DNA of 64,000 bases from an uncultured Alphaproteobacteria bacterium (GTDB lineage Bacteria > Pseudomonadota > Alphaproteobacteria > HIMB59 > GCA-002718135), in NCBI GenBank assembly GCA_902614375.1, contig CACMKZ010000004.1, positions 380-64,379 of the forward strand. The letters run 5' to 3'. Position 1 is the stretch's first letter. Each line of letters starts with the position of its first letter. The notes under the pieces are model-generated. The model had not been told where the DNA came from and searched no databases. It saw only the letters and a program-made list of their open reading frames with translations. The position numbers and the translations under genes are program-made. This document shows, in pieces, positions 1 to 64,000 of the stretch.

Positions 1-638
1 GGTCGTCTAAATGGATTAAACAAATCTTTTCCTTCTCCGGCATTCTGGTTAAAAACTTCTATTCCTTCTTTAGTTTCAATTGTCTGACCGAAAATTCCTG
101 AAGATAGACTTGTCGGTGTATTATAGTAAAACCAACTTGGCCCACTGACTCCTATGCTACCAATAATAGATCCATATGACGCAAATATCTTATCAGCCGT
201 AGTTGCAACCCAATATCCACCAGATGCTAAAATTTCTTTTGTAAAAAAATATACTTTAGTGTTTGTACTTTTCTTAAATTCATAAATCATTTGTTCTAAT
301 TCAGCAGTAGCGCTTACTGTTCCACCTGGAGAATTAATGTTTATAATTAAAACCTTGATTTGAAGTTCTTTTAATTCTTCTAAATAAGATTTTACCTGTG
401 AAGGATTGATATAATCGTAAAGATTATTTCCTAAAACATTACTGTTATTATTAAATATAGGTCCATTTAAATTAATATTAGCTATAATATTATTTGAGCT
501 AGGTATGCCATCAGTCATTACAAACTGTTTTTTTTCCAGCTCATTAGAAAAATAAAGTACAAAATTAATAATTATTAAAAAAATTAATAACGCACTCAAA
601 AAACCAAGAGTTCTAAAAAAAACACTGAAAAATACCAT
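1..638 (-). CDS. sppA: Signal peptide peptidase SppA (S49 family), partial; C-terminus lies outside the window
   Basis: The reverse-strand translation starts at ATG (complement of 636-638). It reads MVFFSVFFRTLGFLSALLIF... (TM helix), then ...VLIININSPGGTVSATAELEQMI...FTKEILASGGYWVATTADKIFASYGSIIGSIGV, typical of 36K-type SppA. It is missing from the ORF track because it runs off the edge. Confidence 0.75.
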   Translation of the reverse strand, partial: MVFFSVFFRTLGFLSALLIFLIIINFVLYFSNELEKKQFVMTDGIPSSNNIIANINLNGPIFNNNSNVLGNNLYDYINPSQVKSYLEELKELQIKVLIININSPGGTVSATAELEQMIYEFKKSTNTKVYFFTKEILASGGYWVATTADKIFASYGSIIGSIGVSGPSWFYYNTPTSLSSGIFGQTIETKEGIEVFNQNAGEGKDLFNPFRR

Positions 639-690
639 TTTTTTCAAAATATCATAACTTTGACTAATTCGAATTTTTTTTTGTTTTCTT

Positions 691-718
691 CTTGAATAGA
701 CTTCAATAATGCTTAAAT
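691..718 (+). promoter_or_regulatory. Sigma-32 (RpoH)-type heat-shock promoter candidate for groESL
   Basis: CTTG(691-694)-N17-CTTAAAT(712-718) matches the alphaproteobacterial RpoH consensus CTTG-N17-18-CYTATNT at all but one position. It lies directly upstream of CIRCE and groES. Confidence 0.4.
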
Positions 719-720
719 AA

Positions 721-747
721 CTAGCACTCTCATAATGAGAGTGCTAA
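721..747 (+). promoter_or_regulatory. CIRCE operator (HrcA-binding inverted repeat)
   Basis: CTAGCACTC-N9-GAGTGCTAA matches the consensus TTAGCACTC-N9-GAGTGCTAA at 17 of 18 positions. It lies 43 nt upstream of the groES ATG. Confidence 0.85.
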
Positions 748-789
748 TAAAAAATTATTTAATTTCAATTAGTTAACAAAAGAGGAAAT

Positions 790-1095
790 ATGAAATTTAG
801 ACCTTTACATGATAGAGTTTTAGTCAAAAGAGTAGACTCTGATCAAAAAACAGCAGGGGGAATAATTATCCCTGATACTGCCCAAGAAAAACCAATGGAA
901 GGTGAAGTATTAGAAGTTGGTTCTGGAGCAAGAGATGAAACAGGAAAACTAGTACCTTTGGATGTCAAAAAAGGTGATAAAATACTTTTTGGAAAATGGT
1001 CTGGTACTGAAGTAAAAATGAATGGTGACGACTTTCTGATAATGAAAGAGTCTGACATCATGGGAATTATAACTTCAGGTAAGAAAAAGAAATAG
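790..1095 (+). CDS. groES: Co-chaperonin GroES
   Basis: [14 protein letters not shown]...[19 protein letters not shown] is the canonical GroES sequence. An AGAGGA SD precedes the ATG. Confidence 0.98.
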
Positions 1096-1098
1096 TAA

Positions 1099-2784
<1,686 letters not shown>

Positions 2785-2805
2785 TTATAAAATAAATTTT
2801 TAAAG

Positions 2806-2835
2806 AAAGGGGCAATTTATTTGCCCTTTTTTTTT
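2806..2835. terminator. Bidirectional intrinsic terminator between groEL and the convergent gpx gene
   Basis: The stem AAAGGGGCAA / TTGCCCTTTT has a 5-nt loop. A T-run follows on the + strand and an A-rich run precedes it, which gives a T-run on the - strand. Confidence 0.7.
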
Positions 2836-3370
2836 AGATTAAACGATCAATCTGATTAGTAATTTTCGAACTGTCTGGCTTTGTCATAGAAGACCAAGAT
2901 TTAATAAGATGTCCATTTCTATCAAATAAATATTTGTAAAAATTCCACTTAGGTTTTTCGTTATACTCCTCCTCAATCCATGCATAAATTGGATGAGCAT
3001 TGCTTCCTTTCACATTCATTGGTGAAGAAGTAACAAAACCTACCCCATAATTAACTAAACAAATTTGTTTAATATCCTCGGTGTCTAAGTACTCTTGATT
3101 GAAGGAATTGCTTGTTGTAGCTATTATTGTTAAATCACTATTTTTATAGTTCAAAAATAAATTTTGGAGATCAGCATACTGAGGAGTGAAACCACACCTA
3201 GAAGCCGTGTTCACTATTAAAATTGGCTTACCATCAAACTTATCTAAATTTACTTGATTGCCGTCTATATCTTCAAATGAAAAGTCGTATAAATTCACTG
3301 TTTCATTAGCTAATAATGTATTCTTTAGGTTAAGCATAATCAAAAAAACAAGTAAAAATTTAAATTTCAT
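2834..3370 (-). CDS. Glutathione peroxidase family protein with signal peptide
   Basis: VNTASRCGFTPQYADLQ is the GPx active-site motif (Cys form), and WNFYKYLFDRNG matches the GPx WNF.KFL signature. Confidence 0.85.
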   Translation of the reverse strand: MKFKFLLVFLIMLNLKNTLLANETVNLYDFSFEDIDGNQVNLDKFDGKPILIVNTASRCGFTPQYADLQNLFLNYKNSDLTIIATTSNSFNQEYLDTEDIKQICLVNYGVGFVTSSPMNVKGSNAHPIYAWIEEEYNEKPKWNFYKYLFDRNGHLIKSWSSMTKPDSSKITNQIDRLI

Positions 3371-3396
3371 GTTAGTGAGTAATAAATATATCGCTT

Positions 3397-4533
3397 ATGG
3401 AAACATTCAATAGCTTTACAGACCTTTTTTTTGATGTTTGGAATAACGGTGTTTTTGGCATAAATGCTACTGATATCATAGTAAGCCTTGTAATTTTCCT
3501 ACTTTTTTATTTACTCAGAAGGCTTATAGCTAGATTTATTCTTAATCGATTATCAAGAATCGTATCAAGGACATCTAATCAAATCGATGATGCTGTAATT
3601 GAAGTACTTGATGGACCATTAAAATTTCTACCTGTAGTTTTAGGTTTCTTTATAGCTTCTTCGTACTTGGATGTTTCTGATAATAATCAAGATTTTTTAG
3701 ATTTACTAAACAGATCTTTGATAACAATTTTTATATTCTGGCTACTGCATCAATTGATTATTCCATTTTCATTTGTAATAAAAAACTTTGAGTCAAAAAT
3801 TTCAAAACCTTTAGTTGATTGGACACTTAAAGGTTTAAAAATACTTGTTATTGTTCTTGGTGCTGTAGCAATTTTAGAATTATGGGGCATAAGAGTCGGG
3901 CCAGTAATTGCAGGATTAGGATTATTTGGTGTAGCGGTTGCATTGGGTGCTCAAGATTTATTTAAAAATTTAATTAGTGGCATTATGATCCTTATGGAAA
4001 AAAGATTTACAGTTGGGGATGTAATACTAGTTTCTGGTGAAGTTGAAGGAGTTGTTGAGCAAATTGGATTTAGGTCTACTCTTGTTAGAAGATTTGATTC
4101 AACACCAGTAATGGTGCCAAACTATAAATTTGCTGAACAGTCTGTTACTAATTATACCAGAAGACATCATAGACGCATAAGATGGTTAATTGGATTAGAA
4201 TACAGAACAACAATTGATCAATTAAAAAAAATTAGAGATGAGATAAATTCTTTAATTGAGAAAGATGATAACTTTGCAAAAAATCAAAATGCAGGTTTCT
4301 ATGTTCGAATAGATAGTTTTTCTGATAGTTCTATTGATATGTTAGTACAAACATTTACAGTTACGAATGATTGGGCTGAATTTTTGAAAATTAAAGAAAC
4401 TCTTGCTGTAAAAATAATTGAAATTGTTGAAAATAACGAAGCAGGTTTTGCATTTCCAAGCCAATCACTTTATGTTGAAAAATTATCTGACGAAAAAACT
4501 GAGATTTTTAATCCTCAATCTACTAAAAAATAA
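3397..4533 (+). CDS. Mechanosensitive ion channel, MscS family
   Basis: N-terminal TM helices are followed by GVAVALGAQDLFKNLISGIMILMEKRFTVGDVI, the MscS pore/beta-domain signature. Confidence 0.85.
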   Translation: METFNSFTDLFFDVWNNGVFGINATDIIVSLVIFLLFYLLRRLIARFILNRLSRIVSRTSNQIDDAVIEVLDGPLKFLPVVLGFFIASSYLDVSDNNQDFLDLLNRSLITIFIFWLLHQLIIPFSFVIKNFESKISKPLVDWTLKGLKILVIVLGAVAILELWGIRVGPVIAGLGLFGVAVALGAQDLFKNLISGIMILMEKRFTVGDVILVSGEVEGVVEQIGFRSTLVRRFDSTPVMVPNYKFAEQSVTNYTRRHHRRIRWLIGLEYRTTIDQLKKIRDEINSLIEKDDNFAKNQNAGFYVRIDSFSDSSIDMLVQTFTVTNDWAEFLKIKETLAVKIIEIVENNEAGFAFPSQSLYVEKLSDEKTEIFNPQSTKK

Positions 4534-5537
4534 TGAACGAAAGTAATCGTGTAATTTCTGGATCTCTTTTTATATTAGCTAGTATTGCTGTGGCATTTAT
4601 TTTAAATTTTTCTCAACCTATAATGGTTCCATTTGTTTTAGCACTGCTTTTAAGGATATTAATTGATCCAATAATTGATTTTCAGACTATAAATCTTCGC
4701 GTTCATAGATTTATTGCAGTTTTTATAAGTATTTGTTTAATTGTACTATTATTTTCAATTATTGTACCTTTTATTGTTTCTTCAGTCGCAACATTTTTAG
4801 AGTCTGCGGATGATTATAATCAAAAGGTAATAATTCTAATAGAGGCAGTCATAATACAGCTTCAACAATTTGAAATCGATATTGATAGAGAAACAATCAG
4901 AAACACAATTGCAGACTTACCCATTACTAATTGGGCTGCAACCATATTAAGTAATAGTGCGAATTTTATTTCTAAGTTTCTTCTAGTCGTAATCATCACC
5001 CTTTTTTTATTACTTGGCACTCCTCCTAAGAATACCTCTGATGAGTGGAACGATATTATTAGATTAGTAAAAAAATATATATTTACAAAATTTTTAACAT
5101 CAGCTTTTACAGGTATTGCAGCAGGATTAATTTATTGGCTATTAGGTTTAGAATTAGCTTTCATATTTGGAAGCTTGACATTTATTTTAAATTTTATTCC
5201 AGTTATTGGTTCTGTAATAGCTGTTTTACTTCCATTACCAATAGCTTTCCTTCAATATAGCGATCCAACAATAGTTGTACTAATTATAATTTTACCTACT
5301 ATTATTCATCAAATTGTCGGAAATTTTGTAGAACCAAAAATATTTGGTGAGAGTTTTGGATTACATCCAATTACGATTATATTATCATTAATTTTCTGGG
5401 GAATGATTTGGGGGTTCATTGGAGTTCTTCTTGCAGCACCTTTAACTGCAATTATCAGAATTTCATTTGAAAGATTTGAAACAACTAAGCAAATTGCTAG
5501 GTTACTGGAAGGTAAGATTCATATTAAAGAAAGTTAA
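4533..5537 (+). CDS. AI-2E family transporter (PerM/UPF0118)
   Basis: The protein is polytopic with FVEPKIFGESFGLHPITIILSLIFWGMIWGFIGVLLAAPLTA. The start overlaps the mscS stop (TAATG). Confidence 0.8.
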   Translation: MNESNRVISGSLFILASIAVAFILNFSQPIMVPFVLALLLRILIDPIIDFQTINLRVHRFIAVFISICLIVLLFSIIVPFIVSSVATFLESADDYNQKVIILIEAVIIQLQQFEIDIDRETIRNTIADLPITNWAATILSNSANFISKFLLVVIITLFLLLGTPPKNTSDEWNDIIRLVKKYIFTKFLTSAFTGIAAGLIYWLLGLELAFIFGSLTFILNFIPVIGSVIAVLLPLPIAFLQYSDPTIVVLIIILPTIIHQIVGNFVEPKIFGESFGLHPITIILSLIFWGMIWGFIGVLLAAPLTAIIRISFERFETTKQIARLLEGKIHIKES

Positions 5538-6019
5538 CCTAATATTTTTTTACATATATCATAACTAAAACCAGCTCTTGCCATTTTTGCTAATTTTTTT
5601 TCATAACTTTCATTTTTTTCTAACAATTTTTTTTTCTTTACAAATATTTTTGCTGACTGTAATTCCCAATCATCGTTATCTTTTTTCATTAAATTTAAAT
5701 TATTTTGAATTTGCAATTTATTCACGCCTTTTTTTATTAAGTAATTGAAAATAAAATTTTTAGATCTTCCAGAATTAGATAAAGAAAGAATTTTTGTGGA
5801 GCTATATCTATCATCATCAATAAATTTATTTTTTTCTAATTTTAAAATTATACTTTCAATAATATCTATGAGTTTTTTTTTCTCAAAATTTGTTACATTT
5901 AATCTTAAAACTTTTCTTTTAAGTACATTAACTAAATTATTCTTTGAGGAATCGTATTTGCTTAAGTAATCAACCGCGTATTTTAAGAGTTTTTGTTCGT
6001 CCACTAAATTAATATACAA
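5534..6019 (-). CDS. recX: RecX family regulatory protein
   Basis: The layout is a three-fold helical repeat. AVDYLSKYDSSKNNLVNVLKRKV, FIDDDRYSSTKILSLSNSGRSKNFIFNYLIKKGV and LAKMARAGFSYDI parallel the E. coli RecX repeats. Confidence 0.7.
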   Translation of the reverse strand: MYINLVDEQKLLKYAVDYLSKYDSSKNNLVNVLKRKVLRLNVTNFEKKKLIDIIESIILKLEKNKFIDDDRYSSTKILSLSNSGRSKNFIFNYLIKKGVNKLQIQNNLNLMKKDNDDWELQSAKIFVKKKKLLEKNESYEKKLAKMARAGFSYDICKKILG

Positions 6020-6052
6020 ATAATTTAAATATATTAAAAGAAAACTCCTAAT

Positions 6053-6823
6053 ATGATTGAGTATAATTATCTTTGTTTTCTTACATTAGTAAAAAAAGAA
6101 GTCTTTAGGTTCTTAAAAGTTGGAATACAAACTGTGATTGGTCCAGCTATTAGCTCTTTGTTATTTCTAGCTGTTTTTAGTCTTGCTTTAGGTAGATCAG
6201 TTAATTCAATAAATGGTATTGATCTTCCTTATTTTATTGCACCTGGTTTGATAATGATGACCATGCTTCAAAACTCTTTTGCTAATTCAGCATCAAGTAT
6301 TGGTCAATCAAAATTTCAAGGAAATATTGTAGACATATTAATGGCCCCATTAAATAATGTTGAGTTAGCATTTGGTTTTATTATCGGTTCTGTTTGTAGA
6401 GGAATTGTATGTGGTATAGTTACTACCTTTGGAGTTATGATATTTGTTCCTCTAGCTGTTCACTCTTACATTGCTTTATTATTTTTTACGTTAATGGGAT
6501 GCACAATGATGGGTACTTTGGGAACAATTGTTGGCATTTGGGCAGACAAATGGGATCAACAACAAGGTATAACTAATTTTATTGTTTTACCTCTTACTTT
6601 TTTATCAGGAACATTCTACTCAATTTCGAGACTTCCTGAATTTTGGCAGACAGTTTCCTCATTCAATCCATTCTTCTATAATATTGATGGTTTCAGATAT
6701 GCTTTTACAGGTATTTCTGATAGCTCATTAATTCAAGGATCAATCTTCTTAATAATTATTAATATTATATTAATTTTATTATGCTATTTTATGTTTCGCA
6801 AAGGATATAAAATTAAATTTTAA
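6053..6823 (+). CDS. ABC-2 type transporter permease (YadH-like)
   Basis: Similarity to E. coli YadH runs along the whole length by eye: KEVFRFLKVGIQT, FIAPGLIMMTMLQNSFANSASS, FQGNIVDILMAP, LPLTFLSGTFYSISRLPEFWQ..NPFFYNIDGFRY. Confidence 0.8.
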   Translation: MIEYNYLCFLTLVKKEVFRFLKVGIQTVIGPAISSLLFLAVFSLALGRSVNSINGIDLPYFIAPGLIMMTMLQNSFANSASSIGQSKFQGNIVDILMAPLNNVELAFGFIIGSVCRGIVCGIVTTFGVMIFVPLAVHSYIALLFFTLMGCTMMGTLGTIVGIWADKWDQQQGITNFIVLPLTFLSGTFYSISRLPEFWQTVSSFNPFFYNIDGFRYAFTGISDSSLIQGSIFLIIINIILILLCYFMFRKGYKIKF

Positions 6824-6825
6824 AT

Positions 6826-8004
6826 ATGGTTAGTAAACTTTTATCAAACGTGATGCCAACTTATGGGAACAAATCTCTTGAATTTGTAAAAGGCAAAGGA
6901 TGTTATTTATACTCTAGTAAAAATACAAAATATTTAGATTTTGCAAGTGGAATAGCTGTAAATTCTCTTGGTCATTGTCATCCTAAGCTTATAGAGGCAC
7001 TTAATAAGCAATCGAAACAACTTTGGCATGTTTCAAACTTATATAAAATTAAAAAACAGGAACAATTTGCAAAATTACTTTGTAAAAATTCTTTTGCAGA
7101 CAAAGTCTTTTTTACTAATTCAGGAGCTGAATCTATTGAATGTGGAATTAAAATAATCAGAGGATATCATTCATATTACAAGACTAACAAAACAGAGATT
7201 ATTACTTTTGATGGTGCTTTTCATGGAAGAACTTATGGAGCACTTTCTGCACAAAAAAACAAAAAATACTCTAATGGTTTTGGCCCTATGCTTAGAGGGT
7301 TTAAACAAATCGAATTTAATAATGAAAAAAAATTAATATCGGCAATAAACAAAAAAACAGCTGGTATTATTATCGAACCAATTCAAGGGGAAGGAGGTAT
7401 TCGTCCTGCCAATCTAAGTTTTTTAAAATTACTAAGAAAAATCTGTAACGAAAAGAAAATCTTACTTTTTTTTGATGAGGTTCAGTGTGGATTTGGAAGA
7501 TCAGGTAAATTATTTTCACATGAATGGGCAAAAATAAAACCTGATATTATGTCTGTCGCAAAAGGTATTGGATCGGGTTTTCCACTTGGTGCTTGTATGT
7601 CAACAAACAAAGCATGTGTTGCAATGACTAAAGGTAGTCATGGATCAACTTATGGTGGTAATCCGTTAGCCATGAGTGTAGGTTTAGAAGTCTTAAAAAT
7701 TATCTCTAGTAAAACATTTCTTAACAAAGTTGATAAAACAGCGAGATATTTCTGGAAAAATTTAAAAAAATTAGAGAATTCATCAAATATTATTTCAGAG
7801 GTTAGAGGTGCAGGACTTTTATTAGGAATTAAAACAAATATTAGCAATATAGATTTTTCTGAACAACTTAAAAAAAATAAATTACTAAATGTACCTGCTG
7901 CAGATAATACAGTAAGATTAGCCCCACCACTTATTGTATCTTATAAAGAGATTGATAAATCATTAACAATAATTAAAAAAAGTTTAAAAGAACTATCAAG
8001 ATGA
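6826..8004 (+). CDS. argD: Acetylornithine aminotransferase (class III PLP aminotransferase)
   Basis: FTNSGAESIE, DEVQCGFGRSGKLF and SVAKGIGSGFPLGA (PLP lysine) are present, and the gene is adjacent to argF. Confidence 0.88.
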   Translation: MVSKLLSNVMPTYGNKSLEFVKGKGCYLYSSKNTKYLDFASGIAVNSLGHCHPKLIEALNKQSKQLWHVSNLYKIKKQEQFAKLLCKNSFADKVFFTNSGAESIECGIKIIRGYHSYYKTNKTEIITFDGAFHGRTYGALSAQKNKKYSNGFGPMLRGFKQIEFNNEKKLISAINKKTAGIIIEPIQGEGGIRPANLSFLKLLRKICNEKKILLFFDEVQCGFGRSGKLFSHEWAKIKPDIMSVAKGIGSGFPLGACMSTNKACVAMTKGSHGSTYGGNPLAMSVGLEVLKIISSKTFLNKVDKTARYFWKNLKKLENSSNIISEVRGAGLLLGIKTNISNIDFSEQLKKNKLLNVPAADNTVRLAPPLIVSYKEIDKSLTIIKKSLKELSR

Positions 8005-8897
8005 AGCATTTTATTGATATCAATAGTTTTAAAAAAAAAGAAATTGATGAAATAATTTCTCTTGCTAAGAAAATCAAAAAAAACCCAAAAAAATATACTT
8101 CTTCTTGCAAAGATAAAACTCTCGGTTTAATTTTCGAAAAACAATCACTAAGAACCAGATTAAGCTTTAATGTAGGTATGCAAAAATTAGGAGGTTCTGT
8201 TTTAGAATTGAAAAGTAAAGATATTGGCTTTGATAATAAAAGAGAAAAAGCTGAAGATGTTCTTAATGTATTAAGTCAATATATTGATTGCATAATGATA
8301 AGAAATAATAATCACAAACAAATAGTAAATTTAAGCAAAGAAAATATTTTGCCGATTATAAATGGTTTAACTGAATATAGTCATCCATGCCAAATACTTG
8401 GTGATTTTTTAACTCTACAAGAGTATCTTAAAAGTATAAAAAATGTTAATATTGCTTGGATAGGTGATTATAATAATGTCTTACGCTCTCTTATTCATCT
8501 GCAAAATATTTATAATTTCAAACTAAATTTAATCATTCCAAAAGAAATTCTTAAAAATCATAAAAAAGAGTTTCAACAATATAAAAATAAAAATTTAAAC
8601 CATTTTTTTGATCCTATATTAGGTACAAAAAATTCAAATTGTATAATGACTGATGTTTGGGTTTCTATGGGTGAAAAAAATAAAAATAAAGAAAAATATT
8701 TCAAAAATTATACTGTAGATAAAAAAATTATTAGCAATGCTAAAAATAATGTAATATTTATGCACTGTTTACCTGCAAAAAGAGGACAAGAAGTGACCTC
8801 AGAAGTTCTTGATGGAAAAAATTCTGTTGTATTAATGCAAGCAAAAAATAGAATGTACGTTCAACAAGCTATATTAATTTATGTACTTAAAAAGTAG
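8001..8897 (+). CDS. argF: Ornithine carbamoyltransferase
   Basis: FEKQSLRTRLSF (carbamoyl-P site), HPCQILGD and HCLPAKRGQEV are present. Confidence 0.92.
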   Translation: MKHFIDINSFKKKEIDEIISLAKKIKKNPKKYTSSCKDKTLGLIFEKQSLRTRLSFNVGMQKLGGSVLELKSKDIGFDNKREKAEDVLNVLSQYIDCIMIRNNNHKQIVNLSKENILPIINGLTEYSHPCQILGDFLTLQEYLKSIKNVNIAWIGDYNNVLRSLIHLQNIYNFKLNLIIPKEILKNHKKEFQQYKNKNLNHFFDPILGTKNSNCIMTDVWVSMGEKNKNKEKYFKNYTVDKKIISNAKNNVIFMHCLPAKRGQEVTSEVLDGKNSVVLMQAKNRMYVQQAILIYVLKK

Positions 8898-9453
8898 TTT
8901 TACCTTAATTTTATTTTTGGTGTTATCATGTCAACCAGTTGAAATATTAAGACCAATTGAAATTGATACTTCAAATCTTGATACTATTTCAATTTATTCA
9001 AAAAATATTGAAATTAATAAAAAATATAATTCTGTTTTTTCTCAAAATAATATTGAAGAACAAATCCAAAAATCACCGATTGATGTAATTGTGGAATGGC
9101 ATAACAAAAACATATTAATAATTGGAAATGAAAATAAATTAGTTATTAATATTTTAGATGCATCTATTACAAAAAATGAAATTGAGAATGTTGATGCAAA
9201 AAAGTATGAAGAAAAAACTATATATAAATATGAATTATTTTTTTTAGTTGAATATGAACTCTACGATGACAGTGGTTTTTTAAAGGCAAATACCACTGTT
9301 CAAACTTCTAGATCTACAACATCTCAAAAATATATTTCATTAAATGAAGTTGAAATAATTATTAATGAATTATTATTAACAACAATGAAAGATTATATTA
9401 ACGAAACAAAAAACCAATTATCTATTTATATGGGAGATTATCTAAGTATTTAA
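8881..9453 (+). CDS. Hypothetical lipoprotein
   Basis: The N-terminus has a signal peptide with a lipobox (LVLSC). I recognise no other family. The start lies 17 nt inside the argF 3' end. Confidence 0.5.
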   Translation: MYLKSSFTLILFLVLSCQPVEILRPIEIDTSNLDTISIYSKNIEINKKYNSVFSQNNIEEQIQKSPIDVIVEWHNKNILIIGNENKLVINILDASITKNEIENVDAKKYEEKTIYKYELFFLVEYELYDDSGFLKANTTVQTSRSTTSQKYISLNEVEIIINELLLTTMKDYINETKNQLSIYMGDYLSI

Positions 9454-10898
9454 GCTCTCCAAAAATTAATAGATAATAAAACTAGTACTGTAAAAATTTC
9501 TAGTCTTCCGATAATCATTGTTAGAGACAATATCCATTTAGCTCCATTATCTAATAAAAAATAATTTCCACTAGGCCCTATCATTTCGCCTAAACCAGGG
9601 CCAACATTTGAAATTGCAGAAGCAGCAGCTGAAAAGGCAGTTAAAAAATCTAAATTGAATAAGCTTAAACTTACTGCTGATAAAATAAATAAAAATATAT
9701 ACATAAAGAAAAAGCCCATAATGGAGTTATAAGTGTTTTCATTAACTGATTTCCCATTAAATCTCATCATCAATACTGCATGAGGTTGAGTCAGTTTCCT
9801 TATTTGGGTAATTGCTCCTCTAAAAAGTATTTGCAATCTAAATATTTTAATTCCTCCTGTGGTTGATCCTGCACACCCACCAATAAACATAATTATCATC
9901 ATTATTACAATGCCAAAACTTCCCCAATTAGAAAAGTTACTACTAGTATAGCCGGTGCCAGTTAAAATTGATGTAATATTAAATATAGCAATTCTAAAAG
10001 CAGAAATTGCATCTATAGATTGATTAGTAATTAGCCAAATTGTCGTTAATAAAATAATTATAAATAAAATTAGAAAGAATAATTTTATTTGATCATCTTT
10101 AAAAATAAATTTTTTTTGATTATGTAAAAATTGCAAATACAAGACAAATGGTAAACTTCCTACCAACATAAAAATAATACTTATACTTTCAATTTTAAAT
10201 GAATTAAAATATGAAAATGATTCATCATAATTAGAAAATCCACCAGTTGAGATAGTAGTCATTGCATGAATAATTGAATCAAAACCTTGCATTCCATTTA
10301 CAAAATACAAAAAGGCACAAATAATTGACAATGATACGTAAAGTAGAAATAATTCAATTACAAATCGATTAACTTTAGGAATTGTTTTTTCATAAGGATC
10401 ATCATGTTCCATGTGTAGGAGTTGCATTCCTCCAATTTGTAACGTTGGCAAAATAGCCATTGCAAGAACAATTATTCCTATACCACCAAACCATTGGAGA
10501 AGAGATCTCCAAATTAATATACCCTCTGATAAGTTTTCTAAATTATTAATTACAGTTGCACCAGTTGTAGTAATTCCACTTACTGACTCAAAAAAAGCAT
10601 CTGTATATGAAAGGGAAGATGATGAATACACAAATGGAATTGCACCAAAAAGAGATATTACTAACCAAGATGAAATTGTTAACAAAAATGCTTGCCTTAT
10701 TCCAAGCTTAATATCTTTTTTTCTAAATGAAAAATATAAAATTATACCAATAAAAAATGTTATTAAGCTTGAGTAAAAAAATTGTAACCAATCATAATTA
10801 CCATAATAAAGATCAAAGAACATTGGTATCAGCATTGCTACTGCTTCAATACATATCAGCATTCCAATTATGTTTAATATCGACCTGAAGTCTCTCAT
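9450..10898 (-). CDS. trkH: Potassium uptake protein TrkH
   Basis: This is a polytopic membrane protein with repeated selectivity-filter-like TTTGATV, STGGFS, LTGTGYT and SNVGPG motifs. Confidence 0.9.
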   Translation of the reverse strand: MRDFRSILNIIGMLICIEAVAMLIPMFFDLYYGNYDWLQFFYSSLITFFIGIILYFSFRKKDIKLGIRQAFLLTISSWLVISLFGAIPFVYSSSSLSYTDAFFESVSGITTTGATVINNLENLSEGILIWRSLLQWFGGIGIIVLAMAILPTLQIGGMQLLHMEHDDPYEKTIPKVNRFVIELFLLYVSLSIICAFLYFVNGMQGFDSIIHAMTTISTGGFSNYDESFSYFNSFKIESISIIFMLVGSLPFVLYLQFLHNQKKFIFKDDQIKLFFLILFIIILLTTIWLITNQSIDAISAFRIAIFNITSILTGTGYTSSNFSNWGSFGIVIMMIIMFIGGCAGSTTGGIKIFRLQILFRGAITQIRKLTQPHAVLMMRFNGKSVNENTYNSIMGFFFMYIFLFILSAVSLSLFNLDFLTAFSAAASAISNVGPGLGEMIGPSGNYFLLDNGAKWILSLTMIIGRLEIFTVLVLLSINFWRA

Positions 10899-10910
10899 TG
10901 TATTTGTGAA

Positions 10911-11303
10911 TTAATTTAATTTATTATTTTCAAATGGTGTATCTAATGAAAACTGAGGTATTTGAACATCAAAAGAATTTCCATCATCGCCTTGCATCTC
11001 ATAACTTCCTTCCATGAAACCTGAAGAAGTAGTTAAAGGTGTGCCACTAGTATACTCAAACTTTTCACCTGGATTTAATATAGGTTGTTCGCCTACAACA
11101 CCTTTACCTCGTACTTCTTGAAGAGTACCATTAGCATCAATAATCTTCCAATGTCTGTTTACAAGTTGTACTTTTTCATTACCTTGGTTATCAATTGTAA
11201 CCTTATACGCCCATACATAATGCTGATCTTCAGGCTCAGATTGGTCTTCAAGATAATAAGGCTTAACAGTAATATTTATTTTTTTTGTAGTTTTGGAATA
11301 CAT
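10911..11303 (-). CDS. apaG: ApaG (DUF525) protein
   Basis: YVWAYKVTIDN.G...VQLVNRHWKIIDANG...VRGKGVVGEQPILNPGE.FEYTSG is the canonical ApaG sequence. Confidence 0.9.
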   Translation of the reverse strand: MYSKTTKKINITVKPYYLEDQSEPEDQHYVWAYKVTIDNQGNEKVQLVNRHWKIIDANGTLQEVRGKGVVGEQPILNPGEKFEYTSGTPLTTSSGFMEGSYEMQGDDGNSFDVQIPQFSLDTPFENNKLN

Positions 11304-11343
11304 TGAAAGAAGCTCAATATACCAAAATATTTATAAACAAAAG

Positions 11344-12252
11344 TTAATTTGTTTTTTTTATTTCCACTCTTCTATTTGCGGGCTGTTTAGTGTCATCTGG
11401 AGTATCTACAGCTAAAGATTCTTCACCTTTGCCTAAAATTTTAATACTACTTTGATTAATTCCATAATTAATTAAAATTTCTTTTACAACCTCTGCTCTT
11501 TTGATTGATAATGATAAATTATATTTATTTGTTCCTTTAGTATCAGTATGTCCAACGACGAGATATTCATTAATATCACTTCCATAATTATTTAAAAATT
11601 TTTTTATTTTATCTTTACTAACTTCAGATAAATTGAATTGATCAAAATCAAAATAAATTATTTGCATTAATTCTTTATTTTCATTTTTAGTCACAATTGT
11701 TACTTCATTTTTTGTTTCATTTTCTAAATTATTATCTTTGTTATCTGAAGTTTCCTGCTCATTTTCCTGAGTAGATATTTTTTCATAAATATTATGCATG
11801 GCTTTTAAGAAATCATTCTTGCAACTATTAATATCCCATGTTTGCCAATTTTCCTCCTGTTGCTCTGACCAGCAATCTAATGACGAAATAGCTCTTGCCA
11901 AATTAATAGGATCAATATTTTTAGCATCTTTATAAATTGTCATTAGGTTTTCATATGCAATTTTTATTTCATTAATATTTTCTTCTGGAATTTTCCAATA
12001 TGAAATTTCTTCTGGATATATTTCATCAGTTTCTAAACTCTTGAGAGCTTTTTCAGAATATAATTTTGCGGAATTCCAATCGTGCATTTCTTCTGCCTCG
12101 AAACTAGCTCTTTTTTTGTATTCGGATAGTAAGTGTTCTTGAAAGTTTTTTGGTTCTTTATTTTCCATTTTAGAGAGTTGTTTATAGCTAGCCGAACAAC
12201 CGCCTAAAAAAATTAGTAAAGAGATAATAGGTAGTAATAATTTAAAATTCAT
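11344..12252 (-). CDS. OmpA-family lipoprotein
   Basis: It has a lipobox (LGGCSAS) and a C-terminal OmpA-like domain (VVGHTDTKGTNKYNLSLSIKRAEVV...NRRVEI). Confidence 0.8.
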   Translation of the reverse strand: MNFKLLLPIISLLIFLGGCSASYKQLSKMENKEPKNFQEHLLSEYKKRASFEAEEMHDWNSAKLYSEKALKSLETDEIYPEEISYWKIPEENINEIKIAYENLMTIYKDAKNIDPINLARAISSLDCWSEQQEENWQTWDINSCKNDFLKAMHNIYEKISTQENEQETSDNKDNNLENETKNEVTIVTKNENKELMQIIYFDFDQFNLSEVSKDKIKKFLNNYGSDINEYLVVGHTDTKGTNKYNLSLSIKRAEVVKEILINYGINQSSIKILGKGEESLAVDTPDDTKQPANRRVEIKKTN

Positions 12253-12403
12253 AGAGTATAAATATCAAAATTTGCTGTCAAAACTAAGACGAAATTTTGA
12301 CCTAATTAAGGTCCACCATTTTTTTTACATCACCTACATTTTATCATTGCAGAGTATTTAAAGATTAAATACAGAAATAGCATATTTATTTAAGGAGTTT
12401 ATA

Positions 12404-13735
12404 ATGATTAAACATTCTACGTCGGTGGATCAATCGGACAGAAAGGTTCCCTACAATTTAAGACAAAGTGGTCCTACACCAGTCCAAATGCTTATTTCAA
12501 CCAGAGTGAGAAAATCACCATATTGGCATTTGTCAATGGAGGCGGGATGTTGGAGAGCAACAGTTTATAATAGAATTTATCATCCAAGAGGTTACGTAAA
12601 ACCTGAAGATGGTGGAGCAATGGTTGAGTATGAGGCAATTAAAAACCACGTTACTATGTGGAATGTTGCTGTTGAAAGACAAATTCAGGTTAAAGGTCCT
12701 GATGCTGAAGCATTTGTTGATTATGTCATAACAAGAGATGCTACTAAAATATCTCCAATGAGAGGAAGATATGTTATTCTTTGTAATCAATATGGCGGTG
12801 TTTTAAATGATCCTATTCTTTTAAGAATTTCAAAGGACGAGTTTTGGTTTTCATTATCTGATTCAGATATTGGTTTGTATTTACAGGGTGTAAATCATGA
12901 TAATAGATTCAATGTTCATATTGATGAAATTGATGTAAGCCCAGTTCAAATTCAAGGCCCTAAAGCGCATGCTTTGATGAATGATTTAATAGGTGATCAA
13001 GTCAAAGTTGATGAAATGCCATTCTATGGACTTGCTGCTGCAAAAGTAGGGGGAAGAGATTGTATAATTTCTCAAACAGGTTTTTCTGGAGAGGCTGGAT
13101 TTGAAATTTATTTATATGAGTCTACTAAGTATGCTGATGATATGTGGAATGCTGTTTTAGAAGCAGGAAAAAAACATAATCTTATGGTTATAGCTCCGGC
13201 TCATCATCGAAGAATCCAAGCAGGAATTCTATCTTGGGGTCAAGATATGGATAATCAGCATAATCCTTTTCAATGTAATTTAGGCTATCAAGTATCTCTA
13301 TCTGGTAAAGGTGAGTGGAATAAAACTTCAGACTATGTTGGTAAGACTGTTCTTGAAAAGATGAAGGCAGATTTAAAAGATGGAAAAAAACCATATAAGC
13401 TTCAGTTAGTTGGTTTAAGCTTAGGTGGAAAACCTATCGAAGAATATGCTCCTGATTTTTGGCTTGTTTCAGAAGATGGTAATGAACCTTGTGGATTCAT
13501 AACATCTCCTTGGTATCATCCTGAGCAAGGAAGGAACATTGCTATGGGCTATGTGCCATTTGATGGAACTCTAAATAAAAATGGTTTTCCTATTGGAAAT
13601 TTTGGTCGTAAATTCAAGGTTCATCTACCTGATCAATATGCAGACTCATCTGGTGTGCCAGTAGACGCAGAAGTTGTGCCAATTCCATTTACTGAATCAC
13701 ATAACGCTAATACTAGAGAAGTAGTAGATAAATAA
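12404..13735 (+). CDS. GcvT-family aminomethyltransferase paralog (THF-dependent demethylase-like, substrate unknown)
   Basis: The N-terminus (RKSPYWH...YNRIYHP) resembles DmdA/GcvT. The fold order is GcvT-like (QIQVKGPDAEAFVDYVITRD, GFSGEAGFEIY). AAGGAG sits 7 nt upstream of the ATG. Confidence 0.75.
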   Translation: MIKHSTSVDQSDRKVPYNLRQSGPTPVQMLISTRVRKSPYWHLSMEAGCWRATVYNRIYHPRGYVKPEDGGAMVEYEAIKNHVTMWNVAVERQIQVKGPDAEAFVDYVITRDATKISPMRGRYVILCNQYGGVLNDPILLRISKDEFWFSLSDSDIGLYLQGVNHDNRFNVHIDEIDVSPVQIQGPKAHALMNDLIGDQVKVDEMPFYGLAAAKVGGRDCIISQTGFSGEAGFEIYLYESTKYADDMWNAVLEAGKKHNLMVIAPAHHRRIQAGILSWGQDMDNQHNPFQCNLGYQVSLSGKGEWNKTSDYVGKTVLEKMKADLKDGKKPYKLQLVGLSLGGKPIEEYAPDFWLVSEDGNEPCGFITSPWYHPEQGRNIAMGYVPFDGTLNKNGFPIGNFGRKFKVHLPDQYADSSGVPVDAEVVPIPFTESHNANTREVVDK

Positions 13736-13742
13736 AATATTT

Positions 13743-13773
13743 AAGGAGCTCTATTTAATTAATAGAGCTTCTT
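13743..13773. terminator. Bidirectional hairpin terminator between convergent genes
   Basis: AGCTCTATT (13747-13755) pairs with AATAGAGCT (13761-13769) across a 5-nt loop. The stem can be extended by flanking pairs, and a T-rich tail follows. Confidence 0.6.
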
Positions 13774-14393
13774 TATTTTAATAAAGCTTTAATTCTATCA
13801 ATAGAGATATAACCAACAACAAGTTCTTCATTAACAAAAAAAGTAGGAGTGCCACGTGCACCTGATCCATTAGCTAAAAAAGAACTCAGTCTTACAATAT
13901 TATTAACACTTTCTTTTGTCATATCGATATTTAATTTAGCATCATTTAACTCAAGGTTTTCAATTATCTGTTTTAGTTTTGCATTATTTAAATTTCCTTC
14001 AACTTCAAACAATGCATTATGAAAATCGATACCTTTGTTCTGCATGTTTGCAGCTATAACCATATTTGCTAGTAATTTAGAAGACTCACTTAAAATTGGA
14101 TGTTGTAAGAATACTATTCGTGTATCTTTTCTTTCACTTGCAATCTGAAGCAATTCAGGATGGACTTTTTTACAGTATCCACAAAAATAATCCATAAATT
14201 CAATAATGGTATTGTTCGCATTTTCATCACCAATTTGAACAATTCCCTCTTCAGGAATAACATCTAATATTTTTAAATGAAAAGGCTTAGACTCATCAAA
14301 AAACAATTCTTTAAGAGTCATTTCAGCCTTTATAGGAAGACAAATAAACGCACTAATTATAACCACCAAAATTATTTTTTTGAAGTATCTCAT
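13773..14393 (-). CDS. DsbA-family thiol:disulfide oxidoreductase, secreted
   Basis: It has a signal peptide, a thioredoxin-fold CGYC active site (MDYFCGYCKKVHPEL) and a C-terminal GTPTFFVN. Confidence 0.8.
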   Translation of the reverse strand: MRYFKKIILVVIISAFICLPIKAEMTLKELFFDESKPFHLKILDVIPEEGIVQIGDENANNTIIEFMDYFCGYCKKVHPELLQIASERKDTRIVFLQHPILSESSKLLANMVIAANMQNKGIDFHNALFEVEGNLNNAKLKQIIENLELNDAKLNIDMTKESVNNIVRLSSFLANGSGARGTPTFFVNEELVVGYISIDRIKALLK

Positions 14394-14447
14394 GATTGAC
14401 CCACCTTATTTAATATGATTAATGAAGTACAGTATTAAATAGTAATA

Positions 14448-16883
14448 ATGAAATCAAAGTCAAAAGCAGTTGTCATCGGTGGAGGCGCAGTAGGCGTTAG
14501 CACTCTCTATCATTTAGCCAAAAAGGGTTGGTCAGATGTAGTTCTGGTTGAAAGAAAGGAATTAACTTCAGGATCAACATGGCATGCAGCAGGGTTACTT
14601 CCATTATTCAATATGAGTTATTCGGTAGGTCAATTGCATAAATACGCAGTCAAACTTTACAAAACTCTTGAAGAAGAAACAGGACAAAAAGTTGGTTTTA
14701 GTGTGGTTTCTAATATCCGTTTAGCAACTACTCAAGATAGAATGGATGAGTATTATCAATATTCAGGAGTCGCAAAAACGATAGGTGTAGATGTTAAATT
14801 TTTAACACCTGAACAAGTAAAAGAAATTTGGCCACTTTGTAATACAGATGGATTGATAGGTGCAATTCAGCATCCTGAAGATGGATACATTCAACCAGCC
14901 GATCTAACTCAAGCTCTTGCAAAAGGAGCAAGAGATAAAGGTGCAGAAATTTATAGAAATACTTCTGTAATAGGGATTAAAAAAAATAAAGATGACTTAT
15001 GGATTGTAGAAACCGATAAAGGTTCGATTGAATGTGAGCATGTAGTTTCATGTAGTGGTAATTTTGCTCGACAGACTGGAAAGATGGTCGGACTTGATAT
15101 TCCAGTTATACCTGTTGAACACCAATACATAGTGACTGACGATCATCCTGAGATATTAAAAAGAAAAGAACAAGGACTTCCTGAAATGGGGGTCTTACGA
15201 GATTCTGATAGTTCTTGGTACATGCGTGAAGAAAGAGGAGGGTTAATATTAGGGCCTTATGAAAAAGGAGCTCCAGTTTGCTATGTTGACGGACCTGACA
15301 AAGAATCTGAATTCGAATTATTTCAAGAAGATCTAGAACGTTTAGAACCTCACATTGAATCAGCAATGCATCGTGTTCCTATTTTTGGAGAAGTTGGAGT
15401 TAAGAAAGTTTACAATGGTGCTATTTGTTATACACCGGATGGAAGTCCAATTGTTGGACCGGCATGGGGACTTAAAAATTTCTGGTTAAATGAAGGTCAT
15501 AGTTTTGGAATTACCGCAGCTGGCGGAGCTGGATGGCAAATTGCTGAATGGATAGTAGACGGCGAACCTACAATTGATATGTTAGGTGTAGATCCAAGAA
15601 GATTTGGTGATTATGCTACAGAGGCATATTTGATTAAAAAGAATGAAGAAGCTTACGCGAATGTCTTTACAGTACACTATCCTGATGAAGAAAGAGAAGA
15701 GGGACGTCCATTAAGACAAGCACCTTGTTATGATAGATTAAAAAATCTTGGTGCAGTTTTTGGTCAAAAGTTTGGTTGGGAGCGCGCTAACTGGTTTGCG
15801 CCTTCAAAAGAATCACAAAAAGATGATTGGTCATTTAGAAGATCAAAATGGTTTGAGCATGTTGGCAACGAGTGCTTAAATGTTCAGGAAAATGCCGGCC
15901 TTCTAGATATGACTGCATTTGCTAAATGCCGGATTTCAGGACCTGGTGCAGAAGAGTTTCTAGACTACTTGGTTGCAAATAAAATTCCAAAAAAAATTGG
16001 AAGAGTTAATCTTTGTCATGCGTTAAACACTGCTGGAGGAGTTCACTCAGAATTCACAATTGCAAAAGAAAAAGAAAATTCCTTTTATTTAGTTTCAGCA
16101 GGAGCATTTCAAAGATTAGATCATGATTGGATTCATAAATGGATACCAAAAGATGGATCAGTGATTTATGAAAATTTAACTAATAGTATGGGTGTACTTG
16201 TTTTAGCAGGACCCAAATCAAGAGATATTCTCTCTAAAATTTCCAAGACTGATTTATCTAATGAAAATTTCCCTTGGCTATCATCAAAAAAAATTAATGT
16301 TGGTTTAGCTCCTAGTATCGCAATGCGTATGAATTTTGTTGGTGAACTCGGATGGGAATTACATCATCCAATTGAATATCAAAACCATATTTTTGATAAA
16401 TTGATGGAAGCAGGAAAAGATCATGGACTTAAACCATTTGGAATAAGAGCGATGGAAAGCTTACGTGTTGAAAAAACATATAAATTGGTTGGTACAGAAA
16501 TGTCTATAGAATACGCAGCTTTTGAGTCTGGGTTAGATAGATTTGTACATTTAAACAAAGGGAATTTTATTGGAAGAGATTCTCTCGTTAAATGGCAGCA
16601 AAATGGTTTTAAAAACAAAATGGTAACTTTAGAGGTTCATGATGTTGAAGATGCAGATGCATTGGGAAATAATCCAATTTATAATAATGGAAGAGTTATA
16701 GGTCGTGCGACAGGAGGTAACTATGGTTTTAGAGTGAAAAAATCATTAGCTATTGGTATGGTAGAACCTCAATTTGCTGACATTGGTCAAAAATTAGAAA
16801 TGGATATATTAGATAAAAAATACAATGTAACTGTTATAGAGGATAGTCCTTATGATCCTAGAAATGAAAAACTAAAACAATAG
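14448..16883 (+). CDS. Dimethylglycine/sarcosine dehydrogenase family enzyme (FAD oxidoreductase fused to a GcvT-type THF domain)
   Basis: An N-terminal GGGAVG dinucleotide fold is followed by a C-terminal aminomethyltransferase-like domain (811 aa). It lies immediately upstream of etfBA and ETF-QO. Confidence 0.88.
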
Positions 16884-16884
16884 T

Positions 16885-17634
16885 ATGAAGTTACTTGTTA
16901 CCGTAAAAAGAGTCATAGATTATAATGTTCAAATCAGGGTTAAAGCTGATGGTTCTGGAGTTGAAAAAGATAATGTAAAAATGTCTATGAATCCCCCTGA
17001 TGAAAACGCAGTAGAAGAAGCTCTACGAATAAAAGAAGCTGGTAAAGCAGATGAGATTATAATTCTTTCTATAGGTAATGATAAAGCGCAAGAAACTATA
17101 CGAACTGCATTAGCAATGGGAGCTGATAGGGGTATTCATATTAAAACAGACAATGATTTAGAACCCCTAGCTATTTCTAAAATAATTTCTAAAGTAGCTG
17201 AAGAAGAAAAACCCTCAATTATTTTAATGGGAAAACAAGCAATAGATGATGACTCTAATCAAACCGGTCAAATGACATCTGCTTTACTTAGTTGGCCTCA
17301 GGCTACATTTGCATCTAAAATTGAAATTGATGGGCAAAATGCAATCGTTACTAGAGAAATAGATGAAGGGTTAGAAAGAATAAAAGTGTCTATACCATTT
17401 GTAGCATCATGTGATCTTCGACTGAATGAACCTAGGTATGCTTCTTTACCAAATATAATGAAAGCAAAGAAAAAACCAATTGATACAAAAGAAGCATCTT
17501 CACTTGGTATAAATATAGAACCTAGAATTGAACAAATAAAAGTAGAAGAGCCGCCTGTCAGACAAAAAGGAATTATGGTAAGTGATGTTGCTGAATTGGT
17601 TCAAAAACTTAAACATGAGGCAAAAGTTATATGA
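16885..17634 (+). CDS. etfB: Electron transfer flavoprotein beta subunit
   Basis: [19 protein letters not shown]..., ...[17 protein letters not shown] and ...[11 protein letters not shown] are present. Confidence 0.95.
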
Positions 17635-18584
17635 CAATATTAGTATTAGCAGAGCATAATAATATAGATATCAAATCATCAACCTTAAATACTATATCTG
17701 CAGCATCACAAATAGACCAAGATATCCATGTTTTGGTAACAGGCCATGAATGTGAAGAGTTAGCTAAAAATATCTCTAAATGTGAAAAAGTTGCAAAAGT
17801 ATATTTAGCAAATAATGAAAAACTTAAAAACCCAATTGCTGAAAATATCGAGCCTATCGTAGTATCTTTGGCTAATAATTATTCCCACATAATGGCACCC
17901 GCAACAACTTTTGGAAAAAATATTTTTCCTAGAATTGCCGTTAAACTAGATATTGCACAAGTTAGTGATGTTATAAAAATTATAAGTTCTGATACTTTTA
18001 TGAGACCAATTTATGCTGGTAACGCTATTGCTACAGTTAAATCAAATGACAAAATTAAAGTAGTAACGGTAAGACCAACATCTTTTGATCCTGTAGAAAC
18101 TAGCGGTGGAAAAGAACAGGTCGAAAATATTTCTTTTGATAATGATAGTGGCAGTGTTGAATTTATAGATAGAGAAGAATCTCAATCTGAAAGACCAGAG
18201 CTAAGTACTGCTCGAGTTGTGATATCCGGTGGCAGAGGATTACAAAGTGCCGAAAATTTTAAACTTTTAAATGAAATAGCAGATAAGCTTAATGCGGCAG
18301 TTGGAGCATCTCGTGCTGCTGTAGATGCTGGTTATGTTTCTAATGATTATCAAGTTGGGCAAACTGGCAAAGTAGTTGTCCCAGATTTGTATATTGCCGT
18401 CGGAATTTCTGGTGCAATACAGCACTTAGCGGGTATGAAAGAAAGTAAGGTAATTGTTGCAATCAATAAAGATGAAGAAGCACCAATATTTAATGTCGCT
18501 GACTATGGATTAAACGCTGATTTATTTGAGGCATTGCCTCAATTATCTTCTGAACTAGATAAATTAAATACTATTCAACAATAA
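17631..18584 (+). CDS. etfA: Electron transfer flavoprotein alpha subunit
   Basis: [51 protein letters not shown] is present. The start overlaps the etfB stop. Confidence 0.95.
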
Positions 18585-18607
18585 ATTAATTTATTACAAT
18601 AAATAAA

Positions 18608-20236
18608 ATGGAAGTAGAACGCGAGTTAATGGACTATGATGTTGTAGTGGTAGGTGCTGGTCCATCAGGCCTTTCAACTGCAATTAAACTAAAACAGCTA
18701 AACCCAGAAATTAATGTTTGTGTATTAGAAAAGGGATCAGAGGTAGGAGCCCATATTTTAAGTGGTAATGTGTTTGAAACAAGAGCACTCGATGAATTAA
18801 TACCTGATTGGAGAGGTAAAGACTCACCAATTAAAACTAAAGTAACAAAAGAAAAGTTTTTATTCTTATCTAAGAAAGGCTCGTTAAATTGGCCTACATG
18901 GCTTCTTCCTAGTGTACAAAAAAATCATAAGAATTATATCATTAGTCTTGCAAATTTATGTAGATGGCTAGCAAGTGAAGCTGAAAGTTTAGGAGTAGAA
19001 ATTTTTCCAGGATTTGCAGCATCTAAAATATTATATTCAGATGATGATCATGTAATTGGTGTTCAAACAGGTGATATGGGTATTGATAAAGATGGTAACA
19101 AAAAAGATAGTTTTGAACCAGGTATTAATATTAAGGCTAAAGTAACAGTCTTTGCTGAGGGTTGTAGAGGTCATTTAGGAAAAGAATTAATTAAAAAATA
19201 TAATTTATCAAAAGATAAGTCACCACAACAATACGGAATTGGGTTTAAAGAAATTTGGGAAGTAGATGAAAGTCAGCATGAGGAAGGTCTTGTCATGCAT
19301 ACTGCGGGATGGCCATTAGATAATGCAACTTATGGTGGCAGTTTTTGTTATCATGCTGAAAATAAACAAATATTTTTAGGATACGTAATCGGTCTTGATT
19401 ATAAAAATCCATATTTATCCCCTTATGATGAATTTCAAAAATTTAAAACTCACCCAGTAATTAAGAAAATTCTCACTAATGGAAAACGTATTGCTTATGG
19501 AGCAAGAGCACTTATTGAAGGTGGTATTCAAAGTTTACCTAAAATGTATATGCCGGGCGCATTACTAGTTGGGTGTGACGCAGGCACTTTAAATATGCCA
19601 AAGATTAAAGGTTCACATACTGCAATGAAAAGTGGAATTATAGCTGCTGAAACGATTAATGATTATTTAAGTAAATCTTTACCTCTTGCAGCATATGAAG
19701 GTAAATTTAAACGTTCATGGCTTTATAAAGAATTGTTTGCAGCAAGGAATGTAAAACCTAGTTTTAATTGGGGGCTAATACCTGCAATAATATTTACAGG
19801 TATTGATCAAATAATATTTAGAGGCAAGCTTCCTTTTACACTAAAACACAAACATGCTGATCATGAATCTTTACAATTAGCAAAAGATTCAAAAAAAATA
19901 GATTATCCAAAATATGATGGAATATTTACTTTTGATAAAACTAGTTCTGTTTATTTGACTGGAACTAACCATGAAGCTGATCAGCCAGTTCATTTACAAT
20001 TAAAGGATAAGGAATTACCAATAAAATTTACTTTAAATGCTTATGATGAGCCATCTCAAAGATATTGTCCTGCTGGTGTATATGAAATTGATAATACAGA
20101 TAGTCAAAATCCTAAATTTGTAATTAATGCGCAAAACTGTATTCATTGTAAAACATGCGATATTAAAGAACCATCCCAAAACATAAATTGGGTTGTACCA
20201 GAAGGTAGTGGGGGGCCAAATTATGCAAATATGTAA
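18608..20236 (+). CDS. Electron transfer flavoprotein-ubiquinone oxidoreductase
   Basis: VVVVGAGPSGLS is present along with a C-terminal 4Fe-4S region (YCPAGVYE...CIHCKTCDIK...INWVVPEGSGGPNY). Confidence 0.95.
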   Translation: MEVERELMDYDVVVVGAGPSGLSTAIKLKQLNPEINVCVLEKGSEVGAHILSGNVFETRALDELIPDWRGKDSPIKTKVTKEKFLFLSKKGSLNWPTWLLPSVQKNHKNYIISLANLCRWLASEAESLGVEIFPGFAASKILYSDDDHVIGVQTGDMGIDKDGNKKDSFEPGINIKAKVTVFAEGCRGHLGKELIKKYNLSKDKSPQQYGIGFKEIWEVDESQHEEGLVMHTAGWPLDNATYGGSFCYHAENKQIFLGYVIGLDYKNPYLSPYDEFQKFKTHPVIKKILTNGKRIAYGARALIEGGIQSLPKMYMPGALLVGCDAGTLNMPKIKGSHTAMKSGIIAAETINDYLSKSLPLAAYEGKFKRSWLYKELFAARNVKPSFNWGLIPAIIFTGIDQIIFRGKLPFTLKHKHADHESLQLAKDSKKIDYPKYDGIFTFDKTSSVYLTGTNHEADQPVHLQLKDKELPIKFTLNAYDEPSQRYCPAGVYEIDNTDSQNPKFVINAQNCIHCKTCDIKEPSQNINWVVPEGSGGPNYANM

Positions 20237-20282
20237 TATATTTGAAAAATACTTATTTTATTTAAATTGATTCATTTTCATT

Positions 20283-21116
20283 ATGAATAAAAATAAAATT
20301 GTATTTACTTTTGCAACAGCGGAAGTAAATTTTATTGGCCAAATATTTATTAAGATTACCGAATTATTAACAGGAAAATTAAAATTAAAAAAATTATATG
20401 ATGAATATTTATCTGAAAATAGACCTCCCGAGCTTTTCTGGGATGATGCAGTAGATAAATTAAATTTTAATTTAATAACTAATTTTCAGGATGGCAGTTA
20501 CATTCCAAAAAAAGGCAAATTAATTGTTATAGCAAATCATGCTTTTGGAGTTGCTGATGGCGTATCCATATGTTCAGCAATTTCAAAAGTAAGACAAGAT
20601 TATAAAATGGTTACACATAAAGTCTTAAGGCAAGCAGAGGCAGTAAAAGATAAAATATTACCAATTGATTTTAATGAAAATAGAGAAGCTCTAATAACTA
20701 ATATTAATACACGTAAAGAAGCTGAAAAAGTTTTGCATAATGAAGGTGTTTTAGTTCTTTTTCCTTCTGGAACGATAGCAACTAAACAAAACTTAAAAAA
20801 AAATACAAAAGCTGACGATGGTGAGTGGAAACAATGGGTATCGAAACTAGTTCTTAAAACTAAAAGCCCTGTCTTACCAATTTTTTTTGACGGTCAAAAT
20901 AGCCAACTTTATCACATTGCTAATAAAATAGGACAAACATTTAGATATTCTTTGTGTATGTATGAACTGAAAAGAAAGATAGGTGATGATATCTATATGT
21001 ACTTTGGTTCACTTATACCTTACGAAAATCTTGTAAAAATTGGAGATATCAAAAAAATTACACAGTACTTAAGGTCAACCACATATTCTTTAAATCCACA
21101 ATTTAATAATAATTAA
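20283..21116 (+). CDS. Lysophospholipid acyltransferase-family protein (PlsC-like variant)
   Basis: VIANHAFGVADG (H-x5-D variant of the acyltransferase motif) and VLFPSGTIA (the FP.G motif) are present. Confidence 0.5.
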   Translation: MNKNKIVFTFATAEVNFIGQIFIKITELLTGKLKLKKLYDEYLSENRPPELFWDDAVDKLNFNLITNFQDGSYIPKKGKLIVIANHAFGVADGVSICSAISKVRQDYKMVTHKVLRQAEAVKDKILPIDFNENREALITNINTRKEAEKVLHNEGVLVLFPSGTIATKQNLKKNTKADDGEWKQWVSKLVLKTKSPVLPIFFDGQNSQLYHIANKIGQTFRYSLCMYELKRKIGDDIYMYFGSLIPYENLVKIGDIKKITQYLRSTTYSLNPQFNNN

Positions 21117-21153
21117 ATATTTATTTTTTACACTTGCCGTTTATAGAGTTCAT

Positions 21154-21825
21154 ATGGTAGGTTTTGTTGGTTTACAAGCAAGAAGAAGAAGAAGAAACAG
21201 AATCTTATTAGTAATTTCAATTATAGTTATCTTTGGTATTTTTTTCTATTTACCTTCTATAGATTTTTCAACTGATCAAACTGAGCCACCTATTGAAATA
21301 ATTCCTAGTAGTGTTGTTGATGAATCAAGTTTACGATCTGAAATACAAGAACTTAAACTTGAGATATTCCAAAAAGATCAGCGATTAAAATTTAGAGATG
21401 ATCAAATAAAAAACTTACGTGAAGAAATACTTGATTTAAATGAATCATTCGATTCAATTAAAAATGATTATGAACAATCTCTTAACAATATATCAGATCT
21501 AGAAAATAACACATTAGAAAATAATTCAGAGAGTATTGAGAAACTTAATACACTTGAAAATAAAATAACTGAATTAAGTAAGCAATTGTCAAAATATGAA
21601 AATCTTGTTCAAAAATTAGAAATAGAATTAGAAAGTTCTGTATCAACTGAAGATATGGAAGAAGTAAATATTCAAAATTCAATACTAAAATCAGAACTTA
21701 GACAAATTGAACAAAAAAATCGTAGTTTTGAAAATGAATTAAATGAGCTAAAAAAAATAATTAAAAATAAAGATAAAGAAATAGAAGATCTAATTTATTT
21801 AAAAGATTCCCAACATCATGGTTAA
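21154..21825 (+). CDS. Hypothetical membrane-anchored coiled-coil protein
   Basis: An N-terminal RRRRRNR patch and one TM helix are followed by about 170 aa of heptad-like E/K/L/N-rich sequence. Confidence 0.5.
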   Translation: MVGFVGLQARRRRRNRILLVISIIVIFGIFFYLPSIDFSTDQTEPPIEIIPSSVVDESSLRSEIQELKLEIFQKDQRLKFRDDQIKNLREEILDLNESFDSIKNDYEQSLNNISDLENNTLENNSESIEKLNTLENKITELSKQLSKYENLVQKLEIELESSVSTEDMEEVNIQNSILKSELRQIEQKNRSFENELNELKKIIKNKDKEIEDLIYLKDSQHHG

Positions 21826-22308
21826 TTATTTATTTTTCTTTCTGAATAAATAGGGTTCTTCAAAATCCCCAATCCATATACCCTTTTTATCTCGTTTTGC
21901 TTCTTCTTCTTCTTCAATATAATCTTTTGAATAATAGCGATAAGCTATCGCCCATCCATTCAGAACCATTGCACTATTTAAATCTAAATTATCTTTATAG
22001 CAGATTCCAATATATCTATTATATCGATCCTTACCCTTTGTGATGCATTCAATTTTATTATTTCCAATTAATTCCTTTAAGAACTTTGTTGATTCCACAC
22101 CACAATTCCAGAGTTTACTATTTTTATTACATGTTTGATTTGTCTCAGGGGCATCAATAGCATGCAGTCTTATTTTATTTTTATTAATATGTATAGTATC
22201 ACCATCAATTACTTTTGCTTTTCCAAATATAGTTTTGCCAGATGATACTGTGCTTAATGAAATTAAGATAAAAAATAAATTAAATATTAAGATTTTTACT
22301 ACCATCAA
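21826..22308 (-). CDS. Secreted thermonuclease (staphylococcal nuclease/SNase-like)
   Basis: A signal peptide is followed by GKAKVIDGDTIHINKNKIRLHAIDAPE...DRYNRYIGICY...LNSAMVLNGWA, the SNase OB-fold signature. Confidence 0.8.
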   Translation of the reverse strand: MMVVKILIFNLFFILISLSTVSSGKTIFGKAKVIDGDTIHINKNKIRLHAIDAPETNQTCNKNSKLWNCGVESTKFLKELIGNNKIECITKGKDRYNRYIGICYKDNLDLNSAMVLNGWAIAYRYYSKDYIEEEEEAKRDKKGIWIGDFEEPYLFRKKNK

Positions 22309-22855
22309 CTAATAAATCATAAACATATTTTGCATGTGATCTGTTTAAATGTAAATCTAATGAAGTTTCTTCTTTATCAGTATTATTTCTAATAAAAAGT
22401 ATTGGAATTTTTATAAATATAGTTTGAGCTACAGAAAAATTAGTTTCCAAAATTTTTTCTAAGTTCGCGACAAGAAATTTAGAAAGTAAAATAAATACCC
22501 TTTCCCCTTCAAGCCGTAAAACAGTTTTATTAAATGAAACATCAGTTATTGCCGTTTTTTCTGGATTAAGTTTAGATTCTAATAAAGAAATAATTTCATC
22601 TTTCTCATTTTCTGGTGTTTCTACTAACCATTCATTTGGACCAAGCCACATAATACTAATATTATTATTAAAAATTCTTACATTTGGCTCAATTGGTAAA
22701 ACCAGGTTTAATACTGAACCTATATTTTTCATAAATTCTTTATCTGAACTTTTACCTCGTATATTTATTTTACCTGATAAAGCTTTTTCTTCTATTGTTA
22801 CTCCATTGTAATTTTTTTTATTTATATTCAAAACATTACTGTAAGATAAACTCAT
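22280..22855 (-). CDS. soxG: Sarcosine oxidase gamma subunit
   Basis: WLGPNEWLV is present, and the gene takes the last position in the soxBDAG order. Confidence 0.8.
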   Translation of the reverse strand: MSLSYSNVLNINKKNYNGVTIEEKALSGKINIRGKSSDKEFMKNIGSVLNLVLPIEPNVRIFNNNISIMWLGPNEWLVETPENEKDEIISLLESKLNPEKTAITDVSFNKTVLRLEGERVFILLSKFLVANLEKILETNFSVAQTIFIKIPILFIRNNTDKEETSLDLHLNRSHAKYVYDLLVDGSKNLNI

Positions 22856-25842
22856 TGATTAACCCTTTGATTCTCAGGATCAATAAATATTGGACTAGTT
22901 ATTTCTACTTCAATATTTTCATTTTCCATTGGAGCAATTAAAACACTTCCTTTTTTTTCAAGACCACCTTTGATTAAAGCTAAAGCAAAAGAGCTTTTTA
23001 AATTAGGTGAATAGTAACTAGAGGTCACGTGGCCGACCATTTTCATAGGTAGGGCAGTTATTTCTTCAACCAGTTGAGCTCCTTCTTCAAGAACCTTATT
23101 TGGATCTTTAGTTCTTAATCCAACTAATTGTTTCCTATCTTTTTTAATAGTATCACTTCTATATAATGCCCTTTTACCAATAAAATCATATTTCTTCTTA
23201 CTAACTATCCAGTCCATATCTAGATCTATTGGTGTCACTGACCCATCTGTTTCTTGACCAACAATAATAAATCCTTTTTCAGCACGAAGTACATGCATCG
23301 CTTCAGTACCATATGGCGTAATATTAAATTCCTTGCCTTTATCTATACAAAGTTCCCAAAGATTTTTAGCATAGCCTGAAGGCACATTTATTTCATAACA
23401 CATTTCCCCAGTAAAACTTATACGCATTACTCTACATTTTATTCTGTTAATATTAATACTCTTAAAACTCATATGAGGAAAATTTTCTTTTGAAAAATCA
23501 AAATCTGGAACTAGTTTTTGCATTAATTTTTTTGAATTTGGGCCATTTAAGCTTATCGTTCCATAATTTTCTGTTACGGATGTTAAATATACTTCTAACT
23601 CTGGCCATTCTGTTTGTAACCAATCTTCTAATTTTGACATTACTGATGCCGCATTTCCTGTAGTTGTTGACATAAGATAGTGATACTTATCTATTCTAGT
23701 TGTTACACCATCATCAATAACCATTCCGTCGTCACCTAACATTACACCATATCGACATTTTCCTATTTCTAATTTTGACCATGAGTTTGTGTAAACTCTA
23801 TTTAAAAATTCACTTACATCTCTACCCTTAATATCTATTTTACCAAGAGTTGATGCATCTAATATTCCTAGACTATCTCTAGTTGCTTTTACCTCTCTAT
23901 TTAAAGCAGATTGAAAACTTTCATTCTTTTGAGGATAATACCAGGCTCTTTTCCATTGGCCTACGTCCTCAAATAAAGCTTTATTATCAATATGCCATTG
24001 ATGCATTGGGCTTGTTCTCTCTAAATCAAAAAATTCTTTAATATGACGCCCAGCAATTGCTCCAAATGTTACTGGTTTATAGGGTAAACGAAATGTTGTT
24101 GTACCTAATTCAGAGATTTCAGTGTTTGTTAATTCTGAGATTATTCCAAGTGTATTAACATTACTGGTCTTGCCTTGATCAGTTGCCATTCCTGTAGTTG
24201 TATATCGTTTGACATGTTCAATGGATTGAAAACCCTCTTTTAAAGCTAGTTTAATATCTTTTGCTGTTACATCGTTTTGAAAATCTACAAACATTTTTGT
24301 TCTTGAGATACTGTTCTTTGATGTAATCCAAACATTTTCGTGTTTGCCATGCTTTACATTATCTGATTTGTAATTTACTTCACCAATTTCATTTTGCTGA
24401 TTATCGTTTAAATATTTATATGTATCTACTTCAGTTTTTATTAATATTTCATTTAAATTATAGTCACCATTGCAACTTCCAACACACAATGTATCTTGAT
24501 AAACTTCATTAGGAATAAAACTTCCATCTACATCTCTAAATTTGAGTTTTCCTTTTGATTGAGTAAATAAATGAACAGTAGGAGTCCAACCACCAGCAAT
24601 TGCTAAAAGATCGCATTTAATATTAATAGAAGATTTTTCATTATTGTTTTCAGTTTTTATTTTTCTTAATTTAACTTCTCTAATTTTTAATCTTCCAACG
24701 GTATCACTAATTTCATAACCTTTTAGTATAGTAATACCTAATTTATTTGCTTTTTTAGGGTAATATCCATCACTATCATCTCTTGTATCGACAATAGCCT
24801 CTACTTTTATACCTTGTTCAAAAAAATCTATTGCGGTTTCATAGGCACTATCATTGTTTGTAAAAAAAACTAAATTTTTTCCAGGTGCAACTCCATACTT
24901 ATTTAAGTATTTTTTCGCACTGTTTGAAAGCATAATACCAGGCCTATCATTATTGTTAAAAATTATTGGTCTTTCTATTGTACCTGTTGCTAAAATAACT
25001 TTCTTTGATCTAATTTTCCAAATTCTTTCTTTAATATCGTTTTTTTTATATAATCCTTTTTCTGGATCAATTTCTTGGACAGCTAATAATAAATTATAAT
25101 TTAAATAAGCAAAACAAGTTGTATTTTTTACTATTTTTATATTTGAATTTTTAGAAAGTTTATCAACGATTTTATTTTTCCATTCATTAATTGGAAAGTT
25201 ATCTATTTTAATATTTTGATTTCTTGTAGATAAAATTTCACCTCCGAGATCGTCTTCTTGCTCAATAAGTAATACTTTATAATTATTATTCGCTGCAATT
25301 TCTGCTGAAATTAATCCACTCACTCCTGCTCCAACAACTAGAACATCACAATGATAATGAAAATGTTCGTATTTGTGGGGATCATCTTTTTTAGGAGATT
25401 TACCAAGTCCTGCAGCATGTCTTATAAAAAACTCATATGCCTTCCAAAACTTTGGTGGCCACATAAAGGTCTTGTAATAGAACCCTGCAGGAAAAAATGG
25501 TGATAGTAAATCATTTATAGCGCCTGCATCAAATTTCACTGACGGCCAATTATTTTGACTAAAGGCTTTTAACCCCTCATATATCTGGACTTCAGTCACT
25601 CTTCTATTAGGTTCGGTATATTCTTTAGTCTCAAGCTGAACTATTCCATTAGGTTCTTCACTACCTGCGGTATAAATACCCCGCGGTCGATGATATTTAA
25701 AACTTCTTCCTACTAAGTGAACATCATTTGCAAGAAGTGCTGAAGCTAAGGTGTCACCTTCAAATCCAAAATATTCTTTATTATCAAAATAAAATCTAAC
25801 AGACTTATTATTTTCGAGATTTTTATTATTTTTGTATCGCAT
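22852..25842 (-). CDS. soxA: Sarcosine oxidase alpha subunit
   Basis: The 996-aa protein has an N-terminal 2Fe-2S-like region, a VVGAGVSGL dinucleotide fold and a C-terminal GcvT-like THF domain. Confidence 0.93.
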   Translation of the reverse strand: MRYKNNKNLENNKSVRFYFDNKEYFGFEGDTLASALLANDVHLVGRSFKYHRPRGIYTAGSEEPNGIVQLETKEYTEPNRRVTEVQIYEGLKAFSQNNWPSVKFDAGAINDLLSPFFPAGFYYKTFMWPPKFWKAYEFFIRHAAGLGKSPKKDDPHKYEHFHYHCDVLVVGAGVSGLISAEIAANNNYKVLLIEQEDDLGGEILSTRNQNIKIDNFPINEWKNKIVDKLSKNSNIKIVKNTTCFAYLNYNLLLAVQEIDPEKGLYKKNDIKERIWKIRSKKVILATGTIERPIIFNNNDRPGIMLSNSAKKYLNKYGVAPGKNLVFFTNNDSAYETAIDFFEQGIKVEAIVDTRDDSDGYYPKKANKLGITILKGYEISDTVGRLKIREVKLRKIKTENNNEKSSINIKCDLLAIAGGWTPTVHLFTQSKGKLKFRDVDGSFIPNEVYQDTLCVGSCNGDYNLNEILIKTEVDTYKYLNDNQQNEIGEVNYKSDNVKHGKHENVWITSKNSISRTKMFVDFQNDVTAKDIKLALKEGFQSIEHVKRYTTTGMATDQGKTSNVNTLGIISELTNTEISELGTTTFRLPYKPVTFGAIAGRHIKEFFDLERTSPMHQWHIDNKALFEDVGQWKRAWYYPQKNESFQSALNREVKATRDSLGILDASTLGKIDIKGRDVSEFLNRVYTNSWSKLEIGKCRYGVMLGDDGMVIDDGVTTRIDKYHYLMSTTTGNAASVMSKLEDWLQTEWPELEVYLTSVTENYGTISLNGPNSKKLMQKLVPDFDFSKENFPHMSFKSININRIKCRVMRISFTGEMCYEINVPSGYAKNLWELCIDKGKEFNITPYGTEAMHVLRAEKGFIIVGQETDGSVTPIDLDMDWIVSKKKYDFIGKRALYRSDTIKKDRKQLVGLRTKDPNKVLEEGAQLVEEITALPMKMVGHVTSSYYSPNLKSSFALALIKGGLEKKGSVLIAPMENENIEVEITSPIFIDPENQRVNQ

Positions 25843-25850
25843 CTTTATTT

Positions 25851-26207
25851 TTAAAATCTATCTTTTTTTGATGTTGATAAATTCCCTGATCCAATACTTG
25901 GCTCACCTGAAGGAGTAGCTGGAATATTTGCTTTTAATTTAGGAGGAGCTTCTCCCATCTTATATACTGCTAGAATTTCATCGGTTGAAGTATTTCTAGC
26001 TAAATTAAACCATTGTCTGCATCCATATTCATGGTTCCATCTTTCATAATGAATACCTTTTTCGTTCTTTCGCAAGAATAAATATTCTGCCCATTGATCA
26101 TCAGAGAGTTCAGGAGGATTTTTTGGTCTTGCAATATGAGCCTCACCTCCACAAGAAAATTCAGCTTGATCTCTTTCTCCACAGTATGGGCAATTTATTA
26201 AAAACAT
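25851..26207 (-). CDS. soxD: Sarcosine oxidase delta subunit
   Basis: MFLINCPYCGERDQAEFSCGGEAHIARP...ERWNHEYGCRQWFN is present. Confidence 0.9.
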   Translation of the reverse strand: MFLINCPYCGERDQAEFSCGGEAHIARPKNPPELSDDQWAEYLFLRKNEKGIHYERWNHEYGCRQWFNLARNTSTDEILAVYKMGEAPPKLKANIPATPSGEPSIGSGNLSTSKKDRF

Positions 26208-26210
26208 GAT

Positions 26211-27470
26211 TTAATGTGCTACGGCAGCTGCACCATGTTCATCAACTAATTCACCGCTAGAAAATCTATTTATTGTAAAAGGAGCATTTAATTCATGGGC
26301 TTGATCATTAGCTATAGTGTGAGCAAATACCCAACCAGAACCTGGTGTCGCTTTGAAACCACCTGTTCCCCAACCACAATTAAAATATAGTCCGTTTATG
26401 TGAGTTTTACTGATAATGGGGCTTGCATCAGGACATATATCTACAATCCCTCCCCAATGACGAAGCATTTTCATTCTAGAAAATATTGGAAACAATTCAA
26501 CTATCGCCATTAAAGTATCTTCAACAATGTTAAAGCCACCTCTTTGAGTATATGATGTATATCCATCTGTTCCAGCACCAATAACTAATTCTCCTTTATC
26601 TGATTGAGATACATACGCATGAATTGTATTGGACATTACTACAGTATCAATAACTGGTTTTACTGGTTCTGAAACTAGAGCTTGCAATGGCTTACTCTCT
26701 AAAGGTAATTTAATTCCGGCCATATTGGCAATAACACTGGTATGACCTGCAGCTGCTATTCCAATTTTATTTGAATTAATAGTTCCTTTTGTTGTCTCAA
26801 TACCAGTTACATTTCCATTTTTTACATTAATACCAGTTACTTCACAATTTTGAATTATATCAACCCCCATCTCATCAGCTCCTCTTGCATAACCCCATGC
26901 AACAGCATCATGTCTTGCAGTTCCTGCTCTTCTTTGTAGTGTTGCTCCTAAAACAGGATATCTAATATTTGGTGAAGTATTTATTATTGGACAAAATTCT
27001 TTAACTTTCTTTGTATCAAGCCATTCACAATCAATATCATTTAGTCTGTTTGCATGCCAACGTCTTTTTAATTCTCTTACATCATGAAGATTATGAGCAA
27101 CATTCAAAACTCCTCTTTGAGAAAACATTACGTTGTAATTTAATTCTTGAGACATGCCTTCCCAAAGTTTTAATGCATGCTCGTATAAAGCTGCACTTTG
27201 ATCCCATAAATAGTTTGATCGAATTATAGTGGTATTTCGCCCTGTATTCCCTCCGCCTATCCAACCTTTTTCAATTACTGCAATATTTTTAATTCCATGG
27301 TTTTTTGCTAAATAGTAAGCAGTAGTTAAACCGTGACCACCACCACCGACTATTATTGCATCATAACTTTTTTTTGGTTCAGGACTATTCCACGTCTTTT
27401 GCCAATTCTCATGATGATTTAAAGCGTTTCTAGCAATAGAAAGAAATGAGTATTTATTATTATTAAACAT
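26211..27470 (-). CDS. soxB: Sarcosine oxidase beta subunit
   Basis: [21 protein letters not shown] is present, with similarity to heterotetrameric SoxB across the full length. Confidence 0.93.
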
Positions 27471-27490
27471 TATAACTCTTTATAGCAGTT

Positions 27491-29164
27491 TTAAAAAAGA
27501 CCTTCAATTTCTCCATGGTCATTTAGCTTTATCGAATTTGCCGCAGGAACACTTGGTAGACCCGGCATGGTCATAATATCACCGCAAACAACTACTATAA
27601 ATTCTGCTCCTGATGACAATCTTACCTCTCTAATAGGTAAAACGTGGCCAGTAGGGGCACCTTTTAAATTAGGGTCAGTTGAAAAACTATATTGAGTCTT
27701 TGCAATGCAAACAGGTAATTTGCCAAATCCTTTAGTTTCAAAATCCTTCAATTGTTGACGTACTTTCGTATCTGCAACAACTTCACTTGCGTGATAAATC
27801 TCTTGTGCAATTTTTTCTATTTTTTTGAATAGAGTTAAATCATCTTCATATAAAAATTTAAATGTATTCTTATTATCTTCACAAATATCTATCACATTTT
27901 GAGCTAATTCAGTTGCACCATCACCACCATCGGACCAGTGAGTACACATAGAAGCCTTGACTCCTTGAGTTGTACAAAAACTTAGAACGGCATCAACTTC
28001 AGCTTTAGAATCAGTGACAAAATGATTAATAGCAACAGTTACTGGTAATCCAAATTTTCTAACATTATTAATATGTCTTTCTAGATTTACTAAACCTTTT
28101 TTAAGAGCATTTACATTTTCATTTTTTAAATCTTCTTTTGAAACATCGCCATGCATTTTTAGTGCTCTAATTGTAGCTACCAAAACCACACAATCAGGTT
28201 TTAAATTTGATTTTCTACATTTTATATCAAGGAATTTTTCTGCTCCTAGATCAGCACCAAAGCCTGCTTCAGTTACAACGTAATCACTTAATTTTAAACT
28301 AGCTTTAGTTGCAATTACAGAATTGCAACCATGAGCAATATTTGCAAATGGCCCACCATGAATTATAGCAGGATTATTTTCTAACGTTTGTGTTATGTTG
28401 GGTCTAATGGCATCTTTTAATAATACTGTCATTGGACCTTCTGCCTTTAAATCTTTTGCATAAATAGCTTTTTTGTCTCGTGTATAAGCAATAGTTATAT
28501 TTCCAATTCTCTCTTCAAGATCTTTTAAATCTTTTGCTAAGCAGAAGATTGCCATTATCTCCGATGCAACGGTAATATCAAAACCATCTTGTCTAGGATA
28601 TCCATTTGCAACTCCTCCTAAATCAACAACAATAGATCTAAGTGATCTATCATTCATATCCATTACTCTCTTCCAAACAACCCTTCTAACATCAATATTT
28701 AATTTATTTCCCCAGTAGATATGATTATCAATTAATGCAGAAAGTAAATTATGAGCGGATGTAATTGCATGAAAATCTCCTGTAAAATGTAAATTAATTT
28801 GCTCCATTGGTACTACTTGAGCATAGCCTCCACCCGCTGCACCACCTTTCATACCGAATGATGGTCCAAGACTCGGCTCTCTTAAACAAACTATTGATTT
28901 CTTTCCTAGTTTATTAAGACCATCACTTAATCCAACAGAAGTTGTTGTTTTACCTTCTCCTGCTGGTGTTGGAGTTATTGCTGAGACTAGAACAAGTCTA
29001 CCATCTTTATTTTTATTAAGTGACTCTATGTACTCCAAGTTTATTTTTGCTATATGACGACCCATAGGACTGAAGGCTTCAGGTGTGTCTGGTACATCAA
29101 GCCCTTTTAGAATTTCACTAATAGGCTTCATTTTAGCTTTTCTTGCTATTTCAATATCTGACAT
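27491..29164 (-). CDS. fhs: Formate--tetrahydrofolate ligase
   Basis: [36 protein letters not shown] and [15 protein letters not shown] are present. An AAGGAG SD precedes the start. Confidence 0.97.
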
Positions 29165-29257
29165 GAGACTCCTTAATTATTAGATTCTTAATCTATAAAT
29201 TAACTTAAATATCAAACAACTTTTGTTTCATTAAAAGATAAAAAAATTGTGAAGAAG

Positions 29258-30151
29258 CTAATTTAACTCGAATTTCTGTTTATTATTATAAGAAAAATCT
29301 GAGTTATTAAATTGATTTAACCACTCTGATGTTTTTTTCATACCACCAAACGCATAGAAGTGTATTTTTTCAAGTTTAGAGTCTTTGTTTATTTCGCTAT
29401 GTTCAGCAAGATCATAAATTAATTTGTCAGGAGTGCTCAATGTTGCAAGTTTAGTTAAGTTAAAAGCCTGTTTTGTAATAAATCTTAAAGAATTTCCAAT
29501 ACCGCAAGACCTTGCATAATTTACTAATGTTTTAATAGAGGCAGGACCTGGTATCCCAGCGTGGATTGGTAATTTATTTCCAATTTTTACTAAGTGTTTT
29601 TCCCAGTCGATTAAAGATTTAGCTTCAAAAAAAAATTGTGTTGCTAAATACATTTTAAAATCAACATTTTTTGCAAAATCATTCTTCTGTTTAATTGCTA
29701 AATCTAAATTTTCATTTGAAATATCTGGGCTTCCTTCAGGATGTCCAGCCACACCTACAAATTGATAATTATATTTTGAAAGAAAATCTGTTTTTAAAAC
29801 ATCAATTGAGGAAGAGATTTCGCCAGCTTGATTTCCACCACCACCAATAATTAAAATTTTTGAACACCCAGATTCATTTGCAAGTTCACCAATATATTTT
29901 TCTAAGTCATTTTTATTTACAATAGTTCTCGCAGGCAAATGAGGTATAACATCATAACCTTCTAATTTTAATTTTTTTGCCGTTCTAATAACATTTTTTG
30001 AATTTTCATCTGGTAAATAAGTTATATAAACGTCATGATTTTTATTAAGAAATTCAGAAAAGCCCCCATATTTTTCATAAACATTTGGAGTTGTTTCTAT
30101 AGAATAACTATTGAGAAAATTTTTAACAATATTAATGGTTTCTTTAGACAT
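29258..30151 (-). CDS. metF: Methylenetetrahydrofolate reductase family protein
   Basis: The N-terminus (SIETTP...) and barrel pattern (ILIIGG, VGVAGHPEG) resemble MTHFR. The context is next to fhs and the sox genes. Confidence 0.65.
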   Translation of the reverse strand: MSKETINIVKNFLNSYSIETTPNVYEKYGGFSEFLNKNHDVYITYLPDENSKNVIRTAKKLKLEGYDVIPHLPARTIVNKNDLEKYIGELANESGCSKILIIGGGGNQAGEISSSIDVLKTDFLSKYNYQFVGVAGHPEGSPDISNENLDLAIKQKNDFAKNVDFKMYLATQFFFEAKSLIDWEKHLVKIGNKLPIHAGIPGPASIKTLVNYARSCGIGNSLRFITKQAFNLTKLATLSTPDKLIYDLAEHSEINKDSKLEKIHFYAFGGMKKTSEWLNQFNNSDFSYNNKQKFELN

Positions 30152-30184
30152 AAATTTTAAAAGTTTTTTATATTAATTAGATAA

Positions 30185-31120
30185 ATGAACAACAAGTACT
30201 TTACTATAATTACTTTTTATCAATTCAAAATAATTAAAGATAAAAATGATATCATTACTAAACTTAAAGATTTTTGCAAATTTAATAAAATAAAAGGTAC
30301 AATATTGATTGCTGATGAAGGCATTAATGGAACAATAGCTGGCTTAGAAAAAAATATAAATTCTTTCATTCTATATCTTGAAAATTTTAGTTTTGAGAAA
30401 CTTAATCTTAAACGATCAAAATATAAATATATGCCTTTTCAAAAACTAAAAATTAGAGATAAAAATGAAATAGTCACACTCAGAACCAAATTTGCTGATC
30501 CTACAAAAATATCTGGAAAAAAAGTTAAATACAATGAATGGAATCAAGTAATTAAAGACAAAGACACTATTGTGATTGATGTAAGAAATGAATTTGAGGT
30601 TAAAATAGGATCTTTTGAAGGGGCAATTAATCCAAAAACTAAAAGTTTCACTGACTTTAAATCTTTTGTTCAAAAAAAACTAAATAAGTCAAAAGACAAA
30701 AAAATTGCAATGTTTTGCACTGGAGGTATCAGGTGTGAAAAGGCTTCATCATATATGATGATGAAGGGTTTTAAAAATGTTGTTCAGTTAGACGGAGGTA
30801 TACTAAAGTATTTAGAAAAAACTTCAAAAAAAGATTCAATGTGGAATGGTGAATGTTTCGTATTTGATGGAAGAGTATCTTTGAAAAATGAATTAAAAGA
30901 TGGAACTTATAAACTTTGTCATGCTTGTCGGTTACCCATTAGTATTAAAGATACTTATAATAAATATTATAAACCAGGTGTATCTTGTCATAATTGTTTT
31001 AATAAAACATCTGAAGAAAAGAAAAAAAACTTACTTGAAAGAAATAAACAAATTAAACTTGATAAAAAAAGAGGAAATTTTAACCGTTTTATTAAGCAGT
31101 CAATTTCTGATTATGAATAA
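30185..31120 (+). CDS. trhO: Rhodanese-domain protein of the UPF0176/TrhO family (tRNA uridine-34 hydroxylase)
   Basis: FYQF..I, GTILIADEGINGTIAG, a rhodanese loop FCTGGIRCEKAS and a C-terminal Cys cluster are present. Confidence 0.8.
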   Translation: MNNKYFTIITFYQFKIIKDKNDIITKLKDFCKFNKIKGTILIADEGINGTIAGLEKNINSFILYLENFSFEKLNLKRSKYKYMPFQKLKIRDKNEIVTLRTKFADPTKISGKKVKYNEWNQVIKDKDTIVIDVRNEFEVKIGSFEGAINPKTKSFTDFKSFVQKKLNKSKDKKIAMFCTGGIRCEKASSYMMMKGFKNVVQLDGGILKYLEKTSKKDSMWNGECFVFDGRVSLKNELKDGTYKLCHACRLPISIKDTYNKYYKPGVSCHNCFNKTSEEKKKNLLERNKQIKLDKKRGNFNRFIKQSISDYE

Positions 31121-31161
31121 ATAATACTTTATTTCATATAATTATTCTGTATAGACACCTC

Positions 31162-31356
31162 ATGGCAAAAAAAACTTCATTCGCTCTTAAACAACTAGTA
31201 CCTGAAGAAAATCCAAAAACAGGAACTAAGTATATTGTAAGAAAACCGACAAAAGGATTGAAAGTTGCTGAAAAGCTTCGAATGAAAAAATATGATCCTG
31301 TGTTAAAAAAACACGTTTGGTTCATAGAGAAAAAAATGCCTCCTCATAGTAAATAA
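31162..31356 (+). CDS. rpmG: 50S ribosomal protein L33
   Basis: The MAKK... start and LRMKKYDPVLKKHVWFIEKKM match the L33 C-terminal signature (L.KYDP..RKHV.F.E.K). Confidence 0.8.
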   Translation: MAKKTSFALKQLVPEENPKTGTKYIVRKPTKGLKVAEKLRMKKYDPVLKKHVWFIEKKMPPHSK

Positions 31357-31402
31357 TAGCTTTACCTCTTTAATTTATTCTAAATTAACATAATTTAAAC
31401 TT

Positions 31403-32824
31403 ATGGTAGCTACTTATGGAATTCATTGGTTTAGAAAAGATTTGCGATTACAAGAAAATCCATCTTTATTGTCACTTTCAAAAAAAGTTGATCAGATAAT
31501 TCCAATTTACATTTTAGATTTAAATCAAAGAATTGGATCCACATCCAAATGGTGGTTAGAAAAATCCTTAATTAGTTTATATGACTCAATACAAAAACAT
31601 AATGGGAAACTAAATATATTTGCTGGTGACCCAGAGAAAATTATATCTTCAATACTAAAGAATTCAAATGTTAAATATGTATCCTGGAATAGACTATATG
31701 ATCTATATTCAATTAAAAGAGATACTAAAATTAAATCTATAGTTACCTCATCTAAAATAGGATGCGACTCGCACAATGGATATCTTTTAAATGAACCTTG
31801 GAATATTAAAAATAAAAGTGGAACCTTTTTTAAAGTATTTACCCCTTACTGGCGACATTGTGATGAACTACTAAAACTAAAAGATCTTAAATTTAAAAAT
31901 ACAAAAATAAGCTACGCCAATTCAAAATTTAAAAATGAAATAACTATACAAGATTTAAATCTAACAAACAAAAAAGAGAAATGGATCAAAAAAATTGAAA
32001 AATATTGGATACCTGGTGAAAGTAATGCAAAATTACAATTAAAAAAATATATTTCGCAAAAAGCAAATAACTATTCAGTTGGAAGAGATAGACCCGATAA
32101 AGATTTAACTTCAAAATTATCACCTTATCTTCATTTTGGAGAAATATCCGCTTTGAAAGTTTATGATACCGTAAATATTGAAAAAAAAATTGATCCTGAA
32201 AATAAAAAAAAATTTCTTGCTGAACTTGGCTGGAGAGATTTTTCTTATAATCTTTTATTTCATTATCCAGATATGAGTCATAAACCTATACAAAGTAAAT
32301 TTAATAAATTTCCATGGATTAAAAATGCTAAAAATTTATCATTATGGCATAATGGTAAAACTGGTATTCCAATTGTTGATGCTGGAATGAGACAACTATA
32401 TCAAACAGGCTGGATGCATAATAGAGTAAGAATGATTGTAGGCTCGTTTCTAACAAAAAATTTATTGTTACACTGGAAAAATGGAGAAGAGTGGTTTTTT
32501 GATACTTTAGTTGATGCTGACGTTGGGTCTAATTCTGCAGGTTGGCAATGGATATCTGGTTGTGGTGCTGATGCAAGTCCATATTTTAGAATTTTTAATC
32601 CTATATTGCAGGGTCAAAAATTTGATCCAGATGGTGATTATGTAAAAGAATTTGTTCCTGAGTTGAATAATATTCCAAAAAAATATATTCATCATCCTTG
32701 GGACATGTCTATGGAGGATCAAAAGAAATATAATTTTGAGATTGGTACTTCATATCCAGCACCAATTGTAGATTTAAAAGAAACAAGAAATAGAGCATTA
32801 TCAGCGTTTAAAACTATTAGTTGA
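31403..32824 (+). CDS. phrB: Deoxyribodipyrimidine photolyase
   Basis: HWFRKDLRL.EN, LSPYLHFGEIS, WRDFSY, TGIPIVDAGMRQL..TGWMHNRVRM and NSAGWQW are present. Confidence 0.93.
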   Translation: MVATYGIHWFRKDLRLQENPSLLSLSKKVDQIIPIYILDLNQRIGSTSKWWLEKSLISLYDSIQKHNGKLNIFAGDPEKIISSILKNSNVKYVSWNRLYDLYSIKRDTKIKSIVTSSKIGCDSHNGYLLNEPWNIKNKSGTFFKVFTPYWRHCDELLKLKDLKFKNTKISYANSKFKNEITIQDLNLTNKKEKWIKKIEKYWIPGESNAKLQLKKYISQKANNYSVGRDRPDKDLTSKLSPYLHFGEISALKVYDTVNIEKKIDPENKKKFLAELGWRDFSYNLLFHYPDMSHKPIQSKFNKFPWIKNAKNLSLWHNGKTGIPIVDAGMRQLYQTGWMHNRVRMIVGSFLTKNLLLHWKNGEEWFFDTLVDADVGSNSAGWQWISGCGADASPYFRIFNPILQGQKFDPDGDYVKEFVPELNNIPKKYIHHPWDMSMEDQKKYNFEIGTSYPAPIVDLKETRNRALSAFKTIS

Positions 32825-32825
32825 T

Positions 32826-34121
32826 GTGAGAGAAAAAATAGCAATTATTGGTTCTGGTATTTCAGGAATAAGTGCAGCTTACCTTTTGTCTTCTAAATAT
32901 GATGTTTATTTATTTGAAAAAAATAATAGATTGGGCGGACATACAAGAACTATCTATGTTGAGGAATCAACAAAGACAATCCCAGTCGATACAGGGTTTA
33001 TTGTATTCAATGAAAATAATTATCCAGATTTAACAAATTTTTTTAAATTACTTGATGTGAAATGCAAAAATTCAGATATGTCTTTTGCTGTCTCAAATCA
33101 AGATCCTCTAATTGAATATAGTGGCAAAAATATATTTTCTCTTTTTGCTAATTTTAGAAATGTGTTTTCATTTAATTTTTTTAAAATGTTATTTGAAATA
33201 AGAAAACTTTATTTATTATGTAATAGCTTGAATGTTAGTGATTTAGAGCAAACTAAAACCTTAAATGATTTTTTAAAAACTAATAATTTTTCAACATACC
33301 TAATAAATTATCATATTTTACCTATGATATCATCTATATGGTCAAGCAATATAAGTGATGTAAAAAATTTTCCTCTCCTAACATTCATTAATTTTTTTAA
33401 AAATCATGCTTTATTTAACTTAAAAAAAAGACCTCAATGGAGATACGTAGAAGGGGGAAGTAACGAATATATAAAAAAAATTATTAATAAAAATGTTTTT
33501 GAGTATGAAACAAATTTCAAAATTAAAAAAATTATTAGAGAAAATAGTAAAATTAAAATAGAAGATGAGAAAAATAATATATTAGAATTTCATAAGGTAA
33601 TATTCGCAACCCATGCAAATCAAGTATTGGATATTTTGGAAAAACCAACAGAAGAAGAAGTAAAAATATTTTCACAATTTAAATATTCAACTAACTCAGC
33701 AATACTTCACTCCGACCACTCTTTAATGCCTAAATCAAAAATTGCTTGGTCAAGTTGGAATTTTTTAAATAAGCCATCATCTTCTAAATTTACTTTAACT
33801 TATTGGATGAATTTCTTGCAAAAATTACCAACTAAACAAAATTATTTTGTAACTGTTAATCCATATAAAAAGCCTAAAAATATAATTAATGAAACAACAT
33901 TTAATCATCCAATATATACTACTGATACTATTTTAGCTCAAAAAAATGTTATGGAAATTCAAGGAAAGAATAATACATTTTTCTGTGGAGCTTACCTTGG
34001 ATATGGTTTTCATGAAGACGGCATTCAATCATCTTCTTATATTTGTAAATTATTAAATTGTGATTTACCTTGGAAGAGAGAGAAAAATTTTTATAATAGA
34101 TTGCAAATTAATTTTAAATGA
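32826..34121 (+). CDS. FAD-dependent oxidoreductase (amine-oxidase-like)
   Basis: IAIIGSGISGISAAYLL...GGHT is the dinucleotide fold. The start is GTG and overlaps the phrB stop. Confidence 0.8.
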   Translation: MREKIAIIGSGISGISAAYLLSSKYDVYLFEKNNRLGGHTRTIYVEESTKTIPVDTGFIVFNENNYPDLTNFFKLLDVKCKNSDMSFAVSNQDPLIEYSGKNIFSLFANFRNVFSFNFFKMLFEIRKLYLLCNSLNVSDLEQTKTLNDFLKTNNFSTYLINYHILPMISSIWSSNISDVKNFPLLTFINFFKNHALFNLKKRPQWRYVEGGSNEYIKKIINKNVFEYETNFKIKKIIRENSKIKIEDEKNNILEFHKVIFATHANQVLDILEKPTEEEVKIFSQFKYSTNSAILHSDHSLMPKSKIAWSSWNFLNKPSSSKFTLTYWMNFLQKLPTKQNYFVTVNPYKKPKNIINETTFNHPIYTTDTILAQKNVMEIQGKNNTFFCGAYLGYGFHEDGIQSSSYICKLLNCDLPWKREKNFYNRLQINFK

Positions 34122-34891
34122 TTTCTCAAATACTACTATCTAGCATTATTCATAAAAGATTTATTCCATTTAAACACACATTGAAATATGAGGTACCAAG
34201 TCTTTTTATTAATTTGGATAATCTTGATCAATTAAGTAAAAATTATAAACTTTTTTCATTAAATTCTTTTAATCTTTTTTCTATTTATGAAAAAGATCAT
34301 GGATATAGAGACAAAAGGTCAATAAAGAAATTCGTTAAAGATTCCCTCTCTAAATTTAATATTAAATATAAACATCTTAATATAATGATACTATGTTTTC
34401 CAAGAATTTTGGGATATGTATTTGATCCCTTATCAATTATATATTGTTATGATGATAAAAAATTAATATCTATTTTCTATGAAGTCAAAAATACGACTAA
34501 TGAACAACATACCTATATTTTTAAAGGAAATGTAAATTTTGAAGATTTTAAATTATCTCATGAATGTGCAAAGCAGTTTTATGTATCTCCATTCATAGAA
34601 ATGGAGGCAAATTATAAATTTTTTAACCGAATGCAAAAAGATAAAATAAATATTAACATTGATCTTTATGATAAAAATAATAAAAAAATTCTAACAGCTA
34701 CTCAGCATGGCAAATTTATAGATTTTAACTCAAAAAATATGTTTAAATTTTTATATCATAATCCACTTTTAGGTTTCAAGGTAATGGCTGGAATTCTTTA
34801 TGAGGCTTTAAAAATAATTTATAAAGGTGGTAAATATTATGTACGAAAAAAGAAGGCAAATGATACAGTAAGTTTTGAAGGTAATTTTTAA
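34118..34891 (+). CDS. DUF1365 family protein
   Basis: The N-terminus (IIHKRFIPFKHTLKYEVPSLFINLDNLD) matches the DUF1365 signature. The gene sits in its usual position between the FAD oxidoreductase and the Cfa-like methyltransferase. Confidence 0.7.
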   Translation: MISQILLSSIIHKRFIPFKHTLKYEVPSLFINLDNLDQLSKNYKLFSLNSFNLFSIYEKDHGYRDKRSIKKFVKDSLSKFNIKYKHLNIMILCFPRILGYVFDPLSIIYCYDDKKLISIFYEVKNTTNEQHTYIFKGNVNFEDFKLSHECAKQFYVSPFIEMEANYKFFNRMQKDKININIDLYDKNNKKILTATQHGKFIDFNSKNMFKFLYHNPLLGFKVMAGILYEALKIIYKGGKYYVRKKKANDTVSFEGNF

Positions 34892-36085
34892 ATGAATTTT
34901 TTTAAAACAAATTTTGATAAAACTGTCGAAAAATTATTAGTAAACTTTTTATCTAAAATTCGATATGGAAAATTAACAGTTAAATTTCCAACTGGCGAGG
35001 AGAGAGTTTTTGTTGGAAAAGAAGAGGATATATCTGCAAATATAAAAATTCATAATTATAATTTTTTAAATTTAATTTTTAAAAAAGGTTCTGTAGGTTT
35101 TGCAGAAGCCTATATGAATGGTTACTTTTCAAGCACCGATTTAACTAATTTATTACTACTTTCTCACAAAAATGAGAGTTATTTTTTAAAAAGTATAAAT
35201 ACTAATCTTTTTTTTGCTACTTTTGCCAAATTAAAGCATTTTTTAAATAACAATTCAAAATCACAGAGTAAAAAAAATATTAAATATCATTATGATTTAG
35301 GAAATAATTTTTACGAAAAGTGGTTAGATAAAACCATGACCTATTCTTCTGCTCTTTTTGATAATAAGAATACCAATTTATCGGATGCACAATATAACAA
35401 ATATAGAAAAATTGCTGAAACTTTATCATTAGACTCAAATTCTAAAACTTTAGAAATTGGATGTGGATGGGGAGGTTTTTCATCATTTGTAGCAAAAAAT
35501 TACAATTGTTCAGTTGATGCTATAACTATTTCTAAGGAACAATACGATTATGCTTCTGAAAAAATTCAAAATGAAGGTTTGTCTGAAAAAGTATCAGTTA
35601 TATTCAGAGATTATAGGGATATCAAAAAAAAATATTCAAATATTGTTTCAATTGAAATGTTTGAAGCAGTTGGGAAGAAATACTGGCATAATTACTTTGA
35701 TACAATTCGTAATTCTCTCAACGATGGCGGTATGGCTGCACTACAAGTCATAACGATTGATGAAAAAAAGGCTAAAGATTACCAAAACAGACCAGATTTT
35801 ATTCAACAATATATTTTTCCAGGTGGAATGCTTCCAACTAAAAAACAATTTGAATATTCGGCAAAACACGTTGGATTAAAATGTATTGAAAATCTAAGTT
35901 TTGGTGGTTCTTATGCAAAAACACTTAAAATGTGGAATAAACAATTTCAAAAATCTTGGAATGATTTATCTCAGTTTGGTTTTGATATTAAATTTAAAAG
36001 AATGTGGGAATTTTATCTATCTTATTGTGAAACAGGTTTTGCAAATAGTTCAACCGATGTTTCTCATTTCTTAATTCAAAAATAG
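34892..36085 (+). CDS. Cyclopropane-fatty-acyl-phospholipid synthase family SAM methyltransferase
   Basis: HYDLGNNFYEKWLDKTMTYSSALF, LEIGCGWGGF (SAM motif I) and FPGGMLP are present. Confidence 0.88.
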   Translation: MNFFKTNFDKTVEKLLVNFLSKIRYGKLTVKFPTGEERVFVGKEEDISANIKIHNYNFLNLIFKKGSVGFAEAYMNGYFSSTDLTNLLLLSHKNESYFLKSINTNLFFATFAKLKHFLNNNSKSQSKKNIKYHYDLGNNFYEKWLDKTMTYSSALFDNKNTNLSDAQYNKYRKIAETLSLDSNSKTLEIGCGWGGFSSFVAKNYNCSVDAITISKEQYDYASEKIQNEGLSEKVSVIFRDYRDIKKKYSNIVSIEMFEAVGKKYWHNYFDTIRNSLNDGGMAALQVITIDEKKAKDYQNRPDFIQQYIFPGGMLPTKKQFEYSAKHVGLKCIENLSFGGSYAKTLKMWNKQFQKSWNDLSQFGFDIKFKRMWEFYLSYCETGFANSSTDVSHFLIQK

Positions 36086-36087
36086 AA

Positions 36088-36600
36088 ATGCAAAAACTAA
36101 AAGTATTTTTAGTCTTAACTGGCTATCAACTAACTTGGTTAGCCTGTGTATTTGGTGAAACAAAATTTTCTAATTCTATGTTGGGCATTTGGGTTGGAAT
36201 TATTTTCTTACTAACTTATTTTTATTTTAATCATAATAAACAAAAATTTATTAAGATTTCAATTTTGATCTCAGTTCCAGGATATTTTTTTGATACTTTA
36301 TTAGTTTATTTCCAAATTTACGATTTTGAAACTATTGCTAAACTTGGTACTCTGCCATTATGGATGATTGTTTTATGGTTTAGTTTTAGTACTCTTTTTG
36401 ATGAAATTCTTACTTTTTTTAAAAGTTATAAAATCTTAGGAATTATTTTAAGTGGAGTTTTAGGACCTTTAACCTATTATCTTGGTGAGCCTATCGGAGT
36501 TATAAAAATATATAACTTTCAGATTTTTATTATTTCAATGGTATTATTTTGGATGATCTTGATGTTCTATTATCTAAATTACGTTATAAAAAATGATTAA
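36088..36600 (+). CDS. Small polytopic membrane protein (DUF2878-like)
   Basis: It has five predicted TM helices and lies in the position that DUF2878 proteins occupy downstream of cfa-like genes. The family call is inference from context. Confidence 0.45.
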   Translation: MQKLKVFLVLTGYQLTWLACVFGETKFSNSMLGIWVGIIFLLTYFYFNHNKQKFIKISILISVPGYFFDTLLVYFQIYDFETIAKLGTLPLWMIVLWFSFSTLFDEILTFFKSYKILGIILSGVLGPLTYYLGEPIGVIKIYNFQIFIISMVLFWMILMFYYLNYVIKND

Positions 36601-37163
36601 TTTTCTTGATCTACTTTTTTTGTTCTAGTTCTATTTAAAGTTCTTTCGAGATCCTTATAAGTACATAAACCAACATCCATTGGACTCTTTGTCTCAAGAA
36701 CTGCTTCTCTGTATGTACCATTTCTTATAGCCTCTACTGTATTTTTTGTTGAGCCGGTAAGTTTTGCAATTTGAGAACTACTTAATTCAGTTGGATATCT
36801 TTTTATAAGCCACAAAATAGCATATGGCTTTTCTTGTCTTAAAGAAAGAGGTGTATATTTAGAATCTTTTTTTCTTGGTGGTAAATCTTCAATTACATCT
36901 GACTTAATAAGACTTAAACGAGCTGCATTATCTTTTTCACATCTTTCAATTTCTTCTTTTGTTAATTGATTATTATCAATTGGATCATAACCTCTCATAC
37001 CGACAGCAACTTCTCCATCAGCTATTCCTTGAACCTCTAATTCATGTAATCCACAGAATTCAGCTATTTGATCAAACGTTAAAGCTGTATTTTCAACTAA
37101 CCATATCGCTGTTGCTTTAGGCATTAATGGATATTTCATAATTGGCTCATATAATATAATCAA
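36597..37163 (-). CDS. DUF1013 family protein (alphaproteobacterial TrcR-like)
   Basis: PLMPKATAIWLVENTALTFDQIAEFCGLHELEVQGIADGEVA is the conserved DUF1013 N-terminus. The true start is probably an internal Met at 37139 or 37124. Confidence 0.8.
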   Translation of the reverse strand: MIILYEPIMKYPLMPKATAIWLVENTALTFDQIAEFCGLHELEVQGIADGEVAVGMRGYDPIDNNQLTKEEIERCEKDNAARLSLIKSDVIEDLPPRKKDSKYTPLSLRQEKPYAILWLIKRYPTELSSSQIAKLTGSTKNTVEAIRNGTYREAVLETKSPMDVGLCTYKDLERTLNRTRTKKVDQEN

Positions 37164-37183
37164 AAAATAATATATAACAAAAT

Positions 37184-37372
37184 ATGACTATGACAGATTT
37201 TTTTGAAGTTGATGAAAAACAAAAGACGGTTAAAATATTAAATTTGGATGATTTCAGTGTTGAGGATTTACAAAATTATATTTCTGAACTTCAAACTGAA
37301 ATACTAAGAGTTCAAGATGAGATAAAAAAGAAGCAAAATTTAAAACTTAATGCTGAAAAGTTTTTTAAATAA
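37184..37372 (+). CDS. DUF1192 family small coiled-coil protein
   Basis: The LDDFSVEDLQNYISELQTEILRVQDEIKKK...AEKFFK pattern is typical of DUF1192. Confidence 0.65.
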   Translation: MTMTDFFEVDEKQKTVKILNLDDFSVEDLQNYISELQTEILRVQDEIKKKQNLKLNAEKFFK

Positions 37373-37600
37373 CTATTTATTAATTTTGAGACCTTTAAAT
37401 CTTTTTTGGAATCTAGCTACCTGTCCTTCAGTTTCATTCAGACCAGCTTTACCACCGGTCCACGCAGGGTGAGATTTAGAATCAATTTCTAATTTAAGAG
37501 TATCACCTTCTTTACCCCAAGTAGATCTAGTTTTAAAAGTAGATCCATCAGTCATAACAACGTTTATTTCATGATATTTAGGATGTATATCTTTTTTCAT
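37373..37600 (-). CDS. rpmE: 50S ribosomal protein L31 (Cys-less alphaproteobacterial type)
   Basis: [50 protein letters not shown] is present. Confidence 0.95.
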
Positions 37601-37624
37601 GTCTGTCTTATATTTATATAGACT

Positions 37625-38401
37625 TCAAAGTAAAGTAAGTTTTTTAACTAATTCATTATGAATTTTATTATTTGAAGCAACTAAATCACGCGAATTTATC
37701 TCCCATGCATTTCCATCTATTTTAGAAATTGTACCTCCAGCTTCTTTAACTAAAAGAGTGCCCGTTGAAACATCCCATAAATTTAGATCTTTTTCCCAAA
37801 AACCATCCAATTTACCAGAGGCAACATAAGCAAGATCAAGGCCTGCAGAACCGAGCCTTCTTATTCCTGCAGATGATTTTAGGATTTCATCAATCTCACT
37901 TAAATAGTTTTTATAAATTCTTTCTCCAAATGGAAGACCAGTGCCTATCAAGCAGTCTGAAAAAATTTGCCTGTTTGATACTCTAAGTCTACTATTATTA
38001 CACCACGCACCTTTACCCTTAGAACTCCAAAAAAATTCGTTTAAAATTGGATTATAAATCACACCGTCTGTTATTTCACCATTTGTCATTTTAGAAACGA
38101 TTATTCCAACATGAGGTATCCCATGTATAAAATTTGAGGTTCCATCAATTGGATCAATAATAATTGTGTTTTCATCACCTTTTATTTCACCAGTTTCTTC
38201 AGTTATGTAAGTATAATCTGGATAATAATATTTTAGAGTTTCTAAAAGTGTTTTTTCTACTTTAATATCTGCATTTGTTACAAAATCTCCAACTGATTTA
38301 GATTGTATTTGTAAATTTTCTAATTCTCCAAAATCTCTTAATAATATTTTACCAGCTTTTTTTACTGACTTTTCAAAGATATTAATTACAGCAGGCTGCA
38401 T
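37625..38401 (-). CDS. suhB: Inositol monophosphatase family protein
   Basis: ITEETG, IIDPIDGTSNFIHG and WDVSTG motifs are present. Confidence 0.9.
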   Translation of the reverse strand: MQPAVINIFEKSVKKAGKILLRDFGELENLQIQSKSVGDFVTNADIKVEKTLLETLKYYYPDYTYITEETGEIKGDENTIIIDPIDGTSNFIHGIPHVGIIVSKMTNGEITDGVIYNPILNEFFWSSKGKGAWCNNSRLRVSNRQIFSDCLIGTGLPFGERIYKNYLSEIDEILKSSAGIRRLGSAGLDLAYVASGKLDGFWEKDLNLWDVSTGTLLVKEAGGTISKIDGNAWEINSRDLVASNNKIHNELVKKLTLL

Positions 38402-38970
38402 TAATTTTTTGATTTTTCGATATAACTACCGTCAATTGTACTTATTACTATTCTATCATTTACTGCAATAAATTGAGGTACAGATGTTTTAATATTCTTT
38501 TCTAAAGTAGCTGGTTTATATGATGAAGCAGCTGTTTGACCTTTAACAACACCTTCAGTTTCTACAACAGTTAATTCTACAGTATCAGGCAAGTCAATTC
38601 CAACTGGTTTTTCATTATAAAAATTAATAATTACATCACTATTCTCAACTAAAAATTTTGATTGATCCTCAGTTAATATGTCTGAGCCAAGTTCTATTTG
38701 TTCATAAGTTTGTTTATCCATGAATATAAAATTATTATTATCATCATAAAGATATTGAAATTCTTTTTCATCAAGGATAGCTCTTTCTACTGTTTCTGAT
38801 GATCTAAACCTACTATTCATTTTAGTGCCTTCTCTTATTTCTTTAAGTTCAGCCTGTAAGTAGGCACCACCCTTTCCTGGTTGAGTATGCTGGGTTTTCA
38901 AAACTTTCCAAAGTTTGTTATTAATCTCTAAAATATTTCCAACTTTAATTTCATTTCCATCTATTTTCAT
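38401..38970 (-). CDS. efp: Elongation factor P
   Basis: KVGNILEINNKLWKVLKTQHTQPGKGGAYLQAELKEIREGTK is present. Confidence 0.95.
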   Translation of the reverse strand: MKIDGNEIKVGNILEINNKLWKVLKTQHTQPGKGGAYLQAELKEIREGTKMNSRFRSSETVERAILDEKEFQYLYDDNNNFIFMDKQTYEQIELGSDILTEDQSKFLVENSDVIINFYNEKPVGIDLPDTVELTVVETEGVVKGQTAASSYKPATLEKNIKTSVPQFIAVNDRIVISTIDGSYIEKSKN

Positions 38971-39365
38971 TGTTTTATCTTAAGTTTTTTTTGTATATTT
39001 TTAATTTTCGTAAGATCTACTACATCAAAAGTTGGATTTAATAAAACTTTATTTTTTTTAGCAATTTGATTAATTTTATTTAAGATGATTTTATTATTTT
39101 TTAATTTTAAATAATCAATATTTTCGTGAGTTAATAATATACTGAGACCTTGATCATACCCTGAGTCAATAAAAAACTTAATATTGTGTGTCTTATATTT
39201 ATTTTGAATATGGTTTATTAACGTTCTAAGCCACTCTATCCCAAAACCTTTAATTAAAAAATATTTTATAAATATGATCGAAGTTTTGAACTTTGATTTT
39301 CGAAATTCTATTAAATTTTCAATTTGTGTTAGTGTCGATACTGCAAAACAAATTTTTTTAGCCAC
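38967..39365 (-). CDS. Hypothetical protein (132 codons, GTG start, no recognisable family)
   Basis: An uninterrupted 132-codon frame is unlikely by chance in such AT-rich DNA. The start overlaps the gap stop (TAGTG) and the stop overlaps the efp start (ATGA). Confidence 0.5.
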   Translation of the reverse strand: MAKKICFAVSTLTQIENLIEFRKSKFKTSIIFIKYFLIKGFGIEWLRTLINHIQNKYKTHNIKFFIDSGYDQGLSILLTHENIDYLKLKNNKIILNKINQIAKKNKVLLNPTFDVVDLTKIKNIQKKLKIKQ

Positions 39366-40369
39366 TAAATAAATTTTTTAAGATCAACCATAGTGTCTAC
39401 CATTCTATTTGAGAATCCCCATTCATTATCATACCAAGATAAAACTCTACAGAATTTATCTTTGACAACTTGTGTTTGACTCATATCAAATACAGAACTG
39501 CTTGAATTATGATTAAAATCAATTGAAACTAGAGGTAATGAGTTTGTTGTTAGAATTCCATTTAATTTTTTAGTTTTTGAAGCTTGAAGAACTATAGAAT
39601 TAATTTTTTCTGAGCTAGTTTTTTTCTTACTTACAAATGTAAGATCTATAAGTGAGACATTAGGAGTAGGTACTCGAATAGCTGTTCCATCAAGTTTACC
39701 TTTTAATTTCGGTAAGACTAGACTCAAAGCCTTTGCCGCTCCTGTAGAAGTCGGAATCATTGACTCAGCTGCCGCCCTTGCTCTTCTAAAGTCAGAATGG
39801 GTTTGATCAACAGTTCTTTGATCACCCGTGTAACTATGAATTGTTGTCATGAAACCACTTTCAATTCCTAATTTTTCATCAAGAACCATAGCTAAAGGAG
39901 CAAGGCAGTTAGTAGTACAAGATCCATTTGAAATTACGTTATGATTTTTTTTAATGGTATCGTTATTTACACCTTGAACAATTGTGGCATCTACATTTGA
40001 AGCTGGTGCTGAAATAATAACTTTTTTTGCTCCTGCATTTAAATGAGAAATAGCCTTTTCTTTTGAAGTAAAAACACCACTACATTCAAGAACAACATCT
40101 ACCTTGAGTGATTTCCAGGGAAGGTTAATTGGATCTCTTTCTGAATAAAAATTAATTTTATGTTTACCAATTTTTAATCCATTTTTGATTGAACTAATCT
40201 CATCTTTAAGAATACCGTGAACACTGTCATATTTAAGTAAGTGAGCACTGCTCTCAACACTTCCTAGTTCATTAATAGCTACAATATTAATATCTTTAGG
40301 ATTTTTTTCTAATAAAGCTCTAAAAACAAGTTTTCCAATTCTTCCAAATCCATTTATTGCAACTTTCAT
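39365..40369 (-). CDS. gap: Glyceraldehyde-3-phosphate dehydrogenase
   Basis: MKVAINGFGRIGKLVFRA, SNGSCTTNCLAP and WYDNEWGFSNR are present. Confidence 0.97.
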   Translation of the reverse strand: MKVAINGFGRIGKLVFRALLEKNPKDINIVAINELGSVESSAHLLKYDSVHGILKDEISSIKNGLKIGKHKINFYSERDPINLPWKSLKVDVVLECSGVFTSKEKAISHLNAGAKKVIISAPASNVDATIVQGVNNDTIKKNHNVISNGSCTTNCLAPLAMVLDEKLGIESGFMTTIHSYTGDQRTVDQTHSDFRRARAAAESMIPTSTGAAKALSLVLPKLKGKLDGTAIRVPTPNVSLIDLTFVSKKKTSSEKINSIVLQASKTKKLNGILTTNSLPLVSIDFNHNSSSSVFDMSQTQVVKDKFCRVLSWYDNEWGFSNRMVDTMVDLKKFI

Positions 40370-40380
40370 ATTTCTCCTTT

Positions 40381-42357
40381 TTATAAACTTTTAGTTATTT
40401 TTTCAATTAAGTAATCATCTGTTATCTTAAAGTGCTTATATAAATCTTTGTATGGACCACTTTCACCAAAAGTTGACATGCCAACAAAATTTTCATTTTT
40501 AATATATTTTTCCCAACCATTTATTACTCCAGCCTCAATAGCAAAAATAGGTTTATTTCCTAAAATTTCATTTTTATAACCATCATCATTTTTCTCAAAC
40601 AATTCAAATGAAGACATGCTTACAACTCTTATCTTTAAATTATTATTTTCAAAAAGTTTATTTGATGCAGAGCAAGCAATCTCAACTTCAGAACCAGACG
40701 ATAAAATTGTTGCATCATATTCTTTAAAATCTCTTATTTTATAAGCACCTTTATTTACAAGATTTTCTTTGCGATTATCTTTTTGTAACATAGGTAGATT
40801 TTGTCTTGTTAAAACTAAGATTGTTGGTCCAGTATTGTTGATTGCACATTCCCATGCTTCTATAGTTTCAATAATATCACAAGGCCTAATGACTGTTAAA
40901 TTTGGTATAGATCTTAAAGATGCAAGATGTTCAACAGGTTGATGGGTTGGTCCATCTTCTCCTAATCCTATTGAGTCATGCGTCATTACATAAATAACTG
41001 GTATATTCATAATAGCTGATAACCTAATTGAAGGTCTGCAATAATCGGTAAATACCAAAAACGTTCCTCCATATGGAATTAAACCTTTATGTAAAGCAAT
41101 GCCATTCATTACTCCAGCCATTCCATGTTCTCTGATGCCGTAATGAATATAATTTCCATTAAAATTATTAGATGTAATTACATTCATATCTTTTGCCTTA
41201 GTGTTATTTGATCCAGTAAGATCAGCAGAACCACCAATAAGATTTTTTTGATAGTTTGAAATTAAATTTAGCGTTATCTCACTCGATTTTCTTGAAGCAC
41301 AATTTGTTTTGTCATTAAAATGCTCAGATTTTAATTCACTAAGTTTTTCTGGAATTTGATGATCAATTTTTTGATAAAAACTATCTTTAAAATTTTTACT
41401 TTCAATTAATTCTTTGTTTTTTGATAACCATGAATTTCTTGATTCTTCATTTCTTTTATAGAAACTTCTCCACTCACGTAATAAATCATCTGGAATTTCA
41501 AACGGCGAATAATTCCATTCTAATTTTTTTCTTGTTAAACTAATTTCATCTTCACCAAGAGGTGAACCATGTGATGAAGCTGAACCCTCTTTGTTTGGAG
41601 AGCCAAAACCAATTTTAGTTTTACAAGATATAATTGTTGGCGCATCATTTTTTTTTGCTTGAATTATAGCTTGATCAATTTCCTCATATTTATGACCATC
41701 TATTTCAATTATATTCCAATTATAAGCTTCAAATCTTTTTTTCACATTGTCTGAAACTGAAAGATCTGTTGATCCATCTATAGAAATAGAATTATTATCA
41801 AAAAACATAATAAGCTTATTTAATTTTAAATGTCCTGCGAGACTACACGCTTCATGACTTAAACCTTCCATTAAGCATCCATCTCCAGCAAAAACATAAG
41901 TGTAATGATCGAATAATTCGTCTCCATAATTATTTGATAATTTTTTTTCCGCTAGCGCCATTCCAACTGCGTTTGCTAAACCTTGAGACAAAGGCCCAGT
42001 AGTTGTTTCTATTCCTTCTGCACTTCTGTATTCTGGGTGACCTGCAGTTTTATTATGTAATTGTCTAAAATTTTTAATTTGATTTATGTCAATGTCTTTA
42101 TACCCTGTTAGATACAAACAAGAGTATAAAAGCATTGAGCCATGACCATTTGAAATAATTAATCTATCTCTATCAATCCACTCTGGATCATTCGGATTAA
42201 ACTTTAAATGATTTTTATAAAGAATTGTTGCGATGTCTGCCATACCCATAGGCATACCAGGATGACCAGATTTTGCCTTTTCCACTGCATCCATTGATAA
42301 AAATCTAATACAATTTGATAATTGTCTTAGATTGTTGATATTATTTAAATTATTCAA
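40381..42357 (-). CDS. tkt: Transketolase
   Basis: SGHPGMPMGMADI, GDGCLMEGLSHEA and GEDGPTHQPVEHLA are present. Confidence 0.97.
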   Translation of the reverse strand: MNNLNNINNLRQLSNCIRFLSMDAVEKAKSGHPGMPMGMADIATILYKNHLKFNPNDPEWIDRDRLIISNGHGSMLLYSCLYLTGYKDIDINQIKNFRQLHNKTAGHPEYRSAEGIETTTGPLSQGLANAVGMALAEKKLSNNYGDELFDHYTYVFAGDGCLMEGLSHEACSLAGHLKLNKLIMFFDNNSISIDGSTDLSVSDNVKKRFEAYNWNIIEIDGHKYEEIDQAIIQAKKNDAPTIISCKTKIGFGSPNKEGSASSHGSPLGEDEISLTRKKLEWNYSPFEIPDDLLREWRSFYKRNEESRNSWLSKNKELIESKNFKDSFYQKIDHQIPEKLSELKSEHFNDKTNCASRKSSEITLNLISNYQKNLIGGSADLTGSNNTKAKDMNVITSNNFNGNYIHYGIREHGMAGVMNGIALHKGLIPYGGTFLVFTDYCRPSIRLSAIMNIPVIYVMTHDSIGLGEDGPTHQPVEHLASLRSIPNLTVIRPCDIIETIEAWECAINNTGPTILVLTRQNLPMLQKDNRKENLVNKGAYKIRDFKEYDATILSSGSEVEIACSASNKLFENNNLKIRVVSMSSFELFEKNDDGYKNEILGNKPIFAIEAGVINGWEKYIKNENFVGMSTFGESGPYKDLYKHFKITDDYLIEKITKSL

Positions 42358-42377
42358 ATACTTACCTTTATGGTTGA

Positions 42378-42440
42378 TATAAAATTATTTAATATGGGTT
42401 CATTACAGTGACAATTATAAAATTACAAACTATAAAATTA
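42378..42440 (+). repeat. Three exact copies of TATAAAATTA in the tkt / zauP-zapA divergent control region
   Basis: The copies lie at 42378-42387, 42416-42425 and 42431-42440, the last ending 2 nt before the ATG at 42443. Confidence 0.5.
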
Positions 42441-42442
42441 TA

Positions 42443-42631
42443 ATGGAAATACAAAAAAAAATTACAGTTCTAAGCGAAAACTTAAATAATCTAAGATTAG
42501 CTTTAGAAGATTTTAGGGATCATCATATTTCTAAAAAAGAAAAAATTAAAAATCTTGAAGATGAAATTAAAAATTTACGAAAACAAATGTCCGAGTATAT
42601 TGATGAATTGGAACTTCTAATTAAGAAATAA
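42443..42631 (+). CDS. Small coiled-coil protein, DUF4164/ZauP-like (ZapA upstream protein)
   Basis: This 62-aa all-coiled-coil ORF lies directly upstream of the zapA-like gene, as in Caulobacter. Confidence 0.55.
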   Translation: MEIQKKITVLSENLNNLRLALEDFRDHHISKKEKIKNLEDEIKNLRKQMSEYIDELELLIKK

Positions 42632-42633
42632 CT

Positions 42634-43053
42634 ATGCCTTTTTATAAGACAAAAATTTTAAATAGAGAAATATCATTAGAATATGAAAAAAAAGATGAAA
42701 AAAAAATAATAGATTCAATAAATTTAATTAATAAAAAAATTGATGATAAATTACAAAATCCAAAATATTCTAATGGAAAAATAAGTGATACTATATTGTT
42801 ATCACTTCTCTCTATTGAGCTTCAAGCAGAGCTTTCAGAAAAATTAAATATAGAAAGAAGTTCAGAAGTAAATGATACCAAGAAACAAGAATATCTAAAG
42901 AACAATTTAGAACTTAAAGACAAAATACTAAAACTACAAAATGAAAAAAAAATTTTAGAAGATGAAAAATTGAAATTAGATCAAGAATTTGATGAAATAA
43001 ATAAAAAGGTAGAAGGTTTAATTAATATAATTAAGAATTCTTATTATGAATAA
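42634..43053 (+). CDS. zapA: Cell division protein ZapA-like
   Basis: The N-terminus (KTKILNREISLEYEKKDEKKIIDSINLINKKIDD...SDTILLSLLSIELQAEL) follows the ZapA pattern, followed by a coiled coil. The gene sits upstream of 5-FCL as in many bacteria. Confidence 0.6.
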   Translation: MPFYKTKILNREISLEYEKKDEKKIIDSINLINKKIDDKLQNPKYSNGKISDTILLSLLSIELQAELSEKLNIERSSEVNDTKKQEYLKNNLELKDKILKLQNEKKILEDEKLKLDQEFDEINKKVEGLINIIKNSYYE

Positions 43054-43627
43054 TATTAAAGATGAAAAATCAATTATCAGAAAAAAACAAAAAATTATAA
43101 GAGATAAGATTTTTAATAATAAACCATCTCATTTTGCTTTAACTTTGTTTAATGAGCTTTTTGAAAAAATTAACTTTCAAGAAATTAATATAGTTTCTAG
43201 TTTTATTTCTATACATTCTGAGATAAATACAACAGAACTTAACAATCTTATCTTTATTAAAAATAAAATTTTATGCCTCCCTGTAATTGAAAAAAAAAAT
43301 AGTCATTTAATCTTTAAGCAATTTAAGAGTGAAGAGAATTTTGTAAAAGGATATATGAATATATCAGAGCCTCAAAATAAAAATAAAATTTTAAATCCTG
43401 AATTAATTTTTGTACCTTGTTTAGCTTTTGATAAGAAGGGAAATAGATTAGGTTATGGTGGAGGTTATTATGACAGGACATTTGCTTATTTAAATAAAAT
43501 TAATCACAGATTCATCTCTGTAGCCTATGCATATGAAGAACAAAAGTTAGATTACATACCCATAGACAAATTTGATTTTAAAGTGGATTATGTTATTACT
43601 GAAAAAAATTTATATAGTTTTCTATGA
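43046..43627 (+). CDS. 5-formyltetrahydrofolate cyclo-ligase
   Basis: IFVPCLAFDKKGNRLGYGGGYYDRT is present. Confidence 0.88.
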   Translation: MNNIKDEKSIIRKKQKIIRDKIFNNKPSHFALTLFNELFEKINFQEINIVSSFISIHSEINTTELNNLIFIKNKILCLPVIEKKNSHLIFKQFKSEENFVKGYMNISEPQNKNKILNPELIFVPCLAFDKKGNRLGYGGGYYDRTFAYLNKINHRFISVAYAYEEQKLDYIPIDKFDFKVDYVITEKNLYSFL

Positions 43628-44415
43628 AAATTCTTTTTATAGGTGATATTGTCGGTAAGGCGTCACGAAAAAAAATTAAAAAAATTATACCAACACTCAA
43701 ATCTAAATATAATACAGACATGATTATTGCTAATGGTGAGAATGCTACTTCTGGTTATGGACTTTCAAAAAAAGATGCAGAAGAATTATTTTCTAGTGGA
43801 ATTGATCTACTTACACTTGGGAATCATGCATGGGATCAAAGAGATATGCTTTCTTATATTGAAGAAAATCCAAAAATAATCAGAGCTTTGAATTATCCTG
43901 ATGGGGTTCCTGGAAAAGGATATTATAAGCTTGAACTTTTAAATGGAAAAAAAATTATAGTAGTACAAGTAATGCTCAGATTATTTATGAATTTATCATT
44001 AGATGATCCCTTTAAAGGCATAATTGAATTTCTTCAAAAAGAGAAGTTAGGCAGTACATGTGATGTGATAATTATTGATATGCATGGTGAAGCAACTTCT
44101 GAAAAAAAGGCATTTGGATATTATGTTGATGGACAAGTTACGGCAGTTTTAGGCACACATACTCATGTGCCAACGGCAGACAGTGTTATTTTACCTAAAG
44201 GTACAGCCTATCAAACAGACGTGGGGATGTCAGGTGATTATAATTCAATAATTGGTTTTGATATAAATAATCCAATACATGGATTTGTTAAGGGGTACAG
44301 GGCAGAAGGTAGATTTACACCTGCTACTGAAAACATAACAGTATGCGGGGCTTTAATAGAGATTGATACTAATACTGGTTTAGCTAAAAATATCACACCA
44401 ATTCAAGAGACATAA
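43624..44415 (+). CDS. YmdB-like metallophosphoesterase (TIGR00282 family)
   Basis: MKILFIGDIVGK, ANGENATSGYGL, DMHGEATSEK and GTHTHVPTAD are present. Confidence 0.88.
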   Translation: MKILFIGDIVGKASRKKIKKIIPTLKSKYNTDMIIANGENATSGYGLSKKDAEELFSSGIDLLTLGNHAWDQRDMLSYIEENPKIIRALNYPDGVPGKGYYKLELLNGKKIIVVQVMLRLFMNLSLDDPFKGIIEFLQKEKLGSTCDVIIIDMHGEATSEKKAFGYYVDGQVTAVLGTHTHVPTADSVILPKGTAYQTDVGMSGDYNSIIGFDINNPIHGFVKGYRAEGRFTPATENITVCGALIEIDTNTGLAKNITPIQET

Positions 44416-44494
44416 TTTACATATATTAGACACATTTATCTAATATTTTATATCTTTACTAACATCGGATTAAATATTTATAAAACTACTCGTA

Positions 44495-45244
44495 ATGGCA
44501 GGGCACTCAAAATTTAAAAATATTATGCATCGTAAAGGTGCTCAAGATAAAAAAAGAGCAAAAGTTTTCTCAAGACTTGGAAGAGAAATTTCTGTTGCTG
44601 TCAAAGTAGGAGGTGAAGATATTGAGAGTAATATTAGATTAAGATCTGCAATTTCATCGGCCAAGTCACTTAATATGCCAAAAGATAATATTGAGAGAGC
44701 AATAAAAAAAGGTCAAGGAAATGATCCTGATAGCAATTATGAAGAAGTAAGATATGAAGGATATGGCCCTGAAGGTATCGCAATAATAGTTGAGGCACTT
44801 ACAAATAATAAAAATAGAACAGCTGCTGAGATTAGGTCCTCTTTTAGTAAATATGGAGGTAATTTGGGTGAAACAGGAAGTGTTAGTTTTGGTTTTGACA
44901 GATTTGGAAATATCACTCTCGATAAAAACTTAGTAAAAGAGGATCAACTCATAGAATTTCTTATTGAAAATAATAGTGAAGATTATGAAATTAATGAGAC
45001 AGAATATTCAATATACTGTGATCAAAACAATTTACATGAACTTAATGATAAATTAATTAAACAGTATGGTCAGACTAACTCTGCAAATTTAATTTGGAAA
45101 AGTAAAAATAATATAAATATTGGAAAAGAAACAGCGGACAAACTATTTAAATTACTTGAAGTTTTAGAAGACAATGACGACGTTCAAGTTGTATCATCAA
45201 ATTTTGAAGTTGATGATAATGTTCTATCTTCACTCACAGCCTAA
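44495..45244 (+). CDS. yebC: YebC/PmpR family DNA-binding regulator
   Basis: MAGHSKFKNIMHRKGAQDKKRAK.F..L.REI and YEGYGP.G.A are present. Confidence 0.95.
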   Translation: MAGHSKFKNIMHRKGAQDKKRAKVFSRLGREISVAVKVGGEDIESNIRLRSAISSAKSLNMPKDNIERAIKKGQGNDPDSNYEEVRYEGYGPEGIAIIVEALTNNKNRTAAEIRSSFSKYGGNLGETGSVSFGFDRFGNITLDKNLVKEDQLIEFLIENNSEDYEINETEYSIYCDQNNLHELNDKLIKQYGQTNSANLIWKSKNNINIGKETADKLFKLLEVLEDNDDVQVVSSNFEVDDNVLSSLTA

Positions 45245-45258
45245 TGAAAGGAATATAG

Positions 45259-45552
45259 ATGCCTGATAAAGCCTGGAAAAAAAGAGAAAGAGATGTTGCA
45301 AACTATTTCAATGGGAAAAGGACACCTTTGAGTGGCGGTAATGGTAAAGTTACAAGAGCTGATGTAATCCATGAAGAATTATTTATAGAATGTAAACTAA
45401 GAGCAAAACATACAGCAATTAGTTTATGGGATGATACTGCAAAACTTGCAAAAGAGGAGGGTAAGACACCAGTAATAGCATTATGTGAAAAAAATAGACC
45501 AGGGTTTTGGGTTATGGTTCATAGTAGCGATCTTGAAAAAATTAAAAAATAA
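45259..45552 (+). CDS. Small PD-(D/E)XK nuclease, archaeal Hjc-like Holliday-junction-resolvase candidate
   Basis: The motif string E10-R11 ... R21-x3-S25-G26 ... D35-V-I ... I43-E44-C-K46 ... G-K-T-P-V-I-A-L ... G-F-W-V aligns by eye with Pyrococcus Hjc (ERELI..RSAGS..VDLVA..IEVK..GGIPVLAV..GWRFIEV). Confidence 0.55.
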   Translation: MPDKAWKKRERDVANYFNGKRTPLSGGNGKVTRADVIHEELFIECKLRAKHTAISLWDDTAKLAKEEGKTPVIALCEKNRPGFWVMVHSSDLEKIKK

Positions 45553-45557
45553 TAATT

Positions 45558-46271
45558 ATGGCAGATATTAATAGTACAAATTTATCGACAGAAGCACCAG
45601 ATTTTTCAATGCTTGCTTTATTCATGCAGGCTGACATTGTTGTCAAATCTGTAATTATAATATTAATCTTAGCCTCTCTTTATTCTTGGAATGTAATAAT
45701 TTCAAAAATTTTAAGAATTAGACAATTAAAAAAACTTGAAAAAGAATTTGAAGATATTTTTTGGTCTGGAAATTCATTTGAAGATTTATATGAAACTTTA
45801 AACTTTAATCAGACAGACCCAAAATCAAAATTATTTTGTGCTGCAATCTTAGAGTGGAAAAAAAGTAAAGCTCAGTTTGAAAATGATACATCTGATATTA
45901 ATTCTTTAAAAGATAGAATGATGAGATCAATGACAGTTGTTTTCAATAAAGAAAGTGAAAATGTTGAGAGAAATTTAACATTTCTCGCAACTGCTGGATC
46001 AACTGCACCTTTTATTGGGTTATTTGGAACAGTCTGGGGTATAATGAATAGTTTTAAATCTATTGCAATAGCTCAAAATACAAATTTAGCAGTAGTTGCA
46101 CCAGGAATTGCTGAAGCCCTTTTTGCAACTGCATTAGGTCTTTTTGTGGCTATACCTGCCGTAGTTGCTTACAATAAAATTTCAAACGATTTATCAAAAT
46201 ATTTTATATCCTTGGAAACATTTATGGATGAATTCTCAACAATTTTTTTTAGACAATTAGAGAAAAAATAA
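45558..46271 (+). CDS. tolQ: Tol-Pal system protein TolQ
   Basis: This is a MotA/TolQ/ExbB channel (LATAGSTAPFIGLFGTVWGIMNSF, APGIAEALFATALGL). Confidence 0.93.
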   Translation: MADINSTNLSTEAPDFSMLALFMQADIVVKSVIIILILASLYSWNVIISKILRIRQLKKLEKEFEDIFWSGNSFEDLYETLNFNQTDPKSKLFCAAILEWKKSKAQFENDTSDINSLKDRMMRSMTVVFNKESENVERNLTFLATAGSTAPFIGLFGTVWGIMNSFKSIAIAQNTNLAVVAPGIAEALFATALGLFVAIPAVVAYNKISNDLSKYFISLETFMDEFSTIFFRQLEKK

Positions 46272-46272
46272 A

Positions 46273-46701
46273 TTGATTACTTCAAATAATTTAAACAAAC
46301 GAAAAAAGCAAAGGTACACTCAAATGAGTGAAATTAACGTTACACCTTTTGTAGATGTTATGCTTGTTTTACTAATTGTTTTTATGGTTACCGCACCTCT
46401 TCTAACGGTTGGAATTAAAGTTGATTTACCAAAGGTTAAAGCTACTGCATTAACTGATATTAAAGATCCAATTGAGATAACCGTTAAGTTAGACGGAGAA
46501 GTCTACATTGGAGAATCAAAGGTTGAAGTAGAAAATTTAATTCCTCGACTAAACGCTATTACTGAACAAAACACAGAAGCAAGAATTTATATACGAGGTG
46601 ATAGAGTGGTAGCTTATGGAAGGATTATGGAAATTATGTCCATAATAAATTCAGCAGGATATATTAAGGTTGCATTAATTACTCAAAATCTTGAGCAATA
46701 G
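46273..46701 (+). CDS. tolR: Tol-Pal system protein TolR
   Basis: MSEINVTPFVDVMLVLLIVFMV is the ExbD/TolR signature. The start is TTG at 46273 or ATG at 46324. Confidence 0.9.
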   Translation: MITSNNLNKRKKQRYTQMSEINVTPFVDVMLVLLIVFMVTAPLLTVGIKVDLPKVKATALTDIKDPIEITVKLDGEVYIGESKVEVENLIPRLNAITEQNTEARIYIRGDRVVAYGRIMEIMSIINSAGYIKVALITQNLEQ

Positions 46702-47772
46702 ATGGATCGTATAAGCTATAATAGTTTAAAAATTCTAAACTTTTTTGAAAATTTAAATCCTAAAACATCAGGAGTTATTTTTTCAACACTAATACATTTA
46801 ATTATTCTTTTGTTTATGATCGGCTTACCTAATTTTTTTTCTCCAAAAGAAATCTATGTTCCAAACGTAATACCTATTGAAATACTTAATGTTGATGAAA
46901 ATACAAATTTGAAAAAATCTGATACTGAAAAACCAGAAAATAAAAATAAGGAAACAATTACTAAGCAAAAAAAATTTAATTCATCAGATCAATTAGAAGT
47001 AAAAAAAAATGTTGAAATAAACAAAACTGAAATTGAAGAAAAAACTAATCCAAATCAACCAGTTTTGGAAATGAAACAAACTCCAAATTTAGAAGTTAAG
47101 GAAACAAAAAAAGTAGTTATCAAAGAAAAGGAAATTTTAGAGGTTAAAAAAAAAGTAGAAACAATTAAAACTGATATAATTAAACCAAAACTCAAGCCAA
47201 AGCCAAAAATTATAAATAATGAAAATGTTAAATCGGATTTAGATGTTGAAACAAACATAAAGGATAAACCAAAGTTGGAAAATGATAAAACCGTATCTAA
47301 ACCAAAGCCGAAACCTGAGAAAGATTTTAGCATAGCATCCATGCTTAAAGATTTAAGAAATGAAAAAACAAATAGAGTTCAAAATGAAGTTAAGGAAGAG
47401 GTTGAAGAGGTTGATAATAAAAGTACAGATGATATTGATGACAATGTTATGCTATCAATATCTGAAATAGACATGTTGAGGCAGCAATTATCTTCTTGTT
47501 GGAATGCTCCAGCAGGTGCAGTTATAGAAAGAGGAGACAAAGTAACAATTTCAGCAAAAATATTACAAAATATGAAAGTTTCACCAAGTAGTATCCGCAT
47601 TGTTGACACAAATATAGCTAAAACTAATCCATTTTATGGACCAATCACAGATAGCGCAATGAGAACTCTTTTAAACCCAGAATGTACACCGTTAAAACTT
47701 CCAAAAGATAAATATAATCTATGGAAAAATCTTACAATTACTTTTGATTATAGTATTATGAAAGGATATTGA
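46702..47772 (+). CDS. tolA: TolA-like protein
   Basis: It has an N-terminal TM helix, a long K/E/P-rich domain II and a C-terminal globular domain (LSSCWNAPAG), and sits between tolR and tolB. Confidence 0.75.
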   Translation: MDRISYNSLKILNFFENLNPKTSGVIFSTLIHLIILLFMIGLPNFFSPKEIYVPNVIPIEILNVDENTNLKKSDTEKPENKNKETITKQKKFNSSDQLEVKKNVEINKTEIEEKTNPNQPVLEMKQTPNLEVKETKKVVIKEKEILEVKKKVETIKTDIIKPKLKPKPKIINNENVKSDLDVETNIKDKPKLENDKTVSKPKPKPEKDFSIASMLKDLRNEKTNRVQNEVKEEVEEVDNKSTDDIDDNVMLSISEIDMLRQQLSSCWNAPAGAVIERGDKVTISAKILQNMKVSPSSIRIVDTNIAKTNPFYGPITDSAMRTLLNPECTPLKLPKDKYNLWKNLTITFDYSIMKGY

Positions 47773-49088
47773 TGAAAAAAGTTTTCTTAATAACCCTTTT
47801 TTTATTTTCGAGTTTAAAAGTCCATTCATTAGAAGTGACTCTAACACAAGGTAGTGTGAAGCCAACTCCGATAGCTGTGACAGAATTATATTCAAAAAAT
47901 TCGCAATTAACAAAAGTAGGCAAAAATATTTCATCTGTAATCTCTGATAACTTAGAAAGGTCTGGTCTTTTTTTACCAATAGATAAAAGATCATTTATTC
48001 AAGATAATCAATCTCTATCTAATAAACCTAGATTTGAAGATTGGAAGTTAATTAAAGCACAACATTTAGTTTCAGGAAAAATTTCATCTAATAATGGAAA
48101 AATATCTGTAGAATTTAGATTGTTTGATGTCTTTCAACAAAAGCAAATAGTTGGAAAAAAGTACGAAACAAATGAGAAAAATTGGAGAAGAGTTGCACAT
48201 ATTATTTCAGATTCTATTTTTAAAAATATAACAGGTGAAGGTGGTTACTTTGATACAAGAATAGTTTATGTTGCTGAAACTGGTCCAAAAGAAAATAAAC
48301 AAAAAAGATTAGCAATCATGGATCAAGATCAATCAAATCATCGTTTTTTAACGGACGGATCATATCTAGTTTTAACTCCAAGGTTCTCTCCAAATTCGCA
48401 AAAAATTACATACATGTCTTACGTAAACAGAAATAATCCTAGGGTTTATATTTTTGATATAGAAACTGGTAAACAAGAAATAGTTGGTGAGTTTCCAGGA
48501 ATGACATTTGCGCCACGTTTTTCACCTGATGGTAATCAAATCGTTATGTCATACACTGATCCAGAAATTGGTAATTCTGAAATTTATATTCTTGATTTAA
48601 AAACAAGAATATCAAAAAGAGTTACTAATAATTCTTCAATAGATGTGTCTGCAAGTTTTTCACCTGATGGCAAAAAAATAGTTTTTAATTCAGATAGAAG
48701 TGGAAGAAGGCACTTGTATGTATGTGATAATAATGGAAAAAATATTAAGAGAATTAGCAGGGAAGCAGGAAGTTACTACACACCAGTTTGGTCTCCAAGA
48801 GGTGATATGATTGCATTCACTAAACAAGAGGGAGGTCAATTTTATATAGGTGTTATGGAGGTTGATGGCTCAAATGAAAGAATGATTGCAAAATCATTTC
48901 ATGTTGAGGGGCCAACATGGGCACCAAATGGTAGATTTTTAATGTATTTTAAAGAAGAGAGAACTGCTGAAGATGGATCCGGAGGTGAATCCAGTCTATA
49001 TTCTATTGATTTAACTGGTTTTAATGAAAGAAAGGTAATAACCCCGCTAGGTGGATCTGATCCAGCATGGTCGCCATTGATGCACTAA
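47769..49088 (+). CDS. tolB: Tol-Pal system beta-propeller protein TolB
   Basis: A signal peptide is followed by repeated P.FSPDG... propeller blades. Confidence 0.93.
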   Translation: MMKKVFLITLFLFSSLKVHSLEVTLTQGSVKPTPIAVTELYSKNSQLTKVGKNISSVISDNLERSGLFLPIDKRSFIQDNQSLSNKPRFEDWKLIKAQHLVSGKISSNNGKISVEFRLFDVFQQKQIVGKKYETNEKNWRRVAHIISDSIFKNITGEGGYFDTRIVYVAETGPKENKQKRLAIMDQDQSNHRFLTDGSYLVLTPRFSPNSQKITYMSYVNRNNPRVYIFDIETGKQEIVGEFPGMTFAPRFSPDGNQIVMSYTDPEIGNSEIYILDLKTRISKRVTNNSSIDVSASFSPDGKKIVFNSDRSGRRHLYVCDNNGKNIKRISREAGSYYTPVWSPRGDMIAFTKQEGGQFYIGVMEVDGSNERMIAKSFHVEGPTWAPNGRFLMYFKEERTAEDGSGGESSLYSIDLTGFNERKVITPLGGSDPAWSPLMH

Positions 49089-49188
49089 TCCAATATAATA
49101 CAAAAAAATATACGAAATTTTGAAAAAAATGTTAAGGATCTGCAAATAATTTAGTATATCTACTCAAAGTATTAAGGGAGCATTATTT

Positions 49189-49710
49189 ATGTTTTACAAG
49201 TTTTTTATCTCTATATTTATGGTTTTATTTGTTGCAGCTTGTGCAACAACTCCAAAAGACTCAGCTGATTCCTCAGGTTCAGGATCAAGTAGTTCTGGAA
49301 GTGATGTTTCTTCAGAAGGAACTATTACTGAAACTACAGGAAGTGGCATAGTTTCTGGATCACAGGAAGATTTAATCGTTAACGTTGGTGACAGAGTATT
49401 CTTTGGATATGACAGTTCAGATTTAGACTCTGACGCTCTAGAGTTACTTCAAGATCAAGTTGCATGGCTTAAACAGAATAGCGATGTTACTGTAACCATC
49501 GAAGGTCACTGTGACGAAAGAGGGACTAGGGAGTACAACTTAGCTCTTGGTGAAAAAAGAGCTCAGGCTGTAAAAAATTATCTCATAGGATTAGGAATAA
49601 ATCCTGACAGAGTTTCAACTATTAGTTATGGTAAAGAAAGACCTGCTGTTGTCGGCTCAAATGATGGAGCATGGGCTCAAAACAGAAGATCAGTAACTTT
49701 AGTTAATTAA
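49189..49710 (+). CDS. pal: Peptidoglycan-associated lipoprotein Pal
   Basis: It has a lipobox (VAACAT), a Ser/Gly-rich linker and an OmpA-like domain (IEGHCDERGTREYNLALGEKRAQAV). Confidence 0.92.
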   Translation: MFYKFFISIFMVLFVAACATTPKDSADSSGSGSSSSGSDVSSEGTITETTGSGIVSGSQEDLIVNVGDRVFFGYDSSDLDSDALELLQDQVAWLKQNSDVTVTIEGHCDERGTREYNLALGEKRAQAVKNYLIGLGINPDRVSTISYGKERPAVVGSNDGAWAQNRRSVTLVN

Positions 49711-49730
49711 TTATTATTCCTTAATACTTT

Positions 49731-49760
49731 GGCGCTATAGAAATATAGCGCCACATTTTT
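49731..49760 (+). terminator. Intrinsic terminator after pal
   Basis: GGCGCTATA-GAAA-TATAGCGCC is a 9-bp stem with a GNRA-type tetraloop, followed by ACATTTTTA. Confidence 0.7.
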
Positions 49761-49781
49761 ATCTCAATTAGAAATTAAAAT

Positions 49782-50705
49782 GTGCTAATGTTTAAATACA
49801 TACTCACAGTTTTAATTTTATTTTTTTCAAGCTATTCTTTTTCTAATGAAAGTGATCTAACAGTCTCACAACAATTAGAAAGATTACAAAGAGAAGTTTC
49901 AGATCTTTCTAAAGAAGTATTTTCAAATTCACCGAATCAATCAAATGGAACAAATAATGATTTTGTTAAAAATCTTTCTGCTATCGATTTGCGAATATAT
50001 GATATTGAAAACGATATAAAAAATTTAACATCTAATTTAGAAGAATTGTATTTTCAATTAGACGATATCTTTAATAAATTAGAAAATTTAGAATCAGTTA
50101 TTAATAATTTCCAATCAGTTCCATTAAATAATGTTGAAGTAAATACTGATGAAACTTCACAAGATAGTTCTGAAGTTAAAAGCAATACTTTAAGTGATAC
50201 TGAAACTGAAAATACACTTGGAACATTAAATATTTCAAAAAACACAAATGATACAAATGAAGAAGTCATATCTAAAGATCAGGAAATAAATTCTAATGAA
50301 AAAGAAGAGGTCTTATCACCTGAAGATCAATTCCAGGAAGCATTTGATAACATTAGAGATAAAAAATGGCAGGATGCCAAAACTTCATTCGAACAGTTTA
50401 TTTCAGACAATCCTGATAATCAACTATCAGGTTCAGCACATTATTGGCTCGGAGAATTATATATTTTAGAAAAAAATTATAGAGAAGCAGCACTTATATT
50501 TGCAGAAGGTTTTCAAAAATTTCCAGATAGTATTAAAGCTGCAGAAATGCTTTTCAAACTTTCTCAGTCTTTATACCAAGTTGAAAAAACTGTTGAGGCT
50601 TGTAAAACTATGGAAAAATTAATTATTGATTTTCCAAAAAATAAAATAATTTCTCAAACTAAAAAACAAATTGTTGAGTATAATTGTTTAGAAAATAATG
50701 AATGA
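49782..50705 (+). CDS. cpoB: Tol-Pal system protein CpoB/YbgF
   Basis: It has a signal peptide, a coiled coil and C-terminal TPR repeats (SGSAHYWLGELYILEKNYREAALIF). The likely true start is ATG at 49788; the track start is GTG. Confidence 0.8.
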   Translation: MLMFKYILTVLILFFSSYSFSNESDLTVSQQLERLQREVSDLSKEVFSNSPNQSNGTNNDFVKNLSAIDLRIYDIENDIKNLTSNLEELYFQLDDIFNKLENLESVINNFQSVPLNNVEVNTDETSQDSSEVKSNTLSDTETENTLGTLNISKNTNDTNEEVISKDQEINSNEKEEVLSPEDQFQEAFDNIRDKKWQDAKTSFEQFISDNPDNQLSGSAHYWLGELYILEKNYREAALIFAEGFQKFPDSIKAAEMLFKLSQSLYQVEKTVEACKTMEKLIIDFPKNKIISQTKKQIVEYNCLENNE

Positions 50706-51673
50706 AGCTCACAAATAAAGAATTTATTAAAAACATAGAAAAAAAATATACTTTTGAAAAAAATCCTACTGTCGCTGTGGCAGTTTCTGGTGGTCCAGAT
50801 AGTATGTCCTTATTATTCCTAGCAAATACTTTTATAAAATACAAAAAAGGTAATTTGATGGCTTTAATTGTAGATCATCGTATTAGAAAAAATTCTAAAG
50901 AGGAAGCTAAGTTTATTTCTACCTACTTGAATAAAAACAACATTAACTCTCAAATTCTAACTGCAAACAAAGATAAAGTGATTAAGAAAAGTATGAATGA
51001 GGCTAGAGATAATCGTTATAATTTACTTACAGATTATTGTATTAAAAATAATATTTTGCATTTATTTATTGCTCATCACAAAGATGATAATTTAGAAACC
51101 TTTTTGAGTAGAAAGATTGCTGGCAGTGATTTTTATGGTTTAAAATCAATGTCTGAGCTGTCATTGTACAACAGAGTCAATATAATAAGGCCACTTTTAA
51201 ATTTCTCCAAAGAAATGTTATTAGACTACAATAAGAAAAATAAAATAGAGTATATTAAAGATCCATCAAATTTTAATTTAGATTATACTCGTCCTACAAT
51301 AAGAAATTTTCTTAAAAAATCTGACAAAAAAATAATTAAAGAAATAAATAAAGATTTTGAGAATATACTTTTTTATTCACCATATTTCATTCAAATGATA
51401 CTTGAGATACTTCTTAAAAATATTGTTCATGTTGACACTAAACAAATTGTTATTAACCCTCATAATATAAAAAATTTAAATGAAATTACTTCTGAAAATA
51501 TTATACGAAGAATATATCAGTTTTTATTTTATCAATCTAACGCTCCTCGATCAAAAAAAACTAGAATCTTAATAAGTGAAATGAAGAAATCAAATTTTAA
51601 TATTTTTAATCTCAAAGGTATGATTGTTAAAAAAAATGATGATTTTCTTACATTTTTAAGAAAATCTGTTTAA
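50702..51673 (+). CDS. tilS: tRNA(Ile)-lysidine synthase
   Basis: VAVAVSGGPDSMSL (PP-loop) and IAHHKDDNLETFL are present. Confidence 0.88.
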   Translation: MKLTNKEFIKNIEKKYTFEKNPTVAVAVSGGPDSMSLLFLANTFIKYKKGNLMALIVDHRIRKNSKEEAKFISTYLNKNNINSQILTANKDKVIKKSMNEARDNRYNLLTDYCIKNNILHLFIAHHKDDNLETFLSRKIAGSDFYGLKSMSELSLYNRVNIIRPLLNFSKEMLLDYNKKNKIEYIKDPSNFNLDYTRPTIRNFLKKSDKKIIKEINKDFENILFYSPYFIQMILEILLKNIVHVDTKQIVINPHNIKNLNEITSENIIRRIYQFLFYQSNAPRSKKTRILISEMKKSNFNIFNLKGMIVKKNDDFLTFLRKSV

Positions 51674-51724
51674 TTTTCTACAAAACTATTGTGTTTTTAT
51701 AATAAATTCCTATGTATTAAGTAG

Positions 51725-53626
51725 ATGAAAAACATCAGTAAAAACGTTGTATTATGGATTATAATTGGATTGCTCTTAATTGTGCTTTTCAATCTTTTTC
51801 AAGGAAGTTCTAACAATAGAAATACTTCAAAAATATCCTTTTCTGACTTCATTGCTGCAACAGAAAGTGGAAATGTTTCTGAGGTTAATATAAATGGAAG
51901 CAACGTTACAGGATTTCTAAACGACGGACGATCATTTAGCACATATGTCCCTAATTATCCTAATTTGGTAGATAAATTAAATGAAAGTGGCGTGAAAATC
52001 ACTGCCGAGCCCTCCGAAAGATCAATGCATCCACTTTTGAGTGTATTGCTGTCGTGGTTTCCAATGCTTCTATTAATTGGAGTTTGGATTTTCTTTATGC
52101 GCCAGATGCAAGGCGGTGGTGGAAAAGCAATGGGCTTTGGTAAATCTAAAGCTAAATTATTAAATGAAGCAGTTGGTAAAGTTACATTTGATGATGTAGC
52201 AGGTATTGATGAAGCTAAACAAGAATTAGAAGAAGTTGTTGAATTTTTAAAAGATCCTTCAAAGTTTTCCAGATTAGGCGGTAAAATTCCAAGAGGTGCA
52301 CTTCTAGTTGGTCCTCCAGGTACTGGAAAAACTTTACTTGCAAGAGCAATTGCAGGCGAAGCAAATGTTCCCTTCTTTTCTATTTCAGGATCAGATTTTG
52401 TTGAAATGTTTGTAGGGGTCGGAGCTAGTAGAGTTAGAGATATGTTTGACCAAGGTAAAAAAAATGCACCTTGTATAGTTTTTATTGACGAAATTGACGC
52501 TGTTGGAAGGCACCGTGGTGCTGGTCTTGGTGGTGGTAATGATGAAAGAGAACAAACTCTAAATCAACTTCTTGTGGAAATGGATGGGTTTGAAGCTAAT
52601 GCAGGTGTAATCATTATTGCTGCAACAAATAGGCCTGATGTTCTTGATCCAGCTTTGCTTAGACCAGGAAGATTTGACCGTCAAATAACAGTTAATAATC
52701 CTGATGTAATGGGTAGAGACAAAATACTTAAAGTTCATATTAAAAAAATTAAAGTTTCACCAAAATTTGACTCAAAAATTATTGCAAGGGGAACTCCAGG
52801 CTTTTCTGGAGCTGATTTAGCAAATCTAGTTAATGAAGCAGCATTACTAGCTGCTAGAAAAAATAAAAGAATGGTTACACTTGAGGATTTTGAAAGTGCC
52901 AAAGATAAAGTGATGATGGGTGCTGAAAAACGATCTATGGTCATGTCAGAAGATGAAAAAAAACTTACAGCTTATCATGAAGCTGGTCATGCAGTAGCAA
53001 CCCTTCACTCACCAGCCTCTGATCCAATACATAAAGCAACTATAATTCCGAGAGGCAGAGCCTTAGGTATGGTTATGAGACTCCCAGAAAAAGATCAGCT
53101 GTCTATGCGAAAAGATCAAATGAAAGCTCATTTATTAATAGCTACTGGGGGCAGAATTGCTGAAGAAATGATTTTTGGTAAGGATAAAATTACAAATGGT
53201 GCGGCTAGCGATATACAAATGGTGACAAATCTATCAAAAAAAATGATTACTGAATGGGGTATGAGTGAAAAATTAGGCCGCCTTAGATATAATAGTGATA
53301 GTGAGGAAGTTTTCCTTGGGCATTCTGTTGCGCAATCAAAAAATTTATCTGACTCCACAGCAAAATTAATTGACGAAGAAGTTAGATCTCTTGCAGAAGA
53401 GGCTGAAAATAATTGTAGAAAAATTCTTCAAGATAATATTGAAGAATTGCATATAGTTGCTAAGGGGCTTTTAGAGTATGAAACATTATCAGGTGATGAA
53501 ATTAAAGATTTAATCAAAGGTATAAAGCCAACCCGAGATGATTTTGATAATGATATAAACACACCAAAAAAACCAGCCACATCTGTTCCAAAAACAGGCG
53601 GATCCGCTACGGCACCGGCAAACTAA
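51725..53626 (+). CDS. ftsH: ATP-dependent zinc metalloprotease FtsH
   Basis: [19 protein letters not shown], the AAA second region of homology and the HEAGHA zinc motif are present. Confidence 0.99.
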
Positions 53627-53670
53627 TTTAATTACTTCACTTTATTTATATTTTTGAATAAAAGACACAA

Positions 53671-55018
53671 ATGTCTAAAATATTTGGTACCGATGGTATA
53701 CGGTGCTTAGTTAATGAGGAGCCCCTTTCTGCAGAAACCTGTCTAAAAATATCAAAGACAGTAGCATTTCTTCTCAAAAAGAAAAATTCTAAAAATAGTA
53801 GGGTTGTAATCTGTAAAGATACAAGATTATCTGGTTATTTATACGAGCCTCTTGTTACAGCTGGATTTATTTCTATGGGCATGGATGTAATTTTAGTTGG
53901 TCCACTTCCAACACCTGCTGTACCATTGATGATTAAAACTTTAAGAGCTGAGATTGGTGTAATGATTACAGCTTCTCATAATACATATGAATATAACGGA
54001 CTTAAATTTTTTGACAGTACTGGAACAAAATTAAGTTCATCAATAGAACAAAAGGTTGAAAATATAGTTTTAAATAATAAAAAATATTCTAAAGTAACAA
54101 ACAATACATTTGTATCTGGAAATGCAAAAAGACTAGAAGATGCTTCAGGCAGGTACTCAGAATTTTTAAAGAGTACTTTAAATAAAACGTCATCCAAGAA
54201 AAAATTAAAAATTGTTTTAGATTGTGCGAATGGAGCCACATACAATATAGCCCCAAATTTATTTTGGGAATTAGGTCATAATATAATAGCCATAAATAAT
54301 AATCCCGATGGTTTGAATATTAATAAAAATTGTGGCGCAGTTGACGTTAAATCACTTTCACAAAATGTTATAAAAGAAAAGGCAGATATTGGATTTGCAT
54401 TTGATGGTGATGGAGATAGGTTAATAGTTGTAGATGAAGAAGGAAAAGAAGTTGATGGTGATAAGATTATAGGATTGCTATGTAAAAGTTATGTAAAACC
54501 TAAGAAAATATCTAATCAACATGATGTCATTATAACAGTTATGTCTAACATGGGATTAGAAAATTATCTTACAAATAAACTAAAATTAAATATTAAACGA
54601 ACAGCTGTTGGAGATATAAACGTTATAAATCAAATGAAAAAATCCAAATCTATGATTGGTGGCGAACAATCAGGACATATAATCTTGTCAGAACACTCTA
54701 ATACTGGAGATGGAATTTTAGCAGCTCTAAAAATTACTGAAATTTTGATATCAAATAAAAATAAGGCAAGTAAACTTTTTGATTTGTATAATGATTTTCC
54801 TCAAGATAAAATTAACTTAAGGTATAAAAAAAAGAATTCCAAACTGTTAAAAATTCTTGGTAAGTTAAAAAATGATAAACTGTATAATAATAAAAAAATA
54901 AGATCTCTTGTTAGGTTATCTGGAACTGAACCATTAGTAAGAATACTAGTTGAAGGGCAAGAAATTACCGAGGTTAAAAAGAAATCTTTAGAAATAAAAA
55001 GATTAGTAAGGCCCTATC

Positions 55019-55026
<8 letters not shown>
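53671..55026 (+). CDS. glmM: Phosphoglucosamine mutase
   Basis: FGTDGIR, ITASHNTYEYNGLKFF, FDGDGDR and GGEQSGH are present. Confidence 0.93.
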
Positions 55027-58254
<3,228 letters not shown>

Positions 58255-58284
58255 AATACGCCTATATCATAAATAAAATATAAT

Positions 58285-59256
58285 TTAATATTTAAGCAAT
58301 AATTCAATTAAATTCTTAAAATCTTCAGGAATTTCAATATCAAAATCCATCCTTTTTTTTGATGTAGGATGATCAAAACCAAGATGATAAGCATGCAATG
58401 CTTGTCTTTCAAAATTTTTTAAAATCATGAATTTATTAAATGTATTTTTATCTTTTCCAAATTGGTTAATTTTACTTTTTCCATAAATCTTATCACCAAT
58501 GATTGGAGAATTTTTAGAAGTTAAATGAAGTCTAATTTGATGCGTTCTTCCAGTATGTAGATGACAGTCAACTAAACTAGCAATACCAAAAGTTTTATCT
58601 AATTTAATATCGGTTTTAGAATATTTTCCAAAACCCTTATTATTTAAACTCATTTTTTTTCTATTTTTTCTATTTCTCTCTATGTACCCTTCAATTGATT
58701 GATTATCAGGAGTTCCCCAAACTATTGCTTTATATCTACGAGATATTGTATGTTTTTTGAATTGTTCGGCTAAATTAATATGAACATTATTATTTTTCGC
58801 AACAACAAGAATTCCACTCGTATCCTTATCTAAACGATGGACTATTCCTGGTCTAGAATTATCATCTAAATTACTTAGTTGCTTATTAGTGTAATGCATA
58901 AGAGCATTCACAAGAGTGCCGCTTTCATTTCCAGGAGCTGGATGCATTACTAAATTTGGAGGTTTATTTATAACAATTAAATCTTCATCTTCAAAAATAA
59001 TGTTTAAGTCTATATTTTCAGCTGAATGTTTTGTTTCTTGCTTTAAGATAATATTTATAAAGTAATTTTCATTTTCTTTAGTTATGTAAGATGGATCTTT
59101 TATTTCCTTTTCATCAAGACATACATTGCCATTTAATATTAAAGTTTTAATTTGTGTTCTTGAATATCCTTCCAATTTTGAAACGAGCACTTTATCTAAT
59201 CTTTGTGAACTTAATTGTTTATTTATAGTTAATTTAAGATTATAGAATTCGTTCAT
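58285..59256 (-). CDS. rluD: 23S rRNA pseudouridine synthase, RluA/RluD family
   Basis: It has an N-terminal S4 domain, HRLDKDTSGILVVAKN and RTHQIRLH. Confidence 0.9.
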   Translation of the reverse strand: MNEFYNLKLTINKQLSSQRLDKVLVSKLEGYSRTQIKTLILNGNVCLDEKEIKDPSYITKENENYFINIILKQETKHSAENIDLNIIFEDEDLIVINKPPNLVMHPAPGNESGTLVNALMHYTNKQLSNLDDNSRPGIVHRLDKDTSGILVVAKNNNVHINLAEQFKKHTISRRYKAIVWGTPDNQSIEGYIERNRKNRKKMSLNNKGFGKYSKTDIKLDKTFGIASLVDCHLHTGRTHQIRLHLTSKNSPIIGDKIYGKSKINQFGKDKNTFNKFMILKNFERQALHAYHLGFDHPTSKKRMDFDIEIPEDFKNLIELLLKY

Positions 59257-59548
59257 GTCTCAAAAAATCCTTAAATTTATTGTAATATTTTTAGGTATAT
59301 TAATTGTTATTTGTTTTTTTGCTCTAGTTTATGGTTTGTATATAAAAACAACAAAAAAACAAAGTAATTTAGAAACAAACTTAATTGAATATAATTTAAA
59401 TTTAGAAAAAGGGCACAAAATTACAGATATAGATATGATTGATAATAATCGGATTTTGTTTACAATAAAAAGTAATGATAAAGTTTATGCTTTAATATAT
59501 GATATAGAAACATCAAATATTACAAAAATAGATACATCTAATGAATAA
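59255..59548 (+). CDS. Hypothetical single-pass membrane protein
   Basis: This is a 97-aa ORF with one TM helix (FIVIFLGILIVICFFALVYGLYI). It overlaps the xseB start, which suggests translational coupling. I recognise no family. Confidence 0.45.
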   Translation: MSQKILKFIVIFLGILIVICFFALVYGLYIKTTKKQSNLETNLIEYNLNLEKGHKITDIDMIDNNRILFTIKSNDKVYALIYDIETSNITKIDTSNE

Positions 59549-59759
59549 AGATAATAATTTTGAAAATAATTTAAAAAAACTTGAGTCTATTGTAGAGAAA
59601 TTAGAAAATGGTGAAGTTGATTTAGAAGAATCTGTAAAACTTTACGAAGAAGGAATGAATTTAAAAAAAGCATGTGAGGAAAAATTAAAAAGTATTGAAA
59701 GCCAAATTAAAAAAATTAAGCAAGAAAACAATAAAGTTACAAAAGAAGATTTTAAGTAA
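59541..59759 (+). CDS. xseB: Exodeoxyribonuclease VII small subunit
   Basis: FENNLKKLESIVEKLENGEVDLEESVKLYEEGMNLKKACEEKL is present. Confidence 0.9.
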   Translation: MNKDNNFENNLKKLESIVEKLENGEVDLEESVKLYEEGMNLKKACEEKLKSIESQIKKIKQENNKVTKEDFK

Positions 59760-59768
59760 TTTTCAAAT

Positions 59769-60518
59769 TTGAGTAAAAATCTAAAAATAAGACTTGATCA
59801 GCTTTTAATAGATAAAAACTTAGCTGATACTAAATCAAAGGCCCAATCTATGATTATGGCCGGTCAAGTTTATGTAAACGATAAAATTATTACCAAAAGT
59901 GGTAACAGTTTTAATGAAAACTCAAAAATAAAAATTAAACAACTAAATCCTACATGGGTATCAAGAGGTGCATTCAAATTACTCAAAGCGATTGATCATT
60001 TTAAGATTGATATTGAAAATAAAATTTGTCTAGATATCGGTTCATCAACTGGTGGATTCACAGAAGTTCTTTTAAAAAAAAATGCTAAAAAAATATATTC
60101 TATTGATGTTGGTACAAATCAACTTCATGAAAAATTAAAAAAAGAAAAAAAAATTATTAGTATAGAAAATTTTAATGCTAAATATTTAGATAACTCAATA
60201 ATTCATGAAAAAATTAATTTAGTAGTCTGTGATGTTAGTTTCATTAGTCTAACAAAGGTTATAGAACCTAGCCTGAAGCTTTTATCAAGTAAAGCTGAGA
60301 TTATATCACTAATTAAGCCACAATTTGAAACTAATAAAATGAATTTGAAAAAAGGTATTGTGAAAGATCCATTGATTCATGAACAAGTATGTAATGATAT
60401 ATCTAATTGGTTTAAAAAAACAATTAACGCTGAAGTTGTAGGTTTAGTCGAAAGTCCAATAACTGGACCAAAAGGAAATAAAGAATTTTTAATTTATAGT
60501 ATTTTAAAGAAATCTTAA
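59769..60518 (+). CDS. tlyA: TlyA family rRNA (cytidine-2'-O)-methyltransferase
   Basis: It has an S4-like N-terminus ([11 protein letters not shown]), VSRGAFKL and [14 protein letters not shown]. The start is TTG. Confidence 0.88.
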
Positions 60519-61574
60519 ACAATGATCAGCTATAGTTGTGGCAACCATTGCTTCACCGACAGGAACAGCTCTTATACCAACACATGGATCATGACGACCT
60601 TTAGTAGATATTGTTGTTTCTTTTAATTTTGTATTAATTGTTTTTTTTGGGGATAATATTGAGCTTGTAGGTTTTACTACAAATCTAGCAATTAATTCTT
60701 GGCCTGTTGTAATACCCCCAAGAACTCCACCATTATTATTTGAAAGAAATAAAGGTTTTTTATTTTTTATTCTCATTTCATCAACATTAGAAATTCCAGT
60801 TTCATAAACACTGCTAAATCCATTTCCCATTTCTACTCCCTTAACAGCATTAATAGACATCAATGCTTTAGCAATATCAGAGTCTATTTTTTCATAAATA
60901 GGTTCTCCTAATCCAGCTGGCAAACCTTTTACTCTAATTTCAATTATTGCACCTAAAGAGGAACCAGATTTTCTTGCAATTTGTATTTCGTTTTCCCATA
61001 TTTTAATAATTTCTTTATCAGGACTCCAAAAATTATTTTTTGGAATAAAATTATTATTCCAATTATCATAATTAATTTTATGATTACCTACTTGAATTAA
61101 TGCACCTGTTATTACAACTTGATTTTTAATTTTATTTTTTATGATTTTTCTTGCTATTGCCCCTGCTGCTACTCTCATTGCAGTTTCTCTAGCACTAGAT
61201 CTACCACCACCCCTATAATCTCTTATGCCATATTTTTTCCAATATGTATAATCTGCATGACCTGGTCTAAATTTACTTTTGATATCACCATAATCTTTTG
61301 ATCTCTGATCTTGATTGTAGATAATTAGAGAAATAGGATGACCTGTTGTTTTCCCCTCAAAAGTTCCAGATAGTATTTCAACTTTATCCTCTTCTTTTCT
61401 TTGAGTTGTAAATTTTGACTGACCAGGTTTTCTTTTATCTAAATAGGGTTGAATATCTTTTTCAGTTAAATTTATGTTTGATGGCACTCCATCAACAACA
61501 CAACCAATAGCTTTGCCATGGCTTTCTCCCCATGTAGTAAAGTTAAAGATTTTTCCTATTGAATTAGAAGTCAT
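60504..61574 (-). CDS. aroC: Chorismate synthase
   Basis: [20 protein letters not shown] and [11 protein letters not shown] are present. Confidence 0.97.
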
Positions 61575-62398
61575 TTTTTAGAATTTGTAAATTCACCCAA
61601 TAATTCTGAAACACTTTCACTCTCATCAACTGCAACCATTCCTACAGTATGATAGCCACAATCGACATGTTGTATCTCGCCAGTAACAGCACTCCCAAGA
61701 TCACTTAAGAGATACAAAGCAGAATTTCCAACATCTTGCTGATTTACATTTCTTTTAAGTGGAGCATTAAGCTCGTTCCATTTTAAAATAAATCTAAAAT
61801 CACCTATTCCTGATGCTGCCAAAGTTTTAATTGGCCCAGCACTAATAGCATTAACTCTTATATTTTTTTCTCCCAAATCAACTGCTAAATATCTAACACT
61901 TGCCTCTAAAGCTGCTTTTGCAACTCCCATAACATTATAATGAGGCATAACTTGTTCTGATCCATAATATGTTAAAGTTAAAATTGATCCACCATTATTC
62001 ATTAAAGGTTCTGCTAGCCTACAAGCCTCTGTAAAAGAATAACATGATATATGCATAGTTTGTTTAAAATTATCAGAAGATGTATTGTAGTATTTACCTC
62101 TTAATTCATCTTTGTTGGAAAAACCAATTCCATGAACAAGAAAATCTAATTCACCCCATTTATTTTTAAGTGTTTCAAAAACGTTATTCATACTTTGTGA
62201 GTCTGAAACATCACAAGGAATAATAGTGTTAGACCCTATTTCTTCTGCAAGTGGTTGAACTCTTTTCTTAAGAGCTTCTCCTTGATAAGTAAGTGCAATT
62301 TCTGCTCCCTGTTCTGCTAATTTTTTCGCAATACCCCAAGCAATAGATCTGTCATTTGCCACTCCCATAATCAGACCTTTTTTATTTTGCATCAACAT
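61571..62398 (-). CDS. fabI: Enoyl-[acyl-carrier-protein] reductase FabI
   Basis: [20 protein letters not shown]... is the FabI N-terminus. I set the start at Met49 of the track ORF (62398). The longer ORF runs through AT-rich promoter DNA and overlaps pdxH. Confidence 0.9.
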
Positions 62399-62466
62399 AT
62401 TGTAAATCAGTGTTTTTTTATAAATATAGATATATATACTTATAAAATAATATTCATATCTATAAT

Positions 62467-63072
62467 ATGCAATCAAATCAAAAATTAATAAATTCTGATA
62501 AAAAACCAATTGAACTTTTTCAAGAATGGTTTGAAGAGGCAAAGAAAAGTGAAATCAATGATCCAAATGCTATGAACCTTGCTACTATATCTTCTGATGG
62601 CAAACCCAGCTCGCGAATTGTTTTACTTAAATCATATGATGATAAAGGGTTTGTTTTTTACACAAATTCAAATAGCAAAAAAGGTAGAGCAATTAAAAAC
62701 AACGATAGTGTAGCTTTAAATTTTCATTGGAAAACACTTCAAAGACAAATAAGAATAGAAGGTAATGTTTCACAAATTTCAAACGCTGAAGCTGATGAAT
62801 ATTATAATTCAAGACCACTAGGAAGTAGAATAGGAGCTTGGGCTTCATTACAGTCAGAAGAACTAGATGATAGATCGACATTAACTAAAAGAGTAGAAGA
62901 GTTTGAAAAAAAATTTTCAGATAATGATGTACCAAGACCTTCACATTGGAATGGTTACTTAGTAGCACCTATATTAATTGAATTTTGGCAAGATATGCCA
63001 TTTAGATTGCATGACAGACTTGAATTCCGTAGGGAAAATGATGGTTGGGTTACAAGAAAATTATATCCTTAA
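62467..63072 (+). CDS. pdxH: Pyridoxamine 5'-phosphate oxidase
   Basis: PNAMNLATISSDGKPSSRIVLLK..D..GFVFYTN..S.KG, RQIRIEG and IEFWQ....RLHDR..F are present. Confidence 0.93.
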   Translation: MQSNQKLINSDKKPIELFQEWFEEAKKSEINDPNAMNLATISSDGKPSSRIVLLKSYDDKGFVFYTNSNSKKGRAIKNNDSVALNFHWKTLQRQIRIEGNVSQISNAEADEYYNSRPLGSRIGAWASLQSEELDDRSTLTKRVEEFEKKFSDNDVPRPSHWNGYLVAPILIEFWQDMPFRLHDRLEFRRENDGWVTRKLYP

Positions 63073-63503
63073 TTATCTTCTTTCCATTTTTGTAAAATCC
63101 ATGAACTAGAATTTGATTTATTGTCACCACCTATACCCCAAAGTAACTTAATATTATTTTTTTCACAGAATATTGATTCTGGTGTTGTACTATTATTTCT
63201 ATCACCTCCATTTGCAAATTTAATAATCGATTTTGGATATTTATTTTTTACTTTTTTAAGACCATCGATGCACGTCTTATCCCCGTCATCAAATTCTATA
63301 ACATCAATAACATTTTTTAACTCATTCATAATTATAGTTCTTTCAATAAAAGGAAGAAATTCCTTACCTTTCTTTTTTTGAAGCCATAAATCAGAATTTA
63401 GCAAAACTACAACTTCGCCATGTTTAGCAGCTTCTTTAATTAATTTTATATGACCACTGTGAATTGGGTCAAAACCTCCACTGACAACAACTATTTCACG
63501 CAT
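63069..63503 (-). CDS. Small HxGH nucleotidyltransferase (cytidylyl-/adenylyltransferase-like)
   Basis: VVSGGFDPIHSGHIKLIKEAAKHG is the nucleotidyltransferase (T/H)xGH motif. The substrate is not assignable from sequence. Confidence 0.65.
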   Translation of the reverse strand: MREIVVVSGGFDPIHSGHIKLIKEAAKHGEVVVLLNSDLWLQKKKGKEFLPFIERTIIMNELKNVIDVIEFDDGDKTCIDGLKKVKNKYPKSIIKFANGGDRNNSTTPESIFCEKNNIKLLWGIGGDNKSNSSSWILQKWKEDN

Positions 63504-64000
63504 ACTTGCCTCTCCATTTTTCTGGATCTTCTAAAAATTCTTTTAAGTTTGAAACCTTATCTTCAGAATATATTTTTTCACTTTCAATATAATTTATTAT
63601 ATCTTTCCAAGTACACAGTGAGTGCATATTTACATTTAATTTAAATAATTCTGATTCTTTGAAATTAAAAATATCATAATAAAATATTACAAATATATCT
63701 TTAACTTTTAATCCAGCTTCACGCATTGCGTTAATAAAAATTATTTTACTACCTCCATCAGTGGCTAGATCTTCAACTAAAAGAGCTTTTTGATTATTTT
63801 CAAATTCACCTTCAATTTGTTTGTTTTTTCCAAAACCTTTTGTTTTTTTTCTAATGTAAATCATTTGTTTATCTAATTTTTGAGAAATAAAAGCAGCATA
63901 TGGAATTCCAGCGGTCTCTCCACCAGCAATAATTTCTGTATCAATATTATTTTTAGTTAAATAATCTATGGCTTTATCAATTATAAAATTTCTTTCTTTT
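63496..64000 (-). CDS. pyrE: Orotate phosphoribosyltransferase, partial; N-terminus lies outside the window
   Basis: ALLVEDLATDGGSK is the PRPP-binding motif. The frame stays open upstream of the track Met through ...IIAGGETAGIPYAAFIS... to the window edge. Confidence 0.85.
   Translation of the reverse strand, partial: KERNFIIDKAIDYLTKNNIDTEIIAGGETAGIPYAAFISQKLDKQMIYIRKKTKGFGKNKQIEGEFENNQKALLVEDLATDGGSKIIFINAMREAGLKVKDIFVIFYYDIFNFKESELFKLNVNMHSLCTWKDIINYIESEKIYSEDKVSNLKEFLEDPEKWRGKYA

Follow-up and report, generated by a model that had tools for sequence, protein, structure and literature searches.

In nearly all bacteria, recombination intermediates are resolved by RuvABC or by RuvAB together with RecU; the replacement of RuvC by RecU in Firmicutes and the suppression of ruv mutants by RusA are textbook cases. 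According to a 2012 census, about half of the bacteria with RuvC have yebC and ruvC in one operon, YbgC ranks next among the genes linked to RuvABC, and 27 organisms with RuvAB but without RuvC and RecU may hold an "unknown resolvase" (PMC3403352). A supplement table of that census scores the SAR11 strains Ca. Pelagibacter ubique HTCC1062, HTCC7211, and HIMB114 as positive for YebC and negative for RuvC, RecU, RuvA, and RuvB (PMC3403352); by this scoring, streamlined marine Alphaproteobacteria comparable to those considered here have lost every detectable Ruv gene. Archaeal Hjc is a stand-alone resolvase that restores repair in E. coli without RuvC, and mutagenesis of the Pyrococcus furiosus enzyme has found E9, R10, R25, D33, E46, K48, and K81 to be essential (PMC10956419). 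Hjc-type resolvases are known from archaea and their viruses and from at least one phage of Thermus (PMC10956419), and a 2012 survey counted just "a handful of unrelated bacteria" with Hjc, PF01870 (PMC3424549).

Here, we describe a 97-aa ORF, called X below together with its protein, from a 64-kb stretch of DNA with a G+C content of 29.4% that was analyzed as a whole ("the window"). The initial annotation of this DNA had read X as an archaeal Hjc-like nuclease displacing RuvC. Our analyses portray X as a probable stand-alone junction resolvase, and the reading that we favor, with a probability of about 0.6, is that it was captured from a phage, replaced ruvC-ruvA-ruvB-ybgC, and acts as a junction resolvase in vivo. 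What is new, judged from sequence comparisons, is a putative phage-type, Hjc-like enzyme of 97 aa as a constrained core gene of an abundant clade, in the place of ruvCAB-ybgC.

Results

A short gene between yebC and tolQ

X has an ATG start and a double TAA stop; 14 nt separate it from the stop of yebC on its 5' side and 5 nt from tolQ on its 3' side, the same distances as first reported (Table 1). The ymdB-like gene is a conserved 5' neighbor of yebC in the HIMB59 clade and in ruvCAB-keeping outgroups alike; at the other end of the region, the tolA-like gene is recognized from its position and composition, its ortholog having no Pfam match. In a scan of positions 43500–50000, from yebC through the end of pal, the hairpin behind pal was the sole terminator-like site on the + strand, and as no such site precedes position 49730, we consider X to be embedded in a yebC-X-tolQ-tolR-tolA-tolB-pal unit. 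No Rfam family was found anywhere in the window, and a 43-aa ORF on the opposite strand (45241–45372) was set aside as a consequence of the AT-rich composition.

Table 1. Features of the yebC–tol-pal region, in positions of the window
Feature	Position	Strand	Basis
ymdB-like metallophosphoesterase gene	43624..44415	+	ORF; ortholog in L083 with Pfam Metallophos/YmdB
yebC (TACO1/YebC family)	44495..45244	+	Pfam PF01709 2.3e-50, PF20772 1.3e-32
Shine-Dalgarno-like AAAGGAA	45247..45253	+	5 nt before the ATG of X; read from sequence
X, putative Hjc-like / phage-type PD-(D/E)XK nuclease, predicted catalytic E10, D35, E44, K46 and conserved R11, R21	45259..45552	+	PHROG 2002, hhalign, AF2, Foldseek, dN/dS
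tolQ	45558..46271	+	Pfam MotA_ExbB 1.2e-35
tolR	46273..46701	+	ORF; ortholog with Pfam ExbD
tolA-like gene, Lys/Glu/Pro-rich, N-terminal membrane anchor	46702..47772	+	Position between tolR and tolB
tolB	47769..49088	+	ORF; ortholog with Pfam TolB_N/PD40
pal (OmpA-family lipoprotein)	49189..49710	+	ORF; ortholog with Pfam OmpA
Terminator-like hairpin and T-run	49730..49763	+	Directly 3' of pal

The window encodes none of RuvA, RuvB, RuvC, and YbgC by tblastn with E. coli RuvA, RuvB, and RuvC from the annotated K-12 record, seven alphaproteobacterial RuvC/RuvA/RuvB/YbgC probe sets, and a phage-type RuvC, in agreement with the initial annotation; a lone "RuvB" match, at 52301–52405, turned out to be the AAA domain of ftsH.

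X in the place of ruvC-ruvA-ruvB-ybgC

The ancestral content of the slot was studied in a sample of AT-rich alphaproteobacterial genomes, picked by the DNA pattern of the yebC 5' end and mapped for the neighbors of the gene; these outgroups include SAR116, Planktomarina, Holosporaceae, Rickettsiales, Saccharibacter, and Commensalibacter. Their gene order is ymdB-yebC-ruvC (at about +30 nt)-ruvA (+600)-ruvB (+1300)-ybgC-tolQ (+2850)-tolR, and the arrangement given in the initial annotation for many Alphaproteobacteria, with ruvC-ruvA-ruvB-ybgC between yebC and tolQ, was thus seen directly. Every locus of the HIMB59 clade with enough downstream sequence reads ymdB-yebC-X (+18)-tolQ (+317)-tolR. 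As the flanks are identical in the two orders, X replaces the whole ruvC-ruvA-ruvB-ybgC block. The original idea of a displacement of RuvC at the locus holds in that X occupies the slot, but the entire block is missing there and not ruvC alone.

Within ±7 kb of X, no Ruv genes were present in about 155 genomes. The genes can also be arranged differently: in one genome (L357), ruvCAB is inverted and lies upstream of ymdB-yebC. None of the RuvB-bearing lineages sampled is clearly nearest to the HIMB59 clade, YebC standing at 40–56% for all of them, and the published papers and supplements on HIMB59/AEGEAN-169 make no mention of the Ruv gene content of the clade.

A constrained core gene of the HIMB59/AEGEAN-169 clade

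The exact X protein is present on 833 public contigs under the NCBI name "hypothetical protein." One member of the family at JGI is already named "Holliday junction resolvase," a label that, like the "resolvase" labels in PHROGs and phage records, is computational. When one genome per species was scanned, relatives of X appeared in 116 species, represented by marine single-cell and metagenome genomes of which some are labeled HIMB59, and the order ymdB-yebC-X-tolQ-tolR was found in all 80 loci listed out of these 116 species. A second scan of cellular genomes yielded 162 relatives; among the 80 listed, 79 belong to the HIMB59/MarineAlpha5/MarineAlpha6 clade, the exception being a Desulfamplus MAG. 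In the survey of lineages carrying X at the yebC–tolQ junction, suggested when the gene was first noted, X holds the slot in about 110 genomes of the HIMB59/AEGEAN-169 clade. AG-891-K05, which has been published as the reference genome for a family of the HIMB59 order and is 98.8% complete (PMC10734472), has an X that is 99% identical to that of the window.

Selection on the gene is strong. The dN/dS of X is 0.019 among close genomes; among distant ones, it is 0.039, compared with 0.07–0.12 for ymdB, yebC, tolQ, and tolR. It is the lowest among the five operon genes measured. In the deepest members of the clade, the MarineAlpha6-type MAGs, YebC and TolQ are 46–52% identical to those of the window and X is 64–69% identical, with the slot unchanged. 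The 833 contigs with the exact protein, the clade-wide synteny, and the low dN/dS place the ORF far above chance: X is a real, strongly constrained gene. It is also a fixed, vertically inherited core gene of the yebC-tol-pal operon across the whole clade and does not sit on a mobile element.

Family, conserved residues, and predicted fold

The signature first noticed in the 97-aa ORF (E10-R11, R21, S25-G26, D35, and E44-x-K46) is present with every residue at the position given, and so are two further motifs, G68-K-T-P-V-I-A-L75 and G82-F-W-V-M-V87. Across 81 diverse members of the family, cellular and viral, E10, R21, G26, D35, and K46 never vary, and conservation is 90% or more at W6, K7, R11, A14, S25, and E44.

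No model in Pfam or NCBIfam matched X. Its single match in PHROGs is PHROG 2002, "Holliday junction resolvase" (E 3.2e-10, 41 bits), spanning residues 3–94 of 97 and profile positions 16–112 of 130, and a viral homolog of X (from L183) matches the same PHROG at E 9.8e-9. An exhaustive search with the profile of the X family retrieved 1,034 representative clusters at E ≤ 1e-3, of which 573 had an E of 1e-10 or lower; most are of 95–180 aa. The 81 members, scanned singly against Pfam, gave sub-threshold hits only, to PDDEXK_15 in 13, to Hjc in 1, and to UPF0102 in 1. PDDEXK_15 (PF24608, phage putative PDDEXK endonuclease) has no match in X and a best E of 0.0027 among the 13; Hjc (PF01870) does not match X even at E ≤ 10, and its one hit among the 81 members has an E of 0.028; RecU (PF03838) and VRR-NUC (PF08774) do not match X at E ≤ 10, and neither is among the 25 Pfam families commonest in the 81 members; RuvC (PF02075, RNase H fold) has no Pfam match in X. 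The HMMER comparison with Hjc and VRR-NUC that the initial annotation had proposed was therefore negative. Nor was a relative of X, Hjc included, found among the PDB sequences, either with the single protein or with the family profile.

A remote relationship to Hjc is suggested by hhalign. Against a profile of four Hjc/Hje sequences (P. furiosus Hjc, 100% identical to PDB 1GEF, A. fulgidus Hjc, and the Sulfolobus Hje and Hjc segments), the X family aligns with a probability of 86.9% and an E of 4.2e-6 over 73 columns; with a single Hjc sequence, the E is 0.008 over 69 columns. The residues are paired (X/Hjc) as E10/E9, R11/R10, R21/R25, D35/D33, E44/E46, and K46/K48, and the segment KTPVIAL falls on GIPVLAV of Hjc, the correspondence pointed out at the outset. 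The X counterparts of the Hjc-essential residues E9, R10, R25, D33, E46, and K48 are all invariant or at least 90% conserved; K81 of Hjc aligns with C76 of X, and a lysine, K78, follows two residues later. The controls T7 endonuclease I (0.5%), RusA (0.5%), RuvC (0.1%), and YbcO (0.1%) had E values of 0.12–0.73: T7 endonuclease I (E 0.13) aligns by its D...ExK segment alone, and its Pfam model, PF05367, does not match X; RusA aligns over 7 columns.

Structure prediction points the same way. Two AF2 models of X were made. The first, built on 22 close sequences, reached a pLDDT of 75.9; the second drew on a more diverse set of 72 and reached a pLDDT of 84.2 and a pTM of 0.77, with each of its five models at 82–84. 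Both models have an alpha-beta-beta-beta-alpha-beta-beta-alpha nuclease core, with helices at residues 2–16 and 53–67 and strands at 20–21, 36–37, 41–47, 70–76, and 84–86. The Foldseek comparison asked for in the initial annotation had, for both models, the Hjc proteins of A. fulgidus and P. furiosus as the top PDB matches (probability 0.98–1.0, E ~1e-2, TM ≤ 0.58), with other PD-(D/E)XK nucleases in the lower ranks and RecU and T7 endonuclease I outside the top 50. Among the predicted viral structures of BFVD, 17 matches fell below 1e-3, with a TM of up to 0.74, and several of these are phage proteins labeled as Holliday junction resolvases. The features defining the PD-(D/E)XK superfamily, an alpha-beta-beta-beta-alpha-beta core with E...D...ExK on helix 1 and strands 2–3, are all found in X. 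We hold it highly probable that X has the PD-(D/E)XK fold and is remote kin of Hjc. From sequence relationships, the X family appears to be a phage-centered sister family of Hjc for which Pfam has no model.

Relatives in phages and prophages

At least 113 relatives of X are found in IMG/VR, and the identity of viral copies to the X of the window reaches 80%. In 53 of the 80 viral loci listed, the gene order is terS-X-terL, with terL directly 3'; these loci come mostly from marine phages of 36–38 kb that are related to one another. Elsewhere, the settings differ. In the Desulfamplus MAG, the X homolog follows genes for AAA_24, DUF669, a DEAD helicase, and a Prim-Pol, that is, a phage replication module; another homolog has an AAA_24-SSB-exonuclease set on one side and a DnaB helicase on the other, in a contig with an integrase and a terminase; still others are located in a region flanked by an integrase and a toxin-antitoxin, just 5' of a small terminase gene, or among short phage-like genes. 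In the Bacteroides phage BS162P1, a copy of X is fused to NUMOD4 and HNH homing-endonuclease modules. The replication-module and terS-X-terL contexts fit a recombination or debranching nuclease, and the terS-terL position also fits a packaging-associated nuclease.

As the relatives outside the clade are phage and prophage genes, the source of X is taken to be viral and not archaeal. The first description of X as archaeal Hjc-like is right in that Hjc proteins are the closest solved relatives and the catalytic set maps onto theirs, but the nearest kin are phages and prophages, and the Pfam Hjc model does not match. A single ancient capture would be the simplest account, given the one slot common to the whole clade; the bootstrapped NJ tree of X (97 columns) is too poorly resolved to separate a single capture with reacquisition by phages from repeated exchange.

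A second lineage with a different phage-type gene in the slot

One of the sampled genomes, L393 (29% G+C), shows synteny to the window over the tkt–tolR interval and has the order yebC, a 157-aa ORF, ybgC, tolQ, and tolR, without ruvA and ruvB at the locus. The 157-aa ORF scores 20.2 bits against Pfam RuvC, just under the cutoff of 22.2 (E 6e-4), and matches the phage family PHROG 1770, "Holliday junction resolvase" (7.7e-23); a Halomonas genome has two weaker homologs, and a protein search aimed at SAR11 itself brought up no named isolate. The arrangement, yebC followed by the phage-type RuvC, ybgC, and tolQ, is found in all 13 genomes of this marine lineage, at 27–30% GC. Two separate streamlined marine lineages thus appear to carry small phage-type resolvases of unrelated folds directly after yebC. 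The strongest contextual argument for the function of X comes from here: with a different phage resolvase in the second lineage, the slot itself seems to select for a junction-resolving function.

Discussion

The findings suggest that cells of the HIMB59 clade complete their DNA recombination by means of an enzyme borrowed from viruses. In this model, X would be a small, Mg2+-dependent, structure-specific endonuclease of the PD-(D/E)XK fold, in which E10, D35, and E44 hold the metal, K46 stabilizes the transition state, and R11 and R21 contact the DNA. By analogy with Hjc, a homodimer would recognize four-way junctions by their structure and nick two opposing strands, presumably leaving paired nicks that can be ligated. 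The ancestor of the HIMB59/AEGEAN-169 clade would have taken the gene from a phage, and the gene would have replaced ruvC-ruvA-ruvB-ybgC between yebC and tolQ, where it is probably cotranscribed with yebC and tol-pal. X would resolve junctions without a dedicated RuvAB motor, like prophage RusA in E. coli ruv mutants, and may act autonomously, perhaps once RecG or RadA has moved the junctions, as has been described for RusA (PMC10956419). The model further supposes that Ruv genes are absent elsewhere in the X-bearing genomes; that X is the sole Holliday junction resolvase of the clade, with no RuvAB motor at all, is the more tentative part of our proposal, and we rate its chances as slightly short of even.

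The predicted chemistry leaves some room for other tasks, since PD-(D/E)XK nucleases with an identical catalytic set have different jobs. X could be Hjc-like and still an accessory nuclease, acting on stalled forks, flaps, or phage DNA, while RuvC or RuvABC persists at another locus: our search for Ruv genes took in the window plus, for about 155 genomes, the 7 kb on either side of X, and the inverted ruvCAB of L357 demonstrates that these genes can move. Yet the ancestral position of ruvC-ruvA-ruvB-ybgC holds only X in every mapped genome of the HIMB59 clade, the SAR11 strains provide a precedent for complete loss in comparable streamlined genomes (PMC3403352), and purifying selection stronger than that on YebC, TolQ, and TolR would be unusual for an accessory gene. 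We regard an accessory role as unlikely, although it is the most serious of the competing explanations.

Less probable still, in our estimate, is that X is a domesticated packaging-associated or homing-type phage endonuclease with no role in recombination, brought next to yebC by an accident of deletion and insertion. The terS-X-terL order, as the commonest viral context among the 80 viral loci listed, and the fusion with NUMOD4 and HNH in BS162P1 would be natural under this explanation, and the function label of PHROG 2002, being computational, does not speak against it. It fits poorly, however, with the other phage copies, found in replication and recombination modules with AAA_24, SSB, exonuclease, and helicases, and with the second lineage having independently put a RuvC-type phage resolvase into the same slot; X has also kept its place over deep divergence with a very low dN/dS. 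PADLOC gave no defense match for X, and a defense role thus gains no support either. Finally, X might be a catalytically dead DNA-binding or adaptor protein that has retained the nuclease fold, for example one that pairs with YebC or with the Tol-Pal division machinery; inactive PD-(D/E)XK homologs are known (PMC3424549), and the terminator scan suggests that X is cotranscribed with tol-pal. Dead homologs usually lose their catalytic residues, though, whereas E10, D35, E44, and K46, along with R11 and R21, are invariant or nearly so in the 81 cellular and viral members, and we consider this explanation very improbable.

Should X indeed be the sole Holliday junction resolvase of the clade and work without any RuvAB motor, the whole RuvABC resolvasome and ybgC, about 2.8 kb, would have been swapped for one viral gene of 0.3 kb in abundant free-living ocean bacteria. 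Taken together with the L393-type lineage, this would mean that streamlining repeatedly replaces the bacterial resolvasome by minimal stand-alone phage resolvases, and X would become a candidate for the "unknown resolvase" of bacteria without RuvC and RecU. Recombination is thought to maintain the population diversity of these marine bacteria (PMC10734472), and X is a concrete candidate for how one abundant group of streamlined marine bacteria completes homologous recombination. An active X would rank among the smallest junction resolvases. It would then also be a clear example of a multigene housekeeping machine displaced in situ by a phage gene, and it could serve as a compact tool to detect or cut branched DNA.

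X can be compared with several known systems. With archaeal Hjc and Hje (PF01870; PDB 1GEF, 2WCW, 1HH1, and 1OB8), it shares the PD-(D/E)XK fold, the order of the structural elements, and conserved catalytic counterparts; the identity is about 20%, however, X is bacterial and phage-borne whereas Hjc is archaeal, and X lacks the C-terminal extension, its 97 aa contrasting with 123–147 aa in the solved Hjc/Hje chains, as anticipated by the remark that it would be unusually small for the family. PHROG 2002 and related uncharacterized proteins of Caudoviricetes are closer, by direct HMM membership, size class, and the invariant residues, but they are genes of mobile elements, whereas X is a fixed core gene of a clade. 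Canonical RuvC has the same position directly after yebC and the same presumed substrate, but it has an RNase H fold, is unrelated in sequence, and acts with RuvAB. RecU of Firmicutes and Mollicutes, a PD-(D/E)XK resolvase, is the textbook case of a nonorthologous displacement of RuvC; the lineages with RecU retain RuvAB, with recU far from ruvAB (PMC3403352), whereas the X locus is without ruvAB. RusA, from the cryptic prophage DLP12 of E. coli, is likewise small and phage-derived and can replace RuvABC without RuvAB (PMC10956419). Although it is unrelated to X in fold and sequence, and is prophage-borne and silent in wild-type E. coli whereas X is a presumably constitutive operon member fixed in its clade, RusA appears to be the closest functional model for a phage enzyme that takes over junction resolution by itself.

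Phage-type RuvC in a second lineage

A second AT-rich marine alphaproteobacterial lineage (L393 and L446-L458, with TMED62/93, 'Pelagibacterales' NP101/SP81 and Rhodospirillaceae SAGs among its members) has independently exchanged the resolvasome for a predicted stand-alone phage-type resolvase. Its gene order is yebC, phage-type RuvC, ybgC and tolQ, and neither ruvA nor ruvB is present at this locus in any of these loci. The protein matches PHROG 1770, a phage family annotated as 'Holliday junction resolvase', at 7.7e-23, and its Pfam RuvC score of 20.2 bits falls below the cutoff of 22.2. Two homologues, about 35% identical to the L393 type, are carried by Halomonas salifodinae JCM 14803 (61-66% G+C), and their placement on separate contigs of a single genome (L459 and L460) suggests that they are prophage-borne resolvases.

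Coordinates of the features discussed
Feature	Location	Source	Remark
157-aa phage-type RuvC gene	L393:1705-2178 (-)		directly 3' of yebC; same in L446-L458
NUMOD4 + HNH_3 + X-like fusion, 330 aa	L081:4323-5315	Bacteroides phage BS162P1, OP172706.1	annotated 'DNA endonuclease I-HmuI'
43-aa ORF overlapping the X start	window 45241-45372 (-)		unsupported

The X nuclease in phages

The Hjc-like nuclease gene found between yebC and tolQ in the window, here called X, also occurs in a large set of 36-38 kb marine phage contigs (IMG/VR, L157-L236), where it is flanked by the genes for the two terminase subunits, small and large, and overlaps the start of terL (e.g., L183:5335-7685). Some of the viral copies in IMG/VR share 80% identity with the cellular protein and are nearer to it than the most divergent cellular copies are; this implies that genes have passed between these phages and HIMB59-clade hosts. 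In Bacteroides phage BS162P1, the X-like domain forms the C-terminal part of the protein, with 47% identity to the window protein; the nuclease module therefore also exists fused to homing-endonuclease parts. Within the window itself, the small opposite-strand ORF at the start of X most likely exists only because the sequence is AT-rich, and no Rfam family reached its gathering score anywhere in the 64 kb (1-64000).

Atypical loci and the scoring of Ruv proteins

On the 25-kb contig CACKTS010000014.1 (SAG AG-457-I08; L069, L087, L145, L356 and L384), the yebC-X region occurs near both ends in opposite orientations, one copy without tolQ/tolR downstream; this duplication is probably a chimeric inverted-repeat assembly artefact of single-cell amplification. 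NHJW02000023.1 (L060/L134), titled 'Gammaproteobacteria bacterium TMED225', has the HIMB59-type order ymdB-yebC-X-tolQ-tolR with 94-98% protein identity to the window; either the contig was mis-binned or the MAG bears the wrong label, in all likelihood. In Alpha proteobacterium SCGC AAA536-K22 (L357), whose contig reaches only 160 nt past yebC, ruvC-ruvA-ruvB do not follow yebC but are encoded on the other strand, ~4-6 kb upstream of the ymdB-yebC pair, and rearrangement of the ruv block is therefore possible in some lineages.

In a 2012 census of these proteins across bacteria, SAR11 strains HTCC1062, HTCC7211 and HIMB114 were scored as having YebC and lacking RuvC, RecU, RuvA and RuvB (PMC3403352, supplementary file 1). 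The L393-type RuvC goes undetected by tblastn with E. coli RuvC as the query, and the RuvC-negative call in SAR11 might therefore conceal a divergent resolvase.
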